This document shows positions 1-64,000 of a stretch of 64,000 nucleotides of DNA, piece by piece. Origin of the DNA: Setoptus koraiensis. Its lineage: Eukaryota > Animalia > Arthropoda. The position numbers and the translations under genes are program-made. A model generated the notes under the pieces. The model saw only the letters and a list, made by a program, of their open reading frames with translations. It ran no database searches and was not told the DNA's origin. The stretch lies in the NCBI GenBank assembly GCA_048013815.1, contig CM106585.1, positions 5,208,001 through 5,272,000 on the forward strand, written 5' to 3'. Numbering within the stretch: position 1 is the stretch's first letter; every line of letters starts with the position of its first letter.

Positions 1-540
1 CAAAACTAGAAAAAGAATTGGTGTCAAAATCATCATAACACAACACAACAATCGCTGCTTGCACAATCACATACTCGCAACTTGTGGGAGTCACCATCAA
101 CAAGATTAACATTATCGGCAGCAAGAGCTCAATCCAATTATCGTGGTCGCATTATTTATATAAATCTTATCACACACAATCAGTGTATTGAAAATTAGCT
201 AAAGGATTATAATTATCATTATCTCTCGTCTAGACGCATCGCACCATTAACACAACACTATTAACGTGAATCAGCAGCACCACACAAAGATCCATATCTC
301 GGCATCGTTGCCGGCATATCGCAGCTCGATACGTGCCTCGCCACATATTATAGAGGCTTCTCTGCGAAGAGCAAGCCGGGAATAGAGAGCGAGAGAAAGT
401 GTTGATACCTTTTTGGCATCTCCACACTGCTGATAGCTACCATTCGCTATCGCAACCATATATCCGATTTAAGATAAGCGCCGGTGGTGCTCTTCCTCCT
501 CGCATCTCGCACTTGCTCCACATCCAGTGGCCGACAGGCG

Positions 541-620
541 CCAACAACAACAACAGCAGCAGCAACAACAACAACAGCAGAAGCAACAACAACAACAGCA
601 GCAACAGCAACAACAACAAC
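541..620. repeat. (CAA/CAG)n trinucleotide microsatellite
   Basis: Run of caacaacagcagcagcaacaac. It generates spurious poly-L/V/N ORFs in several frames. Similar shorter runs lie at ~990-1010 and ~1120-1180. Confidence 0.95.
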
Positions 621-1597
621 AAGTGCAACACAAACAGTCAGACAGTTATAAAAGAAGAATAGACAGTTGTTAAGTGGCAGCCTCACTGACAGTTAGACAG
701 CCACAGACAGGCGAACGGACAGACACAGGTGAGACGGATGAACGACGGACGCACCAGAGGCATATAGGAACTGATATACAAACAAGGAGAGAATTGACCA
801 GATTATCTCCCCGTTATAACTCATTGTGGTGGCCAATCGCGGCTCGCATCAGTCAGCTTGATAGTGTTGGCGCCCAATGTGTAGCAGCGCATTATATAAC
901 ATATAACATTAGCGGCTTGAGCAGCATCTTTTTAGCATCTCGTTTAGTCGGTTGGATTGTTCAACACCGTTATTATTAGCGGTAGCAGCGATAACAACAA
1001 CAACAACGACACCATCTCAACAGCAAGTGCAGTAGCAATGCGAGGCGCTCACAGTACCCTGGAGCAGGCAAGCACAACACTTAGTTGGTATCATTTTTCC
1101 ATTTTGAGATTAGCCATCAACAGCAGCATCAGCAGCACAACCATCGACAACAACAGCAGCAACAACAACAACCAACAATCAACAAAATCAACAGCATCCA
1201 TCGGCCGCTAGCCAGCAGACAGTCGCTTGACCATCACACCATATTCACGCATTCAAGAACTCCTACTCACAGGTAAACGATCAATGAACCAGCGGCAAAA
1301 ATAGAAAACGCGAAACGAGCAACGCGAATTGTTACGTCACAAGGTGGCACAACGCAACACAAGGCAACACAAACGTACATTGCATAGACGCTGTTGCCCA
1401 GATTAGATAGTGAAGAGCGTGAGAGTAGTGACAGAATCAATCAATCAATTGCTCACTCAACAATCATTGCCATTAGAGATGTGATCATCTCGTGTCAATC
1501 CCATCACCACACACGATTAAGCACACACAAGATTAAATCACTGACCACTCGCCACTCGACACTGACCGAATCCTCGCCATCGTCACTACTGGCCATT

Positions 1598-4500
1598 ATG
1601 CAGTCGGCTGCCAAACGTTCCAGTGGCCCTATTATAGACGCTTCGAGCATGCACAATTCGCTTCGAAAGCCCCAAAATAGAAATAACAGTGCGCTAATTG
1701 TTAATAAACACAATCCAGCGGCTCAACGCGACAGCAACAACAACAGCAGCAACAACAACAATTCACAACGACACAAGCGGCCGAGTCGGCAGCAGAGAGC
1801 AGAACAGAGCGGCCGAAAGTCGCCAATAAGCAAGAACAAGATGAATAATTCACACAGCCAGTGCCAAAGAATCAAGATCGCAATGACATTAGACGAAGAG
1901 ACACAAGAAAACAATTATGCAAATTGCCACCTAGATTGCGGTGCGCACAACAAGCAGCAACAGAACAAACAAAGTTACAACGACAACAAGTGTCAGCATC
2001 ATCGGGTGTCGTCAATCAGCCGACACAAAAGAATCATGACATACGACAGTCATCGGTTTATAAAACAGAGAAAGAACCTCACAGAGTCCAATAGCCGCTC
2101 TTATGCGACAACAACAATCACATTATTTCTATTCTCAATAATAATAATAATAATGACAATGTTGCAGCAGCAGCAACAGGTGGCAGCAAGCGAACAGCAT
2201 GCGTCGTCGTCGTCGCTGTCAAAATCGTCGAGTTTGTTGCGCTTGAAAAAGTCCTCAGATAAACTCAACAGTTGGCTCTTGAAAGAGGTGGCCCCAAAGG
2301 TGGCCAATCGTGTCTTGGACAATCTGTTTCAGCCTGCGCAGGCAACTGGCAGCGCCAGCAACAACGGTAACGGTCAGCAACAATTATCAGCTGCAACGTC
2401 TCTATTGTCAGTGTTGCCTGTCATGTCATCTGTGGTTGCCGGACAGTCAAAATCAACGGCGCCCAGCGTGCTAGAGGAGCAAGCTCAACAGCAGGCCAGA
2501 AATCTAGTCTCTAGCGGCTTTCAAGTGGCACAAAATTTAATTATGCAAGAGGGCAGAAAAATGTTTGGCCGCGCCATGGACAAACAATTGAATAAGTTAC
2601 TTCAAAAGACCACCACCTATTCATTGAGTCCTTCGTCGCGCGAACAACAACTAACATTGTCCAACAATGCACACACCAACAGCAACAACAACAACAACAA
2701 CAACAACAGCCCTTGGTCGCTCTCGAAAGAGTCTAGCTACGACCAAATTGGCTCTAACAGTGACAATAATCAATTGGACGATAATCCGCTCGTTTTGCGC
2801 GCCGAGCACGCACAAAATGTCACCTCATCGCCGCCTCCGCCGCCGCCCTCGCCCTCACCACCGAACAGAAATTATTTAATGTCGAAAGCACAAAAACTTC
2901 GCCAACAACAACTATTGCAACAACAACAACAGCACCAGTACAATGTGCAACAGAGAAACACAAACAGGGCCCAGCAACAACAGAGGCACCATTCGACGGT
3001 GGCAGCCGCCACCACCATCAGCAATCACAATAGACAAAACGGGCCCATAAAGCCGCTGCAACACGCCATCCAGCAACAACGCCAACAACAACAGTCGCCG
3101 TACGCCACCAATCTACTAGATTCGCAAGCTTCCATGGGCACCGGCGCTCAGCTAGATTATCAGACTGCATCAATTAACAACAATGAACAGCATTCGCAGG
3201 ATATGAACATTGTCAGAGCGCCCATAAGCAGCACAATGTCGTCCATATCCAGCGAGTTGCCGTCGATATTTTCGTCGGCCATCAACTCAATAATATCCTC
3301 TTCATCATTGTCGTCAGCGCAACCCACCCACACTCAACAACAACAAATGCACTCCATTTCGTCGTCGTCGTCGTCGCCAAGCTCATCTGGCCTACTAGCA
3401 GCAGAGGCATTGGTTTCCGCACACAAGGCGCCCCCTACTACGTCACTACTGACAACAGCGGCCTCAACACAACAACAGGTTTTCATAACGGACCAAGGTG
3501 ATAACAAGGTTAAAATATTGGCCAACAACCGTTCTAAGAAGCCCTCTTACGTCCATTCCACCAATCATCCAAACAAATCGTGGTACAGCACCAATAGGCC
3601 CAACAATCCCTATTTAACCAACACAGGTAAACACAGAAATCAGCAGCAACAAAACAACCGGTACCAGCAACAACAAGCCAGCACTCCGTCTAGTACCACG
3701 AGCACTACCTCCTCAACTACCACCACCAGTACAACAACTACATCAACAACCACCGAAAGTCCGCCCACTATGCCCTCTATAGAGATTGTCACTCAACAAT
3801 TATTGCCACAACACCAAACCCAGGCAACTAGTGATAAAGCGCCCCAACCAACTAATAAGCCCACTAATAGCAAGATGTCATCATTAACAAAGACTCTGGT
3901 AGCTGCGGCCGCAACCACAGCACGACAATCTATCACATCCACGGATGCCATACCAACGGCATTGGGGGCGCCATTGTATCATCTCAGGCCCAATTATACC
4001 TCTACTAGCATTATGGTGCCGCCAAAACGAGCCACTCCGCTAGACTTGATGAGACCAAACGCAAAATTGGCCGCACAATACATTCAAAAAGGTATCCATA
4101 GTGTGTCAAGTACAATATTTGGACGCCAACAAATGAATTGGGCACGCCGGCTCGGACTGAGCTCGATGCTTCTATCGGGCCTCATTTACGGAGTTGCTCT
4201 ACTGGCGGGTCTACCGCCAAATGCTCCCGCTTTGGCCGGACTCGAAGGTAACAACCTATAGACAATCTATAATGATCTAAACTCACACTCCTAGCATGCT
4301 CGTTCTATTCACAGTTGTTTTTTTTCACCCTTTAATATCTAAATTTCTATCTATCTTTGCCTATTTAATTCTACCATCAATAACCATTTGCAATTTAATT
4401 CGCAAAGCTCTCGGTGTCCTGGGTAACAAGAGAAGAGGCGGCCAAAAGGAACCGCTAATCGGTTCTGCCTCTGGTGGTAATTTGTTTTCTGAACAATTGA

Positions 4501-4886
4501 ACAAAATGACTATACAGCAACAGCAACAGTTGCTTCCTTTTCTGGATCATCTCATCAAACAGGAACAAAGTAAACAAAGATTTCTATTAAGCCAAAACGA
4601 CAACAACAACTTTAACGGTAATTTAATGTTGCCTTTGATACAGAGTGGCGCTCAAAATCTCATTGAGAGGGCTGCCCAACCGTCGCATCATAGTTTTTTG
4701 CATCACCACGACAATGGGGTCGACAATGGGGCATTAGTAGGCCGACTGGTGACAATGAATCAGGGAATAATGGCGCCTTTTATGAGCCAATCGGATCAAT
4801 TACAAGAGGAATCGTCTACATCAAATTCATGGAAATTGTTCAATCAGGCCCAACAAGATACAATAAGAAGGAGGAGAAAGCGCTAG
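1598..4886 (+). CDS. Orphan Q/N/S/T-rich membrane or secreted protein, model join(1598..4247,4408..4886)
   Basis: 955-aa ORF whose first ATG is at 1598. It has hydrophobic segments ITLFLFSIIIIIMTML and LGLSSMLLSGLIYGVALLAGL. A phase-1 donor G|GTAAC at 4248 joins in frame to acceptor AAG|CT at 4407 (ALGVLGNKRR). No family recognised; the start is uncertain. Confidence 0.65.
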
Positions 4887-6260
4887 TCACACTAACATAA
4901 GAGCCATGATGAAACACAAATTGGCAACAACACCATTCATATTGACAAACAACACCACCATTTAGCTAACCTACTGGTCACCCTAAGCAAAATGGCAGCA
5001 ATTACAACAGACACACATACATATATTATACAGATTAACTAGGAACAAGGATCAGTATGTTCAACAATTGTTGTGTTTTGTTTTTAACTTTACATTTTTT
5101 CTTTTGTATAACATAATTATTATTATTATTATTATTTTTATTCTGTTGCAGTTCATCAACATTATCCAAAGCAACCTATATAAAAACTGTTGATTATCTC
5201 ACTGACAAATAAGCGTACACAATCATTCTCACATCGTGTATAGCTAATTATCTGCGACAATTACCGATTTCGTCACCATTTCGTTGAATCTATTTCAATT
5301 GGGGCCCAGCCTAACCAGAACCGAATCAATGAATCTATAATAGTGGGTGCCTACTGTGCAGCAGCGCCTCGTGAGGTGCACAAGTTGTGCAACAAATTAT
5401 TGCAAAAAATAAGCCTTTTGAAGCTTATCTATCGTAGCGGGCTATGCGCACGTTTTTTGCAAACCGGCTCGGCTAACAAAAGGTGCAACAGTTGTGCACC
5501 TATCACAAATTGTAGCATTTTCGATTATTTATTCGACGCGATTTACAATTGTTAGACGGATTCTCGGGCCCCGATGAATATTCATGCAAACGCGGCAATC
5601 ATTCGGCGGCTATTGGGGCGCCAATAATCCCCGAATGGCAAAAAACGAAGCCGTCTGAGTGGCTGTAACAAGGCTGCTTGCACATTCCTTTCTACGCTCG
5701 GTTCGAATGTTGGTTCGAAGAAAAGAATTCTCTCTCGTTTATACATGGCATGGCATCGTGTGTGTGTACGCGTTCTTCTCTGATGCTTTTGTTTGTTGTC
5801 TGTGCAGAGAGAAAGTTGCACACAAATAGGCGCTGTGGTTGTTACGCGTATGCGCCTGTATTTTTAATATTATTGTGTATGAAAACCAAATCAGCATAGT
5901 GGCGTGGATTCGCTGAGCATGTGCTGGGCCTGTGCAGAACAGCTCATTGTGCGGAATGTGCTTGCAGCGCCAGCGTATTATAGTGCACTGTGGTATAGCA
6001 ATGCACCAAAAACACCAAAACACCAGAAATACCAGAACAGCCAAACGGTTGAACTGCCAGCATAATGGAATTGTTTCTTTTTTTGTTACTAACCTAATTT
6101 ATTATTATTATTAATTGATAAATCATTATTTATTTTACCTATATATGCATATATATATATACTCATATAAATACGCATATATATATTGCAACACGTAACC
6201 CACAAACAACGCTCACTCATTTATATACTGCTGACACACACACACACACACACAAAGAGA

Positions 6261-9014
6261 ATGGCCAGTATAACCAAGGATCCAAAATTAGCCGATACGC
6301 CCAAACCCAAGAGGCCTCCACCTCCGCCTCCACCGCCACCCCGGGTTAATGGAAAAAATAGCCCATTGTTGCGCTGCTCAAGCCCGGCTAGTTCCTCATG
6401 CAATGGTCATCTTACAAGTCAGCAACATTATGCGTCATCTTGGCGTGGATCAACAACAGGCTCAACAACATCGTCCTACAATACTGCGACCACTTGTTGT
6501 CATAGCTGTCATCATCACCATCCAGCTCATACAAATCATCATCATATACATAATAACAATAACGATCATAGGTGCCAATCTATTAGCTCTAGTGCATCGG
6601 CTCACGGTGGCTCCTCTAATTACAATCAAATGTGCTGTAATCAAATGGTCTGCTCTATGAATGTGTGCAGAAAACTGATCGATTTACAACAACCCCAACA
6701 ACATCATTATAATAGTAACGTTTCATTAGCGCCCACCTACTGCTGTCCATCTAGTAGTATGAGTAGTGCTTTGAGCCACAGTAGTTTAAGCCACAGCCAG
6801 CATCATAATAATAATAACAATATTTATGCTCCTATGAGTAGTTCGAGTGACACACACAACAACTTTGCATCTATACCATCTAGATTAAATTTAAGTAACG
6901 GAAGCGGCAATTCTACTAATTATAGATTATCACATCATGCACATAATCAATTGATGATGAATCAGCAAGACTTTCTCGAGAGTTCCAGTGAAATAAGCAC
7001 ATCATCCGCAGGTTGCCATCACAATAATAACACGCAAATGCATAATATGTGCTCACATAAACTCTTATATCATAATAATAGTAATAACAATACCAATGCA
7101 ACAGCAAGAGCGCATAGGCCTTGTCCACCAACTCCGGATCAAACAAAGACAGCTGCGATACCTAATACACCTCCCCCACCACCTCCTATTCAACAACCAT
7201 GCCCATATAATCCCGCGACAAGCAATAGGCAAACAAAACCACCAGTGCCTAGTGTTCGTTCACTACCCAAATCACCGTACATTATCAATAAGGATCAACA
7301 AATCAATAGTAGTAGCAAGAGAATTAATGTTCTACAATCAGATCAATTAGAAAATTTAAATATAGAAATTCTCTCATTAACAGATGCTTCGCCAAATAAT
7401 AATTCGGATGGCTCAATAAAACCTCAATTATCACCACTACCAAAATTAAGAGAGAAGAGAGCCGATGGAACATTCTCTACTGGTCCCAAAAGTTACGAGC
7501 GTTGCAGTGAACGGGCTTATATGCGTTTTATGGAACATCACTATGAAAGCACATCCAAGTATTTGCATGAACGACAACAAAAAATACTAAAACTAAAGAG
7601 TGAATATTTGAGGTCGCCCATGATGGTTCCAAACCCATCCTTTGAAGAGGTTTGTAAGGATCTATTCAGAAAGGAGTCCATCAATCTCAGATTGAAGCGT
7701 CAGAAGATGAGTAGAGATGACTTTGAAGTTATACGATTGATTGGTCGAGGAGTCATCGGTAAGTAGGCAGCGGCCATTATGACTTGAGGTATATAACAAG
7801 TTTTTTGAACTTTTTGTCTAAATTATTCTTCACTTTACTTATTTGTATATTTCGCAGGCGAAGTCTCGCTTGTAAGGAAGAAATCTAAATATCTCAATGA
7901 GAATGATATGCTTTACGCAATGAAAACTCTTGACAAGGAAGAGGTCCTCAAACGTAATGGAATGGCTCATGTATGGGCAGAAAGAGATTTTCTTGTGGAA
8001 GCAAATAATGAATGGATAGTGAAAATGTTTTTTTCTTTTCAAGATAAACAGAAACTATATTTCATAATGGAATATACCCCAGGGGGAGATTTGATGACTT
8101 TGTTAATTAGGGAAAAAATATTTAGTGAGGATGCTGCAAGATTCTACATTGCGCAGATATCTCTCGCAGTTCAATCTGTTCACGACATGGGAGTTATACA
8201 TAGGGATATAAAGCCAGACAACATCTTAATTGACAAAGATGGTCATATCAAGCTTGGAGATTTTGGGCAATGCACTGGATTTAAATGGCAGCATAATATT
8301 CAGTACTATCTAGATTGTGAAAAATCAGCAGAGAACTCATCGACCAATCAAGATAATGAACCCTTTTGTCCAGACAAGACTCTGACTCAGGAGCTCGGGG
8401 AACGTCAGAATCAGCAGGAGCAGAGAAAAAACTATTCCGTCGTAGGATCCACTAACTATATGGCGCCTGAAGTTTTTGGTCGTCAGCCTTGGACGAAATT
8501 GTGTGATTGGTGGAGTGTGGGAGTAATCTTCTATGAGATGATCGTAGGATATTGTCCATTCAATCCCCCACCAGGCACCGCCCTTGATGAATTTGACAGC
8601 ATTACTAATGAGAACGGTGAAACAATATTACTTACCCATGACCAAAAAATTCAATACCGAATAATCAAGTGGAGAAAGTATCTTAATTTTCCATCTGACG
8701 CCGAACTTTCACACGAGTCTAAAAATCTGATACTTGGACTCTTGAATGATGTTGACTATAGACTGTGTCAAAGAGGTATTAGAGATTTAAAAAATCATGC
8801 ATTCTTCAATAATCTAGAATGGGACAAAATAAGAAGCTTGCAGGCTCCTTGGCCGCCCCAGATAGAGAATAATGGTTTAGGCAATTTTCCTCAGGAAGCC
8901 TTGCCACAACCATTTGTATACAACAGCGAATGCGCCAACTCTAACTTACAGACCAATCAATGTTTTAAAACCTTTTATGAATTTACATACCGAGCAGACT
9001 TTGAAACTAGTTGA
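6261..9014 (+). CDS. wts: Warts/LATS Ser/Thr kinase (Hippo pathway), join(6261..7758,7858..9014), 884 aa
   Basis: MOB-binding NTR (RFMEHHYE...RKESINLRLKRQKM). The spliced Gly loop reads IGRGVIGEVSLVRKK. Also YAMK, HRDIKPDN, DFG-CTGFKWQH, YSVVGSTNYMAPE, CDWWSVGVI and the hydrophobic motif FYEFTYR. The phase-1 intron 7759..7857 (GTAAGT...TTCGCAG) restores the frame. Confidence 0.93.
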
Positions 9015-9083
9015 TGCAGTCATACGAAAATGTACCTAGAATGAATAAACAATAATTGATATAAAATAGGGTGTTCATTTTAA

Positions 9084-12000
9084 TTAGGCCATACTGTCAC
9101 TATCATCATTGTCGTCATCACTATCATCAACATTTTTCGTTTTGACAATGTTATCATTCTCGTCGTCATCATTGACGCTCTTACTATCGCCATCATCATC
9201 ATCTTTGATGCTCTTGCTGTCGTCATCATCGTCGTCGTCTTTGGTGCTTTTGCCGCCATCGTCATCATCGTCTTTGCTGCTTTTGCCGCCATCGTCATCA
9301 TCGTCTTTGCTGCTTTTGCTGTCATCATCATCGTCGTCGCTATCACTATCGCTGGCATCATCATCTTTACCATGAAATTCTTTTTGATCGTCCGAACTGC
9401 GCTCAACTTCGGAATCAGAATCGTTCAGCTTCGACTTAGAAGACTCAGCAATAACCAAAGACTTATTTGGTCGTTCTTCGTCATCGGAATCAGCACTGTC
9501 GGAATCATTTTCGGACGAGGAAACAATTTCTTTCGATTTGAATTTGCTGGATGATGATGATCTTTTACTGGAAGATGTTTCGCCTTTGGATTTTCTTTGA
9601 CTCTTGGATTTTCTTGACTTCTTATCTTCACTAACTCGTCGGTTCTTTGCTTTCTTCTTCTGTCTCTCAAGGCGCTCTTCATTAGCAAGCTTTTCGTCGG
9701 CGGAGTTACTGGCATCAGTGATGAAGCCATCGGTATTTTCAGATCTCTGAATTTTTCTCTTCTTTGAAGGTCTTTCGTCCATAGGCTCCTCAGCAATTTT
9801 GTGTTTTGTTTCCTCTTGCTTCCTAATGATTTCTTTTCGCTTGGCTTCCATCTCTTCTTTTCTGCGCCTCTCTTCCTCCTCTCTTAACCGTTCTTCTTCT
9901 TCTTTAGACGCTTTACTGAGAGCTAGTTGTTCGTCGTGAAGACGCCTTCGTTCTCTTTCGTCGTCATCTAATTTACGTGCTCGAGTAACAAAGATTGTCG
10001 CCTGACTCAACAAGTCCTGACATTCCCTAACTTCACGGGCTGCAGCATTTGTATCCAACTTTGATTTGTCGCCACTTCCACAGAGGTAGTGGAAGTACTT
10101 ATGCGCCAACCCAAGCTCATCTACAGACATCAAAACTGTTCTTAACGAACTTTTCGTATCTCTAAATCGCTGGGAGGCCAATTTTTTCAAGACTATAGCC
10201 AAGTTATATAGGATTACAGTATCATGGGGACAAACATGGCGAGCTTGAAGAAGCGTGTTCTTACATTCATCTAATTTGTTGGCCTTAAAATATGCTCTTG
10301 AAATGTAGAGCATAATCTCAGTGTTTGGATGTGAGTAGAACTTTTTAAGGCAGTTCTCGTACATCTGGACAGCGGCTACATATTGCTTTTGTTCCACATA
10401 GATGTGAGCAATGTTAACCCAAACATCGGGGAAATCAGCTGTAGCTTCTCTTACTTGAGCAAATACATCTCGAGCCTCATTCAGAAGCCCTTTATTGGCG
10501 AGTACACAACCTATACCGCTTGCAGCCCATATATTCCTAGGGTCGTGCTTTAAAGCGGCCTTGTAAAATTGCAATGCCCTTTCACGTTGGCGTTTCAATT
10601 TTTCCTTATCTTTGATAGGCTGATATAGATTTTGAAGCCAAACATTGCCCATAGCAATCAATGAATAAATATCTGGATTTTGTTTGCTCTTCTGATTAGT
10701 TTCTAGTATTCTTTCGAACTTCTTCTGACCAGGGCCCCATTCTTGTTTTGCCAAATGTAGATTTCCAATCAAAGACCATGCATCAGCGTGATCCGGATCT
10801 ACTCTCAGTGCTTCCTTAAACCTATCCGAGGCGTCGAAAATTTGTCCTCGATCTCGATCCATACAACCTAATCGTAAGTAACAGTCTATGTAATTGGGGT
10901 GATTCTTGAGAATGTCTTTGTAGACTTTTTCAGCTTCATCGTGTTGGTAAAGAGATTCATAGAGACGACCGAGATTGTAGCGAATCGTATAGATGATGCA
11001 ACTATAGTATTGCTCATCATTCATCATTCCTTCCTCACACTGTTTAAGTGCTAGATTATAATATGTTTCTGCCTCAGTCAGATTCTTGTTAGCAAATAGT
11101 AAAGCCGCTATGTTGTTATATATTTCAGGAGGGACAGAACCTCCCTCAGTCTCCTCAAGTATCTGTATGGCAGTTTTGTAGGCTGTAAGGGCTAACTGAG
11201 TATCTTTTTGTTCCGAAATCGAGGCTAATTCAATCCAAGCTGTGTGATCTTTCGGATTCTGTTCGGTAACTTTTTTGAAGTAGTTCAATGCTTGTTCTCG
11301 TTTTGTTTGACTGGTTGTTAATGCATAAAGTGTACCCAGAACTTTCATAGATTCATAGTCATTGGGATGCACCTTTAAAACGTTTTCGAAACATTGTGTT
11401 GCTAAATCCAATTCACCACGATGAATGTACATTTGACCCAAACCATACTGGGGTAAAATAAATTGAGGACTGCTAAATTGTGTGGCTTTGTAATAAAATT
11501 CGAAGGCTTCGTCGTATTGATTATTTAAATGGTAGGCTCTTGCCATTTGATAACAACTTTCGGCCTGCATAGCCTCTACATCTGTATTTTCAAGGGCTTT
11601 CCTTGCCAAATGCATAACCTCGCGGTCTTTCTTTCTAAAGAAAAAGTGATTGGCCAAATGAATTAAAACCATTGGATCATTCGGATCAATTTTGTAAGCT
11701 CTCTCTAGCATTTTTACACCTTTTTTCATTGATTCCACTGTTTTCTTATTCAATTCTATGATAGCCAGACCAACAAGTGCACCAACACAACGTGGGTCAA
11801 CAGCTAGTGCCCTATTGAATGCCTGCTCGGCTTTCGCGATATTATTAAGACGATAAAAACAATGTCCCATTCCTAGTCTAATGTCAGCAGGGCACCGAGC
11901 ATTCAAGTTGAGTGCCTTCTTGTAGAGTTGTAAAGCTGTTCTTTTACCTTCTAGTTCCTTCTTATTGAATTCAATACATGCTCTTCCGAGCAACGAGGGA

Positions 12001-12697
12001 ATGTTTTCAGGTTCTCCATGTTCTTGCTGCTGTGACAGAACAAAATTGAATTGAACATCTGCCTGTTCTGTTTTTCCCTCTATTAAACAATAGTAGGCAC
12101 GTCCAAGCAAATGATACTGATCGTATAAGAGCATTGTATCAGCCTGGGTGAAGAGATCTGTGGCCCGAACGAAGTATTCTTTCTTTTTGTCTGGATTTTT
12201 GGTTTGCTTTCCTTTTCGGGCATAGTAGATGGCCAATGTATCTAGAGCCCTCATTTTCTCTTTCACAGCTTCACTTTCTTCGGCTTGGTTCTGAGATCCT
12301 CGCGGATCTAAGCTATCTGCATTCTCAAGAGATTTTTCTAATAGCAGTTCCAGAGCATCTCCGTTTCCTTGTCTGTAGTATTCCAACTGAACGAGCAGCA
12401 AAAGAGTTTTATTATTAGTATTATTGTAGGTATAATGCTAGTGCCAACTTTCAGTTTCTCTATCATTGGAAGAACATCTTTATATTCAGAATATTTTTGT
12501 AGTTTTCGCTGATAGATTCTACGTTCTACAATATTTCACTAAGAACAACTTACTGCAAGTGTGATCCATAGGCTCAGTTTTGCCTTTTCGTTTTTAAGAA
12601 CGCCTAAAATCTCTTCGGGTAGAGGTAGATTCGAACAATCGAGTTCGATAACTTCGTCGGCATCCCTGAGCAGAGGTATCTCTATGTTTCCCGGCAT
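9084..12697 (-). CDS. CTR9: PAF1 complex subunit CTR9, join(12697..12554,12386..9084), 1148 aa
   Basis: Exon 1 MPGNIEIPLLRDADEVIELD...LWITLA splices in phase 0 (GTAAGT at 12553, CAG at 12387) to LEYYRQG. TPR array with RLGMGHCF, WGPGQKKFERIL, NIWAASGIGCVLA and FAQVREATADFPDVWVNIAHIYVEQKQY. Acidic tail. Confidence 0.97.
9248..9313 (-). repeat. 33-bp coding tandem repeat in the CTR9 tail (KSSKDDDDDGG)
   Basis: Two exact copies of ttttgccgccatcgtcatcatcgtctttgctgc (9248..9280, 9281..9313), with degenerate copies on either side (~9170-9365). Confidence 0.9.
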
Positions 12698-12974
12698 GTT
12701 TCAGTCCGAATGACGTATGTGTTATGTCCCAATTGATTGTAAAAAGATTTAATTTTATTATTCTTCAGTTGAATTGGTTAAGAACAGGTCGTGTCCCAAA
12801 ATTCAACTAGAAGAGCGGTTTTGACTGGACTTGCAGAACTAATACACAAAATGAGCGGTCACGTGATGCATGTGTGCATATGTGTGTGAGATTCTACCTC
12901 AGCAAACGTACGAGTTAACCGCACATATCTTTCATCAGGTCAGGTTTAGCCCATTGGTCTAAACCGCGAGCGCT

Positions 12975-13056
12975 GCAACTATGGCCGAGTGGTTAAGGCG
13001 ATGGACTAGAAATCCATTGGGTTCTACCCGCGTAGGTTCGAATCCTACTGGTTGCG
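12975..13056 (+). tRNA. tRNA-Ser (AGA)
   Basis: 82 nt. Acceptor stem GCAACTA/TGGTTGC, A-box TGGCCGAGTGGTTAAGGCG, anticodon loop CT-AGA-AA, long variable arm, B-box GGTTCGAATCC, and a T-run terminator a few nt downstream. Confidence 0.97.
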
Positions 13057-13335
13057 GAAAACTTTTTGCTAATTCCTTTTCCAATTCATAATGTATAGGG
13101 CACGACTATTCGGACCTCACTCGATGTAAGCTAGCTAACCACTAACATCCACTCTTATGATAAACCCATTACAAACGACATTTTCTGTTTATTTGTTTTT
13201 GCTCGTCACAAGCTTGTCAAACACATAAACATAAGGATACTTCCTTGTAGTGCGTGACTGTATCTTATATGGGACCCCCGAACTGTATCAAAGAGGATTG
13301 TCTTCCACACACCGATAACTAGCAAACATAAGATA

Positions 13336-14363
13336 ATGGCTTCTGGTCCAAAGAAGAGGGATGTTATTGTGATTGGTGCTGGGCTCAGTGGTAAGTAGCA
13401 TGATAAACCTCAGATTTGTAGCTTGGAAAAGTAGAAAAAAGAACTCTGCCAGTTTTAGTCAAGTTTCTACTCTGCTGATGATCACTAGCAATCAAAAGAG
13501 TGATGACAATACTAGAGCCTATAGAAATTACTAGATTAACTTGAGTGGTCACACAGAAAATTTGAGTACCCGTCTCATCTCATTGCGATGTAGTGGAGGT
13601 GCAAGCGAGTTAATAAAAGTGAATGGTGACAAATGCTTTGTAATCTCTTACATGCGAGTAATTTTTGCATGGATATTAATATTGTGAGGTTGTCTTCTGA
13701 GCAAGACGACTAATAACGGTTAATGGTGGCAAAACACACCAAACACCAAATAACATAGAGATTTTATCAGGGAACAATCAACTATTGATAGCCGATGTAT
13801 AATAGTATGGTGGTGATGCTGCCAAGCAGATTAGCTGGATGTTACAGACATTCATACTTTATAGATGCATATAAAGTAAACTGCTTGCATAAACTGCAGG
13901 CTGTGTGTGTTGTATAACTGCAGTGAGTGTTTTACAAGTTCACTGCTCTTTTCTGCCAATGAGAATCACACCACATCATTTGCGCAGAAATATAACCTCA
14001 TTCTTTGTGGCAATGTCTATACGGTCTAAAATTCTACAACGGTTGGCGTACAAAATACAATATCATAATTATTATTATTATTATTATATTGAAAATACAA
14101 ACAGATATTTTTATTAGTATTATTCGATATCTCTATCATTCTATTATTTGGTGACCATTATCTTAAATTAAATAATTGTGATGCCACATTCTAAACCGTA
14201 GATTGTTGTTACTGTAGTGCCATAGTTATTATATCATATTACATTATCGATAGATATCAAACTGAACACAACAGAAATCTATAACACCAACCATAGCACT
14301 ACTAGTAATAGCAACCACGACAGAAACCACGGCAACCACAAGAAAAAAAATAACACCACCAAA

Positions 14364-14404
<41 letters not shown>

Positions 14405-17400
14405 CAATCGGAATTATGGATTGTAATAATATTTGAACACTACCATTATCATTATTAGTAATATTATTATTAATATTAGTTGGCAGACTGTTATGTTGCA
14501 CCTCAATGGAAACACGACCTTTCAAATTGAGAAAAGTCACAGTATCTCTACCTCGTGATGCTGCTAATAGATTGCGTCATCTAGCTCAAAGAGGTGATAA
14601 TGCCTTAATAGAACTTGGTATCTTATCTGTCCAATTAGAAGGAGATGAAGCAATATCATTGATGATAGAGCCATCAATGCCTCTAGGTGAAATTGTTACG
14701 CCTCCTGATGAACCTATCAGTAGTAGTGAAACACCACCTACGTTCGCATCATTTGATGATGTGCCAATAAACGCAACCAGTGCAAATCAAGCTAGTTGTA
14801 TGACATCATTGATCAATGCACCATCAGAATCGGTCCCGTACAATACAAACTGTGATATACAGATGCCTCAGATCGAGCCTTCAGATACACCCGACTTGTT
14901 AAGCATAAATGACAATGAATTTTGTTCTTTATTACATTTCGATACTAACAAAAGTTTAAGGTTAAATAACGACCATCACCATCATCACCACCACCATCAC
15001 CACCATCATCATCATAATCAAAACTCTATGTCATTATTGGAATTAGATGACACCTCGCTACTTCACTCTACGGATTTTCATGCTGCTGATTTTATGACTA
15101 TCGATGGTCTGAATGATGAGATAGCAAACGAATATGACTATCATTAGGTGTATCTTTTAAGAACAAGAAAATATATATATGTATATGTATAGGTATATAT
15201 ATATATATATTTATATATTATATCTATAGATACACACATATATATACATACATAAATATATATATATATATAAATATAATAGAGCGTACAGGTTGTGTCT
15301 TATTCTTGCAACTAAACAGCCAACCCCCTTCCCCCTGGGATCAAAATGAAACAATTCTTTAGCGTAACTAACCAAGTTCTTGTGACTATCAGATCGACAA
15401 TTTTGAAATAATGATATCGATGGGCAACGGCATATATATACACATACATACACTGATATATGTATGCATCGATCATGTTCATATATATCAGATTCACAAA
15501 TAAAATAAGTTGCAAATAACTAGATTAATATCCATTGAAGCATTTGCAGGCACATGTATCTCAATGGATTTCAAACTCTAACGTACAGACTGAGACTCTC
15601 CAATGATCTATCTCGTACCTCACTCCTTTATTTGGCCCTCTTACATCATTCAGTATATCTATCTTTATCATAGAACAATACTTTGAACATCTATTTTGCC
15701 TTATTCTCATGAAACTGACTCACCTAACTCTGTGGAAATACTTGTATTATCATCCATTCTTTCAGGTTTAGCAGCGGCAAAATTGTTGACAGAAAACGGA
15801 CTTGACGTAATTGTCCTTGAGGCTAGAGACCGTGTAGGTGGACGTACCCATACTACACTAAATTCACAAAATAAACTATGGATAGACCTCGGAGCTTCTT
15901 ATGTGGGGCCAACACAAGACTGTATATTAAGATTGATTGAAGAGTTCGGATTGGAGACTTATCCGGTAGACGAGACAAAATCTCTGGCTTATCTGGCCAC
16001 GAAATCACCTGTCAAACTTATACAGTCGGTTTTCGGCGAAGAAAAAAATGACTCTGATGGACAACAGATATTGAAAGTTAGACAAAAATGTATGACCGCG
16101 GCAAATAACAATAGTAGAGTATCGAGAAGGTCCAAGTTTTCCAATGAAGATCCGTTTCCTATTGGAGGCTTCTTCACCCAATTGGATTTAAATCACGTTG
16201 TTCGACTCATCGATTATATGGGGCGCCAAATTCCTTCCGACGCTCCATGGCAATGCCCGTATGCTTATGAATGGGATGCAATAACGGTCCGACAATTCAT
16301 AGATAAAGTTGCCTGGACGAAGGATGTCAAAGATTTCATGCATAATGTATTTGTCAGCGTTGATGTTTGTTGCGAATCAACTGACGCGTCTCTACTTTGG
16401 TTCCTTTGGTATGTCAAGCAATGTGGTGGTTTTGGTCGATCCATAGCAACTACCAATGGTGGTCAGGAGCGTAAGATCAAGGGTGGCACTCAACAAATTA
16501 GCTGTAAAATCAAAGAGAAACTCGGTAACAATAGAGTATTACTCAATAAACCCGTACATAAGATCGATCAAACATTGGGCCCGCTGGTCGTCGTAAATAC
16601 CTTAGATGGAAGCCAGTATCGAGCAGATTACGTAATAATTGCTTTGTCGCCACACCTCCAGTTGAAGATGCACTATGCTCCACCCCTTCCTCCTGAAAAG
16701 AATCTACTTGCTCAACGTAGTCCCATGGGAATGGTGGCCAAAATAATACTGTATTATGAGACAGAATTTTGGAAAGAAAAAGGTTATTGTGGCTCATTCG
16801 TCATACAATCTGAAGACCATGTTAACTATCCAGTCATGTTAGGGCTCAACGAAACTAAACCTGACGGGAGTCATCCTGCTATCATTGGTTTCATAACGGC
16901 ACGATACTGGTATGAAACGCGCCATATGTCAAAAGAGGAGAAGGCTAGATGTGTCGCCAGAAGCTTTGCTCAAGCTACAGGGTGCGAAGAGTTCCTTACG
17001 CCGATACACGTTGAACATTTCGATTGGACTTGTGAGCAATATTCCGGTGGTTGTTACACAACATACTACCCTACAGGTGTTCTTAGTAAATTTGGTCCCT
17101 ACTTGAGGCAACCATTCGGTCGTATCTATTATGCTGGAACCGAGACAGCAATCAAATGGTCCGGTTACATGGATGGAGCAGTTAGTGCGGGCGAAAGAGC
17201 AGCTAGAGAGATCTTGCACAAGCTTGGTAGACTGGACGAAAGTCAGATTTGGCAAGTTGAACCGCCTTCGACTACGGTTCCACCTAGAGAATTTAACTAC
17301 TCTTGGTGGCAATTGAACTCACCATCTATAGATTCAATTGTCAAAACAATATCAGGTACGGCTTTGATAGCGTTAATCTTTGTCCCATTTTACTTGCGTA

Positions 17401-17417
17401 ATTACACATGTCGTTGA
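13336..17417 (+). CDS. MAO: Flavin-containing monoamine oxidase (MAO-A/B-like, C-terminal membrane anchor), join(13336..13390,15766..17417), 568 aa
   Basis: Exon 1 MASGPKKRDVIVIGAGLS (donor G|GTAAGT at 13391) joins TTTCAG|GT to rebuild the FAD motif GAGLSGLAAA...EARDRVGGR. Also SGGCY (covalent FAD Cys), AGTETA, GYMDGAV and a C-terminal hydrophobic helix. Confidence 0.95.
14245..14252. promoter_or_regulatory. Possible DRE (TATCGATA) upstream of the nested NCOA6-like ORF
   Basis: Perfect palindrome ~260 bp before ATG 14506. An 8-mer can occur by chance in AT-rich DNA. Confidence 0.3.
14506..15147 (+). CDS. NCOA6: Miniature NCOA6-like protein (N-terminal TRADD-N-like domain fragment, poly-His, acidic tail), nested in MAO intron 1
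   Basis: RKVTVSLPRDAANRLRHLAQRGDNALIELGILSVQLEGDEAISL closely matches remembered human NCOA6 [45 protein letters not shown]. 213-aa ORF with a 14-His run; AATAAA at ~15499. Confidence 0.75.
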   Translation: METRPFKLRKVTVSLPRDAANRLRHLAQRGDNALIELGILSVQLEGDEAISLMIEPSMPLGEIVTPPDEPISSSETPPTFASFDDVPINATSANQASCMTSLINAPSESVPYNTNCDIQMPQIEPSDTPDLLSINDNEFCSLLHFDTNKSLRLNNDHHHHHHHHHHHHHHNQNSMSLLELDDTSLLHSTDFHAADFMTIDGLNDEIANEYDYH

Positions 17418-18305
17418 TAATTACGACAATAGCATTTTATTCTAGTCAAATTTGCTAGTCATCTTACTTACAACTAAGCAAATACAATACACACTTCTAG
17501 TTAAAGACATTATACTGTATTACATACATTGTTTGCTAGCAACAGACCAGTTGAAGTACAGAATATGCTTCATACATATAACTACCAATTCAAATAAACT
17601 GCTTCTTTAGTGATAGAACTATTATAGTTTTAATCTTTATGGCAATATTTTCTTTGGAATGAGTGGAAGAAATTCTCTCGAAGGAACAGTCAAATGAAGT
17701 AGCCGCTTCGATGATTATTGCCTAGTTGCCGACATACATGGAACGAATAAAAGTGCTACTTGGTCATCAAATTTATCCCTTTACAGAAGGTGTCATCTCA
17801 GACTATTCAGATTCATTTATTTTTGATGATTGGATCGAGACCAGCTCCGGTTAAATGTTGCATGCAAAAGAGGACAAGTAAAATGTAGATAAGTTTTGGA
17901 TGGTTCAGTGGTCAACAAGTGGTAGATTTTTCAAGGTTTGTTGCGTGAATCTCACTACTTAAGAGCTCTTTGATCCCATGCACTTCCTCCGTTCTCTCAT
18001 CATCAATGTGTGCTATCAGCAGTTAGTGTCGAATAAAAGTTAGAATAGAGACTTGTTATAACAAGACTTCACTTTTGCTGATTAGAATACCTCATCAAAT
18101 AGAGTGCTAATAAAACGCGATCTAAACATATGAATGATTCTCAAATGATTTCGTGACTACAAGGTGAGTGATTGGATTGTTATTGTGTTGTATTGTTAAC
18201 ATTGGTTATCATGAAGTTGCATAGGATCAGGTATAGGATGGCATAGTAGGTAGATTATCTGAGACTACTATTATGCAATTGTTTTTTATTTGTTGTTGTT
18301 GTTGT

Positions 18306-18425
<120 letters not shown>

Positions 18426-21400
18426 CACTCATCATCCCAAGCAGCAAGTGTTCGATGATGAAAGCTATCGACCGGCGATCGAGCTTGTTTAATTTCATTT
18501 ATTGAACCATCACAAGATATGAGACAGACGATCTCTAATGATCAAAACTACTATAATCATTGTACACAGTTCAATATCATTCTATTTTTGCTACCGCTAT
18601 TACTTGGTACTTTATTTTTGCAGTGCCCGGTGAGAATTACTTACCACTAACTAGCTATGGAGTGGAATCTTTTTTTGATTTACGTCGTTAGAAGCCGTCG
18701 TCGCGTTTAGTGAAGGCGGTCAACGTAAAAGTCACAGGCTCAATCGTTCACTTTATTATGTGTCGCCATTTCGTGTCTAAGGGCCACATCATGATTGTAT
18801 GAGAAGAAGACCACTAATCAGAGAATTGTATGTACAACTAGTTTAACCGCCTCTTTGAATCATGCAGTTCTGCCGCTGCTGCCGTTGTTGTTGTTGAATG
18901 AATAAATTTTCTGATGATCTATACAAAAGCAACTATGCTCATGATGATGATGAAATGTAAGGGCGAGAAGTAGTGGAAGTTGCTATAGCCTCTCAAGTAA
19001 GAGTATTATATCTTCTTCGTTTTGAACAGAAACCTAGATAACTCTAAGTAGACTCTGCGTGCTATCATGTATTAGTAGTTAGTGGCGAGTTGGGCAAGTA
19101 TTTCAGCCCTCTAGCCAGTTTGTTAATATTAATAGTTGCTGACTAATGGTCGAACAATTGTTGCTGTTATCATTGAAAGAAGCAACTTTTTTGGCTAGCT
19201 ACTTTTAGCCTTACCATCTAACCAATGTGAAAGTGGTCTTGTTGCAGCTGTGTGGTGGTGAAAAGAATCTTCGAAAAAGAGTTCATGCTTAAACAGTTAT
19301 TTGTTACCATCATCATTACCATACTAACGTTATATAGAGGCTTCATTTTCGATCTCCACCTTTAACTTTTTTTCTTCTTCTTTTTTTCTCTCTGGTTATC
19401 TTATTCGTCTTCTTTTTTTATCTTTTGTTCTTGATCATCCTCATAGCAACAATCAGTAACATTTCACTCTTACACGATGTCTAGACAGTTACTTTTGATG
19501 TATTGGTGTAGACTTGAACATGGCAATTGAGGGGTATCGGCCAGCTACCTATGACCGACAAAGATAGAAGAACTTTTCTCACACATAAAAGATTGGTAAT
19601 GGACCAGGTTAACTACAACATCTACAGTGGCTTCAACTGTAAGTGTGCATATGTATGTACAAGACAACAACACAGCAAAACATTTCTGCTGGGGCTACCT
19701 CAAAAAGATAATGACCATGTGATTTCTTCAGCTAACCAATAACAATAACATAGTGGCTTATAGGAAACGGGACGCTTGGTTTTATCAATCGGTTTGCGCC
19801 ATTTTGTCTATACATCGAGTTGTGTTTTGCTTGGTAGTGTATCTGCCAATATACAAAGAACAGCACTACAACCATTCGAAAGTAAATTCACTTTTGTTCC
19901 CTGTCAGCATGTCAGAATGCTCAATACAATTACAAAATAAATAGTCGATTTGACAACAGCATAGGCGCTGACTCATTCAGGTAACATCTCACCGATGAGT
20001 TATGATGTTGTAAAAAACTGTAGTGTATATGCGACAAAAGGAATAGAGAATGACGAAAACTTGTAGAACTTTTATCATAATCAACAACAATAACTAACAA
20101 GCTAATGTGGACCACATGACTCATGACTGATGGTGTTACATTTATATATTTGCTGTTTGTTGTTGGGGTTGACTGAGTTGTTGCATCTAGTGAAAACTAG
20201 TCTGAGCGGTGCTCATTAGAGACTCGACCATTTCGTTGGCTGCAATTCTCTCTGGCTCTCCTTCTCATGCCAAGACAGGGAGAGAGAGTGTTTGTCGGAG
20301 CAGTTGTTGGTATGTATTACAACCATTAGTGAAGAGATCTCTCAGGAAGTTTATGTATTTGAACTAAGAATAGGGTATAAAAAAACTCTCTCATTCTATG
20401 AAGGTAGGCAAGGATTAAGTAGTTAGCGAATTAGGTGAGATAGGTGGATTAGATCATTGCGACGGGGGCTGAGGGCGAGCGAGGGGGGAATAAATAATGT
20501 AAACTGCATGCAATAGTGTTATAGTAAGACAAGAAGAATAAGAACAACGACAAAACTATAATAATACACATATAATAGTGGTAATAATCGATGCAGCGAT
20601 AGCAATAAATAAAAGATTAAAAGGAACGAAGAAAAGAAGGAGAAGTAAAAGATATCTCTCTGTTGGATCTGTTCAAAGTTAGCACAGTTGTTGGTGTCTG
20701 TGCAGGAGCAGAAAAGAGTGCGCCTACTCAGAAGTGCGCAAACGACGGCAATTACAACAGTGTTGCACTGAAACAACTGTAATTTGCGCATTTGGACAAG
20801 GGCAGTTTTCAGTTGAGAATTCTGAACTGACAATTCTAGAGGCATCGATCCGAGACACCTTCTGTGCACATCTGCTATGCACATTTACATCATTGACACA
20901 ATACTGCTCACAATGGCGCTTTTCAAAACTGCAACACCTTCACTGTTTTCCAGTGTGTTTTCATTTGAGTCAAATAATTTGTCTGTGTGAGTGTGTGTGT
21001 AACATTAACCTCTCAATGTAAAGTGCGTTCCCTCTTTGGATACTCTAACACTACAGAGTAGTGATAATCGCACACATTGAGAAGGCAACACATAAATAAA
21101 ATCAGAGGAGATATTCATTCATGTGTGCTGATACTACACACAACAGCCTGAATAGAAAATACAACCAACAACAACAACAACCACCACCGCCGCCGCCACC
21201 ACCACAGTGAAACAACGAAAACAACGACGCTATCGAGAGGCATTCGGCCACAATAGAGGAAAAAGAATAGAATAATAGTAATAATAAGAATTCTTTCTTC
21301 GTTATTCAATTCTATTTTATCTTGCATTCATAATAGCTTAATTATTCATCATACTCTCTCAGACAAGGACCAATGCATAGGAATTATACACATCACACCA

Positions 21401-22225
21401 CATTCATCCATCTTGTTGTGTGCATCAGAAGAATAATTATCAGCAGCGCATTATTACATATATTAGCGGAGAAAGCGTTGATGAATAAATTGATTTAGGG
21501 GAAGGCGCAAAAGATAGAATCACCGACATACAACAAACAACACCAAGTGAAATCTAATAATATCCATCACTATTATTGTTACTCTTTCTATTGTCGAATC
21601 AACGGCTAGGTACCAAAAAGCTGATAATTATCTCAGTTGTTGTCATTTGCTTGGCTCAATTGGCTTATTGATAAAAGCAAGGGAGCCAAACAAAAAGAAA
21701 AACAGTAGCTTTATTTGCAACAATAATGGCCGCCAATAATAACTACTGAGCGATCTAAAGTCTCCATTGTAGCTATTGAAGCTAGATCCAGTGATTGCTT
21801 GCACATAAAGCTAAACAAAATCGTCTGTGTGTGTGCCTGTGTGACTAATTACAAGAATGATGATCGTTATCGACACAAAACATTATGATCAAATAATTAG
21901 TTCAGCAACCCACCACTGCTGATTATCAAACAATACCTATCATTACTACAATGTAACTTTCCAAAAGAGAAAATCGCAAATTTTTTCCAACTACGACACT
22001 CAAACACAGTTCATTCCTACCAGCGATCATGACTACTCAAGAGTTATAATTCACCCATTGTCAACTAGTGTTTAGATCGGACATTCTCCATGGTTAAACG
22101 CCGCCAAAGACTTAAGTATCACTTCAACAAACTAGAAGAATTTTGTTCTTATCACAAATAATACCATCAATTGTGATATTAGCACCCATCTAAATAGTGA
22201 TACGTACTGTTATAGTCAGACAAAA

Positions 22226-24055
22226 ATGCAATCTACTGGTGTAGTAGATCTCTTGCCATCTAACCAGGAGGTAGTGGACCAGAAGGTCGGATCTTCTATC
22301 AAGGATCACACCGTCGAAGTGAAACAACACAAATCACACGGCTCTGATAGTAATAATATCAATCGAAACAATTCAAAATCAATTACAGACACTACAACAA
22401 CTACAACAACTCCTACCAAAATACCAACTGCTGCAATTAATAATCGCACTTCTGGAATACCACCAAGATCTGAAATCTTCAAACGGGTTACAACATGTAG
22501 TATCAGCAAACCTGATCAAACACCTAATAATCGTTTGAATGGTCTCAATTCATCAGCCAAGACCCACGATGGCCGACTCTCAACCATGAAGAGCTTACAA
22601 CCATCAAATAAATTTTCAACTGCAACTAGTCGGACTTTATCCACGATGAAACCAAGCTTAAAGAGTGGTTTACCAGCATCACGTATTGTCACAACAAATC
22701 TTAAAGCACCAAAGTCAAATTGTCCCTTTAGTAATAATAATACCATCGTCAACAACAATAATAACCCTCATAGCCGAAACCAAAATTCTGTTTTTGTAGC
22801 TCCCAAGAGCACGCGTGAAGGAGTTAAAAACTCCAGTCATAAGGCAGCGCCAAATAACTCGATTCTGGTCACTCCTTGCGTGCCCATCAAATCAAGATCC
22901 TCGTCGATTGTTTCATCTGTATCATCGGTAGCAACTGCACAACCTACACCTTCTACCACAAATAATAACACTGCGAATACAGTTAACCCGCCAGCTACTC
23001 AAAGAAAGGGTCTAGCGAAATTTTCCAATCCAATAGAATGTCAACGTCAATTCCAAACTTTATCATTGAAAATTCGAAAACTCAATGAAATTGTAGAAGC
23101 AAGAGAAAAGGAACAAGACATTCTCCAGGAAAAGTTAGATCGGGCCTCCCTTCGGGGAACAGGCTACGCTGTTGTCGCACAATATTTCGCTTGCAAACTT
23201 AAATTAGATCAACCAGAAAATCTTATGCAGGAATGTACAAACTTGAAAATAAGGCTGAAAGAGTTGCTCATCAGAGAAAGTCAAGTTAAAGAAGCGGAGC
23301 AAGCTATTATTGATGACTTTAACCAAAAACTGAAAACCTCAAATGATCTCAAAGACCAAATATCAAAAGAACTCGATCTGGCTAAGAAGGAACATTCCGA
23401 TAATTTAGAGGAAATCAATAAAAAACGGCAGAAAGAAATTGATGATCTCAATGAAAACAACCAAATTCTTAAAGAGCGTTTGGAATCTAGAATAAGTGAA
23501 CTAGAATCGGATCTTAATGCAAAATCAACCGAATTGACCCAAATGCGCGAAGACTATAGTAATCTAAGGCACAATTATGATCACTTAGAAGAAACTTTAA
23601 CTAAAGATAAAGATTCACGAATGAAGTATGCTCAGGAAAGGATCACTCAATTACAAAAAGATGTGGAGTCGTTAACAACTGTAATGGAGATGCGCCAGGA
23701 ACGGCTCCATCAGTTGGAGAAAGATAATCTTGGCTACTTAGAATGTCAGAACGAACTTAAAGCGCACAAAGAAGTAATTAAGAGTCTAAATCAACAACTA
23801 GAGTCCATCAATGCGGCCTTGGATAGAAAAAGAGAACAATTCAAGAATTTGTTATGTGAAAACGAAAGACTTAAACAAGAACTTGAATTAGAGAACAAGG
23901 AGAGAAGGAGGATCAAAATGAGGACTGAGCAACTAGAATATGTATTAAATGAATCATGCTCATCTGACACTGCATCAAATTTTAACACCAGTGTTAACAA
24001 TAGTAGCGTCATGTTATCAACTTCTCCCAGATCCCAACCATTTGAAGCATCCTAG
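22226..24055 (+). CDS. MTUS1/MTUS2/CCDC69-like microtubule-associated coiled-coil protein, 609 aa
   Basis: S/T/P/K-rich N-half, then a long coiled coil with GYAVVAQYF, DVESLTTVMEMRQERLHQLE and ENKERRRIKMRTEQLEYVL. These resemble MTUS motifs (FEALTVVIQHL, ELESLKAVLEIKNEKLHQ, NKRLSMENEELLWKL). Upstream exons are possible. Confidence 0.7.
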   Translation: MQSTGVVDLLPSNQEVVDQKVGSSIKDHTVEVKQHKSHGSDSNNINRNNSKSITDTTTTTTTPTKIPTAAINNRTSGIPPRSEIFKRVTTCSISKPDQTPNNRLNGLNSSAKTHDGRLSTMKSLQPSNKFSTATSRTLSTMKPSLKSGLPASRIVTTNLKAPKSNCPFSNNNTIVNNNNNPHSRNQNSVFVAPKSTREGVKNSSHKAAPNNSILVTPCVPIKSRSSSIVSSVSSVATAQPTPSTTNNNTANTVNPPATQRKGLAKFSNPIECQRQFQTLSLKIRKLNEIVEAREKEQDILQEKLDRASLRGTGYAVVAQYFACKLKLDQPENLMQECTNLKIRLKELLIRESQVKEAEQAIIDDFNQKLKTSNDLKDQISKELDLAKKEHSDNLEEINKKRQKEIDDLNENNQILKERLESRISELESDLNAKSTELTQMREDYSNLRHNYDHLEETLTKDKDSRMKYAQERITQLQKDVESLTTVMEMRQERLHQLEKDNLGYLECQNELKAHKEVIKSLNQQLESINAALDRKREQFKNLLCENERLKQELELENKERRRIKMRTEQLEYVLNESCSSDTASNFNTSVNNSSVMLSTSPRSQPFEAS

Positions 24056-24140
24056 GACTTGGAATTATCTTAGTATTTTTATGAATATTACTTTCATTTT
24101 CGTTTAAATGAAACAGAAACAATAAAATGTGTTGTTTATC

Positions 24141-25133
24141 TCAGAGTATACCTTCCGAGAACCATCGTTCAAAGTAGAGGCATTTTTGAGGCGAAATCAC
24201 AGCATTTGATCGACATTCTTGGATAGATGGGCACTGTCCACACGGTACTCGCATCAGTCCGGCTGGCATTATCAATTTATTGAGCGCCCTGTAGTACTTC
24301 CTGCCAACGGCATCTTCAATGTCATCTTCTTCTTCAGAAGTTGTGGCCTCCTCAGCAGGTCGAGATTTTGTAGGCACGGGTGGTGGACATTCTCCTGGGC
24401 CAAATGTTACTCTTTCTATTAATCCATCGTAAACAATAGTCTCTAAAACCATCTCGATATCTTGAGTTGATAACACTACGCGGCTAATCTTGAGTTGGTC
24501 TATGTAGTCTTTAATTTCAGCGGATGAAAGAACTGACATTCTACGTTTCGTTTCAATGTCTTTCATATCCGCGACGCTTTCCAGACGCTTTTGGATAAAT
24601 CGGTAACACTGGTCATATAATATATCAACATACTCAGATTCGAACTCTGTTTCCGAGTACCATGCGCCACCTGTAACTGATTTGTCTGGTTCAACATTGT
24701 ACAGCATGTAAACTTTTCTTTTCGAGGCTGCCACAGATTTCACTGCTTTTATGAGTTTTCTAGTCTCTAAGCTTTTTAAAACTTTACTCAATTGTGTGAG
24801 TGGCAGCTTAGTTTGAGTACGGATATCTTTGTTCCATATGCCTTTGTTGCCTGAATTCTTTATTACATTGTAAACTGCCTTTTCTTCTATTGTACCAGAG
24901 GAAATACTAGATGCACCAGAATCTGCCTCTAAAAACTTGTATACGAGCTCTGATCCTCTCCTGCAAATCTGAATTTTGGCATCTGCTGTGAGTAAATTGA
25001 TTGCTTGCATTCGACTCATAGGTTCCGTGGTAGACATCACTTTAGCTAGTTCTGCCTCTGATATTCCAGATTCGTGCGCTTTACACAATTCAAGAATCTC
25101 GGTCTTGATGGTCTCCATCTTTTTGTCGTCCAT
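24141..25133 (-). CDS. POLR3F: RNA polymerase III subunit RPC6 (RPC39/C34), intronless, 330 aa
   Basis: Winged-helix repeats (GNKGIWNKDIR, LKSLETRKLIKAVKSV), PDKSVTGGAWY and a C-terminal Fe-S cluster motif (PCGQCP...C...C). Confidence 0.96.
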   Translation of the reverse strand: MDDKKMETIKTEILELCKAHESGISEAELAKVMSTTEPMSRMQAINLLTADAKIQICRRGSELVYKFLEADSGASSISSGTIEEKAVYNVIKNSGNKGIWNKDIRTQTKLPLTQLSKVLKSLETRKLIKAVKSVAASKRKVYMLYNVEPDKSVTGGAWYSETEFESEYVDILYDQCYRFIQKRLESVADMKDIETKRRMSVLSSAEIKDYIDQLKISRVVLSTQDIEMVLETIVYDGLIERVTFGPGECPPPVPTKSRPAEEATTSEEEDDIEDAVGRKYYRALNKLIMPAGLMRVPCGQCPSIQECRSNAVISPQKCLYFERWFSEGIL

Positions 25134-25486
25134 ATTGTTTGATTTGTGTGTGTATTTTCTGGCAGAGAGAACAACCCAATTATTAAATTAGACAATAAAC
25201 GAAACCAATTGCCTAAATGTGTGAAATGAATATCAAGAAACACTGAAGCGATGTATCAAATGTATGTTCATTTCGGAATCTGTGGTCGGGCATTTATAGC
25301 GGATCAGCTGATCAAAGTACGTGCGCGGCGACATGTGCTTGGTAAATGTTTTTCGTTCTTCCATTTCATTTGTAAATGAAACACGTTACCGTACGATAAG
25401 AACCTCTCAAACGTCACTTGCAACACTTGTATCATTTATTTATTTACTCATTAAACTGATATTAGATCGTCACACTATTATCAATT

Positions 25487-26593
25487 ATGAGTGCTAACAT
25501 GTTCTCTTCTATTAGTAGCCTGAGTCAACCAGCCAAAGATGCCCCTCAGCCTTGGGTGGAGAAATATCGACCAAAATGTGTGGACGACATAGTTCATCAA
25601 GATGAGATTGTTACATTACTCAAAAGAAGCCTTGAATCTAACGATTTTCCAAATTTGTTATTCTATGGTCCACCAGGCACAGGCAAAACATCTTCAATAA
25701 TAGCCATGGCCAGAATGATGTTCGGGCCACGCCACAAGACCAGACTACTTCAGCTGAATGCCTCTGATGAACGTGGTATTAATGTCATCCGTGAGAATGT
25801 GAGAAAGTTTGCACAAACTATACCAATGACCAGTTCATTTCTGCCTTCTCAATCATCGGAAACTGGAGATTTCCATTTTACACCAACCAATGGATCCGCA
25901 TCGTCGCAGCCAGGACAATACAACACTACTCTTAAGCTTGTTATATTAGATGAGGCCGACTCCATGACTGTGGCCGCCCAAGCTTGCCTCAGACGCACGA
26001 TGGAGATCTATTCCAAAACAACACGATTTTGCTTGATTTGTAACTATGTGAGCCGCATCATCGAACCGATAGCCTCGCGTTGCTCGAAATTCAGATTTAA
26101 GCCCATATCGGCGCCATTCATGATAGACAGATTGAAACTCATTTGTGCTGCTGAGAATGTAACTTGTAGCGATATAAGAGTTCTCGAGCATCTTATTTCA
26201 GTTTGCGAAGGCGACCTTCGTCAAGCCATCACACTGCTTCAAAGTGCCCATCGGCTAGCCGATCAAAACAATCCACTGAACATGGATCTCATACAAGAGG
26301 TGTCCGGTTATGTGCCACAAGTGCTAATTGATCAGTACATCACAATCTGTTACTCAAAATCCATCTCTAAAGTAGAAAAATTTGTGGCAGATCTCGTGTG
26401 TGAGGGCTACACTGCCTCACAGTTTATGAGCCAACTACACGACTGGCTACTAAACGACCGCAGTCTTACAGATTCACAGGCGTCCAAGGTGGCAGCTAGC
26501 ATGGCCTTAGCTGAACATCGTTTATGTAACGGCTCTGACGAATACCTTCAACTAATGTACATCTCATCAGTTTTGATACGTAATCTGGATTGA
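25487..26593 (+). CDS. RFC4: Replication factor C small subunit (RFC4/p37, yeast Rfc2), intronless, 368 aa
   Basis: PWVEKYRP, Walker A YGPPGTGKTS, LNASDERGI, Walker B ILDEADSMT, ACLRRTME, SRC motif and GSDEYLQL. Confidence 0.95.
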   Translation: MSANMFSSISSLSQPAKDAPQPWVEKYRPKCVDDIVHQDEIVTLLKRSLESNDFPNLLFYGPPGTGKTSSIIAMARMMFGPRHKTRLLQLNASDERGINVIRENVRKFAQTIPMTSSFLPSQSSETGDFHFTPTNGSASSQPGQYNTTLKLVILDEADSMTVAAQACLRRTMEIYSKTTRFCLICNYVSRIIEPIASRCSKFRFKPISAPFMIDRLKLICAAENVTCSDIRVLEHLISVCEGDLRQAITLLQSAHRLADQNNPLNMDLIQEVSGYVPQVLIDQYITICYSKSISKVEKFVADLVCEGYTASQFMSQLHDWLLNDRSLTDSQASKVAASMALAEHRLCNGSDEYLQLMYISSVLIRNLD

Positions 26594-26880
26594 TAGTTCT
26601 GTTTTACTATTGTAAAATAAAGATCACCACTAAACTAGTGATTGAATACCTCATTGACAAGCTGATATCGAGAGATGGGATAAAGAAGAGATGGAGAGAA
26701 TCGTAGCCGACAATTGTAGAATGTGTCTGAGCATGTTTTAGGATCTTGATCGTAATAAAAATGGTGTTTATCCTTTTAATGTCATCATCTTTCCAGTTTT
26801 CTAACTATTCCTCGTACAAATCTATCACCATCTCTCATTTAATCCAACATTTGGATGTTACTTTCGCGAAAACTATCTAG

Positions 26881-26894
26881 GTTGCCATGGTAAC
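26881..26894. promoter_or_regulatory. RFX X-box upstream of IFT57
   Basis: GTTGCCATGGTAAC fully matches GTHNYY-AT-RRNAAC and lies ~150 bp before the IFT57 ATG. Confidence 0.85.
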
Positions 26895-27034
26895 AATGTT
26901 GTCGTGATTTGTTTCTATTGAAGGGAGAAGCGCCCAACGTCACAGTTGATAAGTTTCTCAGGAATGAAATCAGTTTCATATTGGGAATATCCTAACACAA
27001 TCACCTTTTCTAAATATATTTTAGAGTTTACACT

Positions 27035-28450
27035 ATGGCCGATAATCCGGATATCGAGAGTCCTGGTTATGAATTTAGGCGCTCATACCATTACATGAAC
27101 ATACTCTACCACAAATTGATAGCCCTCAATTATGGTCAGGAGTTTTGTCCGGAATACAAATGCCGACCAATACACAAATATTATTTTTCCCATCCAATTC
27201 AAAATGCAAACGAACAATATTTCACTTTTGCTTGTCTCTGTGCTTGGCTTATTAAGAAGAAATGTCAATTCAATCTGAAACTCGACCCACAAGATTATGA
27301 AGATCCTGAGATAACTATAAGAGCTATTATAGAGGCTCTTAGACTAATTCTGGCTGATGAAGCAGCAAATAATGATAATGATATTAACTTTGCTCCGAGC
27401 CGACTACTTTCAGGTTATGGGCCAGAGGTTGTGTGGACATTGAATGTTTTGGCAGATGCCGCACTTCGACTGTGTACTGATTTATTGAACACAACCAATG
27501 GGCCCAACAAACAAATAAAGATAGAAGTTGTTATTGATGGCGGACTTCAAGATGGTGAGCAACCATCCATTGATAACAGTAATTTAGATAACAGTGGTAA
27601 TAGGTCAATTATTTCGCTCGCCAACGATGTCGACGATCAATACAATTCAGGCGCCAATGATGAGTTCGATGAAAATTCGCTTCTGTTCGAAGAAGATAAC
27701 GTTACCGTTATAGATGATCATGACCCTGATGTCCGCAACGATTACCACGCCACTGAGTTGGCTAAAGTTCAAGAGGATAGTCAGAGTGGCTACTCCAAGA
27801 AGAGCCTATTTCCTACATCCAACACTACTCCGGAAGAATGGTATCTACAAGTGGAGCGAGTCTCCCATCAACTTCAAGCCACTATGGATATGGAGGCAAA
27901 AAGCTTGAATATGGCTGACTGGAAAACACATTTCAATCAATTGAAATCTATAGATAAAATGCTTGATAGATTCATTGAGAATTCTAAACCTTTTGTTGGT
28001 AAGTCATCATTACTATGGAGTTTGAATATCTACTAAACTTCAACCAAACTAACAATCTTATTCAATGATTATCACGAAGAGGATACTGTATCTAGAATCG
28101 ATAAGCAGTTACAGATTATATCAAGTAGGGAGAAGTTTCTGAGAACCAATCTCGAGGCTACTTTGAAAGAATTGATACAAGCGAAACGATCCTATGATGA
28201 TAAACTCAAGAGGCAAAGCGATTTAAACAAGACGTTGGTCAGTAGAACGGCGAGCCTGGAAGATCTAAACAAAAATTTGATGTCCATAAAAAATCAAATC
28301 GAAGAACGAGTTAATTACTTGAATGATCCAAGTCCCATGACTACAATAAGAAAGTCCATAGATCAGCTCCAGTTAGAGATAGCTCAGTTCGATATTAGAA
28401 TTGGTTTAGCCATGGATTCGCTCTTCAAAATGAAAGTGCTAAAGGGATAG
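27035..28450 (+). CDS. IFT57: Intraflagellar transport protein 57, join(27035..27998,28080..28450), 444 aa
   Basis: LYHKLIALNY, YYF...NEQYFTF..LCAWL, PQDYEDP, LLSGYG.EV, EWYLQVERVSHQL, DWKTH and ISSREKFL...LE. A phase-1 intron G|GTAAGT 27999..28079 restores the frame. Confidence 0.9.
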
Positions 28451-28826
28451 ATTGATTCATTCTTTAGGCATCGCAACTGGCATATTAGTCGTCGTCATTT
28501 CTTGCTTCCAATTTACATCCCAAATACTCTTACAGGTTATAACTACAATAGTTTGGTTGTTGTTACCTCTATGAATATCATCCAAATATCATATCAAACA
28601 AAATCCATGTTCAAACGAGTCGAGGCTAACATAACCAAGAGTGTAGTTATTGCATCATGCACGAGAGCCTATTATGAGTCCCGAGAACTTTTCCTCCGAG
28701 TTAACTCACTTGCTTATCAAAATATTGGCACTTTTACAATTTGAATAATAGTACAAGCTATATTGAATGAATCGTAGTATTCTATTTTATTATGATCGGT
28801 GATGGAATATAAAATTCACTACTAAA

Positions 28827-29786
28827 CTAGTGGGTAATTGCTTCATTTATTGATTGATTGTTCGGAGGATATAGTCTGACTATATTCTCTTCGACAGACG
28901 GGAAACCCGTCACAGGACAAGTGCCGTGTCTGAGGAGATGCTCATGGAGACATCCATAACAGAAAACAAAACCAGTCGTTGATAAGGCACATTCGTTTCT
29001 CCTCTTCATTCCGCAAATAAGGCAGCTGTCTGGAGAGCATTGATAATTAATAGAAGGTTTGGGTGGTGGTGGAGGAGTTGGCATGGGTGCGAACTCCGGT
29101 ACAACGTCATCTCTACTGTACCAATAATCTAGAAATTGTATCAGAATGGCCCCCACTGTAAGACCACTATTGAAAGCGGAAGCGAGTTTGCTCGTAATTG
29201 TGCTTGATGAGTTAACATAGTCCTCTGAGTGGGTTTGTGAATAACTAGAACTGTTCACCAATTTTGTTGAAGTTGTTGCTAGCAAGGGGTCGTAATAATT
29301 AGTTTTACCTGCTGCATAGCGTAAAAAGTAAAACAAATTCAACATTGACGATGCTGACGTTAGAAATCTGTATGACTTCATAATGAGAATATCCTTTTGA
29401 GTTTTGTCTGTTTTATAATGAAGCCTTTCGTAGAGATTGTCAAGCTTTGATTTAATGTAGGGGACTAGGGCAAGCATAGTTAGAGATAAACAAACATCGG
29501 TCGATGACAGTGCATTGTCTGAGGGTTGGGTGTTACTGGTAACTCGTCTGAGATTGTAGAAATGTTCTGAGAATGATCCATTGAATGCTTTTAGGTGCAA
29601 ATATTCTATAATAGTGTCAAATATGAGGAGTAGCTCATCAGTCGATTTTAACCACTTTCTGTTAGATTGAGAAGATGAATATTCCAACAAATATCTGAAT
29701 GCCTTTCGCATGATTGTCCTGAGGCTCTCCTGAGCTATCACTTCAAAGAGTGACGCCGGAGCTATCTGAACATTTCCTTGCTCCAT
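28827..29786 (-). CDS. PEX12: Peroxisome assembly protein PEX12, intronless, 319 aa
   Basis: SLFEVIAQESL, FNGSFSEHFYNLRR, LVPYIKSKLD, QFLDYWY, PTPPPP and the partial RING CLIC...GFVFCYGC...CPVTG. Confidence 0.95.
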   Translation of the reverse strand: MEQGNVQIAPASLFEVIAQESLRTIMRKAFRYLLEYSSSQSNRKWLKSTDELLLIFDTIIEYLHLKAFNGSFSEHFYNLRRVTSNTQPSDNALSSTDVCLSLTMLALVPYIKSKLDNLYERLHYKTDKTQKDILIMKSYRFLTSASSMLNLFYFLRYAAGKTNYYDPLLATTSTKLVNSSSYSQTHSEDYVNSSSTITSKLASAFNSGLTVGAILIQFLDYWYSRDDVVPEFAPMPTPPPPPKPSINYQCSPDSCLICGMKRRNECALSTTGFVFCYGCLHEHLLRHGTCPVTGFPSVEENIVRLYPPNNQSINEAITH

Positions 29787-30178
29787 TGCTAATTAACTAA
29801 TTGAAATTAATCTTGGATATTTTAAGGTATTGCCTCAGATTATTTATTTTCGTCTAGTGCTAGTAGGTCCAGCACTCATCCAGATGTCACCTGTTGAAGA
29901 TTGAAACAAGCGCTGCTTTGAAAAGAGCCGAGCATGCGTTGAGAGATTTTTCGTTTCCCATCTGTGAACAGTCCATCGCCATGAGCCGTCTTGCAGATTT
30001 GCATTTGTAAACATTATCGCAAGCTCCGTGTCATCGGCCATGACAGTCGGATTACGGCGATTTGGTCCAAGTCGGTGAAGTTCCTTTTCTCTCGCTCTGT
30101 AAGAGCTCACATATACTCACTTTTATCTATGTACTGTGTTCAGATAATCATTCGGATCTAACGCTTAATGTAGACACC

Positions 30179-32018
30179 ATGATGTCGAGGGTCAATTTAA
30201 GATTCTACTCCTCATTACTAAGAACCGATATACTCAACAGACATATACCTCCTATCAGGCACCAAACATGCTTACGAGAGCCCCTGGGCAGATCTTTCAG
30301 CCAATTCGATCAATATCCCACCATTGGAACAAATCCAGATCGAAGAACGGAAACTTTCGTTGTATGTACATAATCTAAACTATGTATGTATTTGTAGTGA
30401 ATAAAAGCCAAATACTCTATCCGTGATTCAACCTACTTCCACTTCCATTATCCAGGACAATGAAAGAAACATGAGAAAACTAGTGGCCGACTTAAAACTG
30501 AAACATTCCCACATTAGTCTTGGTGGCAATGAAAAGGCACGAAGCAGACACACCAGTAAAGGGAAACTGTTAGTAAGAGATAGGATAGACTACCTCATTG
30601 ACGAAGGTTGCCCATTCTTGGAGTTATCTCCATTGGCGGGCTACCAATTGTATGAACCTGATGAGGAAGTTGCTGCAGGCGGCATAATAACGGGAATTGG
30701 CAGGATATCAAATACTAACTGTATGATTGTTGCCAATGATGCCACTGTAAAAGGAGGCACCTACTATCCCATTACAGTAAAGAAACATCTACGCGCTCAG
30801 CAGGTGGCCTTGGAAAATCATCTACCGTGTGTTTATCTAGTAGATTCAGGAGGGGCCAATTTGCCAAGGCAAGCTGAGGTGTTTCCTGACGAGAATCATT
30901 TCGGACGGATATTCTATAATCAGGCAAATATGTCAGCTAAGGGCATTGCACAAATCAGTGTGGTAATGGGTAGTTGTACAGCTGGCGGTGCCTATGTTCC
31001 AGCGATGTCAGACGAGTCTGTGATAGTTAAAAATCGAGGAACGGTATTCTTGGCTGGCCCACCGCTTGTCAAGGCCTCCTTGGGCGAGGACATATCAGCC
31101 GAAGACTTGGGCGGGGGCAATTTGCATTGTCGCCAGTCAGGAGTGACTGATTACCTAGCAGATGATGACCAACATGCTCTAATGATAACGAGGAGAATTG
31201 TGTTCAATCTTAATAGAGACAATCAGCATGACAAACAGAAGGGTTTACTTTCGTTTGAAGAACCCAAACTAGCAAAAGAAGATATCTATGGTATTGTTGG
31301 GACAGATCTCAAGAAATCATACGATTGCAGAGAAGTGATTGCACGTATAGTGGATGGTAGTAGATTTGACGAATTCAAGCCTCTCTATGGCGAAACATTG
31401 GTGACAGGTTTCGCTCGCGTCTATGGCCGATTGGTGGGTATAATAGGCAATAACGGAGTTATATTTAGTTCTAGTGCATTGAAAGGGGCGCACTTCGTTG
31501 AATTGTGCTGCAAACGAAATATCCCAATTGTTTTTCTTCAAAACATAACCGGTTTCATGGTAGGTCGGCAAGCCGAATCAGGTGGAATCGCCAAAGATGG
31601 AGCAAAGATGGTGACTGCCGTAGCTTGTGCTAGAGTGCCAAAATTTACATTCATAATAGGCAGTGCTAACGGCGCTGCACTTTATGGTATGTGTGGTCGA
31701 GCTTATGCACCTAGATTTATTTTCATGTGGCCCAATGCTAGAATATCTGTCATGGGCGGCGAACAAGCAGCTCGCGTTCTTGTGACAGTCAAAGAACAAC
31801 AATTGGGGCGCAATCTTACTGACGCAGAACGACATCAAATGAGTCAACCAATATTGGATAAATTCGAATCGGAATCCATTCCCTACTATGCAAGTGCTCG
31901 CCTTTGGGACGATGGTGTGATAGATCCCTTAGACACCCGACGCGTTCTAGGGCTGAGCATGGACGCAGCTCTAAGCGCACCTGAAAAGTCCACAACATTT
32001 GGAATATTCCGGATGTAG
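30179..32018 (+). CDS. MCCC2: Methylcrotonoyl-CoA carboxylase beta chain, join(30179..30361,30456..32018), 581 aa
   Basis: Basic transit-peptide exon ([15 protein letters not shown]...TIGTNPD) joined in phase 0 (GTATGT...TCCAG). Motifs [64 protein letters not shown] and FGIFRM. Confidence 0.97.
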
Positions 32019-32199
32019 TCTTGAGAGACATATAGTCTGTTACTAGTGAGCAATATCCTATCTAAATAAATGGAAACAAAATCACAACTCTATCATAGAT
32101 TTCAGCAATTTTACTAATCCACATTTAAGATTTTAATCATCTTTACTTGATTTTCTCGTGAATGCTTTCACAACAAATTGTAGGCAGAGACCAGCAAGT
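32011..32199. repeat. Direct repeat copy 1 (MCCC2 stop, shared 3' region, duplicated MBOAT C-terminus)
   Basis: Matches 34018..34205 with 8 substitutions and 1 indel over 189 nt (manual alignment). Confidence 0.97.
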
Positions 32200-33147
32200 A
32201 GTTGTCGGCCGTCGCTGTCGTGGTCACCATCAGAGGATTGCGCAAGCTCAACAAATGCGTTCGCTGTCTTGGTGATATTGTGGCCAATCGTTGGGCCGTT
32301 TTGTGGCTCGTTGGCTGGACCGTTGTTTGTTTCGGCTGCTGCTGACTCGCTTGATGACGACAGGAACGGTACTGATGGTGAGTGCTCATTAACAAGTCCG
32401 CCATCTTGTGCTGATTGATCGTCACTGTTTGCGTCTGCGTTGTCGCCTTGTTGTTGCCGTTGTTGTTGTTGCTGCTGTTGTTGCTGTTGCTGTGAGATAC
32501 TATTGTTGCCGTTACCTGTTGATGTTGCTGCTGCTGCTGCAACGGGTTGATTGGGGGCCACAGGTGTATCGAGACCGTCATTGAGGGCTGACTCAGCAGC
32601 TGATGCTGCTGCTGTTGGTGGTGCTGGTGTATGTACTGGAGACGATGCTCGTGCACTTGTTGCTGTATGTGATCTGTCATTGTCAGCTGACTGCTGTTGT
32701 TGTTGTTGTGCTCGTAGTGGCACTTGCTGTTGTTGTCTATTATTTGCTGCACCCAGGCGTCTAGGCGGTGCATCTTCAGCGTATGACACTGACGATGGAT
32801 TAGGCTCAATATTGGTATCAAGTAGCGGCGGTGAAGTCTCAACAGGAGTACCATTAAGTGATACTTCGTCCGTGTCGCAGCATCTATAAAGAGGGGAATT
32901 ACAGGTTGCGTTTTGTATGACATTTCGGCAGATGATTGTGTTCAATATAAACAAGCGGCACACGCCCGGACACTGGATCAATTCTTGCGGTTGTCGCTGT
33001 TTCTGTTGTTGTGGTTGTTGTTGCTGCTTTGTCGACTGTTTGAACGGTTGCGATTGTTGTTGCTGTTGTTTCCGGTGCTGGTGCGCTGCTGCTGAGTGGC
33101 CTGCGAGTAGATGTTGCCCAGCAATTCTGACGAGTGCTGAAAAATGT
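32133..33147 (-). CDS. Chimeric protein, last exon: masquerade-type clip domain, Q/A/S-rich linker and MBOAT-derived C-terminus
   Basis: The frame is open from acceptor TTTGCACCATTCAG|A at 33147 to TAA at 32133 (~337 aa). It contains CPGVCRLFILNTIICRNVIQNATCNSPLYRCC and ends LAGLCLQFVVKAFTRKSSKDD. The first exon is unresolved; a candidate donor CAG|GTGAGC lies at 33796. Confidence 0.6.
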
Positions 33148-34017
33148 CTGAATGGTGCAAATTGAAATGAAATTTAAATTTAAAGCGTTAGTTTTTGTCG
33201 TAGCTGTTCGCCAATGCGCCGTCGAGAGAATGGAATAAGTGTCAGTGTGTCGTGTCCGGTGAACCGATCACAACTGTCCGCGGCAGGGTTCAAATTGGCC
33301 GTCGTTGAAGAGTGATAATCAATTAATTACAGCCGCCACAGCTATCGCGAGGAACAGTTTCAAGAAGCGATCGTTTGACACAGAAAGAGGAATACCTGTT
33401 GTAGGCGCTGATGCAAATAGTATATCTGTATGTGTATATGGAGTTGATCGGCGGCTGAACTTGACCACACCGTTAGCCGGCCGTTATCACCCTTGCAATA
33501 TCAGCTATCGTGTGTGTGTGAGCAAAATCCAGATATGCCCGGATCAGCCGTTCATCTCGGTACGGATGTCGCTGTGGATCTCAGCGTGGATCGCAAGCCG
33601 CTGCTGCTTGCCGGCCGGACAAGATAAACTACTGACTCAAATGGTCAGCAGTTTCCTAAAAGTGGACGGTCAAACACGACGCCTAAAGAATCAGCACACA
33701 ACTAGATGGGTCACACATATCGAGCTAATTATGTTGGCTGCCGCTCCAATCAGCAAGACCCATCTCGCCCAGTCTGGCGTGGATGCGCCGGCTCACCTGG
33801 TGACCAGTTTTCGGACAAACATTTTTCATGTATATACAAATATATGTACAAACGCAGTTGTACTGTCTGCATACTTGTTCCTGCTAGAAGCGGCGAAAAG
33901 TCGCCATAAGCGGACAAAAATCGCCGGTATGCGGCCATTATCTGCCCAAAATGGTTGTGTCGTCGCACGTCTCGCATACAATTTGATTGCTATCTCGGTG
34001 GAACGAGTTTAAAATGT

Positions 34018-34205
34018 GGATGTAGTCTTGAGAGACATATAGTCTGTTACTAGTGAACAATATCCTGTCTAAATAAATGGAAAGAAAATCACAACTCTAT
34101 TATAGATTTCAGCAATTTACTAATCCACATTTAAGATTTTAATCATCTTTACTTGATTTTCTCGTGAATGGTTTCATAACAAATTGTAAGCAGATACCAG
34201 CAAGT
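34018..34205. repeat. Direct repeat copy 2 (native MBOAT C-terminus and 3' region)
   Basis: 188 nt, ~95% identical to 32011..32199. Confidence 0.97.
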
Positions 34206-35662
34206 CCCAATATATGTAGAGAGAAGTACAGGCTCTTGTATATAGCCAAACTATTACTGAAGTCCAAAATGACAAAAGGGAAGGCGATGTATGCGATAGT
34301 CAGTCTAGTCAGAGTAAATGTAATGACATCGTATAACTTGGGCAAAAATCTTCCTCTCTGAAACAAAGGACGGATGTTTCTCCTTCCAACTCGCGCTGCT
34401 TGAGTGAAAAGTGCACCACCGAAAAATGTCATATAATAGCCAGGATAGTAACCATGCCAAATGGCTGATAATGTATAAGTAGCCATTAAGTTTAGCGTTT
34501 GAGCTCGCTCATAGGCGGTGCGTCTAAGCCAATTTTGAGTTGTTTTGTTCCAGGCGAGTATAGCATCTCGTAAACTCGAGCATGTTTCGAATCTCCATAA
34601 TTCCATGTTTGAAATGAGATCCCACTTTGGTTTCCCATCCTGATCATATCCGTTGAATCCAAATCCAGTTGCATTACTAACGGACTCTCCTAAATGCCAG
34701 GCGACGTAGTATTTAAGTCTGCTGAGCACTGTAAATATAAGTATGTAGAAAAAACGCATAAATAGGGGTGTCTCGACCAAAAATTCCGAGCTTCTGAGAA
34801 AGTCAACTTGAAATTTAGGAGCCACAAGAAGTAGTAACATAGCACTTGTTGAACTTATTAACAATTTTGTGAACGAAGCCTTTAAAGCTCCGGGGGGTAT
34901 ATCCTTGAAAGATGAGATTCTTATGAAGTCTATATAGTCCTTATAGTACATGATTGGGCCACACATCACAGAGGGAAAATGAAAGAAATAACCCATAAAG
35001 TCTCTAAAATCAATTGGTTCTTCGATCGCATAATGCTCTTGCTCTTCTGTCAAGCCATTATCCTGGAACTTGATTCCATGGTTGTGCTTAACAAGATGCT
35101 TTTCATCAATGTAATTTGATACTAGACTATCGCTATAGCTATTATTATTATTATCATCGTGATTTAAATTATCGCCATCCTGGAAAGATGTTGTTGTTGG
35201 TGCTGAGTCGTGAGAACCAGATTTGATTGAGTTCTTATTGCCTTTGGCATCTCGTTTATTATCAGTTTTGTATTTTTTAACTTTTCCGCCATCATGTAAG
35301 CAAAATCCTAGTGAGCTCAATTTTTGAACGGCAATCATAAATGGTCCACTAATATCAATGACATAACCACCATAGTCTATAAGTTGTCTGCTTAGGTGAG
35401 CATATGACAAGAAAGACAATGATAGAGCCAGTGTCACTCTTTGAACGTACTTGCGGGGTGTATATTTGCACGCTACATAGGAGACAGCTGAGAACAGCAT
35501 AAATGAGTTTGCCTGGCTCCCGAAGCAATAGTAAACCATGAGAATGCCCGGTATATAATTGTATTCATTTCGTAAAGATTTTGGCACTAGTCTATATGGT
35601 CCAGCCAATGTGAGCCCCACCAAATGGGATGTTATAAACCTAAATTGATCCGGAGTTAACAT
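34139..35662 (-). CDS. MBOAT2: Lysophospholipid acyltransferase, MBOAT1/2 (Oysgedart-like), intronless, 507 aa
   Basis: DISGPFMIAVQKLSSL, KYYVAW...NATGFGFNG, WDLISN, AWNKTTQNWLRR.AYER and the catalytic LSAIWHGYYPGYY. Confidence 0.93.
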   Translation of the reverse strand: MLTPDQFRFITSHLVGLTLAGPYRLVPKSLRNEYNYIPGILMVYYCFGSQANSFMLFSAVSYVACKYTPRKYVQRVTLALSLSFLSYAHLSRQLIDYGGYVIDISGPFMIAVQKLSSLGFCLHDGGKVKKYKTDNKRDAKGNKNSIKSGSHDSAPTTTSFQDGDNLNHDDNNNNSYSDSLVSNYIDEKHLVKHNHGIKFQDNGLTEEQEHYAIEEPIDFRDFMGYFFHFPSVMCGPIMYYKDYIDFIRISSFKDIPPGALKASFTKLLISSTSAMLLLLVAPKFQVDFLRSSEFLVETPLFMRFFYILIFTVLSRLKYYVAWHLGESVSNATGFGFNGYDQDGKPKWDLISNMELWRFETCSSLRDAILAWNKTTQNWLRRTAYERAQTLNLMATYTLSAIWHGYYPGYYMTFFGGALFTQAARVGRRNIRPLFQRGRFLPKLYDVITFTLTRLTIAYIAFPFVILDFSNSLAIYKSLYFSLHILGLAGICLQFVMKPFTRKSSKDD

Positions 35663-36043
35663 CTTGCAATAAAAATACTACTAAAATACCACGTTTACTG
35701 TACATGTGTTGATGGGTTTGAGCCTTTTGTTTTGGAGAGTGGTGAATGTTGTTGGTATTTCTATTGTGTATACTTTATCTAGTCGAGCACCATCTGACTT
35801 TGGCTGACTAGTGAAAAGAAGACAATCCTTTGTCCAGAGTGTTTTATCGTTGACAATAATTAACGTTCCTCTCGTATTGTCTGACGATGATCATTAATTC
35901 ACCTGTGTATAAGTGTGTGCGTGTAATTAGTCGGCTAATTAGTTATTGTATATACCTTTGTTCGGTTTGTGTAGTATGGATTTATGAGTTGACGACAAAG
36001 TGTTAGCCAGACAAACTAATAGATAATTAGTGTCCCGACTGAT

Positions 36044-36270
36044 GTGTGTGCTTTTTTTCCAATGGCTTTTCTCCCATTTCTTTTTGAAGCCGCCAGGGCG
36101 GCGCACTCAGATTTTTGTGTGCAATGTGAGCTAGCGTCAGTTGAGTAGCGTCAACCAGTTGAAACATTTATCGATACACTCTACCATCGGCTGCGCTCCT
36201 TTGCGCGCCCGCTGCGCCCTTGGCGGAGAAAATAGAAAATAGAAGAAAAGCCATTGGAAAAAACGCACAC
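36044..36270. repeat. Imperfect inverted repeat (~58-bp arms, ~107-bp spacer); MITE-like element or hairpin
   Basis: The left arm gtgtgctttttttccaatggcttttct...cgccagggcggcgca is the reverse complement of the right arm tgcgcccttggcg...gaaaagccattggaaaaaacgcacac, with an exact 19-nt core. Confidence 0.75.
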
Positions 36271-39200
36271 AGCACACAGTAAAGTTAGCTGTATAACTTG
36301 CATAATTTTAACGAGATGCAACGCGCAAAATTCAAGACCGAAATTGGCTTTATGTGCGCAAAATTCCTCTAGAGTCTAGACGCGACCATGAGATTAGACT
36401 CACGATTTTTGGCATTCCAAATGACTAGTGTCTAGAGTTATTCACAAGTTGCGAACGACCAGTCAATGAACAGCCAGAAAAACTCTTGTCGTGAAGTCAC
36501 CTGGTGATATAAGTCGTTTTTTTCACTCTGTTCTTCTCACTCTGTTCTGTATTTCATCGTTGCCCTCGGCTGCTTAATTCACAATTCTCGCCGCGGACTT
36601 CTTGTGTCAGGCGACACAAGTTGTGCCAGCCTGCAGCTTCTCAGAAACAAGTCGCTGACAGTCGGCAAAAAAATCAGTTTCAAAATTTTCTTGTTAACAA
36701 GTCTTTGGTGGTTTGTACCATTGCGCAACAGGATTACCCATTGCATGTTGTGGCCGTATGAGACATGGACAACAACTAATAATAATATTCAAAAAATTTG
36801 CATGGATTTGAGAAAAAGTTGGTCCATGTAAATTAGTTAGATTATATTGTTAGTCTAGGCTCTGTCGTGGCAACTAGACAGAGAAATCGCTGCGAGTCGA
36901 CTATTGCTTCAGAACATGACTTGATAGATGACTTTGACAGGCCCTGGCGTAATTGAGAATTGTAGCGTGCATAGAAACAACCTATCTGATGGGAGTCTAA
37001 TCATCGGATTATGCTCGAGGCGATGTCGGAATTGGCTGCCCGCCAATTTCAAAGACAAGCACTATTTTTCAAGAGTTATTCTTGAAGAAAATAAAGATCG
37101 AGGGAACCTTTCCACATTTTGGGGGAGCACAACCAATGCTCGGGAAGCATTTGCTTCCGGCGGGCAACAAATGAGTTGTAGTTCAATATTCATTGAGACA
37201 ATTATACAATGGAGTACAATTTCATGCTAACAGTACACTTTATTTGTCTATATTTTATGTGCACTCTGTTCCGGGGCCGCAGGATGTCGGACAGCGGGCA
37301 CAAAAGACGGGTTGTCGCCATTCGCCAATAATTGAGGCTCTCGCTGGCCCATAAAAAACTTTCAACAACAACGACAAGAACAACAACAGTGACTACTGGT
37401 GACAGTTTGTGTAGTGTACGCGTCTGGGCCGTTTCATCAACGTTTTGTATCACAGAAAGTATACATGATAGAAGTATATTTCATCGACAGTATATTTAAT
37501 TTATGGGTACATGGTGCATTTTATATGAACATACAAGGCATCTCCAACGAGCAAATTGTTCTTGAGTATAACTAGGTTATCCGTTTCAAATAGAGGACAT
37601 GAATCTAACATGAATTGAGAGACACTGACTACCGGACATTGTCACAGGCGTGCAATGTTCTACTATTTGCATTCAATTTATAGCAAGTATCTTCGATCTT
37701 GTTCTAATCTATTTCGAAACGATCATAAATGCGTTTAGTTTGTTTTAACGATTTAGTATAAGCTATTGATGGTTGCTTTATCGTTTCACTTGCCACGACT
37801 GTTTTAGATTCGTCAACTTCATTCGACGAACTATCTCTCTCTAACAGTGAACTCTCTACATGAGACAAATCGTTAATGGCTTTAGAAATGGCAGAGTTAT
37901 ATTATCCACGTAAACATCATTTTAAAATATTTACTTTGTTAGTTGACGATATCAATTGACTTGAAGGTAGATTTGTCGACAGCAATGTTGGTGCCTTGAT
38001 AAGAGTGGGAGATGATGACTTTATTGCTGGTATGATGGAACTTTAGACAGACAATCGGTCAGTCTAAATCAGATGAAACATACTGGTGTAAGCTGATCAG
38101 GAGGCCTCTTTTAGCTACATTTGCGTATAGAGACAGAGGGAGAATTGATTGTTGCAACAATCTAGTCAGAACGAGATTCTTTTTTAGAATTGTTGCAAGA
38201 ATCATTGCAAGAATTGTTGCTTCCATTATTTATAGTTGATGATGTCTCGTGACTGTTTTTTCTTCGAGATAAATTCACTCGATAGAGAGAAATTCGATGT
38301 GGACATGTAGAATAGTTTCAGCCCATACGGCATTAGCGTGCCTGTATAAAACAGCGCTAATCCCTAGTTAAAGCATAAAATTGTCAACATTAATATTTAG
38401 GTGACCATACAATCGATAAAGCGATTCAGTCAGCTCCTCTTTTGTAACACATGATTGGGATACAGAAGAGAAGAACTGAAAAGAGGCGGACAACCATACA
38501 TTTCCAAACATCCATCGCATCTCTCGTTTGTAAAACAAACGATGTCCAGTGATGATGTCCAGATTTAGTTCTTGATTTTTATAATTGACGGAGAATTGTT
38601 TCAACCTTTCAAGACATGGAAATATTACTAAATAATTACTGAGTTGTGGACTAGCACAGATTAGCTTATTTGGATATTCTATCATTGAGCATAGTTCACT
38701 ATAGGAGAAATATGGTCATTTGCGCCTGACAACGCGAACTCTATGGTCGATCCTAGAGGACTTTATCCAGCGCAGCCCATTACAGCAGAGGTTTGTTCGT
38801 CAAAGGGCCGAGCTAACTCCTCTAAGATGGAGATAGAGCATCTAGTATTCCGGTGGAAACTCAATGCTTCAAACCACTTTCAACCGTCTCGACCGTATCG
38901 ACCATTTCGATCATTTCGTCCAACTTTGATTCTTCTCGCTAGCTTTGGATTGATCGGTGGATGTTGATTGCTTCAAACTAACAAAGTCCCAATTGTGAGT
39001 CACTGGTATTGAAAGATCGAATCAAAGCGGGCCAAATGGGCAAGTGGGCTGCATGTCGGGAACGAGCGAATGACGACGAACGACAACGACAGTTTTGTCA
39101 TATTCATATTTGCGAGTAATATTTTACTTCGATTATCGCAGTTATATTGTCATGCTCATTTAACAACTGTCATTGATTACTACTATCAGTTTAATATATA

Positions 39201-41229
39201 AATATATTATAGGCCCAGTTGGGCCCTGACATGGGACCGAATGTGTATTGCCGTGCGACAACTTATCGTTGTTGTCACTTATTATTGCGCAACGAACAGT
39301 TGGCAATTCTAATTGAGCGGTAATAGTTGTCATAACGTGTGCCGACAGACGAATGAAATTGTCTGACAGAGCCTGACAAAACGAAATGAATTTTGTTTTG
39401 CCGTTTTGTCCTACTCTTGTCGTGCTCTCTTTCTATAAATTCATATTATCTCAAGTGTGACCCCTGCTCAGTGCTAGTTAAATAACACGCACACACCACG
39501 GGGACCCAAACAACCAGACAGATTTGATCAAAGCCTAGTGGCAATACCATTGATCAACCGATCACCACGGTGACAAATTTACATCATGGCGCACCCAATT
39601 GATTCATTCTTTCTGTCATGTTCACTGACAATTGGTGAGAGCTCTCCAATGATGTGACGATGAAACAACGAGCTATTTTCACTAATAATATTATAATATT
39701 ACCGCTTGCTCGTATGATTTGACGTGTGAGCATGATCATTTTGATTCGATTGTCTTTTCACGATGACATCATCGCTGTCACTGAAACTGGCACCCAAGTG
39801 TGCCAGTTGACCAAATGCGTCGGAATAGAGCGCACCCACATCGAAGATTCAAGCACCGCACATCAGCAAACAACCATTGAGCCATTGATCCAGTGTCTCT
39901 GCCAGTCTCGGTTAGTGCCCTCACCAATCAAGCAAACAAGAGAGTCAGTTACACAGAAATATGCTGCTTGGTGATATATTGCTGCCCAGCAGCCAACCAC
40001 ACCAGCTATCCCCAGGTAGGATATCTCTATGTCACTGGCTCGCGAACCATCTCGTCATTCGGCAGTCCGTTAGGGCCACGATCACATAACTCTCATTGAC
40101 ACGCCAAACCGACAACTACATGAGATTTATAGACAACAACATATAATATAGGTTAAAGTATTCGTTAGTGAAACTCACTGCCAGTTGTAAGTGAGTGCGC
40201 CAACTTTGCAACAAATTTGAAGTTCATGCATTTTAGCTGTCGAGCTCACTAATGAACTCCTTTGCCCACCAGCTAGAATCATGGACCTCAAGTTTGTTGC
40301 AGCCAGTAAATCCAACCACATATATTGACCATGATCATCATTATTGGCCACATGCATGGTAAGTTGTCTTCTGTTGACCACCGTCTTGTTAGGTGAGCTC
40401 ATTCGCTGTCAGGTAAGCAAATAAGCTTCTAAACAGCGCCAGGTAAGCGAAACGAGCACGATGAGTTTAATTCCGATGGAGCCACTTGCGATCCTTCAAT
40501 CGCGCGTCTTTTATTATTTTTTGTGTGTGTTTAATTCTATAGTTATTCAAAAATGCGTCAACTTAAAAGAAAAAAATTAACCTTGTACATTTTCACAGTG
40601 AAATGGATAGAACCCAAAGAGAAAAATCAGCAAAAAAGAGCGTGGCTCGTGCACGTTAAACCGGAAACAGAAATAAACCACATTTCACCAGAACGATCTT
40701 CCCGATCATGCCATATTTTTGAAAATTGAAGCCCCAGAATAAAAAAGCCCGAGATGTAACAACCCCTTTGTAATCTAGTGCTCTCCTTATTCAATGTCCT
40801 ATATTATTAGCAGCATGCATACAGTAACAAAACAACAACAAAATTGCATGTTTTTCTAAACTGTAGTGATGAAACGCCTAGTGAAACAATGGATTGTGTT
40901 GGAGTTGCTCTCAGCATCTTGTGGACTGGTTGATGTCAAAATTGTGTTGGGACAATTACATGTCACCACATAGTCGTCCTCTCACAACCCATAGGTCCCC
41001 TTAACTGCGCTCTACCCATCGAGCAGCGCCGGCTGAAATGAGCCTCTCTACTCATAGCCGCTCTACTACGTGTCTCTTTGATCGATTGTCGTACAGTCAT
41101 TGTACGATCATATGTGTCCGTTAGTTTTGGCCAATATTTATATACAATGTCACAATTAAAGATGAAGAGAAAATTGGGCCTCACCAAACACCTAATTGTC
41201 AAACAATACCTATGGGATCGTGTAATTTA

Positions 41230-44200
41230 TTACTCTAACGCGATTTGTTCACTTTCTTCGTTCCTCCTAGACCATTCAATCAGCATCTCAGGCGATCTAT
41301 AAAGGAACAATAACTTTGAGAACAACTTCTCTTCTAGCTCGAACTGTCCGCACTCTCTCATCATGTATATGTCCATGATAAGTCCATATATTCTGTCTAC
41401 GTGAGGTATCTCCGAATAGATGACCTTACCGGATGGCTCTGTTCTTATGAGACGCGCGAAGAACACCACGAAGGTGGTATAAAGACCAATGATACCTGGC
41501 GCAGATAGAACAGCTAATATTCCTGTAAATATGCGATCGTTAAATGCTACAATCAACAAGCCACTGCAATGAGGAACTGCTGTCTCGCTCCAGAATGAAA
41601 AGGCGTCGGAATCATTTTGAAACTTGCACGGATCACTTGCCTGCCACCACGAAGTTGAACTGTCTGTTAAGTTTGTAGTCGGGTCAAATAATCTGATGTA
41701 GGATAATACTAAAGGTCTCATGGCTCCTGAGATGTTTTGATTGTTACTTATGTCATCCAGTTGGGTGGCTACTGTAGCTTGGCCAGATTCTGGTACACGA
41801 ATGAATTTCGGAAATATCGGTGGTGTCGTGACATTTACTGTGTTGTTCTCAGAGTCGGCCGATGTTGATGAATTGACTAGCATTTGTGCCAATTTAGTTC
41901 GAAATTCCAATATTGTATTATCTTGACTGTTATTCAATGCTAATGAATATGAACCAGCGATAGATATATCAATATTCTGAGATTTCTGTTTTTTGATTCT
42001 ATAAAAAGTCCAAGTAGATTTAAGAACAAGAGTGTCGTTCGATTTTATGTTTTCAATCAAACGCTTTTTGCTTGGCAAGGATATGCCCCAATCAGCTATT
42101 GATTGCCCATCCAACTGAATATAAGTCACGTCACCCACTTTGTAGTCACTCAAGAAACCTTGTGCTGCCAGTGAATCCTTAGCTTCTTTTAGTTGATTGT
42201 AATGTTCAGATGAAAGCGGTTTGATTGATTCTGTAGTAGCCCTCATGCGAATTATTGGTTGATATCCGACAAATTCTAATTCAAATTCCATCTCAATGGG
42301 AGGATTGCTCTCTCCAACTGATTTACCCATGGAGAATAGCAGAAGTGGCCCCCAAATTATCGCCAATATCAGCAGTATGAAAGAACCACCAGTGAGATAT
42401 TTCGACAGATCCGGTTGTGGTCTGGCTTTTGGTCTTGGGTATTCTTCTTCTAGTGTTAATTCGCACTTTCTTATGAACAGATTGGCAAACATATCTTCCA
42501 TTATTGCCCAATTTCTAAACTCCAAAGTTGTTTTGGTCCAAATCCAATCCATATACAATCTAAGATCATAGACGAGCGGGATGGCCCGATAAACTTTGAA
42601 GGCGCCCCAGTTTGTGTAACCGTAGCCTTTTGTAAAACAGTTTCCAAGAACCCGCTTAGGGTATCCACATCTTATCTGGTGTGCAGATAGCAAAAAGTAA
42701 ATACATTTGAATATATACCAAGCCTTGGGGGGCCAAGCTTGTTTCATTGTGGCAGAATGTCCGACTACGAATGGTAGTGCAAAAAATAACCAAAAGTGGA
42801 CGATGAAAATGAGTATAACCTGGAAGACCAATTTCGCTCCAATTTTCCTCTTTAGGTAGAACGCTCTGTCGAATATGATCGAGGCAAATTGAGCTAATAG
42901 CATGATAAGTACTGAGAAAGGTATTCTATTCTCGTCCAAAAAGCTGGTCACTGATTGATTTGTGTAAGCTCCTCCAAAAGCCCAAAATCCATATATTAGG
43001 ATTAGGAAATTGATGAAATCGCATAGAAACATCCAAGTGTAAACATCTGTTTGCACTCTGTATGGAGTGTTGAGAACATGTCGGAAGAAGGCCCCAATTG
43101 ATCTGGCCGAACGACTATAAGCTCTGGTGCAACAAGTACAACAAGAACTACAACACAATGAGTATTTGCGAAATTTTCTTCCAACGTCGTTCTTTTCAAG
43201 GTCTATCTCAGTAATGATGAAATCTTCATGCTGATAGGAATGCAAATGATCTGCGTCCTCACTATTCATAGCTATTTGCTGAATTTCAATCTGAGCATCT
43301 TCGGTCAATCGAACACTAGGAGATGGTTGTTCCATAAAATTCTGCACATTTGGACTAGATTGTGTCATCGGGCTCCTCGGTTTGCCGTCTTCAATGCTCA
43401 TCCCGTTCCACGAATCTCCACCCAGAGGCTCTGAGGCTGACCTCACATCGCCAATAGGAGGTGAAACGCTCATGTTATCTATGGCCAATGTTGAGGCACT
43501 TGTTGTTGTAGCATCCCATTGACCCAGGCTTTTAAGCATCGATCTATGAAAGAACAATGCTATTAGCAGAAACAAATCGTATGATATTGTTACATCTTTC
43601 ACACCGAACAAGGTTGGAAAATATAAAGGATTTGTGTTCGTGTAACTCCAGTTCCAAAGGGGAAACTGGAACACATATTTGACGACAATAACAATCTCTG
43701 TATAAGTTATGACAGTCTTCCAGAAGCGCTGGGTTGGTCTTGGCACACTCAGTGTTCCCCATAAGAACGTCAATAGTGGCAATGGAAGTGATAGGAGGCT
43801 CGATGTCACTAATTGATTCAAAATGATGATGATGTGACATAATAATGATGTGTTGGATATGAACAGATAACCTATGGCCCTGAGAAATTGAGTTGATATA
43901 TTAGTTTTTAGGAAGTGATACTCAGAATCGATAGATTCGAGAGGTGAGTTCTTGTCAGGCGAGCTTGCCCTCGAGGCAAATGTCACTTGAGGGGGTTGAC
44001 TAGATGCTGCGAAAGCCATCTGTTTAACTGCGGTGGTGCGATTATATGTTTCAGAAATTTTACTGATGACCACTTGTCGCCATAACGGATCGGACTTGAA
44101 TCGTGGATCCGACAGGTCAAATTGAGTTTTAAGAGTGGTCTTCTCCACTGCCATTCGTCTAGACACATAACGGTAGCTCCGGGATGCTTTGTTCAGAGCA

Positions 44201-46902
44201 ACTGTGGCACTTAGCAGACAACTATATATCAGTAGATTTAAAGTAGAGCAAAATCCTGTTGTGCTTTCATCGGTTTGATTGGCATGGTCATCAGTGCCTG
44301 GTTCTCCATCTGTAATGGGAGATTTAACTTGTTTGGTCAAATCCTGAGAGACATTGTTGTCCTTCCAATCAACTGTTTCATCAGCATCGCCAGCATCACT
44401 TCTCACAGAGCCTGGTGTATTTGGCGACGATGTGAAGCTATTTTGATGTGATGTAGGACCACTAGTCTGTTTGTACAGTTCTTGTCCTCTCATGTAGCGA
44501 CTAAATACTGCGTTAATACCATTGAGTTTTGCCATCCTCTCTAGTTCATCACCTATCGGATCTGGCACGAATTGCTCTTGTCTCGAGTTGAAGTAATTCT
44601 CGTTGTAGCTCACTGGAGTATAATTCAAACTTTCAAAGAGATGCTTATCTGCATTTCTTATTATCTGATGATGATGGGGCAACGTCATTAAAGTTCTCCA
44701 AGCCTCCGAGTTTGTCTGGTCAAATTTCAGATTCTCCATCTTCGCCTTTATGCTCTTCATCACCTCTTTTTCGACGGCCGCTTGCGCTTTCGCCTCTTCC
44801 ATTTGTGTGGCTAAAATCAACTCAGCTCCCCTAGAGGCTAATATCTTTTGAGCTTTGACTTCTTGTACAAGCTGGAGGAAATATTGACTTCCAAATACTA
44901 TTCGTTGAATCAACAAGAACAGCAGACATACACCATCCCATAGAAGATCAGATCCCTCATTTGGTAAAGAAGAGCATTGTGCTTGTTGCGCTGGTTGAAA
45001 TTTCTTGTAGCAGACAACTCTTAGCAGTTGCAATATATAGCAATTTGATAGGAGACTGTCGTAGTAATAACAAACAAATAACTGTAGGACTGTCTTGGCT
45101 GTGAGCACAAAAGTCACATAAAATATAAACCAATTCCAACGATTAATCAATTTTCTTGTTGGCATCAAATAGGCATCGTTTCCAAGCCATAAAAATATGA
45201 AACACCCTATGAGGTATCCCAATGAAAATAAGCTCACTTTTGTCGCACCAGCTACCAAAACTGCCGCCAATGTTATCCAATATATCGACATGAAGAAAGC
45301 TGACTTGAGAAAGTTATTTGGCGTGTTGAAGTTGGTGAAGCAATCCTCAGCTCGATATTCATCTGGACCAGGAAGATACGTGCTAAAAAATTGGCCAAGT
45401 TCATCATGGCGCTCGGGTTGATAGCCACGGGTACTGGACTGGTTGATACTTGTTGGTCTTGTGTTTTTGAACACTATCATTTGGCGACAGGCAGCTAAAA
45501 AGATCAAAAAATCGAAATACAAAAGATAAACTTGAGGATTGTTGTTGTAGTCAGATAGATATAACCATTGTCTAAAGTCCGCATTAATTTGATGCCAAGG
45601 GTAGGCTCTGCACAATAGTTTGGGAAATCCAAGCGCCAAAATGTACTGAACCGGTATGATAACACTCATCAAACATTGGAATAAAGGCCAGACTTTTGCA
45701 CAAAAATGTCTTGACGAAGAGGTGAATATAACTAGACATAGGCCATATAAGAAAGCTACAACATCTAGTCTGTTTGAAATGGCAAGCACGAGCGCCAGGC
45801 AGTTGAGTTCCAAACCAAATTTGTAAAATCCAACATTAAGAAAGTACATCAAGCTATTGATGATACTCTTATCTGCTTCCCTTCTTCCTATATTCTTGAA
45901 TATTATACCAAAGTTTAGTTCGATTTGGTCTAGAGTTGTTGGTTGGCGTCGCATTCGATGAATATCAATGAAAGAGTATATGGTTGTTAGGACTAGAACA
46001 ATAAGATATTGATAGATGTTGCTCAGCATGTATGTATCGGCGCCTTTGAAACCAATATAGTCAACCAAGCTATTAACGACACCTGTTGGTGGTGCCCCAG
46101 GTATAACTGGACATGTGGATGTAACATCAAGATTTGTGAAAATTGTCAATCTGTATGTCATTCTAGAGATTATAATGAGCCCACTGAGCAGCGAAGACAA
46201 CCGGGCCGTACATCTCTCCAGGGACGGGTATCGCAGAGCTAGTATTACTAGGAATACAAATGGTACATTGATGAGGCTTAAATCCGTTGTGGCCAATCTG
46301 AATACAAAGAAAAATGTTACTTTGATGTAATGCGTCTCTAATATTCTCCAAAGGCAATCACAAACTTTATCAATCTTGGAAACTTTATGATGTATTGAGT
46401 GTGACGAGTTCGCCGATGTCAATGGGGCGTCTAAATTTGGGTCCTCGTATTCATTGGCCAAATAGGCTAACCTTGTCAGGTCGTAATGAAAATACTTGAG
46501 ATATATGCATATGCAAGTTATAAATACCAATGGTACAAATAGTTGAAATAAAAGAGTTCCATAGCCGGACAATGTAGTTAGTCCTATATCGGCTATAAGA
46601 TTGTTTGGTAGTATAGATTTCCAGAAGGTCTCCCCAGTGGAATATTGGTAACTATATAGAGCTGTTATCACAATTGTAGAAAATAATATCAATAAAATGC
46701 AAAACAATTTAACAAATCTGGCCCAAATCCTGTATGATAATTGAAATAATAATAGAAAGGTAATGAAAAATATCATATAAACAATTCCGATAATATCTCC
46801 AGGGTGGACAGTTAATGTGATAGTGAGAGCCAATAAAGCTATAGTCCATATACAAAAATGAGCAGCTAATATGCGTTTCCTAACCATCCAATCGGAGGCC
46901 AT
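41230..46902 (-). CDS. Piezo: Piezo mechanosensitive channel, single exon, 1890 aa, beginning at THU4
   Basis: GFYKFGLE, TDVYTWMFLCDF, MDWIWTKTTL...EDMFANLF.RKC, KYLTGG, WGPLLLFS, GIIGLY, DRI...DIYMMRE and LLFLYRSPE. Confidence 0.97.
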   Translation of the reverse strand: MASDWMVRKRILAAHFCIWTIALLALTITLTVHPGDIIGIVYMIFFITFLLLFQLSYRIWARFVKLFCILLILFSTIVITALYSYQYSTGETFWKSILPNNLIADIGLTTLSGYGTLLFQLFVPLVFITCICIYLKYFHYDLTRLAYLANEYEDPNLDAPLTSANSSHSIHHKVSKIDKVCDCLWRILETHYIKVTFFFVFRLATTDLSLINVPFVFLVILALRYPSLERCTARLSSLLSGLIIISRMTYRLTIFTNLDVTSTCPVIPGAPPTGVVNSLVDYIGFKGADTYMLSNIYQYLIVLVLTTIYSFIDIHRMRRQPTTLDQIELNFGIIFKNIGRREADKSIINSLMYFLNVGFYKFGLELNCLALVLAISNRLDVVAFLYGLCLVIFTSSSRHFCAKVWPLFQCLMSVIIPVQYILALGFPKLLCRAYPWHQINADFRQWLYLSDYNNNPQVYLLYFDFLIFLAACRQMIVFKNTRPTSINQSSTRGYQPERHDELGQFFSTYLPGPDEYRAEDCFTNFNTPNNFLKSAFFMSIYWITLAAVLVAGATKVSLFSLGYLIGCFIFLWLGNDAYLMPTRKLINRWNWFIFYVTFVLTAKTVLQLFVCYYYDSLLSNCYILQLLRVVCYKKFQPAQQAQCSSLPNEGSDLLWDGVCLLFLLIQRIVFGSQYFLQLVQEVKAQKILASRGAELILATQMEEAKAQAAVEKEVMKSIKAKMENLKFDQTNSEAWRTLMTLPHHHQIIRNADKHLFESLNYTPVSYNENYFNSRQEQFVPDPIGDELERMAKLNGINAVFSRYMRGQELYKQTSGPTSHQNSFTSSPNTPGSVRSDAGDADETVDWKDNNVSQDLTKQVKSPITDGEPGTDDHANQTDESTTGFCSTLNLLIYSCLLSATVALNKASRSYRYVSRRMAVEKTTLKTQFDLSDPRFKSDPLWRQVVISKISETYNRTTAVKQMAFAASSQPPQVTFASRASSPDKNSPLESIDSEYHFLKTNISTQFLRAIGYLFISNTSLLCHIIIILNQLVTSSLLSLPLPLLTFLWGTLSVPRPTQRFWKTVITYTEIVIVVKYVFQFPLWNWSYTNTNPLYFPTLFGVKDVTISYDLFLLIALFFHRSMLKSLGQWDATTTSASTLAIDNMSVSPPIGDVRSASEPLGGDSWNGMSIEDGKPRSPMTQSSPNVQNFMEQPSPSVRLTEDAQIEIQQIAMNSEDADHLHSYQHEDFIITEIDLEKNDVGRKFRKYSLCCSSCCTCCTRAYSRSARSIGAFFRHVLNTPYRVQTDVYTWMFLCDFINFLILIYGFWAFGGAYTNQSVTSFLDENRIPFSVLIMLLAQFASIIFDRAFYLKRKIGAKLVFQVILIFIVHFWLFFALPFVVGHSATMKQAWPPKAWYIFKCIYFLLSAHQIRCGYPKRVLGNCFTKGYGYTNWGAFKVYRAIPLVYDLRLYMDWIWTKTTLEFRNWAIMEDMFANLFIRKCELTLEEEYPRPKARPQPDLSKYLTGGSFILLILAIIWGPLLLFSMGKSVGESNPPIEMEFELEFVGYQPIIRMRATTESIKPLSSEHYNQLKEAKDSLAAQGFLSDYKVGDVTYIQLDGQSIADWGISLPSKKRLIENIKSNDTLVLKSTWTFYRIKKQKSQNIDISIAGSYSLALNNSQDNTILEFRTKLAQMLVNSSTSADSENNTVNVTTPPIFPKFIRVPESGQATVATQLDDISNNQNISGAMRPLVLSYIRLFDPTTNLTDSSTSWWQASDPCKFQNDSDAFSFWSETAVPHCSGLLIVAFNDRIFTGILAVLSAPGIIGLYTTFVVFFARLIRTEPSGKVIYSEIPHVDRIYGLIMDIYMMRECGQFELEEKLFSKLLFLYRSPEMLIEWSRRNEESEQIALE

Positions 46903-48689
46903 GATTCTGCTGGTTATATTAGTAATAATAATAATAACAGTATTTGCTTATGGACAACCACGATAATAATATTATGATTATATTGGCGATAGTGATTATT
47001 ACGATGATTGTGAAGATTGAACACTTTCATCTGGGGGCAACTGGTTGTTGATATTATATAAATATATGGTGTTTAGGTTGCTACGTGTCTAGAAATTGAT
47101 TGATTGTGGTTATCCGGCTTGTTCAATATGTCTCTGTTCATCACCAGTAGAAATTCATATATTGTAAGTACATTGTAATGATGATAGTGATGATGATAAT
47201 AATAATAATAGTAATAAGATTAATAATGATAGCTGTTGTTTATCAAGATGATGACATTCAATAGTCACGATTGTCTGTTACTCGCAACCCCATGCAATCT
47301 ATGTGATGTCGCTAGTTTTCGTGAAAAACATAGACATGACTAATCATTAGTAGACGACATTAATAATGTGGTAGAAGAAAAAATTTTGTAAACACTTCAA
47401 GTTACATTCGCTCGCAGTTTGATCACCTTTGATGCTTCTTTTTTGATACTGCTTGCACTGCTGATGAACTGATAATTTAATTCGTGTTATCAATATTGAA
47501 TAATAATATTATCATATTATGATTCCTATTTAATTAATAATAATTTCTACAAATTCTAGTAGAGTTTTTAGCCGAACTGGCAGCGGTATATTTGATGCAG
47601 CGGCAACTCAACAACAACAACAACAATTGGATATTGTGAATACCATGCCACTGCTACAATATGATGGTGGTATGCTTAATGTCACTTGTGTGCTCACTCT
47701 TTTTTGTCTGTATGTCTGTCATACGATATATACCGTATATAATATACCTCGATGTATCAACTACATACTGCATTGTAAATTATAATACAGTATTGCTAAA
47801 TTTATGTTGCCTCATAGAGTAGATATTCTGTATATTGGCAGCAACAACTGTACTAATAATATACTTTATACCGCAGTATAATGACTTGTGATAAATCTGT
47901 ATCATCTAGTCGGCATAACAACATTTTCGCTAACAATATAAACAGACATGCACTCGATATACGGTGCAGAACATGCAAGAAAAAATCGGGCTTCGATCAA
48001 CAGTCTTTGATGCTACCATTGATTCACCGGTGCGGATATTAATAGTTTCTCTACTCTGCACCAATATACCCCTCCATCTCTCCGTGCAACTTGACTGTTG
48101 GTGCGAATAATTTACATTGCATCAGAACTGCTTTATCGATTTGAACTTCAGCATCATCCTTCATACTCAGAATTCATTTCACCAACGGCCTTGCCACTTG
48201 GGATATTCGTTTCTTTTCATATTCTCACAATAGATATGATTGCAAACATTGGCTGCCTTCTATCATCTCATTTACCTTTAGCGAACTTTATTCCTCGTAC
48301 GATTCAAAGACACCAGATTTACCCTCGAAATTGATCTGATTATCGGCAAAGCGGAAGTCTTCAAGTGATGAGCGGCTTCACCGAGATCTGATTACCGGAA
48401 CCACAGCGAGTTTTTTTGTTTGATATTCCACCAAGTTCAATTCAACAATAAACGATACACAATAATCTAATCAACGACTCATTTCTCACAACTAACTGAG
48501 GTAATAATAAGTTTCTATTGCCGCCCGACAGACGCATGCGTGAATGACGTTGAATCTGGATTGATACATCACGTAAATGATTCACAAAATATGGCGTCTT
48601 TTGCATGATATAAGTATCCATATGCACCGTTATGAGCATTAACAATTCATGAATCTCGTCCCGTTATGAGATATTTTTTCTATCCCGTT

Positions 48690-48703
48690 GTTTTTGCGGC
48701 AAC
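48690..48703. promoter_or_regulatory. Degenerate X-box-like motif upstream of CIB
   Basis: GTTTTTGCGGCAAC has a perfect GGCAAC half site but central GC instead of AT. It lies ~175 bp before the CIB ATG. Confidence 0.35.
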
Positions 48704-48870
48704 GCCCATGCCGAATAACGGCTTTAGTAAGAGTGACCCTATGGACCAGGTCACATCATAGTTGCTTAATCTACTTGCACATCGTTGAGTCGTTTAACTC
48801 GTCGCCGTTTATAGGGACAGATGGTTCGCAAAATAGTTATTGCAGTCAGTTCAGAGAGAAAACAAAGAAA

Positions 48871-49792
48871 ATGGGCAATAAGATAGCAACTTTCTCCGAT
48901 GAACAACTAGAGTGCTATCAGGATTGTACATATTTCACGAGGAAGGAGATTTTAATGTAAGTACACGATGTTTCATGTGCTCAATTGATACTGTCTCAAT
49001 TGCAAACTCATGTGACTAAAATGTTTTTAGAGAATTTTACCATTCATCATCACGTTGCCAGTGTATTCAAGCGCTTTCGTGAACTGGACTCGAATAGAAT
49101 TCAAAAAGTTATGTCGGATGAAGATTGCTCTTCAATTAAAGTATCCCATGACAAACTTGAAAAGATGGCTGAGCTGAAGGTAAGCGAAGGTGGTATAACT
49201 GTGTTAATGCCTAATTAGTGCAACTATAATCAATTATCGATCCTCCAAATAGGAAAATCCACTCAAAGAGAGAATTTGTAAAGTTTTCTCTGGCGATGAT
49301 AGTGGGGATATGACTTTCGATGATTTTCTCAACATGTGCTCCCTATTTAATGAGCAATCACCTAGGGATACAAAAATACATTATGCTTTCCAGATATATG
49401 GTAGGTTTTTAAACATATCTTCGGCTAGTATGCTTTGCAGCTTGTTACGGTAGTCGCAGTATATTCAAGTTTATCATCGCCTATTATCTAGATTATGATG
49501 AGGATGGCTTCATCGGAATGGAGGATCTCAAAAAGACGCTAGTAGCCTTGACGAAAAACCGATTAACTCAGGAAGAGGTCAGCGTCGTTTGCAATAAAGT
49601 TTTAGAGGAGGCAGATCATGATAATGATGGAAAAATATCCTTTCTTGAGTTCAAACACGTCGTTTCTAGATCACCGGACTTCATGAGGTAAGTTGGATGC
49701 GATTCGAATTCTTATCACAGTTTAAGTCAAAAGTTGGTTTGAACCACATGTTTATTTATATTCGTCTTAGCAACTTTCGCATGAGAATATAA
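48871..49792 (+). CDS. CIB2: Calcium- and integrin-binding protein CIB2/3, join(48871..48956,49062..49179,49253..49400,49492..49687,49771..49792), 189 aa
   Basis: MGNKIATFSDEQLECYQDCTYFTRKEIL, MAELKENPLKERICKVFS, EF-hands DYDEDGFIGMEDL and DHDNDGKISFLEF, and SPDFMSNFRMRI. All four GT-AG introns are phase-consistent. CIB2 cannot be distinguished from CIB3. Confidence 0.95.
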
Positions 49793-51109
49793 ATCAAGAG
49801 GATTCATTTGGAGGGACAAATTAGCTCAGTGCTCATTCAGTTATTCATCTTGAACAGTTCAATCCATCTAGTCATCAACGTCTGTGTCTGTCACCCGTAT
49901 CATTAAATCAACTTACTTTAAGAATAAAATTTCAACTCGATTCCAAACTTCTCGAACTGTCACAAGAATGCTCCACGCCGCGGAGCATTGTTGCGTTGCG
50001 ATGGCCCATTGCTAACGGCGCGTCGAATCGTAGGCAAATAGTTTTTGTGTGTGTCGCACTAATCTCATTCTAGAGTCAAGCTGTTTTGAAATTTATGCAA
50101 ATATTGAAGCCAACTTACACTCATTTACTCGCTTTGGAAACAGATCGTTACTGTTGTTGATGCGCAATGACCTCAGGCAAGCAGCTAATGGGATGAATTT
50201 TCCTCTATCGATATTCCGGGAATTTTGTTTATTGTTTGTATCAAAAATGTCGACACGGAACACTTCCTATGTCCTTGATAACAATTTTCTCATTGGTTCT
50301 ACTCTATTGCTGCGTCCAACCGATCATCAGATCACCTGTTGCGGACTTGGTAGCTGCGACCAATCTCCTTCGTTTCTGTTGTACACATAGCGCCCCTAGT
50401 CTCGTGCAAACTAACAAGGGAACATCGGATAAATCGCCCAGCGTCTGTTATTGTCTGAGTCTTGCTATTCGAGTCGCAAGTCAGACACTCATGAGCTCGA
50501 AGGGACAATTCTATTTAGAATATTTTGTTTATATTTATCACTGCAACTCGTTGTAGGTGATCATCTATTTATCCATGCAACGGAAAATTGTTTCTTTTTT
50601 GCGTAGTAACATGAACCGAGATTCTATATAGCTCATATTGTCAATGATCATTTTTATGTTGTCGCAAGTTGACTTTTGCATTACACAATTTCGTCGCGTT
50701 GAAAACGCACACAAATAAATCAACATCGATTGCATCATTTAAGTGCAGTTCATAAAATCACGACCTTTCCATATATTTATTGCCTTTAAATTATTATTAT
50801 TATTAAATAATTATTCCGCCACAAAGAGTGATCCGCGATCATGTTCAAGCAGACACAATCAAGCATCAATGACACATTCTGTAGTTACTTAACAAAATGC
50901 GCTGTCATTACGCATCGTGCTGTATTGTGAGGATAAACAACAGCATGAAAAATGGGCCAACAGCCATTCGTTCCATTAGCAACACCATTATATGCCAGCC
51001 TATTTTACACTATTGTAAACTCTCATGTATTACACAATTTTTTGTGCGTGTTGGTCCTCACTGGGAAAACCTACACATCAAATTACCTGTACTTGTACTG
51101 TTGTGTATT

Positions 51110-51720
51110 ATGAGGAGCCACTGCTGGGGAACTATATTCCTTTGTTTTGCTATTGTTTCGGGTGAAGACTAGGCCGGCAAGCGTTATATAGAAGCACAAC
51201 AGTTATTACGAAACGTAATAATTATACGAGATAACGATGATCACGTGTTAACTAACAAGGTAAAGCTCATTCCAGATGACAGTAGATCGACTGCCCTGGT
51301 CAGGCTCAGCAAGGTATGAAGGTTCGAAAGGTCTATCAAAAACTGGGAAAACGAACAGTTTCTGCAATAATTGCTATTTTCTGAAATAATTTCATGAATT
51401 CGCTCGTGCCGCAGGCCTGTTTACTACGAGCCATTCGTCCGTTATTTGCAAAATTTTTCATTTTATTAATTTTTAATTATCTATTTTGTGCGGTTGCTGC
51501 TCCATAAATAGGCGAATGAGCATGATAAAACTACTTTTGAGGCTAGATATCTCAAAGGTAGGGCATTGTCTACAAGGAGAGGGGTTACGTTCTCACAAGG
51601 AACGTGACACAGTTCAAGAAGGCCAAAGTCGAGTTGGATTCAAGGCCATGCCGAGGAAGGGGTGTTTACTTCGTTGGCAACGACGCAAAATGGTACGAAA
51701 TGAAACCAAAACTGCTCTAA
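51110..51720 (+). CDS. Predicted small secreted cationic protein, join(51110..51161,51276..51313,51562..51720), 82 aa
   Basis: Signal-like exon MRSHCWGTIFLCFAIVS. The phase-1 (GTGAAG...TTCCAG) and phase-0 (GTATGA...GGTAG) introns are compatible. Last exon GIVYKERGYV...KWYEMKPKLL-stop; AATAAA at ~51993. Not present in the ORF track. Confidence 0.5.
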
Positions 51721-52092
51721 AAATTCAGACACGCTATTCTCTACTTGTCAGCAAGACTTGTGAGAGATATAATGTTATAAGGGCCATTTAAAATTCGTTG
51801 TAATCAATCGTATCATCAGGAAATATAGTATTCAATATTATTGGTTCATTCCACCTATAATTGATGACTGCTAAAATGACAATTGGCAAACGTGGCAAAA
51901 CCGAGAGTAATGCAAACTTGAAGGCGATGAAGAAGCGTTCTGTTAGAAGTCCAAGATCAATACGCGATGTAGCGCCAATGTATCAACATGCAATAAAATT
52001 CAAGTTTGTTTTATTTCGATAGAATAGATAATCATCGATGATATAAGATGAGGAATGATGATAGGTATAGAGATATACTGATTGATAGCAGC

Positions 52093-52967
52093 TCAGTCCT
52101 TCTTAGAGTATGGTCCTCCCCATGTGGCCGGTGCCCCATTGAGTGCGAAACCGGCGCTCTTGTCCGATGCCAGATACTTAGCAACGTTGGGTAGTGCCTT
52201 GACGCGAGCGTGGTAATTCTTCAAGCTCTCAAATGCGTCCAATACTGTAGGTTCAAGCACTAGCTGCTGATCTAAAAATTCATATAGTATGAAGTCGACA
52301 TAGGTGACGTAATCGCCAGCTAAAAATGGTCGGCTGCCAAGGAAGTCAGCGAGGCTTTTTAGCTTGGCTGGCAATTCCTTGAGGTAGTCAACCTTTAGTT
52401 CATGAAAGTCTGGCTTGTAGCACATCATGGCAAATTGATATCTGTAATCATGAACTTGCTGTTCAGCCAGGTCGGTACGCAATCTGTCGGCATCGTTGCG
52501 GGCGTCCAAATTGTATTTGCGAGCCACGTAGCGCATGATGGTCAACGATTGGGTCAATTTGACATCGCCATCAATTAAATAGGGCAAATTGGGAAAGTCC
52601 AGACCGTGTGTGAATTTTTCGTTGAGCCATTCGCTTCTGTCGAATGTGGGCGGTGGTCCGCAGTTGTAGAGTTTGTCGGTGAACTCGACTCCGGCTTGAG
52701 CCAACAAGAGACGAATCGATTGGGCCAACTATGGGATCGGGGGCGTTGGAACAACAAGACACAAGGCACAGATTGATGGTGTTAGTTAGCGGTCGGTTAG
52801 TAGCCAGTGGAGATTGTGGGCCAGAGTCAGTAGTGGACACAGAGCCACCGATTGACACGCAGTCACCGATTGACAAAGAATGATAATTGTTCATTGTGAG
52901 ACATTGAGCAGTTGTGTTGCGTAATACTTACACCGCGAATGCCCCAGTATCCTAGTGTGACTGGCAT
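52093..52967 (-). CDS. GSTM: Glutathione S-transferase mu class, join(52967..52932,52728..52093), 223 aa
   Basis: Exon 1 MPVTLGYWGIRG (donor GTAAGT at 52931) joins LAQSIRLLL. Mu-loop GPPPTFDRSEW, LDFPNLPYLIDG, TQS and FLAGDYVTYVDF. Confidence 0.97.
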
Positions 52968-53397
52968 GATGATTGAATGATGGGCAAATTGTTATTTTAT
53001 TTAAAAGATGGATGAGCTGTGATTTAATTTTCAGATTGATTGGTGGTTGAATGGCGATGACAGTTGACGACTGTTGCTGACAATTGCTGGCTGTTACACT
53101 GACGATTAACGGATAAACGAGAAAGTTTTATACGATGCGACACGAGGCAAAAGCACGAATGTAATGAGAGAAGCCCACAAGTGTGGCCGCAAACTGATGG
53201 GTGTGGTGCCAGTGAACAGGCTGTGCGCAAAGGGTTCTGTGCCGGCGAGCGTCAGTGTGCCTGATTCCTGCTCCACTGTGTACCTATAATATTGGCGTAT
53301 TTTTAGCAGCACTCAACCAGCACCGACAACGCACTAAGTAACGCACGCACTGTGCACTAGTGTGGTACCGAGCGCACCGGCAACACGTTGTGCACCG

Positions 53398-53399
<2 letters not shown>

Positions 53400-53444
<45 letters not shown>
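53400..53444. repeat. (CA)~22 microsatellite
   Basis: Read directly from the sequence. Further (CA)n runs lie at ~6234-6253 and ~14365-14405. Confidence 0.95.
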
Positions 53445-53446
<2 letters not shown>

Positions 53447-56400
53447 ACAGTGTAACATCGTCTGTCAAAAGTTCGAGAAAGATCTTTCGCGCTGTTTTCG
53501 TCCGGAGGGGGGCGATTTGTATTGCATACTGCGGTTGTCGTTGTCCTGTCGAATGTGCACATTGGGATGTACTAACGAGTACAAGCTCGTTAGTCATTCT
53601 GCAGCAACTGCTCGTTGTTTGGCCGACGTCACACGGCCCTGGCCGCCAAAGTGAGAACTTGGACTTTTTTGGCGAACGGAACACGCCAAGAAACAGGCTC
53701 CGGCAATGTGCACCTGCAGTTTGGAATTTGAAAGAAAATTCCTAGCTATTCTAGGTACAGAAAGAACGAGTTACATAACTATTTTTAGAAGAGACTATTG
53801 TGTGCAATGTAAAGTGGCTGCCAATGAGAGTCTCTCCGTTTGTCTAGTGTTTAGCGCGAGGTTACATAGTGCTGGCAACAAGCGCACAACAAAAGGCTTG
53901 TTCTTGGGCTAGCGTTAGCTGTTATCTGGCGTTCTTTGGGCCAACAATGTGAGACAGGCTAGTTGTGGATGAGGTGAGAACAACAAAGAGCTCCTATGTG
54001 TACATTGCGCCCTATAACGATACACAATAAGCACAAACAGTACAGGTGCATCATTATTATCTGGCATTATTGCTTGGCATTACTTCATTATCAAGGCCAA
54101 CCACATTACCTTTTTGGAGATATTGTGTGTGTGTGTCTGCTGCCAGCACATTGCCAGTGCCAATTAAGCGTCTGACGTGACATAATATACTGTACTCGTA
54201 CACACACACACACACATATATAGTACAGTATCTGTATATAAATTATGGCTCAACAACAATCATGCGGAGACAAACAGAATGGGAAGGACATAAGATGGCA
54301 ACAAGCAAAGAAATCTCTCAATAGCTGCGAATTTGCTGCCGCTGCCAAACTTTCTCGCTATTCATCGTACCTTTTCACTGGCTGTTGCTTTCGACGAGGC
54401 CATCGGACAGCCACTCTGACAAGTACACGATTTTCGGGCTCAACCATCGCAAGTTAACTTGCAATTATTCGAAGTTCGAACACACCAATCGACTGTCAAA
54501 ACGAGCGCCATCCTGTGCAACATCCATTGGCGCACTATCGGTTTCTATATGCCAATGCCAAGCGACGCTAATGCGAGCTGCCAGCAACGTAACTCGCAAA
54601 GCTCGTCAACGATATGACTCATATCCACTTTACAGATACACTTCTCTGACTTGCTAAACAACGACTTTACATATGAATCAATTAGCGAACCATTTTAGAC
54701 ACTAGAGTGACACATTAGTGATTTATTAGTAGGGTTTAATTCGTTGATTTACAATGCATCTTTTCATTGATTATGTACATTTGTTTCATGACATCTTTCA
54801 TCATCGACTTACAAGAGGCCAAGTCAACATTTGTCTATTATAGCGACCCGTGTGCTGCGGGATGTTCTTCCGAAGGCCCCAGACCCCGTTCAAAATAATC
54901 CGCTAGAGGCGCCACCATCCTTGAAATATGTGCGGCCAAAGGCAGCTTGTTCCATTTAATATTTTCTCTCTTCGATTGCTCCAAATCTATTTGCGCATTG
55001 TCTATAGCCAGTTCGCCATCACGCCCATAACTACTCATCGTGGTCGACTGCCACTCGCTTATAGAAAGCCGAGTGGCGCTGCCCTGTAGGATTTTTTTAA
55101 AACTAGATGTAAGGGCATTGGGAAGACCTCACACAATACACGTTTATGTCAGAGACTGTTGATGCATCCTATGTATCAACTTGTTATTTGTGGCGAGAGT
55201 AATTCTTTTTTTCAAATCTATCTCATTATTCTGATACGAAATTCGAAAGGTTCTGGTCCTCTAGAAACACGTCCTCTGTGTGGATTATCTGTGTTGGTTG
55301 CCTTCTTCCGCCGGAACAACTTTTGGCGCCAATCTTTAGGGCCCCACCATGTTTTTCTGGAGCTGGACCCTCCACAATATGTAGAACTTGTCAAAACTCA
55401 TCTAACAATACTAGGTTCGCCGATATAGGAGCGAATGTACTGGACTGAAAATGAAAAAAAAAACATCAAATGTGCCTCAAAATGCATGGAATAAGTTCCG
55501 GATATCAAGAGACGATATGGCACGTCAAATGCCTAGTTGGCGTTCCACTTTGCTCTATCAATCAGTATAATGAATCAATACCTGTACAAATACATCGTAT
55601 AGAGATCCAGATTGTCGGATTGTGGTAATGGCTCAGTGATCATTCATAGTCTTAGTCAAGAGAGATAATTGACTACTGTTGCGGTAGTTGAACTCACAGC
55701 AGCAGAAACATACACATCTGTTTGGATGTCACTTTATAGAAAGAATTGTGAGAATACCCTACGAATTTTTATACTTGCTCTTACATAATCACGCTAATAT
55801 GGAGGCGACACGCTTCAGAACTCTTTTCGTCGGTGGCGTGTATTTTTCTTTTCATTTTCATGCAACTTTTGCTTCTAGAGTTGAAACTACAGTAGTAAAA
55901 TGAAAGAATTGCTCACACGATGGAGTGTTTTATAGTCGCAATTAGAATTCGATATAAATGCTTACTCAAATACAACTCTTCATGGTCTCTCGCTACATTG
56001 GGTTCTATATCTATCTAATACATGTCGCGTCGCGTCGTGTTCGTAGTCTACTTTCAAGCCGTCTGCTATACAAGTATGCATCTTGCTTCGTGCTTCATTA
56101 TTGTCTCAGTTCGAATAATGCATGACTAATGCCCAGACAACGCTCTAAAATCTCAAGGTCAAACTACCCTTTCGCCATGTATTCCTTCTATTCTGATTGT
56201 ATGTTAGCTCGGTTTTCAGTTTAAAGATTTCATTGAGATTTTGTCATCACATTGACACTGCGGCAAAAGTAATGCTTATAGATGGGGTCAACAGAAAAAA
56301 GAGTCAAGACTTTCGTTGAGACGATATTGGTTGCACAAAATTTCCATATTGTGTGTTCACTGTGGTAATTGTTGGTTTTTCAACCGCAAATTTATTCAGT

Positions 56401-57018
56401 TTTCTGTTTTCCGCATAAGTGAGGAGCCTTTCGGAACAATTGTCCAATATAACTAGAAAACAGTCCAGTCAGATGACTACGAAGAATAGATTTTCAGGGA
56501 TTAGAGAAGTACACTTTCTTGAAGCAAACTTTTCGTAACTGTAGTTCAACATTCAATCTAGATGCTCGTCACATGAATATTTTCTCCCCTTCCGATGGGC
56601 CCTCGGAATCACCCTCGGCAACTTTTCTATATCGATTCCTCGACCTTATCAACGAATTGAGGTAAATTTGTAAGGTATTTTTCTCAGTTAATTTTCTTGG
56701 GGAGCAGTCCTGACATTCACCCTCCTACGTTGTATCTTATGTTATTGTACACTTGGTAGTATGCGCCTCTTCCTCGACTAAAAATACTCCATGGAATATA
56801 AATCGTTGCTCACTCAAACTGGCGAGATAGAAAATAGATGATAAGATCAATGGGATATGTGAATATTTCGTGTTCTCCTTTAGTACGAAACAAACGTCAG
56901 TTAAGCAGCTAATAGTACTAGTCTTTACATTGGCAGATTGGAAATCAATTTATTGTAGCTGACAAAATCAGTGGCCCAAGCGCGAAGAAATTTTGCCTGA
57001 ATCTTGCCGGTCATTGTA

Positions 57019-57423
57019 TTAAGAAGATTCAGTCTCTTTTTGTTTTCTCATATCACTCATGATGTCTATCAGACTTGTCTTTTTTTCGTTGGTCTGGTCC
57101 TCTCTCTTCTTGAGATTGAGTTTCTCTGTTATACTGTTGGTTGGATCTTGCAGATTAGCAAACAAATCTTCGTCAAAATCAAACTCAGTATTGTTGGTTA
57201 CATCATTTTGATCAATTTCGGCCTTAGAGCTTTCCAGTTCCTCCTTTTTGGCGCTGTCAGAATCTTGGCCCCGTTCGCTGCTAACTACTGGGGGTGGACG
57301 TCTCCCGCTACATTTCCAGTCGAGTTGAAGAGTTTGCCCTTGCTCTATCCTGCTGTACAAATCGCATGCCTCATCTACAGACATGAAATCCAAAATTCCA
57401 TTATCTTTAGTTTTATCAATCAT
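57019..57423 (-). CDS. PAGR1: PAXIP1-associated glutamate-rich protein 1 (PA1), compact 134-aa form
   Basis: [32 protein letters not shown] and [12 protein letters not shown] match remembered human PA1 segments [32 protein letters not shown] and LDKVLSDMKRHK. Confidence 0.85.
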   Translation of the reverse strand: [134 protein letters not shown]

Positions 57424-57736
57424 TTTGCCTCAATAATATTATTTTGATTGTCTAATGGTCTACTTAATAAAATAGTAAAAAAGTAATTGATTGATGAATT
57501 TCTCGCCGCGATGAAAAAAGGTGACTACAGTGCAGAAGCACATGAGCAACCACACCACAACAACAATAATAAAATTGTAACATCCAACAGCTGATGATGG
57601 AGAACCAATCCGAGAGTATGTGCGCCAATTGTGATTGTCAAATATAGTCTACAAGATTTTATCTCTGAGAATATTGCTATTATATTACAATTCATCATTC
57701 TCTACATGATTGATCCCATCCGGAGAGAGCTTCAAA

Positions 57737-60094
57737 ATGTCGAAAATTAGACTATTTCTATTTCTGCATCAAACTAAAACGAATTGGAGCCCTAAAGGTG
57801 ACTATGGTTTCTACTATCACAGCATTCGGAGAATTCCTCCCGAAGACATTTGGATATTGCAGCTCAACTAATCATTGTGTTCCTCTATTCATCTCTAATA
57901 ACCACAGCCAGATATGCGTCAACCACGTTTTCGCCCAAACAACTGGGTTTCGTTCGGCTGGGCAATATAAGCTCATTGGTAGGCAGGGATCTCATGAGGA
58001 AAGGTCACAGAGTTATGCTTCATACGAATGCATCAACCAAGAGTGTCACCCCCCAACGTGTAACCAATAAGCAAATTCTTTCACAAATGATGCAATATGT
58101 GTGGCCAAAAGATAGACCCAACATCAAAAGAAGAGTTGTTGTAGCATTGATACTTCTGATAACAGGAAAGGTAAGGAGGTGCTCGTCTAGAAGGTTTACT
58201 CTACTCACCATCAGCTATTCTATGTACACATTCTATAGCTTTTACTATACTCATCTCTAACACTCTAATATCTTGACCAATCACAGGTAGTATCCATACA
58301 GGCCCCTTTGTTATTCAAGCGTGTAGTAGATTATCTCAACGAAAATACCCAAAAAGACAGCAAAGTACTCACCTTAGATACCCCAACTGAAGCTGTATTT
58401 GCGTTTGCTTGTGCTCTTATATTAGGATATGGAGCTGCCAGAGCTGGATCGTCGCTTTTCAATGAGTTGAGAAACTCCGTATTTGCTAAGGTCGCTAGCG
58501 ATTCGATAAGGCGCGTGGCGGTTAACGTTTTTTCACATCTTCACGGTCTTGATCTAAACTATCACCTAAACAGACAAACTGGAGCCCTGAGCAAGTCCAT
58601 TGATCGCGGATCAAGAGGCATAACTTTTGTGTTATCGTCACTAGTTTTTAATGTTGTTCCAACTATCTTTGAAGTGGCATTAGTAAGTTCAATCCTTTGG
58701 TACAAATGCGGTGGTCAGTTTGCCGCAGTTACTGTGGGCTGTATCGGTAGTTATGCGGCATTCACTTTTGCTTTCACCCAATGGAGGACTAAGTTTAGAG
58801 TTCAAATGAACAAGGCCGAGACACAGGCGAGTTCTAGATCGGTAGATTCCTTAATTAACTACGAGACTGTGAAATATTTCAACAATGAAAAACACGAAAC
58901 CAGACGCTATGAAGAATTGCTGCAGCAGTTTCAAGTTGCTAATCTCAAAACTACAACCAGTTTGGCTGCTCTGAATTTTGGTCAACAGGCTATCTTCAGC
59001 GGATCAATAGCTTGGATTATGATTTTGGCGGCCAAAATGATAGTGGCCGGCGAAACTTCAGTAGGAGATCTAGTCATGGTCAATGGACTATTATTTCAAT
59101 TGCAGATGCCCCTGAACTTTCTCGGCTCAGTTTATAGAGAGGTTCGTCAGTCTCTGATTGATATGCAATCGATGTTTGGTTTAATGAATGTAGAAAGCAC
59201 TATCAAATCCAAGATTGACGCACCTCACCTGATAATGGATTCAAAATCTAGTTCAGTTATATTTGACAATGTTTCCTTTGGGTACAGTAAGGATAGAATG
59301 GTTCTAGATCGAATGAGTTTTGAAGTGCCCAACGGGAAGAAGATTGCGATTGTAGGTGGCAGCGGATGTGGAAAATCAACAATCGTGCGACTGTTATATC
59401 GTTTCTATGATCCCATAGACGGAAAAGTTCTCTTGAATAATCAGAATATAAAAGATGTCGATTTGGATAGTCTAAGAAGACACATAGCTGTAGTTCCCCA
59501 AGACGCTGTTTTATTTCATGACACAATCAAATACAATATACACTATGGAAACTTCGAAACAAGTGACGAGAATGTCTATGAAGCATCCAAAATGGCGGAA
59601 TTGCATGATTCTATTCAGAGATGGCCCCAAAGATACGAAACTCAAGTTGGCGAGCGTGGACTTAAATTAAGTGGAGGAGAGAAACAGAGAGTGGCCATTG
59701 CAAGAGCTATACTCAAAAATAGCCCATTACTAATCTTTGACGAAGCAACATCCTCTTTAGACTCTATCACCGAAGCCGTAAGAATTTTTGACTATCCTGT
59801 GAAAGATTATGTTTAAATGAGCTTTCGTACACTACAACTAATCTTGTCTCTAATCTATTCTCTTACATAACCTATCACTTGCAATTACAGAAAATCATGA
59901 CTGCCTTGAGGAGAGCCGTTCAAAATCGTACATCAATAATGATAGCTCATAGATTAGGCACAGTGTCTGATGCAGACACAATACTAGTGCTAGAGAATGG
60001 TCAGATAGTCGAACGTGGAACTCATCAGATGCTAATGACTAAACCTAGCTCACTATACTATCATCTATGGTCTCAGCAACAAAAGCATCCGTGA
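57737..60094 (+). CDS. ABCB7: Mitochondrial Fe-S/glutathione ABC exporter ABCB7/Atm1, join(57737..57797,57908..58170,58287..59777,59891..60094), ~672 aa
   Basis: [59 protein letters not shown], Walker [27 protein letters not shown] and IAHRL. The first-intron acceptor could alternatively be 57862. Confidence 0.96.
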
Positions 60095-60294
60095 TACTAA
60101 TCTTATAGGTTCATCCACCCTTTTTAAAAACATTGCACCGTTACAAGTGTGTTATTGTAGCGACCGATAATAAAATCTATCAAATGTTCAATTTGATTTC
60201 CAATTCGAGCATGATCATTGCAAAGTATAACCATGTAGAGGTCTTTTTCATTCGCACATGGTCAAATGTTGTTGAATTTCATAATTATCTTTCG

Positions 60295-60308
60295 GTTGCC
60301 TTGGCAAC
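60295..60308. promoter_or_regulatory. RFX X-box upstream of IFT88
   Basis: GTTGCCTTGGCAAC inside the near-perfect palindrome CGGTTGCCTTGGCAACCG, ~190 bp before ATG 60493. Confidence 0.85.
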
Positions 60309-60492
60309 CGATTCAAGCTTCTTTGACGCTCTGGCTCCTGATAGAAAGTCTTCTGACAAGGCTCTCTCTCTCTCTCGGTCTAGTTATCGTCAGAGAATAT
60401 CATATATAATCAAGAATCACGGTATAGAATTTACTCACATTTTATGTTCAGTCAACCTGATTGCCGAAGAAAAAGATCGTAGAAGCACCGAA

Positions 60493-63400
60493 ATGAAAAC
60501 CGCCGGTTCTAACCGTCCGGCCACTGGTCTAAGATCTGCAAATTACACTGGTTTCAGTTCTATTAATGGAAGCAATTTTCTCAGCAACTTCTTTCTGAGG
60601 TCATCTTATCAAAACTATACCTCACGGTATCGTTCATCTGATACAGCGGGACCTCGATCAAGTAAAAGCAGTCGATTTGACCCATTGAATCAGCGTGGCA
60701 TGATGAATATAGTTTCTGCAAACAAGGCCAATAAGGATCCATTATCGTCTATAATCAGCAAAGAGAAAACAACTATCTATGACAAGATGAAACAATTGGA
60801 GAAAAATATTCACGAACTAGTAGAGTCAAGTTATGTAGCTGCGTCAAGGGGAGAAATGAAACTAGCCCTGATCAAGGCACAAGACGCCCAATCTAAGATG
60901 GTCGCGCTGAAGAAAATCTATGACAAACTAATGTCCATGATGGAACGATCGTCGTCCATATCGCCCACTGAAAGCAAGCAAGCTGAGGATAGACACGAAA
61001 GAGATTATTCCGATACAATCAATGATTCTGCCATACCGATAACCACTGGAGTCAACATCAACGAAGGCATAATTATGGTAAAGGCAAACTTATTAATGCA
61101 ATTACTTCGAAACGGTCAGCTTAATCATGCCATAGAGATCTATAATGAATTGAATAACAGGTCCTCTTCATTGGATAGTAAAGATTCAACTAGCGAAAAA
61201 GTGATTGCTCGATTAGGTATAAGTATTGCGAACGAATATTTCCATCAAAGTCAACACCAGCGAGCCTTGAAATATTATAGGTTGACTTTAGACAGAATTT
61301 CATCCAGTGATTATAACAATTTTAGAATAAAGATTATGTGCAATATAGGCTTGACATTCATAAAATCGAAACAATTGAGTGATGCAATTACATCTTATCA
61401 ACATATTATGACTGATAGTAATAGTTTATTGCAACGAAACATCTCAAACAATATCCATCATCATCAGTGCGGCCTTTATCTGATATTGTGTCAATACCTA
61501 ATAAAAGATAGGGATTCTATCGAAATATCTTTTCAAAAGTTGATAGAGACAAATGTATCAAATCAATTTAACGATCCAATGAATTCAAGCAATCAAACAA
61601 ACCAGACCTCGACTTCATCAGGTGGCATAGTTGGAGGGGTCAGATCTGTGGCAGTAGACTCTGAGAGTTTGAAGGATATTTCATTCACCGGGCGTAAATC
61701 AACAGCGATTAAAGTATCATCTCCGACAGAATATAATCTCAACTTAAGATCTGTCGCACTTAGATTTTTGTCAGCAAAAGAAACATTGTCTAACTCCAAT
61801 AATACCAACGACATCAGACCAAGTCTGACTAGCTATTCTACCACCACGAAAGTCTATCAGCAAGCTGATCCAGCCTACGATTTAAGTCCAGATCTAGCAT
61901 TGAACAACAATAGAGGAGAACTAGACCAGACGACATCATTGTCATTAGTGAGAAGTGCCATCAAGAACGATCCATTACATAAATTGATAAAAGCAAAGTT
62001 AAACCAAATACAGCGCTGTATAATTATGGCAGCTAAATTGTTATCCAGATTGGACGATTCTCAACCTAGTTCGAAAACCGAACCCAATTCGAATGCGAAT
62101 ATTGATGAAAAATCCTTTGCTAGTTCATCCTCTAGAAAAACAACCGATAACCAGACTAGTGATAATGTTGGCCGAACTAGCAACACCGGCAAAAAGAACT
62201 CGGATCGTGGTATTCAATTTTGCCTGAACTTGTTACAAAATTCGAAATATTTCAGCAATTTAACAAGTGATCTTGAGATTAGCAAAGCGACTCGATTCAT
62301 AGACCGACAGCAATTTGATCAGGCCATTGAAACATTGAAAACAATGGAATCCAACCATAATCCGAGATCGTCCTCAATGGCAGCGACCAACCTATCCTTA
62401 CTATATCTTTTAAAGGACGAGTTCGCATTAGCTCATAAATACGCCGAACATGCCATTTCCACAGACCCGTTCAATGCCAACGCTCATGTAAACATGGGGA
62501 ACAGTCTGTTCCACCAGAAAAACTTTGAATTAGCAGAAATCTGCTATAACAAAGCAATCGAGGCGAATGTCAACTGCATGGAGGCCCACTACAACCTGGC
62601 CCTATTGTATAGAGTGAACAATAAAATGAACGAATCCCTTCAATTGCTATCTAAATTGGAGTCCACTGTTAAATCTTTCCATCCCTTGATGGTTCAACCG
62701 ATAAAGATGTAAGTAGTAAAGTTTTCATTAGTGCTCTCTCATGAATGTCTCATAGAGGAGTATTCATAAAATAATTCCATCCTACAGGACTACCATCTAA
62801 CTAAATTATGTATTATGTTCCCTACATCTTTAACAGATACATGAATATGAATGACCATAAAAAATCAATAAGTTTGCTTGAAAACATGATAAATGTCAAC
62901 CCAGCAGATCCGACGTTACTTATAGAAATGAGTAAATTAGCAGAATCGCACGAGGACTACTCGAACCTGAAAATTCTGACGGATGTAAGTTTTTGAGATA
63001 AAAAATACTACCAGTTTTGTTATCGTTTATTCGCCGCTATTTGGATATAGATTAACTTAACTCTTTCGCTCTCAATATCTTTTGCCGTCATTCTGCCAGG
63101 CTTACAAGTGTCTGCCATCGTATATCAAGACATTAGAGAGACTAGTTGCCATTTACATCGATGGAGGTGCTTACGAGAAGGCCATAGAGATATTGGAGGA
63201 GTGCACAATCCACAGGTAAGCACAATCAATTGAAATAGAGACTCTCCAGTTCATGATTGTGTTTCTGTCCTTATGATTTACTTATTTGTGCATACTTTAT
63301 CTATCTATAGACCTGACCAAGATAAGTGGCCCCTTATGATTGCCGCTTGTTACAGGAGGTCAGGAGATTATCACCGTGCACTGAACATTTACAGAAGGAT

Positions 63401-63794
63401 CAACTCAATGTTTCCTGAGAATACGATTTGCTTGAAAAGTCTTGCAAGACTGTGTAATGATCTGGGACTTGAAGAGGGAAAACTTTACGAATCTAAGCTA
63501 GCTAGGATGCTAAAAAGATCATCGCCGGACCAACAATCCAGGGTAGCAAACGATGACATGAGAGAGTCCAAATCGTCATTAGAGGGCTCTTCAATAATAT
63601 CATCTCGATCTCCATTTAATAGTTCGAATGATCTGGTCCAGCAAAATACATTCAAACCATCCAGAGAGGATGTTATATCAAGAAAGGAAACAATCATAGA
63701 GGAAGATCTACTCAAAATCTCTGCCCGACCTTCAACGACAGAGATGAGAAGGGAAGAGCCTCACTTTGATTCTGTTGGTGTCTGGGATAATTAA
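60493..63794 (+). CDS. IFT88: Intraflagellar transport protein 88 (polaris/nompB), join(60493..62708,62837..62984,63100..63215,63311..63794), ~987 aa
   Basis: RPATG, DPLNQ, LEKNIHELVESS...KLALIKAQDA, IIMAAKL, DLEISKA, AATNLSLLY, NAHVNMGN, EAHYNLAL and KWPLMIAACYRRSGDYHRAL...FPEN..CL..L.RLC.DLGL. The three 3' introns are phase-consistent. Confidence 0.9.
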
Positions 63795-64000
63795 AGAAAT
63801 TGGCCTAGCTAAGAAACACCATGAGCAAACAAAAAAAAACTGCAAACTGTAAGTATTTATTCAGTGAGAGGTCCGATTGAAGGTTCGGTCAATGACTGGT
63901 TTCCTCTTAAGGTAGAAATTATCAATTAATTGAACCTTCTATTGAGCATGTTTTTCGGATTTAGATTGTTCCGGTTTGCCAAGAACTTTCTTTCTTTGAC

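What the first reader, a model, noticed from the sequence alone, without database searches (positions are those of the whole stretch)
13336..15765. Miniature NCOA6 nested on the same strand in MAO intron 1, possibly sharing MAO exon 1
Seen: a 213-aa ORF with the second half of the NCOA6 N-terminal domain, a 14-His run and its own AATAAA (~15499) lies inside the 2375-nt intron, before the MAO exon-2 acceptor. MAO exon 1 ends in phase 1. Two phase-1 AG sites (14458, 14479) lie in the open frame upstream of ATG 14506, so exon 1 could splice in frame to this ORF. A TATCGATA at 14245 offers an independent promoter instead. Established: NCOA6 is a very large (~2000 aa in human) MLL3/4-Trr coactivator. 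Inference: one locus may choose between an amine oxidase and a stripped-down chromatin cofactor through alternative last-exon use.
Basis: partly seen in the sequence, partly recalled or inferred. Interest (0 to 1): 0.75.

Follow-up and report, generated by a model that had tools for sequence, protein, structure and literature searches.

The report
Miniature NCOA6 gene inside MAO intron
A gall-mite amine-oxidase gene carries, inside its first intron, a separate and very strongly conserved small gene that keeps only a 50-residue core of the large chromatin coactivator NCOA6, but nothing supports the idea that the two genes share an exon.

Summary
The 213-aa ORF (14506-15147, +) lies in the 2375-nt first intron of an amine oxidase gene. 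It matches Pfam NCOA6_TRADD-N (E 3e-15), but only profile positions 44-93 of 144. It has a 14-His run and a single AATAAA at 15499.

It is a real gene. A sister species (Logan contig L010) has the same nesting. There the ORF is 97-99% identical in DNA (16 synonymous and 3 replacement changes, dN/dS 0.045), against about 79% for the neighbourhood. Conservation ends about 35 nt past the AATAAA.

It is one of two copies in this genome. It belongs to an apparently undescribed family of short proteins (108-316 aa) found on compact Logan contigs, one of them tied to an eriophyoid-grade species. Family members have a Met, the half domain and an acidic disordered tail. Chelicerate NCOA6 is 1400-2900 aa.

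The exon-sharing reading is not supported:
- Both in-frame AG sites (14458, 14479) read AT in the sister species.
- The second copy and the family members elsewhere are free-standing genes.
- No first half of the domain is encoded upstream.

Two things stay open: where the transcript starts, and why synonymous sites evolve about 4-5 times slower than in the neighbouring genes. A role as a minimal adaptor of the Trr/MLL3/4 complex is inference only.

The parts
13336..13390 (+). MAO exon 1: 18 codons plus 1 base (phase 1), followed by the donor GTAAGT
   Evidence: The paralogous MAO on C2 and MAOs of relatives have the same exon and intron position.
13391..15765 (+). MAO intron 1, 2375 nt, which hosts the nested gene
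   Evidence: The 5' part, 13391-14450, is unique in the genome and holds no first half of TRADD-N.
14451..14505 (+). Conserved 5' flank or leader of the nested gene.
   Evidence: 53 of 55 bases are identical in the sister species, and the two differences destroy both proposed AGs. Homology between the two paralogs starts at 14488. The uORF is 21 codons.
14506..15147 (+). Mini-NCOA6 ORF, 213 aa, stop codon included
   Evidence: Against the sister species dN/dS is 0.045, with 16 synonymous and 3 replacement changes.
14518..14667 (+). Half TRADD-N module (residues 5-54), taken to be beta3-alpha2-beta4 of the fold
   Evidence: Pfam profile positions 44-93 of 144. AlphaFold2 gives pLDDT above 90 for roughly residues 10-50, with helices at 17-29 and 32-36, and disorder elsewhere. 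Alignment A1.
14974..15015 (+). 14-His run (residues 157-170) inside the acidic disordered tail
   Evidence: In the sister species the run is shorter and interrupted by one Asn. The tail has 25 D+E against 2 K+R.
15148..15540 (+). Probable 3'UTR, with the only AATAAA at 15499-15504
   Evidence: Blocks are 91-95% identical in the sister species up to about 15538, then identity falls to about 70%. The AATAAA is conserved and unique in this stretch.
15766..17417 (+). MAO exon 2: the rest of the amine oxidase, through the stop codon
   Evidence: Pfam Amino_oxidase, E 4e-69, covering the full profile. The closest named relatives are Fragariocoptes setiger (59%) and Aceria tosichella (55%).
12974..13057 (+). 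tRNA-Ser(AGA) between CTR9 and MAO. Context only, not part of the nested gene.

Best explanation
The ORF is an independent, intronless gene nested on the same strand inside intron 1 of one of two MAO paralogs of an eriophyoid-type gall mite. It is translated from ATG 14506, and its transcript ends about 20-40 nt after the AATAAA at 15499.

The protein keeps the second beta-alpha-beta half of the NCOA6 TRADD-N domain (about 50 residues). A 150-residue acidic, His-rich, disordered tail follows. The protein is a diverged member of a lineage-specific family of miniature NCOA6 derivatives, which replaces the usual 1400-3000-aa coactivator.

Shown here: the gene structure, the conserved nesting in a sister species, strong purifying selection, family membership, and the absence of the first half-domain and of any long NCOA6 in the genome.

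Inferred, not shown: the half-domain needs a partner strand (self-pairing, pairing with the second paralog, or docking on another protein). It may tether an acidic activation-type tail to the Trr/MLL3/4 complex, whose catalytic subunit the genome encodes. MAO transcripts must read through the nested gene's poly(A) site, so some interference is possible, but there is no exon sharing.
For: - The Pfam match is 56.7 bits, on profile positions 44-93 only.
- PF13820 hits only two places in the 48.7-Mb genome, and both are short ORFs. A tick NCOA6 (1417 aa) matches only these two loci, at its residues 52-105 with 57-59% identity.
- Sister-species contig L010 has the same ORF upstream of MAO exon 2. 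The ORF is 97-99% identical in DNA there, against about 79% for the neighbourhood. dN/dS is 0.045, and Fisher's test of synonymous against replacement changes gives p 3e-9.
- Conservation runs through the 3'UTR to about 15538 and then drops.
- The two paralogs have dN 0.25 against a saturated dS of 1.3 over the domain.
- phmmer found short relatives P0005, P0029, P0040, P0096 and P0043 (108-316 aa) with the same architecture. They lie as single free-standing ORFs on compact contigs.
- P0029 comes from the same samples as an MAO in the eriophyoid identity range.
- An HMM of the first half-domain, built from 48 canonical NCOA6 proteins, finds nothing in 2.1 kb upstream here or 0.9 kb upstream of the paralog; the best E is 0.3.
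- AlphaFold2 gives a confident 45-residue module and disorder elsewhere.
- A Trr/MLL3/4-type ORF (ePHD, adjacent FYRN and FYRC, SET) is present in the genome.
Against: - No transcript evidence was reachable, so the transcription start site and promoter are unknown. The sister-species sequence for 13005-14450 is missing.
- Paralog homology and sister-species conservation extend 18 to 55 nt upstream of the ATG and cover an out-of-frame uATG. A conserved CAG sits at 14484-86. An upstream non-coding or coding exon is therefore not excluded.
- The conserved uS motif of TRADD-N is not kept: EPWNS aligns with RPFKL.
- The protein has no LXXLL and no PPxY motif.
- The tail does not align significantly with the C-terminal motif of the other short family members.
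- Binding to the Trr complex is pure inference. In the papers read, no function is assigned to the NCOA6 TRADD-N domain beyond a proposed interaction switch (PMC8195603).
- The very low dS (0.13 against 0.66-0.89) is unexplained. It could instead mean a chimeric Logan contig.
Confidence: 0.72

Rival explanations
1. MAO exon 1 is spliced in frame to an acceptor at 14458 or 14479. One promoter then yields either the amine oxidase or an exon-1::mini-NCOA6 fusion through alternative last-exon use.
For: In this genome the frame is open from 14437, and both AGs are phase-1 compatible with exon 1. Both genes lie on the same strand, and the nested gene has its own poly(A) signal.
Against: Both AGs read AT in the sister species, although the surrounding 55 nt are otherwise identical. 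The paralog and the family members elsewhere are free-standing and start at the aligned Met. The 18 residues of exon 1 are a Rossmann beta1 plus GxGxxG fragment and do not replace the missing 43 profile positions.
Confidence: 0.04
2. The gene has an unrecognised upstream exon. The conserved CAG at 14484-86 is a 3' splice site, and a 5' leader is spliced on at 14487. That leader could come from a promoter in the intron or be MAO exon 1 used as a non-coding leader.
For: Homology between the two old paralogs begins exactly at 14488, one base after that AG. It keeps four in-frame codons (LLCC) with two synonymous differences. The AG and its AT-rich tract are conserved in the sister species. An out-of-frame uATG at 14493 would be awkward in an unspliced leader.
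Against: The C2 paralog has no AG at the matching position. MAO exon 1 joined at 14487 is out of frame and would end in a 32-codon uORF that overlaps the ATG (worked out). No upstream coding exon was detected. The other family members encode their N-terminus contiguously. The genome is intron-poor.
Confidence: 0.15
3. The extreme conservation is an assembly artefact. Contig L010 would be a chimera of a very close relative (the ORF part) and a more distant species (the MAO part), so the selection evidence is overstated.
For: dS of the ORF is 0.13, against 0.66 for MAO on the same contig and 0.89 for CTR9. The sample yields more than one MAO. A (TA)n tract lies between the ORF and the rest of the contig.
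Against: The second MAO is the ortholog of this genome's own C2 paralog, not a second species. No MAO or CTR9 of a roughly 97%-identical genome exists in the protein collection. Identity falls stepwise (ORF 98%, 3'UTR 91-95%, then 85%, then 70%) and not at one breakpoint. Even under this view, 16 synonymous against 3 replacement changes still gives dN/dS 0.045.
Confidence: 0.08
4. The ORF is a decaying fragment of NCOA6, a relic exon copied into the intron, and has no function.
For: Only half of the domain is present. The protein lacks NR boxes and PPxY motifs.
Against: The ORF is intact in two species with dN/dS 0.045. The start codon, stop codon, 3'UTR and AATAAA are conserved. An old paralog has its domain under constraint. 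The same architecture is kept in at least five other species-level lineages.
Confidence: 0.01

Closest known systems
NCOA6 (ASC-2/NRC/PRIP; Drosophila Ncoa6), a subunit of MLL3/4-Trr COMPASS-like complexes
   Same: The core of the N-terminal TRADD-N domain is shared: 57-59% identity to tick NCOA6 over 54 residues, and a Pfam PF13820 match above the cut-off. This gene family is the only PF13820 match in the genome, consistent with descent from the usually single-copy NCOA6 (PMC8195603).
   Different: - It is 213 aa, against 1417-2868 aa in chelicerates.
- It lacks beta1-alpha1-beta2 of the domain and the uS motif.
- It has no LXXLL and no PPxY motif (motifs as described in PMC8286814 and PMC4118621).
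- There are two copies in this genome.
- It is intronless and nested in another gene.
Unnamed short TRADD-N-half proteins on Logan contigs (P0005, P0029, P0040, P0096, P0043)
   Same: They share the architecture: a Met-Asp/Glu start, no first half-domain, a half-domain of the type (K)VTVSLP...LGI(L/I)SVQ, an acidic low-complexity tail, and a single-exon ORF in a compact genome. At least one comes from an eriophyoid-grade species.
   Different: They carry a 14-85-residue low-complexity N-terminal extension. Four of the five (not P0029) share a C-terminal aromatic-acidic motif (..LEMYDS..LLF.DYTLN..) that the window protein does not match significantly. They are not inside MAO; their neighbours include RPL11, a HAD hydrolase, and an HBS1-like GTPase with a lipase.
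Same-strand nested intronless genes in first introns of this genome (earlier notes: ATG16 in YTHDC1, PTPA in ATG10)
   Same: The layout is the same: a complete intronless gene inside intron 1 of an unrelated host, on the same strand, in an intron-poor mite genome (those loci were not re-tested here).
   Different: Here the nesting looks young. It is shared with one sister species but absent from the MAO paralog and from another eriophyoid-grade species, whose MAO intron 1 instead holds an antisense aldo-keto reductase gene.

Membership tests
NCOA6 / Pfam PF13820 NCOA6_TRADD-N | Match to the family HMM above the curated cut-off | tested here: met
   56.7 bits against a cut-off of 22.5, E 3.1e-15. 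The six-frame search of the genome gives 57.7 bits.
NCOA6 / Pfam PF13820 NCOA6_TRADD-N | Complete TRADD-N (RRM-like) fold, beta1-alpha1-beta2-beta3-alpha2-beta4 | tested here: not met
   Only profile positions 44-93 of 144 match. An HMM of the first half from 48 canonical proteins finds nothing upstream; the best E is 0.3. AlphaFold2 gives a module of about 45 residues only.
NCOA6 / Pfam PF13820 NCOA6_TRADD-N | Conserved uS (tiny residue then Ser) motif in the beta2-beta3 turn (PMC8195603) | tested here: not met
   In alignment A1 the canonical EPWNS aligns with RPFKL in the window protein. The C2 paralog has a Ser in that column, but it is preceded by Lys.
NCOA6 (functional coactivator) | Long protein (about 1400-3000 aa) with LXXLL nuclear-receptor boxes | tested here: not met
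   The protein is 213 aa. It has no L..LL motif and only one F..LL, at residue 139. Chelicerate NCOA6 proteins are 1417-2868 aa and carry an LVNLL box.
NCOA6 (functional coactivator) | PPxY motifs that bind Yorkie/YAP WW domains (PMC4118621) | tested here: not met
   A regex scan finds none.
NCOA6 (functional coactivator) | Subunit of the MLL3/4-Trr complex | not testable with these tools
   All that could be shown is that a Trr/MLL3/4-type ORF (ePHD, adjacent FYRN and FYRC, SET) exists in the genome.
NCOA6 (orthology) | Single copy per genome, and the only gene of the NCOA6 clade | tested here: inconclusive
   It is the only PF13820 family in the genome, but it is present in two diverged copies. 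The nearest long relatives are chelicerate NCOA6 proteins. No phylogeny was built, because the shared region is only about 55 residues.
   Both phase-1 AGs read AT in the sister species. The only conserved AG is phase 2.
Short mite TRADD-N-half family (P0005 group) | Met start, then the half-domain, then an acidic tail, in a single free-standing exon | tested here: met
   Alignment A1. The tail has 25 acidic against 2 basic residues.
Short mite TRADD-N-half family (P0005 group) | Shared C-terminal aromatic-acidic motif | tested here: inconclusive
   Local alignment of the tails is no better than shuffles (z from -0.2 to 1.3). The exception is a short PP.EPI stretch shared with P0029 (z 3.0, reached by 3 of 500 shuffles).

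The most novel reading that the evidence does not exclude
Eriophyoid gall mites have reduced NCOA6 to a natural minimal version: one beta-alpha-beta half of the TRADD-N domain plus an acidic tail, 108-316 aa. This half-domain would still be the functional link to the Trr/MLL3/4 complex, working by pairing with itself, with its paralog or with a partner strand to rebuild the four-stranded sheet. The copy inside the MAO intron would also be constrained at the nucleotide level, with synonymous sites 4-5 times slower than in neighbouring genes, because it must serve at once as a gene and as a silent part of a host intron.
Probability: 0.25. Interest if true: 0.7.

Novelty: new variant of a known kind. 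Interest (0 to 1): 0.5.

Why it matters
[quoted passage not shown] This lineage keeps only about 50 residues of the domain, under very strong purifying selection, and discards the other roughly 90% of the protein. That points to the part evolution cannot do without. It also offers a small, tractable construct for binding and structural tests.

The locus is a clean case of a young same-strand nested gene in an intron-poor genome. The host's first intron carries different passenger genes in different lineages. The nested gene's unusually slow synonymous evolution is a separate question worth testing.

Tried and rejected
1. A hidden upstream exon encoding the first half of TRADD-N. I tried tblastx between the two paralog loci, six-frame reading of 12420-14490, and a dedicated HMM. 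Nothing was found.
2. TATCGATA as a promoter mark. The motif is not enriched. The sigma-70-type scan is irrelevant for an animal genome and sat at shuffle level.
3. RNA structure as the cause of the synonymous constraint. Fold z-scores were +0.58 for the ORF and -0.41 for the 3'UTR. The only Rfam match above its gathering score was the tRNA; the weak mir-297/mir-466 matches are on the TA repeat, far below their cut-offs.
4. Descent of the short family's C-terminal motif from the INPFTG.LEP motif of long NCOA6. Alignments were no better than shuffles.
5. Fold search with the model. Only Z values of 2.1 or less, which is uninformative for a half-domain.
6. PDB sequence search. Only His-tag artefacts came back.
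7. A split NCOA6 C-terminus elsewhere in the genome. The weak hit on C2 is a Gag-like ORF, so a chance match.
8. Synteny of the short family's neighbours with this genome. The HBS1-like gene lies elsewhere and the lipase was not found.
9. Naming the source species of the Logan samples. The run numbers occur in no searchable paper and the clusters carry no accessions.
10. The word-based protein search with the ORF found nothing, probably because the His run swamped the words.

Left out on purpose: the joined products (MAO exon 1 with exon 2, and exon 1 with the nested ORF) were not built or searched. Exons were searched by reference only, and the junction frames were worked out by hand from coordinates.
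Full report
**Where the window comes from.** The window is G000:C1:5208001-5272000, from a 48.7-Mb genome in two contigs. The closest named relatives of its amine oxidase are the eriophyoid mites Fragariocoptes setiger (59%) and Aceria tosichella (55%). Other Acari reach only 39-40%. This agrees with earlier notes that call the genome a gall mite.

**Anatomy.**
- A single-exon CTR9 ORF lies at 9084-12401 on the minus strand.
- A tRNA-Ser(AGA) lies at 12974-13057.
- MAO exon 1 is 13336-13390. It ends one base into a codon and is followed by GTAAGT.
- MAO exon 2 starts at 15766 after TTTCAG. The join restores the GxGxxG FAD motif.
- Inside it, on the same strand, lies the 213-aa ORF 14506-15147.

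**The domain match.** Pfam places residues 5-54 on positions 44-93 of the 144-position NCOA6_TRADD-N profile (E 3.1e-15, 56.7 bits, cut-off 22.5). The 14-His run and the single AATAAA at 15499 were confirmed.

**Is it a gene?** A Logan sample (SRR33593474) holds contigs of a sister species. L013 covers window 4380-13004 and L010 covers 14451-18953.
- L010 carries the same ORF upstream of MAO exon 2, so the nesting is shared.
- The neighbourhood is about 79% identical in DNA, with no 200-nt window above 92.5%. The ORF is 97-99% identical.
- Codon by codon there are 16 synonymous and 3 replacement differences plus a length change in the His run. dN/dS is 0.045 (Fisher p 3e-9). For comparison it is 0.12 for MAO exon 2 and 0.06 for CTR9.
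- Conservation continues in blocks through the 3'UTR, includes the AATAAA, and decays about 35 nt after it to the roughly 70% level of the remaining intron. That pattern fits a transcription unit ending near 15520-15540.

**Relatives.** PF13820 hits only two places in the whole genome. The second is a 127-aa ORF on C2, between a CSE1-type gene and a GLYR1-type gene. It is 55% identical over the first 135 residues and lacks the tail.
- Over the domain the two copies show dN 0.25 against a saturated dS of 1.3, so the duplication is old and both copies have been constrained.
- A tick NCOA6 of 1417 aa matches only these two loci, at its residues 52-105. No long NCOA6 was found.
- A full HMMER scan of 1.8 billion representatives found no close relative; the best hit was 53 bits. 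It did return the canonical NCOA6 proteins: horseshoe crabs (2868 and 1944 aa), Ixodes (1417 aa), Priapulus and insects.
- The scan also returned five short proteins, P0005, P0029, P0040, P0096 and P0043 (108-316 aa). Each has a Met-Asp or Met-Asn start, a low-complexity stretch, the same half-domain, an acidic tail and, in four of the five (not P0029), a shared C-terminal aromatic-acidic motif.
- They lie as single ORFs on compact, intron-poor contigs with unrelated neighbours, not inside MAO.
- P0029 comes from the same samples as an MAO 54% identical to the window's, which is the eriophyoid range.
- I found no paper on NCOA6 in mites.

**What is missing from the protein.** TRADD-N is an RRM-like beta1-alpha1-beta2-beta3-alpha2-beta4 fold with a conserved uS motif in the beta2-beta3 turn (PMC8195603).
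- By my mapping of alignment A1 onto that description, the mite proteins keep beta3-alpha2-beta4 only.
- Canonical EPWNS aligns with RPFKL, so the uS motif is gone in the window copy.
- An HMM built from the first halves of 48 canonical proteins finds nothing in 2.1 kb upstream here or 0.9 kb upstream of the C2 copy.
- AlphaFold2 gives pLDDT above 90 for about 45 residues (helices 17-29 and 32-36, plus short strands) and disorder for the rest.
- The tail has 25 acidic against 2 basic residues, no LXXLL, no PPxY and one FxxLL.

**The exon-sharing idea.**
- In the 55 nt before the ATG the sister species differs at exactly two bases, and these change both proposed acceptor AGs to AT.
- The only conserved AG (14485-86) is phase 2. 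Joined to exon 1 it would give a short out-of-frame peptide that overlaps the ATG (worked out by hand; the joined product was not built or searched).
- The paralog and the family members elsewhere are free-standing. They start at a Met that MAFFT aligns with this one, across N-terminal extensions of different lengths.
- The genome's second MAO (C2, 90% identical to the sister's second MAO) has the same phase-1 intron, but it is only about 150 nt long.
- In another eriophyoid-grade species, MAO intron 1 is about 3 kb and holds an antisense aldo-keto reductase gene, while that species' short NCOA6 sits beside RPL11.
- So the intron position is old and the passenger is young and lineage-specific. 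Earlier notes list several other same-strand nested genes in first introns of this genome.

**What stays open.**
1. The 5' end. Paralog homology starts at 14488, 18 nt before the ATG and one base after the conserved CAG. It covers an out-of-frame uATG (14493) that is kept in both paralogs and in the sister species. A spliced leader is possible, although the C2 copy has no AG at that point.
2. The slow synonymous rate. Fourfold-degenerate sites differ at 8%, against 34-36% in MAO and CTR9 (p 4e-6 and 5e-7). RNA folding and Rfam give no explanation. A chimeric contig is unlikely but not excluded.

**Function.** A Trr/MLL3/4-type ORF is present in the genome. A role as a minimal adaptor that tethers an acidic tail to that complex is plausible, but it is inferred only.

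**Verdict.** The gene is real and belongs to an apparently undescribed miniature branch of NCOA6. The alternative last-exon switch is not supported.

Noticed in passing
window 14506-15147 against L010 56-688: Synonymous sites of the nested ORF evolve 4-5 times slower than those of MAO and CTR9 in the same species pair: dS 0.13 against 0.66 and 0.89, and fourfold sites 8% against 34-36%. No RNA-structure or Rfam signal explains it.
   Followed up: partly
L002 1312-1692 (-) = G000:C2:21547880-21548263: A second, shorter copy of the mini-NCOA6 gene (127 aa from the Met, no His run and no acidic tail) lies between a CSE1-type and a GLYR1-type gene. Its domain has been under constraint since an old duplication.
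   Followed up: partly
L014 (G000:C2:5632214-5636794); L011 in the sister species: A second MAO paralog has the same phase-1 intron after GAGLSG, but it is only about 150-190 nt long with nothing nested. Both species have both MAO genes.
   Followed up: yes
L021 658-3817 (Logan SRR29837439): In another eriophyoid-grade species, MAO intron 1 is about 3 kb and holds an antisense aldo-keto reductase gene (1003-2125, minus strand). The same intron carries different passenger genes in different lineages.
   Followed up: partly
window 14493-14558: An out-of-frame upstream ATG opens a 21-codon uORF that overlaps the main start codon. It is conserved in the C2 paralog and in the sister species.
   Followed up: partly
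L017 7705-9675 (-) = G000:C1, about 22.469 Mb: A Trr/MLL3/4-type ORF piece with ePHD, adjacent FYRN and FYRC, and the start of a SET domain. It is the only FYRN hit in the genome.
   Followed up: partly
window 12974-13057: tRNA-Ser(AGA) lies between the divergently oriented CTR9 and MAO genes. The sister-species contig breaks inside it.
   Followed up: no
window 14360-14410 and 15160-15280: (CA)n and (TA)n microsatellites flank the nested gene. The (TA)n tract is mostly absent from the sister species and gives weak, sub-threshold mir-297/mir-466 Rfam matches.
   Followed up: yes
L019 1312-2346 (G000:C2, about 24.062 Mb): A 344-aa ORF that reads like a retroelement Gag by eye (no family scan was run). 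It came up as a chance weak hit to the tick NCOA6 C-terminus. Observed only.
   Followed up: no

Follow-up and report, generated by a model that had tools for sequence, protein, structure and literature searches.

Chimeric open reading frames (ORFs) born from partial gene duplication are known from Drosophila and other organisms. Tandem duplications carrying filler DNA reportedly arise through the repair of staggered nicks, a process said to be described by Vaughn & Bennetzen (2014) and Schiml et al. (2016). A further point of comparison is provided by the masquerade-type clip-domain serine protease homologs, from which the central element of the present locus appears to derive.

The locus described here compares with each of these systems in part. 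As in partial-duplication chimeric ORFs, a DNA-level partial copy lies beside another gene and its frame enters foreign sequence; unlike in those cases, only a stop-bearing tail has been recruited, by way of a target duplication, and neither start nor promoter was supplied. As in staggered-nick filler duplications, a short direct target duplication (tens to hundreds of nt) surrounds inserted DNA devoid of transposon ends; here, however, another gene supplied the filler, which is long (1818 nt). With the masquerade-type homologs, the fragment shares the Cys spacing of the first knot, the CPGxC start, the TPVETS.PL motif, a Gln-rich linker and a phase-1 acceptor, but it has only the first of four to five knots, lacks exon 1 (with its ATG and signal peptide) and the trypsin-like domain, and its frame closes with 21 MBOAT-derived codons. 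On balance, the fragment is probably a young partial copy, made at the DNA level, of the genome's own masquerade-type gene, inserted at a staggered break and most likely silent.

Architecture of the Insertion Site

Within the window (the whole 64-kb stretch of DNA that was analysed), the locus comprises the following features:

30423..32018, plus strand: 3' ORF of 531 codons of an MCCC2-type carboxyltransferase (Pfam Carboxyl_trans, E=3e-153; ORF table)
32011..32199, no strand: repeat copy 1, with the MCCC2 end, the 114-nt tail-to-tail spacer and the copied last 21 MBOAT codons
32133..32199, minus strand: copied MBOAT tail, 21 codons and stop, with ATTAAA overlapping the stop; closes the frame of the fragment
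32200..33136, minus strand: putative 5' ~0.94 kb of exon 2 (the big exon) of a masquerade-type serine protease homolog; Gln-rich, with the best codon usage in the knot frame
32877..32972, minus strand: masquerade-type clip knot with six Cys, followed by the motif TPVETSPPL (Pfam PF18398, phmmer relatives)
33137..33139, minus strand: predicted splice acceptor ttttcag, phase 1, in phase and place like the exon-2 acceptor of relatives
33140..34017, minus strand: non-coding part of the insert, presumed to be the final 878 nt of intron 1 of the parent; no exon-1 match and no terminal inverted repeats
33797..33977, minus strand: hypothetical new first exon (ATG at 33977, 33938 or 33872; in-phase donor CAG/GTGAGC; no signal peptide)
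34018..34205, no strand: repeat copy 2, used by the native MBOAT gene and bearing a relic of the MCCC2 stop
34139..35662, minus strand: MBOAT7/LPLAT7-like acyltransferase, intronless ORF of 507 codons (Pfam MBOAT, E=4e-35; Atlas 0.97 to arthropod LPLAT7)

The MCCC2 and MBOAT7-like genes are arranged tail-to-tail, and each repeat copy starts with the last 8 coding nt of MCCC2, including the stop, and ends with the last 21 codons of MBOAT. The MCCC2 stop (32016-32018) and an AATAAA at ~32065 sit inside copy 1, and the MBOAT stop (34139) lies in copy 2, where the native ATTAAA signal is retained with its site unchanged; the ORF ends at 32018 and 34139 thus agree with the original prediction, which had assigned one stop to each copy. 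Its description of the repeats as differing by eight substitutions and one indel was likewise reproduced in every detail by alignment of the 189-nt and 188-nt copies. The substitutions fall at 32050, 32060, 32077, 32094, 32165, 32171, 32183 and 32189, and the 1-nt indel at 32109 lies between the MCCC2-type stop and the copied MBOAT stop and is therefore non-coding, as had been proposed. A search of the whole window returned this pair as its sole long dispersed repeat.

The insert between the copies spans 1818 nt (1.8 kb), with a GC content of 0.49, the window as a whole having 0.40. Neither a TIR transposon nor a retrocopy is a likely source, because terminal inverted repeats were not found in the insert, poly(A) is absent from either of its ends, and 878 nt of intron-like sequence are kept upstream of the acceptor. 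A further gene in the insert, a plus-strand ORF of 235 codons (33305-34012), was considered and set aside: Pfam returned nothing for it, Atlas recognition was low, and the codon score was little better than the lack of stops alone would predict. As for the neighbours, MBOAT orthologs at three other loci (L004-L006) are ~60% identical, MCCC2 is not nearby in any of them, and their tails are too divergent to polarise the changes in the copied tail; an exact database look-up with the MBOAT protein gave no record.

The Masquerade-Type Knot and Its Relatives

The minus-strand knot (32972..32877) shows the spacing C-x3-C-x9-C-x8-C-x6-CC with a CPGxC start. The masquerade clip profile CLIP_SPH_mas (PF18398) was matched over its full length (positions 1-33) with E=0.0014; the score of 19.4 bits stays below the Pfam gathering cut-off of 26 bits, such that the proposed family match holds for the profile as a whole and falls short of the formal threshold. 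When 1.84e9 proteins were searched exhaustively with phmmer, 10 matches emerged, eight of which carry PF18398 (seven above threshold); these PF18398-bearing relatives (P0003-P0010) matched at E=2e-6 to 1e-3. The six Cys and the CPG are invariant across the eight sequences compared. Judged by its sequence, the knot belongs to the masquerade-type clip domains, as originally claimed.

Other searches with the knot were less productive. Word-indexed protein searches with the 335-aa frame, with the knot region or with a profile led by one long relative either gave nothing or were overwhelmed by Gln-rich words, and a metagenome scan with the knot produced no confirmed match. The AlphaFold model of the knot had a pLDDT of 66, and the Foldseek comparison of this model with the PDB returned only beta-defensin-like matches (E>4), with no significant fold match to solved clip domains.

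The organization of the relatives indicates what the fragment would once have been part of. At three loci (L001, L002 and L003), representing three of these relatives, a Trypsin ORF lies 400-520 nt downstream of a big exon with multiple knots, in line with the protease-like end that full-length relatives had been expected to possess. Exon 1 is conserved and precedes the big exon at all three: it holds the ATG, the signal peptide and a set of conserved motifs, ends in a phase-1 donor and is separated from the big exon by an intron of 778-1101 nt. The order from the first knot through TPVETS.PL to a Gln-rich stretch is common to the fragment and the N-terminus of the relatives' big exons. L001 and L003 have a gene neighbourhood in common that differs from the MCCC2/MBOAT setting. 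The parent gene would be expected to have orthologs of OTU, LCM and WD40 to one side and of NRF-acyltransferase, capping enzyme and NOL10 to the other.

From this comparison, the insert probably consists of the tail of intron 1 and the first ~0.94 kb (~310 codons) of a masquerade-type big exon. Exon 1 of L001-L003 has no match in the insert. Further knots, the trypsin part and the relatives' neighbour genes are absent from the window, where tblastx of the three loci matches only 32778-33056; the fragment holds knot 1 only, with MCCC2 directly next. When the window was searched for other knots or a copy of the parent, the exon itself was the sole match.

Reading Frame and Copied Tail

The knot frame is open down to the stop at 32133, ending in the tail LAGLCLQFVVKAFTRKSSKDD, compared with LAGICLQFVMKPFTRKSSKDD in the native MBOAT protein; three non-synonymous changes and one synonymous change separate the two. 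The proposed run of the frame into the copied MBOAT tail is thereby upheld, and with it the capture of a stop and terminator, since the frame enters the copied MBOAT stop and ATTAAA. The claim of a 5' masquerade fragment stands as regards a fragment flanked by a 188-bp target duplication; the true 5' end is missing, as exon 1 is not included and the 336-codon minus-strand frame contains no Met. Because exon 1 is missing, the fragment has no start codon, signal peptide or promoter of its own. Upstream of the acceptor, there is an in-phase ATG exon whose donor matches at 8/9 positions, a site that occurs in 4% of shuffles.

The suggestion that the chimeric product might be tethered to the membrane does not survive scrutiny. 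Of the hydrophobic residues in the last MBOAT helix, the copied tail includes just 10-11, and its Kyte-Doolittle maximum over 19 residues is 0.88, compared with 1.81 for the native protein; a tail of this length cannot cross a membrane.

Read-Level Support and a Possible Second Copy

Logan contigs of X1, X2 and X5/X6 were taken as three independent DNA data sets, X1 being identified as DNA by its uniform depth and X5/X6 probably being DNA, given that their 55.7 Mb of contigs come close to the apparent genome size. Contigs from all three sets cross three of the four junctions (32010/32011, 34017/34018 and 34205/34206), whereas 32199/32200 is crossed by none of the contigs listed, and X2, X5 and X6 show a depth of 0 in the bin 32182-32378. 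This last junction would fit an assembly or haplotype artefact in which the insert does not truly lie between MCCC2 and MBOAT. Such an artefact is nonetheless highly improbable: the copies differ at nine places and copy-specific contigs were found for both, contigs of all runs lead out of the insert and into copy 2 (33299-34047), other contigs connect MCCC2 with copy 1, and in X1 all parts stand at a full single-copy depth of ~120-150. The uniform depth and the junction contigs thus argue for real DNA rather than a half-depth haplotype artefact.

The start of the exon is covered by a contig at double depth, and a variant contig (33039-33328) passes through the acceptor, with 11 of its 12 differences upstream of it. 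These contigs suggest a second (parent) locus that has exon and intron in common with the insert. As a weak, depth-based observation, the exon contigs may be near-identical to the parent, against 4-6% divergence in the intron and flanks, a discrepancy that could reflect constraint or gene conversion. A search confined to RNA runs returned only runs of unknown kind, and a spliced joint into the exon is absent from the four runs.

Origin and Status of the Fragment

The fragment might have become a working chimeric gene, with a start gained upstream, splicing into the 33137 acceptor and a protease-less, single-knot clip product bearing the MBOAT tail; we regard this as unlikely. The open 336-codon frame with its coding-like codon usage, the intact six-Cys knot and TPVETSPPL motif, the retained acceptor, the in-phase ATG exon with its CAG/GTGAGC donor, seldom reproduced by shuffling, and the stop and ATTAAA provided by copy 1 would all suit such a gene. 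Against these points, the frame lacks a Met, CAG/CAA-rich composition keeps several frames open, and the young age of the insertion (4% flank divergence) accounts for an intact frame without selection. Moreover, the hypothetical first exon encodes no signal peptide, whereas a three-disulfide knot requires the secretory route, and neither a spliced joint in the runs nor a membrane-spanning tail is there to support the gene. The candidate starts are ATG 33977 with donor 33797, born in the former intron, and a donor within an MBOAT read-through transcript; that either now feeds the acceptor and makes the fragment a real gene is distinctly doubtful.

Transcription of the fragment solely as a passive continuation of the MBOAT mRNA, or as same-strand non-coding read-through RNA, is quite unlikely; its relevance would be confined to a role as 3' UTR or as an antisense partner of the MCCC2 3' end. 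The insert lies on the MBOAT strand, 122 nt past the MBOAT stop, and in a sequenced eriophyoid mite genome adjacent genes were often merged in transcript contigs owing to tight gene spacing (PMC7738191); both points favour read-through, the second provided that the window stems from such a mite, as is probable. MBOAT's own ATTAAA is unchanged in copy 2, however, and most transcripts should therefore end before the insert.

The reading preferred here, a partial duplicate inserted at a break, would proceed as follows. A copied piece comprising the intron-1 tail and ~310 big-exon codons would have gone as filler into the 114-nt MCCC2/MBOAT spacer, at a break staggered by ~188 nt, and fill-in of both overhangs would have generated the target duplication. 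Neither MCCC2 nor MBOAT would thereby have lost its stop or poly(A) signal, a circumstance that probably allowed the insertion to persist. That the frame continues into the MBOAT tail would be incidental, with odds of one in three. Rather than a working protein gene, the fragment would most likely be a silent piece of sequence, or at most form part of an untranslated read-through RNA beyond the MBOAT end. Several points count against the partial-duplicate account: the frame is still open with good codon usage, an in-phase ATG exon is at hand, stop and ATTAAA are supplied by the copied tail, the exon may be near-identical to its parent (a weak, depth-based estimate), and the parent locus is known only indirectly from contigs.

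Significance

Unless the fragment is transcribed and translated, its biological weight is modest, because it has neither start nor signal peptide. The case shows how a very tight tail-to-tail gene pair can tolerate an insertion: the 188-nt target duplication rebuilt the stops and poly(A) signals of both genes and gave the incoming fragment a stop and terminator. Such insertions in a streamlined genome are raw material for new genes. Should the fragment prove to be a real gene, this would be gene birth caught in the act, with one staggered-break insertion supplying the stop, the tail and the poly(A) signal.

A duplicated gene junction split by an insert

Two direct repeats, copy 1 (32011-32199) and copy 2 (34018-34205), overlap the 3' ends of a carboxyltransferase gene (MCCC2, plus strand) and an MBOAT7/LPLAT7-like acyltransferase gene (MBOAT, minus strand), and the 64-kb window holds no other long dispersed repeat. 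The copies are 4.3% diverged (substitutions at 8 sites, plus a 1-nt indel at 32109). At their 5' edge both carry the final 8 nt of MCCC2 coding sequence (GGATGTAG); at the 3' edge stand the last 21 MBOAT codons (minus strand). The copied coding tail in copy 1 differs from the native one by 4 changes, three of which are non-synonymous. The main features are as follows:

Stop at 32018, inside copy 1, plus strand: MCCC2-type ORF (Carboxyl_trans, E=3e-153)
32200-34017: insert of 1818 nt, splitting the duplicated MCCC2/MBOAT junction
33140 to stop at 32133, minus strand: open frame carrying the knot and continuing in frame into the copied tail
32972..32877, minus strand: six-Cys knot, C-x3-C-x9-C-x8-C-x6-CC
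33139-33137, minus strand: splice acceptor (ttttcag)
Stop at 34139, inside copy 2, minus strand: MBOAT ORF of 507 codons (Pfam E=4e-35; nearest Atlas clusters arthropod LPLAT7)
9084-12401, minus strand: ORF of 1105 codons, hosting an acidic repeat

Alignment, ORF ends and translation agree with everything the original prediction had read directly from the DNA: the repeats with their differences, an MCCC2 stop in copy 1 and an MBOAT stop in copy 2, and a cysteine knot running in frame into the copied tail. The ancestral state was therefore a convergent gene pair whose stops lay 114 nt apart. The MBOAT relatives compared share only ~60% identity, and their tails and neighbours differ from those of the window.

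Further repeats lie outside the insert. The acidic repeat region (9155-9372) consists of five tandem copies of a GAT/GAC-rich unit of 33-36 nt. Upstream of MBOAT, 36045-36271 is an inverted repeat with 54-nt arms, 80% complementary and 119 nt apart; its depth, 5-27 times single-copy in runs X1 and X2, makes a small MITE-like repeated element likely.

Read support for the structure

Logan contigs of four sequencing runs, of which X5 and X6 look like a single data set filed twice, were compared with the window over 31000-36900. X1 is a DNA run, because genes and spacers are covered at uniform depth (MCCC2 122, copy 1 150, insert 150-157, MBOAT 118), and the inserted structure is present in it at full depth, not half. 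In all runs, MCCC2 and copy 1 are joined by one contig (to 32040), the insert and copy 2 by another (33299 or 33789 to 34047), and copy 2 and MBOAT by a third, with breaks exactly at 30-mers common to both copies, as expected. Contigs thus confirm the predicted joins at 32010/32011, 34017/34018 and 34205/34206, but 32199/32200 is spanned by none of the listed contig pieces of the four runs. This sole junction without read confirmation falls within 32182-32378, where contig depth is zero in X2, X5 and X6; X1 does have depth there. The window's T at 33128 is C in all runs.

A masquerade-type clip knot and its full-length relatives

Against Pfam CLIP_SPH_mas (PF18398), the knot aligns over all 33 profile positions, but its score of 19.4 bits (E=0.0014) falls below the 26-bit cut-off. 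An independent Atlas feature search, taken as a lead only, ranked arthropod Clip-domain clusters first (score 0.81). In an exhaustive phmmer search of 1.84 billion representatives, the 60-aa knot region matched 10 sequences. Two of these are low-complexity proteins; each of the remaining eight (E=2e-6 to 1e-3) matches PF18398, seven above cut-off. Alignment with these relatives finds the six Cys, the CPG and the subsequent PVETS motif invariant. Together, these results confirm that the knot derives from a masquerade-type gene, as the Cys spacing had suggested.

Three of the matches are ORFs of 1140-1622 aa with several knots, and the insert frame is collinear with their N-terminus (LL.YA-like start, knot 1, TPVETS.PL, Gln-rich linker). 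In the relatives' contigs L001-L003, the big ORF is preceded by a conserved ORF of 200-280 aa that encodes a signal peptide and ends TTTTCAG/GTAAG (exon/intron boundary at slash), a phase-1 donor followed by an intron of 778-1101 nt; a Trypsin ORF lies 400-520 nt downstream of the big ORF on the same strand, in keeping with the expectation that such parents end in a protease-like domain. Each locus is thus a genuine gene for a masquerade-type serine protease homolog, annotated in fragments. At L001 8231-15859, L002 412-5938 and L003 8651-14411, the ORF caller splits the gene into three products: signal-peptide exon 1, the big multi-knot exon and a trypsin-like exon. Because of this splitting, the database proteins P0003, P0005 and P0014 are partial and merely look protease-less.

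What the insert was copied from

The acceptor matches the relatives' exon-2 acceptor in phase and place, and exon 1 left no trace in any frame of the 878 nt upstream of it, so the insert corresponds to the tail of intron 1 joined to ~310 codons from the start of exon 2. The prediction of a masquerade-like fragment inserted with a target duplication thus stands, but not as the gene's 5' end, exon 1 being missing. The full gene is absent from the window: tblastx of L001-L003 matches only 32778-33056, and the neighbours common to L001 and L003 (OTU, LCM, WD40, NRF-acyltransferase, capping enzyme, NOL10) are not found in it. The insert retains intron sequence and has neither a poly(A) tract nor terminal inverted repeats, which points to a DNA-level copy and speaks against both a retrocopy and a TIR transposon.

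Over 33128, an X1 contig has depth 247, twice single-copy, and stops at the branch point of the window version (33136-33319, depth 157). Of the 12 sites at which an X5/X6 contig (33039-33328) departs from the window, 11 lie upstream of the acceptor, and a further variant branch lies at 33329-33345. Judged by depth and graph shape, these patterns hint at a second locus sharing the exon and ~6% diverged in the intron, a figure close to that between the flanking copies. X5 and X6 hold solely the variant version over 33039-33345, at 2-3 times the depth of neighbouring contigs; the variant may reflect the parent copy, a tract of gene conversion or a difference between strains.

Gene or silent fragment

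The insert is probably a young, silent gene fragment. An expressed chimera is an unlikely, though live, minority option, for which a candidate first exon can be drawn:

ATG 33977, 33938 or 33872, donor CAG/GTGAGC (slash = splice point) at 33797, minus strand: putative new first exon, open and in the right phase

Such an in-phase ATG exon with a donor arises in only 4% of shuffles, but the peptide of the candidate lacks a signal peptide. Copy 1 gives the fragment frame a stop with an overlapping ATTAAA signal. Throughout the exon the knot frame has the best codon usage, but a young copy is expected to show the same. The 336-codon frame, moreover, contains no Met and has a stop 12 codons upstream, so translation would require a spliced-in start; no spliced joint into the exon occurs in the contigs of the four runs, none of which is demonstrably RNA. 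A three-disulfide knot requires the secretory route, and the insert lacks exon 1, which encodes the signal peptide. Frame length proves little, since several frames on both strands stay open in CAG/CAA-rich DNA.

The original prediction of a new chimeric, possibly membrane-tethered gene is not supported as stated. In addition to the missing Met and exon 1, a membrane tether would not be expected, because the copied tail takes in just 10-11 hydrophobic residues from the final helix of MBOAT and the 19-residue hydropathy maximum is 0.88, versus 1.81 in the native protein.

A second open frame of 235 codons (33305-34012, plus strand) takes up the non-coding portion of the insert. It stops 6 nt short of copy 2, from which it could use the copied MCCC2 poly(A) signal. 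With no Pfam match, low Atlas recognition (2037) and a barely positive codon score, it is probably not a gene, though long for chance.

A proposed staggered break in a compact genome

Short tandem duplications flanking inserted DNA reportedly arise from paired nicks in opposite strands (Vaughn & Bennetzen 2014; Schiml et al. 2016). The best reading of the structure is that a break staggered by ~188 nt may have opened the tail-to-tail MCCC2/MBOAT spacer, that both overhangs would then have been filled in, and that the gap would have been bridged with 1.8 kb copied from a masquerade locus.

The genome of Aculops lycopersici is put at 32.5 Mb (PMC7738191) and the eriophyoid average at ~32 Mb (2026 bioRxiv preprint); in Aculops, transcript contigs often merge adjacent genes (PMC7738191). 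The 188-nt duplication spans the stops and poly(A) signals of both MCCC2 and MBOAT, which therefore stayed intact, and their intactness probably explains the persistence of an insertion at so crowded a spot.

What the first reader, a model, noticed from the sequence alone, without database searches (positions are those of the whole stretch)
41230..46902. Short-bladed Piezo: the protein starts at THU4 and lacks the three distal blade units
Seen: the 1890-aa ORF starts MASDWMVRKRILAAHFCIWTIALL...IVYMIFF, which aligns with the fourth 4-TM unit of remembered vertebrate Piezo1 (WIYVCAGMF...KIVYMFLF). THU5-9, beam, anchor, cap and pore follow. An in-frame stop lies ~50 nt upstream, only 1968 nt separate the ATG from the divergent CIB ATG, and no Piezo-like hydrophobic minus-strand ORF occurs in the remaining 17 kb. 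Established: full Piezos have 38 TM in nine units, and blade length sets membrane-dome curvature and tension sensitivity. Inference: a natural ~26-TM minimal Piezo with a smaller membrane footprint.
Basis: partly seen in the sequence, partly recalled or inferred. Interest (0 to 1): 0.8.

Follow-up and report, generated by a model that had tools for sequence, protein, structure and literature searches.

The report
Short-bladed Piezo channel of gall mites
This tiny plant mite, like at least 18 related genes from its relatives, encodes a touch-sensing Piezo channel that starts one third of the way in and lacks the three outermost units of each arm, so it is a natural test of how much arm the channel needs.

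Summary
Window 41230-46902 (-) is one uninterrupted 1890-aa Piezo ORF. Its first residues align to the fourth 4-helix unit (THU4) of mouse, fly and worm Piezos, and THU5-9, beam, anchor, cap and pore follow.

The short form is not a local accident. Eighteen other proteins of 1691-2060 aa, one from the eriophyoid mite Fragariocoptes setiger, form one clade with it. Fifteen, plus the F. setiger genomic ORF, carry the same start motif (M..(I/V)RKRNLLAH).

In four other species with 10 kb of upstream sequence, or in F. setiger only 0.6 kb, the flanking genes differ and sit close. One species has an in-frame stop one codon before the ATG.

A THU1-3 profile finds nothing in the 64-kb window or those loci, yet it detects vertebrate and nematode THU1-3 at E 1e-60 to 1e-114. 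dN/dS against the closest relative is 0.047.

I conclude, at about 0.8, that the gene encodes a six-unit, about 26-helix Piezo fixed in Eriophoidea's germline (superfamily Eriophyoidea).

It is not the first short Piezo. The C. elegans isoform PEZO-1K lacks THU1-4 and engineered PIEZO2-ΔTHU1-3 lacks the same units; both work. A lineage-wide gene of this form appears unreported.

Still missing: transcript 5' ends (no RNA runs exist), a whole-genome THU1-3 scan, and electrophysiology.

The parts
41230..46902 (-). Complete intronless Piezo ORF of 1890 aa plus stop codon
46900..46902 (-). ATG start codon, conserved as the first Met of the family motif M..(I/V)RKRNLLAH
   Evidence: Alignment A2; upstream in-frame stops in the window, L001, L002 and L005
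46453..46902 (-). THU4 (aa 1-150; four TM helices, equivalent to TM13-16 of full-length Piezos)
   Evidence: Aligns to mouse Piezo1 605-717, fly 589-717 and worm PEZO-1G 637-781. AF2 pLDDT is 73-90 here, with helices 2-32, 37-55, 57-86 and 114-151.
45343..46452 (-). THU5 and THU6 (aa 151-520; eight TM helices)
   Evidence: Colinear alignment to fly Piezo 801-1190 and Piezo2 932-1317; hydropathy and AF2 helices
44623..45342 (-). THU7 and beam (aa 521-760; contains the ILASRGAEL beam motif)
   Evidence: Pfam Piezo_TM25-28 at aa 531-740; alignment
43513..43902 (-). THU8 (aa 1001-1130)
   Evidence: Pfam THU_Piezo1 at aa 1015-1130
42331..43050 (-). THU9, anchor and outer helix (aa 1285-1524). The anchor motif reads PLVYDLRLYMDW.
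   Evidence: Pfam Piezo_THU9_anchor, full profile 1-238; motif
41233..42330 (-). Cap, inner pore helix and C-terminal domain (aa 1525-1890)
   Evidence: Pfam Piezo_cap at aa 1561-1879; alignment to mouse 2087-2547
46903..48870 (.). 1968-nt region between the Piezo ATG and the divergent EF-hand gene ATG. It holds an in-frame TAA at 46948-46950 and acceptor-like AGs at 46910-46911 and 46907-46908. It holds no Piezo-like ORF.
48871..49691 (+). Divergently oriented multi-exon EF-hand (CIB-like) gene, which bounds the Piezo upstream region
52093..52728 (-). GST gene on the same strand as Piezo, the next minus-strand gene upstream

Best explanation
The window carries the Piezo mechanosensitive channel gene of an eriophyoid (gall or rust) mite. 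Translation starts at the ATG at 46902. The product holds only the six proximal transmembrane helical units (THU4-9, 24 helices) plus beam, anchor, outer helix, cap, inner helix and C-terminal domain. That gives about 26 TM helices instead of 38. The three distal units THU1-3 (about 570 residues in other animals) were lost from the gene in the common ancestor of the sampled eriophyoid mites. Removing whole 4-helix units keeps the N-terminus cytoplasmic and keeps the topology. Inferred, not shown: the protein still trimerises into a three-bladed channel with shorter blades and a smaller membrane footprint, and it still gates mechanically. C. elegans PEZO-1K (THU5-9) and engineered mouse PIEZO2-ΔTHU1-3 behave this way.
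For: (1) The ORF and its domain content are confirmed.

(2) Colinear alignment to solved Piezos places aa 1 at about mouse Piezo1 residue 569, fly 577 and worm 622. PEZO-1K equals PEZO-1G minus its first 756 residues and is described as lacking THU1-4 (PMC12951647). The mite therefore keeps exactly one more unit, THU4.

(3) Eighteen homologues of 1691-2060 aa form one clade with the window protein (SH-aLRT 100), with a deep internal split. Fifteen of them start at a conserved Met plus the RKRNLLAH motif. The genomic ORF of Fragariocoptes setiger carries the same motif.

(4) Upstream neighbours differ between species and lie close: CIB-like at 1968 nt here, Img2 at about 850 nt (L002), a WD40 gene at about 1.1 kb (L005) and NDUFB7 at about 1.4 kb (L007). 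In L002 an in-frame TGA sits one codon before the ATG.

(5) A THU1-3 HMM and tblastn find only noise in the window and in L001, L002, L005, L006 and L007. A pancrustacean-only version of that HMM detects vertebrate and nematode THU1-3 at E 7e-60 to 3e-114, and detects nearly every 80-aa slice.

(6) dN/dS against the 94%-identical orthologue is 0.047 overall and 0.11 in THU4.

(7) A word search of 5.8 billion proteins with a THU1-3 alignment gave 28 hits. The two on long contigs that I checked are exons of multi-exon full-length genes of other animals, and none looks eriophyoid.

(8) Eriophyoid genomes are about 84% intronless (PMC7738191), so a 5.7-kb single-exon gene is expected there.

(9) Function without distal blades has precedent (PMC12951647; bioRxiv 10.1101/2024.04.06.588398).
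Against: No transcript evidence is available, because no listed holder of this DNA is on record as RNA. An acceptor-like site (T-rich tract, CTAAT, AG) lies 5-8 nt before the ATG. In Aculops lycopersici, 5' introns are the ones preferentially retained (PMC7738191). A 5' UTR intron is therefore quite possible, and a coding upstream exon is not formally excluded for this species. Only 64 kb of this genome was searched, so a separate THU1-3 gene or a second, full-length Piezo elsewhere cannot be excluded. Engineered mouse PIEZO1-ΔTHU1-3 gave no indentation-evoked currents (bioRxiv 10.1101/2024.04.06.588398), so function of a six-unit Piezo is not guaranteed. The AlphaFold model of aa 1-560 was low confidence apart from THU4 (mean pLDDT 56).
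Confidence: 0.8

Rival explanations
1. The ORF is only the large last exon of a normal full-length Piezo gene. Exons for THU1-3 lie further upstream, beyond the CIB-like and GST genes or outside the window, and are spliced to the acceptor-like site just before the ATG.
For: An acceptor-like sequence precedes the ATG. Eriophyoid mites preferentially keep 5' introns (PMC7738191). The in-frame TAA lies upstream of that acceptor. No RNA data are available.
Against: No THU1-3 signal appears in 17 kb upstream or anywhere else in the window. None appears in 10 kb upstream in three other species, and the control shows that the profile is sensitive. The initiator Met is conserved in 15 homologous proteins and in the F. 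setiger genomic ORF. In L002 a TGA sits one codon before the ATG, so a coding exon could join only exactly at the ATG. Upstream gene neighbours differ between species and are tightly packed. The close relative has non-triplet indels just upstream of the ATG.
Confidence: 0.06
2. The Piezo gene is split. THU1-3 survive as a separate gene elsewhere in the genome, and their product assembles non-covalently with this protein to rebuild a full blade.
For: Only 64 kb of the genome could be examined. Other notes from this scan, which I did not check, report possible split genes in this genome.
Against: The word search with a 12-sequence THU1-3 alignment over proteins of 326-1038 aa returned no eriophyoid-like ORF, although the same collection holds the short Piezos of at least 15 related species. 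The metagenome scan found no THU1-3 locus from the sample that holds the mite contig L002, although that scan used only one peptide pattern. No other note in this genome mentions Piezo.
Confidence: 0.05
3. This is a short paralogue, for example a retrocopy of a short isoform, that coexists with a canonical full-length Piezo elsewhere in eriophyoid genomes. The animal would then not depend on a short-bladed channel alone.
For: The gene is intronless. C. elegans makes long and short isoforms from one gene (PMC12951647). The genome outside the window was not searched.
Against: The search over lengths of 1040-3300 aa returned no longer eriophyoid-like Piezo. Outside the short clade, every hit is at most 30% identical and is either named (crustacean, insect, vertebrate, nematode) or comes from an unnamed Logan assembly. 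The THU1-3 search found none either. The only F. setiger Piezo among the hits is the short one.
Confidence: 0.08
4. The ORF is a decaying remnant of a 5'-truncated gene and no longer has channel function.
For: The gene lost its 5' part. Mouse PIEZO1-ΔTHU1-3 is non-functional in a poking assay (bioRxiv 10.1101/2024.04.06.588398).
Against: The 5.7-kb frame is intact. dN/dS is 0.047, with dN of zero across THU9, anchor and outer helix. The full-length short frame is kept in 19 divergent proteins. The pore, anchor and cap score 200-280 bits against Pfam.
Confidence: 0.01

Closest known systems
C. elegans PEZO-1 isoform K (PDB 9UOX/9ZIT; Bell et al., Cell Rep 2025, PMC12951647)
   Same: [quoted passage not shown] PEZO-1K is mechanically gated, with a threshold similar to the full-length isoform. 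The mite protein aligns to it at E 3e-166.
   Different: PEZO-1K lacks THU1-4 (22 TM), whereas the mite protein lacks THU1-3 (about 26 TM). PEZO-1K is one of several isoforms of a gene that also makes the full-length PEZO-1G. The mite form is the whole gene, fixed across a superfamily, and no long form was detected.
Engineered mouse PIEZO2-ΔTHU1-3 and PIEZO1-ΔTHU1-3 (Sarrio-Ferrandez et al., bioRxiv 10.1101/2024.04.06.588398)
   Same: The same three units are removed. PIEZO2-ΔTHU1-3 keeps a normal threshold, gives larger currents and inactivates slightly more slowly.
   Different: These are laboratory deletions of vertebrate channels. The PIEZO1 version gave no currents, so the outcome depends on context. 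The mite protein has had a long time to adapt to the loss (stem branch 2.6 changes per column).
Canonical 38-TM animal Piezos (mouse Piezo1 5Z10/6B3R, Piezo2 6KG7, fly Piezo 9W7X)
   Same: The alignment is colinear from THU4 to the C-terminus (E 1e-224 to 3e-249). The beam motif, anchor, cap and inner helix are conserved.
   Different: About 570 N-terminal residues (THU1-3) are missing. The clade also carries its own changes at the anchor motif (PF..E......W becomes PL..D......W) and below the inner helix (IMF[ED][ED] becomes VIY[ST]E).

Membership tests
Piezo mechanosensitive channel family | C-terminal pore module: anchor, outer helix, cap (CED), inner helix and CTD | tested here: met
   Pfam Piezo_THU9_anchor 282 bits over the full profile and Piezo_cap 208 bits. 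Residues 1400-1883 align end to end with mouse 2087-2547.
Piezo mechanosensitive channel family | Beam helix following THU7 | tested here: met
   Pfam Piezo_TM25-28 at aa 531-740. The ILASRGAEL motif aligns with fly and Piezo2.
Piezo mechanosensitive channel family | Blade built of repeated 4-TM helical units (THUs) | tested here: met
   THU_Piezo1 and the other Pfam hits. Hydropathy and AF2 helices fall in groups of four.
Piezo mechanosensitive channel family | Canonical count of nine THUs and 38 TM helices | tested here: not met
   Only THU4-9 are present. The N-terminus maps to about mouse residue 569. No THU1-3 sequence was found in the window or in related loci.
Piezo mechanosensitive channel family | Anchor motif PF(x2)E(x6)W. 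The motif definition is recalled from the literature and was not re-read here. | tested here: inconclusive
   The motif is present as PLVYDLRLYMDW, with F changed to L and E to D. This variant is conserved in 17 of 20 short-clade proteins; F. setiger and P0006 keep E.
Piezo mechanosensitive channel family | Homotrimeric, mechanically gated cation channel | not testable with these tools
   Requires expression, patch-clamp and cryo-EM.
Naturally N-terminally shortened Piezo (PEZO-1K type) | Lacks distal blade units but retains THU5-9, beam and pore | tested here: met
Naturally N-terminally shortened Piezo (PEZO-1K type) | Produced as an alternative isoform of a gene that also encodes the full-length protein | tested here: not met
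   No upstream THU1-3 exons were found in the window or in four other species' loci with 10 kb of upstream sequence. Transcripts were not available.

The most novel reading that the evidence does not exclude
Eriophyoid mites are among the smallest arthropods. They may rely on a six-unit, about 26-helix Piezo as their only Piezo channel, fixed since before the split of their main lineages. This would be in-vivo, evolutionary-scale proof that the distal third of the blade is dispensable. It would also suggest that blade length, and with it membrane footprint, can be tuned by selection, possibly in step with extreme cell and body miniaturisation and the wider domain shedding noted in this genome.
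Probability: 0.45. Interest if true: 0.7.

Novelty: new variant of a known kind. Interest (0 to 1): 0.6.

Why it matters
The leading model of Piezo gating holds that the long curved blades dome the membrane and sense tension by flattening, so blade length should matter. Laboratory deletions give conflicting answers: PIEZO2-ΔTHU1-3 works and PIEZO1-ΔTHU1-3 does not. The one natural short form known, worm PEZO-1K, coexists with a full-length isoform. A whole animal lineage whose Piezo gene encodes only THU4-9 and is under strong purifying selection offers two things. It gives at least 19 diverged, pre-adapted short-blade sequences for expression, electrophysiology and cryo-EM. It also gives a case for asking what compensates for the lost distal blade, for example the clade-specific anchor and pore-exit substitutions. 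At 1890 aa the protein is smaller than canonical Piezos, which may help structural and biophysical work.

Tried and rejected
(1) RNA evidence. The look-up of sequencing runs found only DNA-type Logan contigs and no RNA holder. Read laying therefore showed only that independent assemblies are colinear across 46300-52200, with no joints.

(2) A recurrent weak tblastn hit of crustacean N-termini at 53867-53986 (-) had E 0.7-2.9. I rejected it because the queries are near-copies of each other, the HMM did not recover it, and it lies in a (CA)n-rich stretch without ORFs.

(3) The AlphaFold2 model of aa 1-560 with a 16-sequence alignment had mean pLDDT 56. Only THU4 was confident. I used it only to count helices and ran no fold search on it.

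(4) The metagenome scan with the THU1-3 alignment used a single peptide pattern. Its negative result for the mite-bearing sample is weak.

(5) The listing of cluster members gave no organism names for the Logan-derived homologues. The only taxonomic anchor is F. setiger.

(6) PDB chain 8ZU8 (1952 aa of human PIEZO1) starts within about 7 residues of the mite N-terminus. Its paper describes full-length constructs (PMC12266723), so I do not count it as an engineered truncation.

(7) The Pfam hit of aa 13-141 to the last 130 positions of 'Piezo_TM1-24' at first suggested THU6. Alignments to solved structures show that this segment is THU4, so I did not use the Pfam family name for unit assignment.

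Full report
**Observation**

The window holds one uninterrupted minus-strand ORF at 41230-46902, 1890 codons long and starting with ATG. Pfam assigns it five Piezo families far above their curated cut-offs:
- Piezo_THU9_anchor, 282 bits, full profile
- Piezo_cap, 208 bits
- Piezo_TM25-28, 167 bits
- THU_Piezo1, 140 bits
- the last 130 positions of Piezo_TM1-24, 73 bits

The in-frame stop is a TAA 15 codons (48 nt) upstream. The divergent EF-hand (CIB-like) gene starts at 48871, so 1968 nt separate the two ATGs. The next minus-strand gene upstream is a GST at 52093-52728. Independent DNA assemblies cover the ORF start and its upstream region colinearly. X1 spans 46300-52200 in one contig and X3/X4 span 46300-49247, so the short 5' end is not an assembly artefact.

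**Which unit the protein starts with**

phmmer against all PDB chains gives colinear alignments:
- aa 37-148 to mouse Piezo1 605-717 (envelope 576-728)
- aa 13-140 to fly Piezo 589-717
- aa 39-146 to mouse Piezo2 712-820
- aa 16-1147 to C. elegans PEZO-1G 637-1752

PEZO-1K (PDB 9UOX, 1686 aa) equals PEZO-1G minus its first 756 residues (offsets). Its authors describe it as lacking THU1-4 (PMC12951647). The mite protein extends about 120 residues further N-terminal than K, which is exactly one more 4-helix unit, THU4.

PIEZO1 cryo-EM models resolve THU4-9 only (stated in bioRxiv 10.1101/2024.04.06.588398 and PMC12951647). The region they resolve matches the extent of the mite protein.

Hydropathy and a partly confident AlphaFold2 model show three groups of four helices before the Pfam TM25-28 hit. 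The model has pLDDT 73-90 in THU4 and is poor elsewhere. The architecture is therefore THU4-9 plus outer and inner helix, about 26 TM helices.

The Pfam name 'TM1-24' is misleading here. The structural alignments show that the matched tail of that profile is THU4.

**Is the start real, or just the edge of a big exon?**

Five lines of evidence say it is real.

1. A word-indexed search and an exhaustive HMMER search found 18 other proteins of 1691-2060 aa that are 37-94% identical. One comes from Fragariocoptes setiger, of Eriophyoidea, family Phytoptidae. Fifteen of them start at a Met followed by a conserved motif, consensus M(D/E)SY.NL.CIIRKRNLLAH. R8 and K9 of the window protein are invariant. 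The F. setiger genomic ORF contains MAHTWALRKRNLSAH. A Met conserved at that spot is expected for an initiator and not for the first residue of an internal exon.

2. The loci differ in their upstream neighbours, and these lie close:
   - CIB-like gene here, at 1968 nt
   - Img2 about 850 nt away in L002
   - a WD40 gene about 1.1 kb away in L005
   - NDUFB7 about 1.4 kb away in L007

   In L002 an in-frame TGA lies one codon before the ATG.

3. tblastn with 26 full-length N-termini and a 560-position THU1-3 HMM give only noise in the whole window and in L001, L002, L005, L006 and L007 (best E 0.04-0.4). As a control I rebuilt the HMM from pancrustacean sequences only. It detected vertebrate and nematode THU1-3 at E 7e-60 to 3e-114 and detected nearly every 80-aa slice. 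Exons of that size would have been seen.

4. In the 94%-identical relative, the sequence just upstream of the ATG carries non-triplet indels, while the ATG and the coding sequence stay aligned.

5. For comparison, other compact genomes show THU1-3 directly adjacent to the rest of the gene, either in the same ORF (L008, L009) or across short introns (L014, L015).

**Is it functional?**

Nei-Gojobori dN/dS against the orthologue in L001 is 0.047 overall. It is 0.11 in THU4, and dN is zero across THU9, anchor and outer helix. The frame is intact in all 19 clade members.

A maximum-likelihood tree puts the 19 short proteins on one side of a branch with SH-aLRT 100 and a stem of 2.6 changes per column. 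Inside that group, the window protein, P0001 and F. setiger form one subclade and the other 16 form the other. The truncation is therefore best read as a single event before the deepest sampled eriophyoid split.

**Mechanism**

Shown here:
- The gene encodes THU4-9 plus the complete pore module.
- Removing whole 4-helix units keeps an even helix count. The basic RKR stretch before the first helix fits a cytoplasmic N-terminus.

Inferred:
- The protein trimerises into a propeller with blades one third shorter and a smaller footprint, and it is gated by membrane tension or indentation.

Precedents:
- PEZO-1K (THU5-9) gives indentation-evoked currents with a threshold like the full-length isoform (PMC12951647).
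- Mouse PIEZO2-ΔTHU1-3 keeps its threshold and gives larger currents. Mouse PIEZO1-ΔTHU1-3 gives none (bioRxiv 10.1101/2024.04.06.588398).

The clade has its own substitutions at two positions:
- The anchor motif PF..E......W reads PL..D......W. In the alignment the E corresponds to mouse residue 2133.
- The stretch after the inner helix reads VIY[ST]E where other Piezos have IMF[ED][ED].

From memory of mouse mutagenesis work, both positions are linked to conductance and selectivity. I do not know whether the substitutions compensate for the lost blade.

Origin is also inference. About 84% of genes are intronless in Aculops lycopersici, and this is attributed to reverse-transcriptase-mediated intron loss (PMC7738191). 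A 5'-truncated cDNA, or a short-isoform transcript that replaced the gene, would explain both the missing introns and the missing 5' part. A simple 5' deletion would also fit.

**What remains open**

No RNA run holds this DNA. The acceptor-like site 5-8 nt before the ATG may therefore mark a 5' UTR intron, and 5' introns are the ones these mites tend to keep (PMC7738191).

Only this 64-kb window of the genome could be searched. A separate THU1-3 gene or a second full-length Piezo elsewhere is made unlikely, but is not excluded, by these results:
- A word search of 5.8 billion proteins with a THU1-3 alignment gave 28 hits, none eriophyoid-like. Only the 8000 candidates sharing most words were scored.
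- A one-pattern metagenome scan found nothing from the mite-bearing sample.
- No other note in this genome mentions Piezo.

**Comparison and novelty**

The protein is a member of the Piezo family by every sequence criterion except the canonical count of nine units. Short natural and engineered Piezos are already published, so the idea of a short-bladed Piezo is not new.

What I found no report of is a germline-fixed ΔTHU1-3 Piezo gene shared by a whole superfamily. The full-text search for 'Piezo' with 'eriophyoid' gave only irrelevant hits, and the A. lycopersici genome paper does not mention Piezo. I class it as a new variant of a known kind.

Other notes from this scan, which I did not check, list several other domain-lacking proteins in this genome: integrin, delta-COP, Miro and UNC-45. 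The Piezo truncation may therefore be part of a general shedding of protein modules in these miniaturised animals.

Noticed in passing
window 46453-46902 (first 150 codons) compared with the rest of the ORF: Synonymous divergence from the close relative rises along the gene. dS is 0.28 in THU4 and 0.50 in THU5-6, against 0.70-0.93 downstream. The upstream non-coding 350 nt is also about 80% identical. This may reflect a regulatory or mRNA-structure constraint at the 5' end, or a shared bidirectional promoter region.
   Followed up: partly
window 48866-48963 (first exon of the EF-hand/CIB-like gene): A second contig in runs X1, X3/X4 and X7 matches this exon at about 90% identity. In X7 it runs straight on into sequence that encodes the next exon (VFKRFRELDS). 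In X1 its depth is the same as the genome's. This suggests an intron-lacking paralogue of the CIB-like gene elsewhere in the genome.
   Followed up: no
window aa 1442-1453 (about 42544-42579) and the segment after the inner helix (about 41400-41470): The clade carries its own substitutions at functionally studied Piezo positions. The anchor motif reads PLVYDLRLYMDW, where other animals have PF..E......W. The segment after the inner helix reads VIY[ST]E, where others have IMF[ED][ED]. Both are conserved across nearly all short Piezos.
   Followed up: partly
window 49700-52090 and 52900-57000: These two stretches have no convincing ORF on either strand. They include (CA)n-type repeats near 53.4 kb and raised G+C (0.47) at 52-54 kb. 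Both stretches are unusually long for a genome with median intergenic spacers of about 0.5 kb.
   Followed up: no
L006 626-6526 (Fragariocoptes setiger JAIFTH010000422.1): The deposited 'partial' Piezo protein (P0015) replaces the first three helices of THU4 with a polar segment. The genomic ORF itself runs uninterrupted through MAHTWALRKRNLSAH..., with about 115 further open polar codons upstream. The annotation therefore probably mis-models the 5' end, and F. setiger may carry a longer cytoplasmic N-terminal tail.
   Followed up: partly
P0022 (Homarus americanus, 2242 aa), plus ORF fragments P0162 and P0185: The lobster gene model and several single-ORF fragments from other arthropods also begin at the THU3/THU4 boundary. 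This hints at a conserved exon boundary or an alternative start there, which could have been the ancestral source of the mite's short form.
   Followed up: no
L008 324-5015 and L009 451-5016 (metagenome contigs): These are single uninterrupted ORFs of more than 1500 codons that run from Piezo TM1 through THU7 and beyond in unidentified organisms. They are intron-free full-length Piezos and serve as useful comparators for the mite gene.
   Followed up: partly
Pfam PF24871 (Piezo_TM1-24) hit at aa 13-141: The last 130 positions of this 682-position profile align to the segment that solved structures place in THU4 (TM13-16). No Pfam family covers aa 150-530 (THU5-6). The family's name therefore overstates what the profile covers.
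   Followed up: partly
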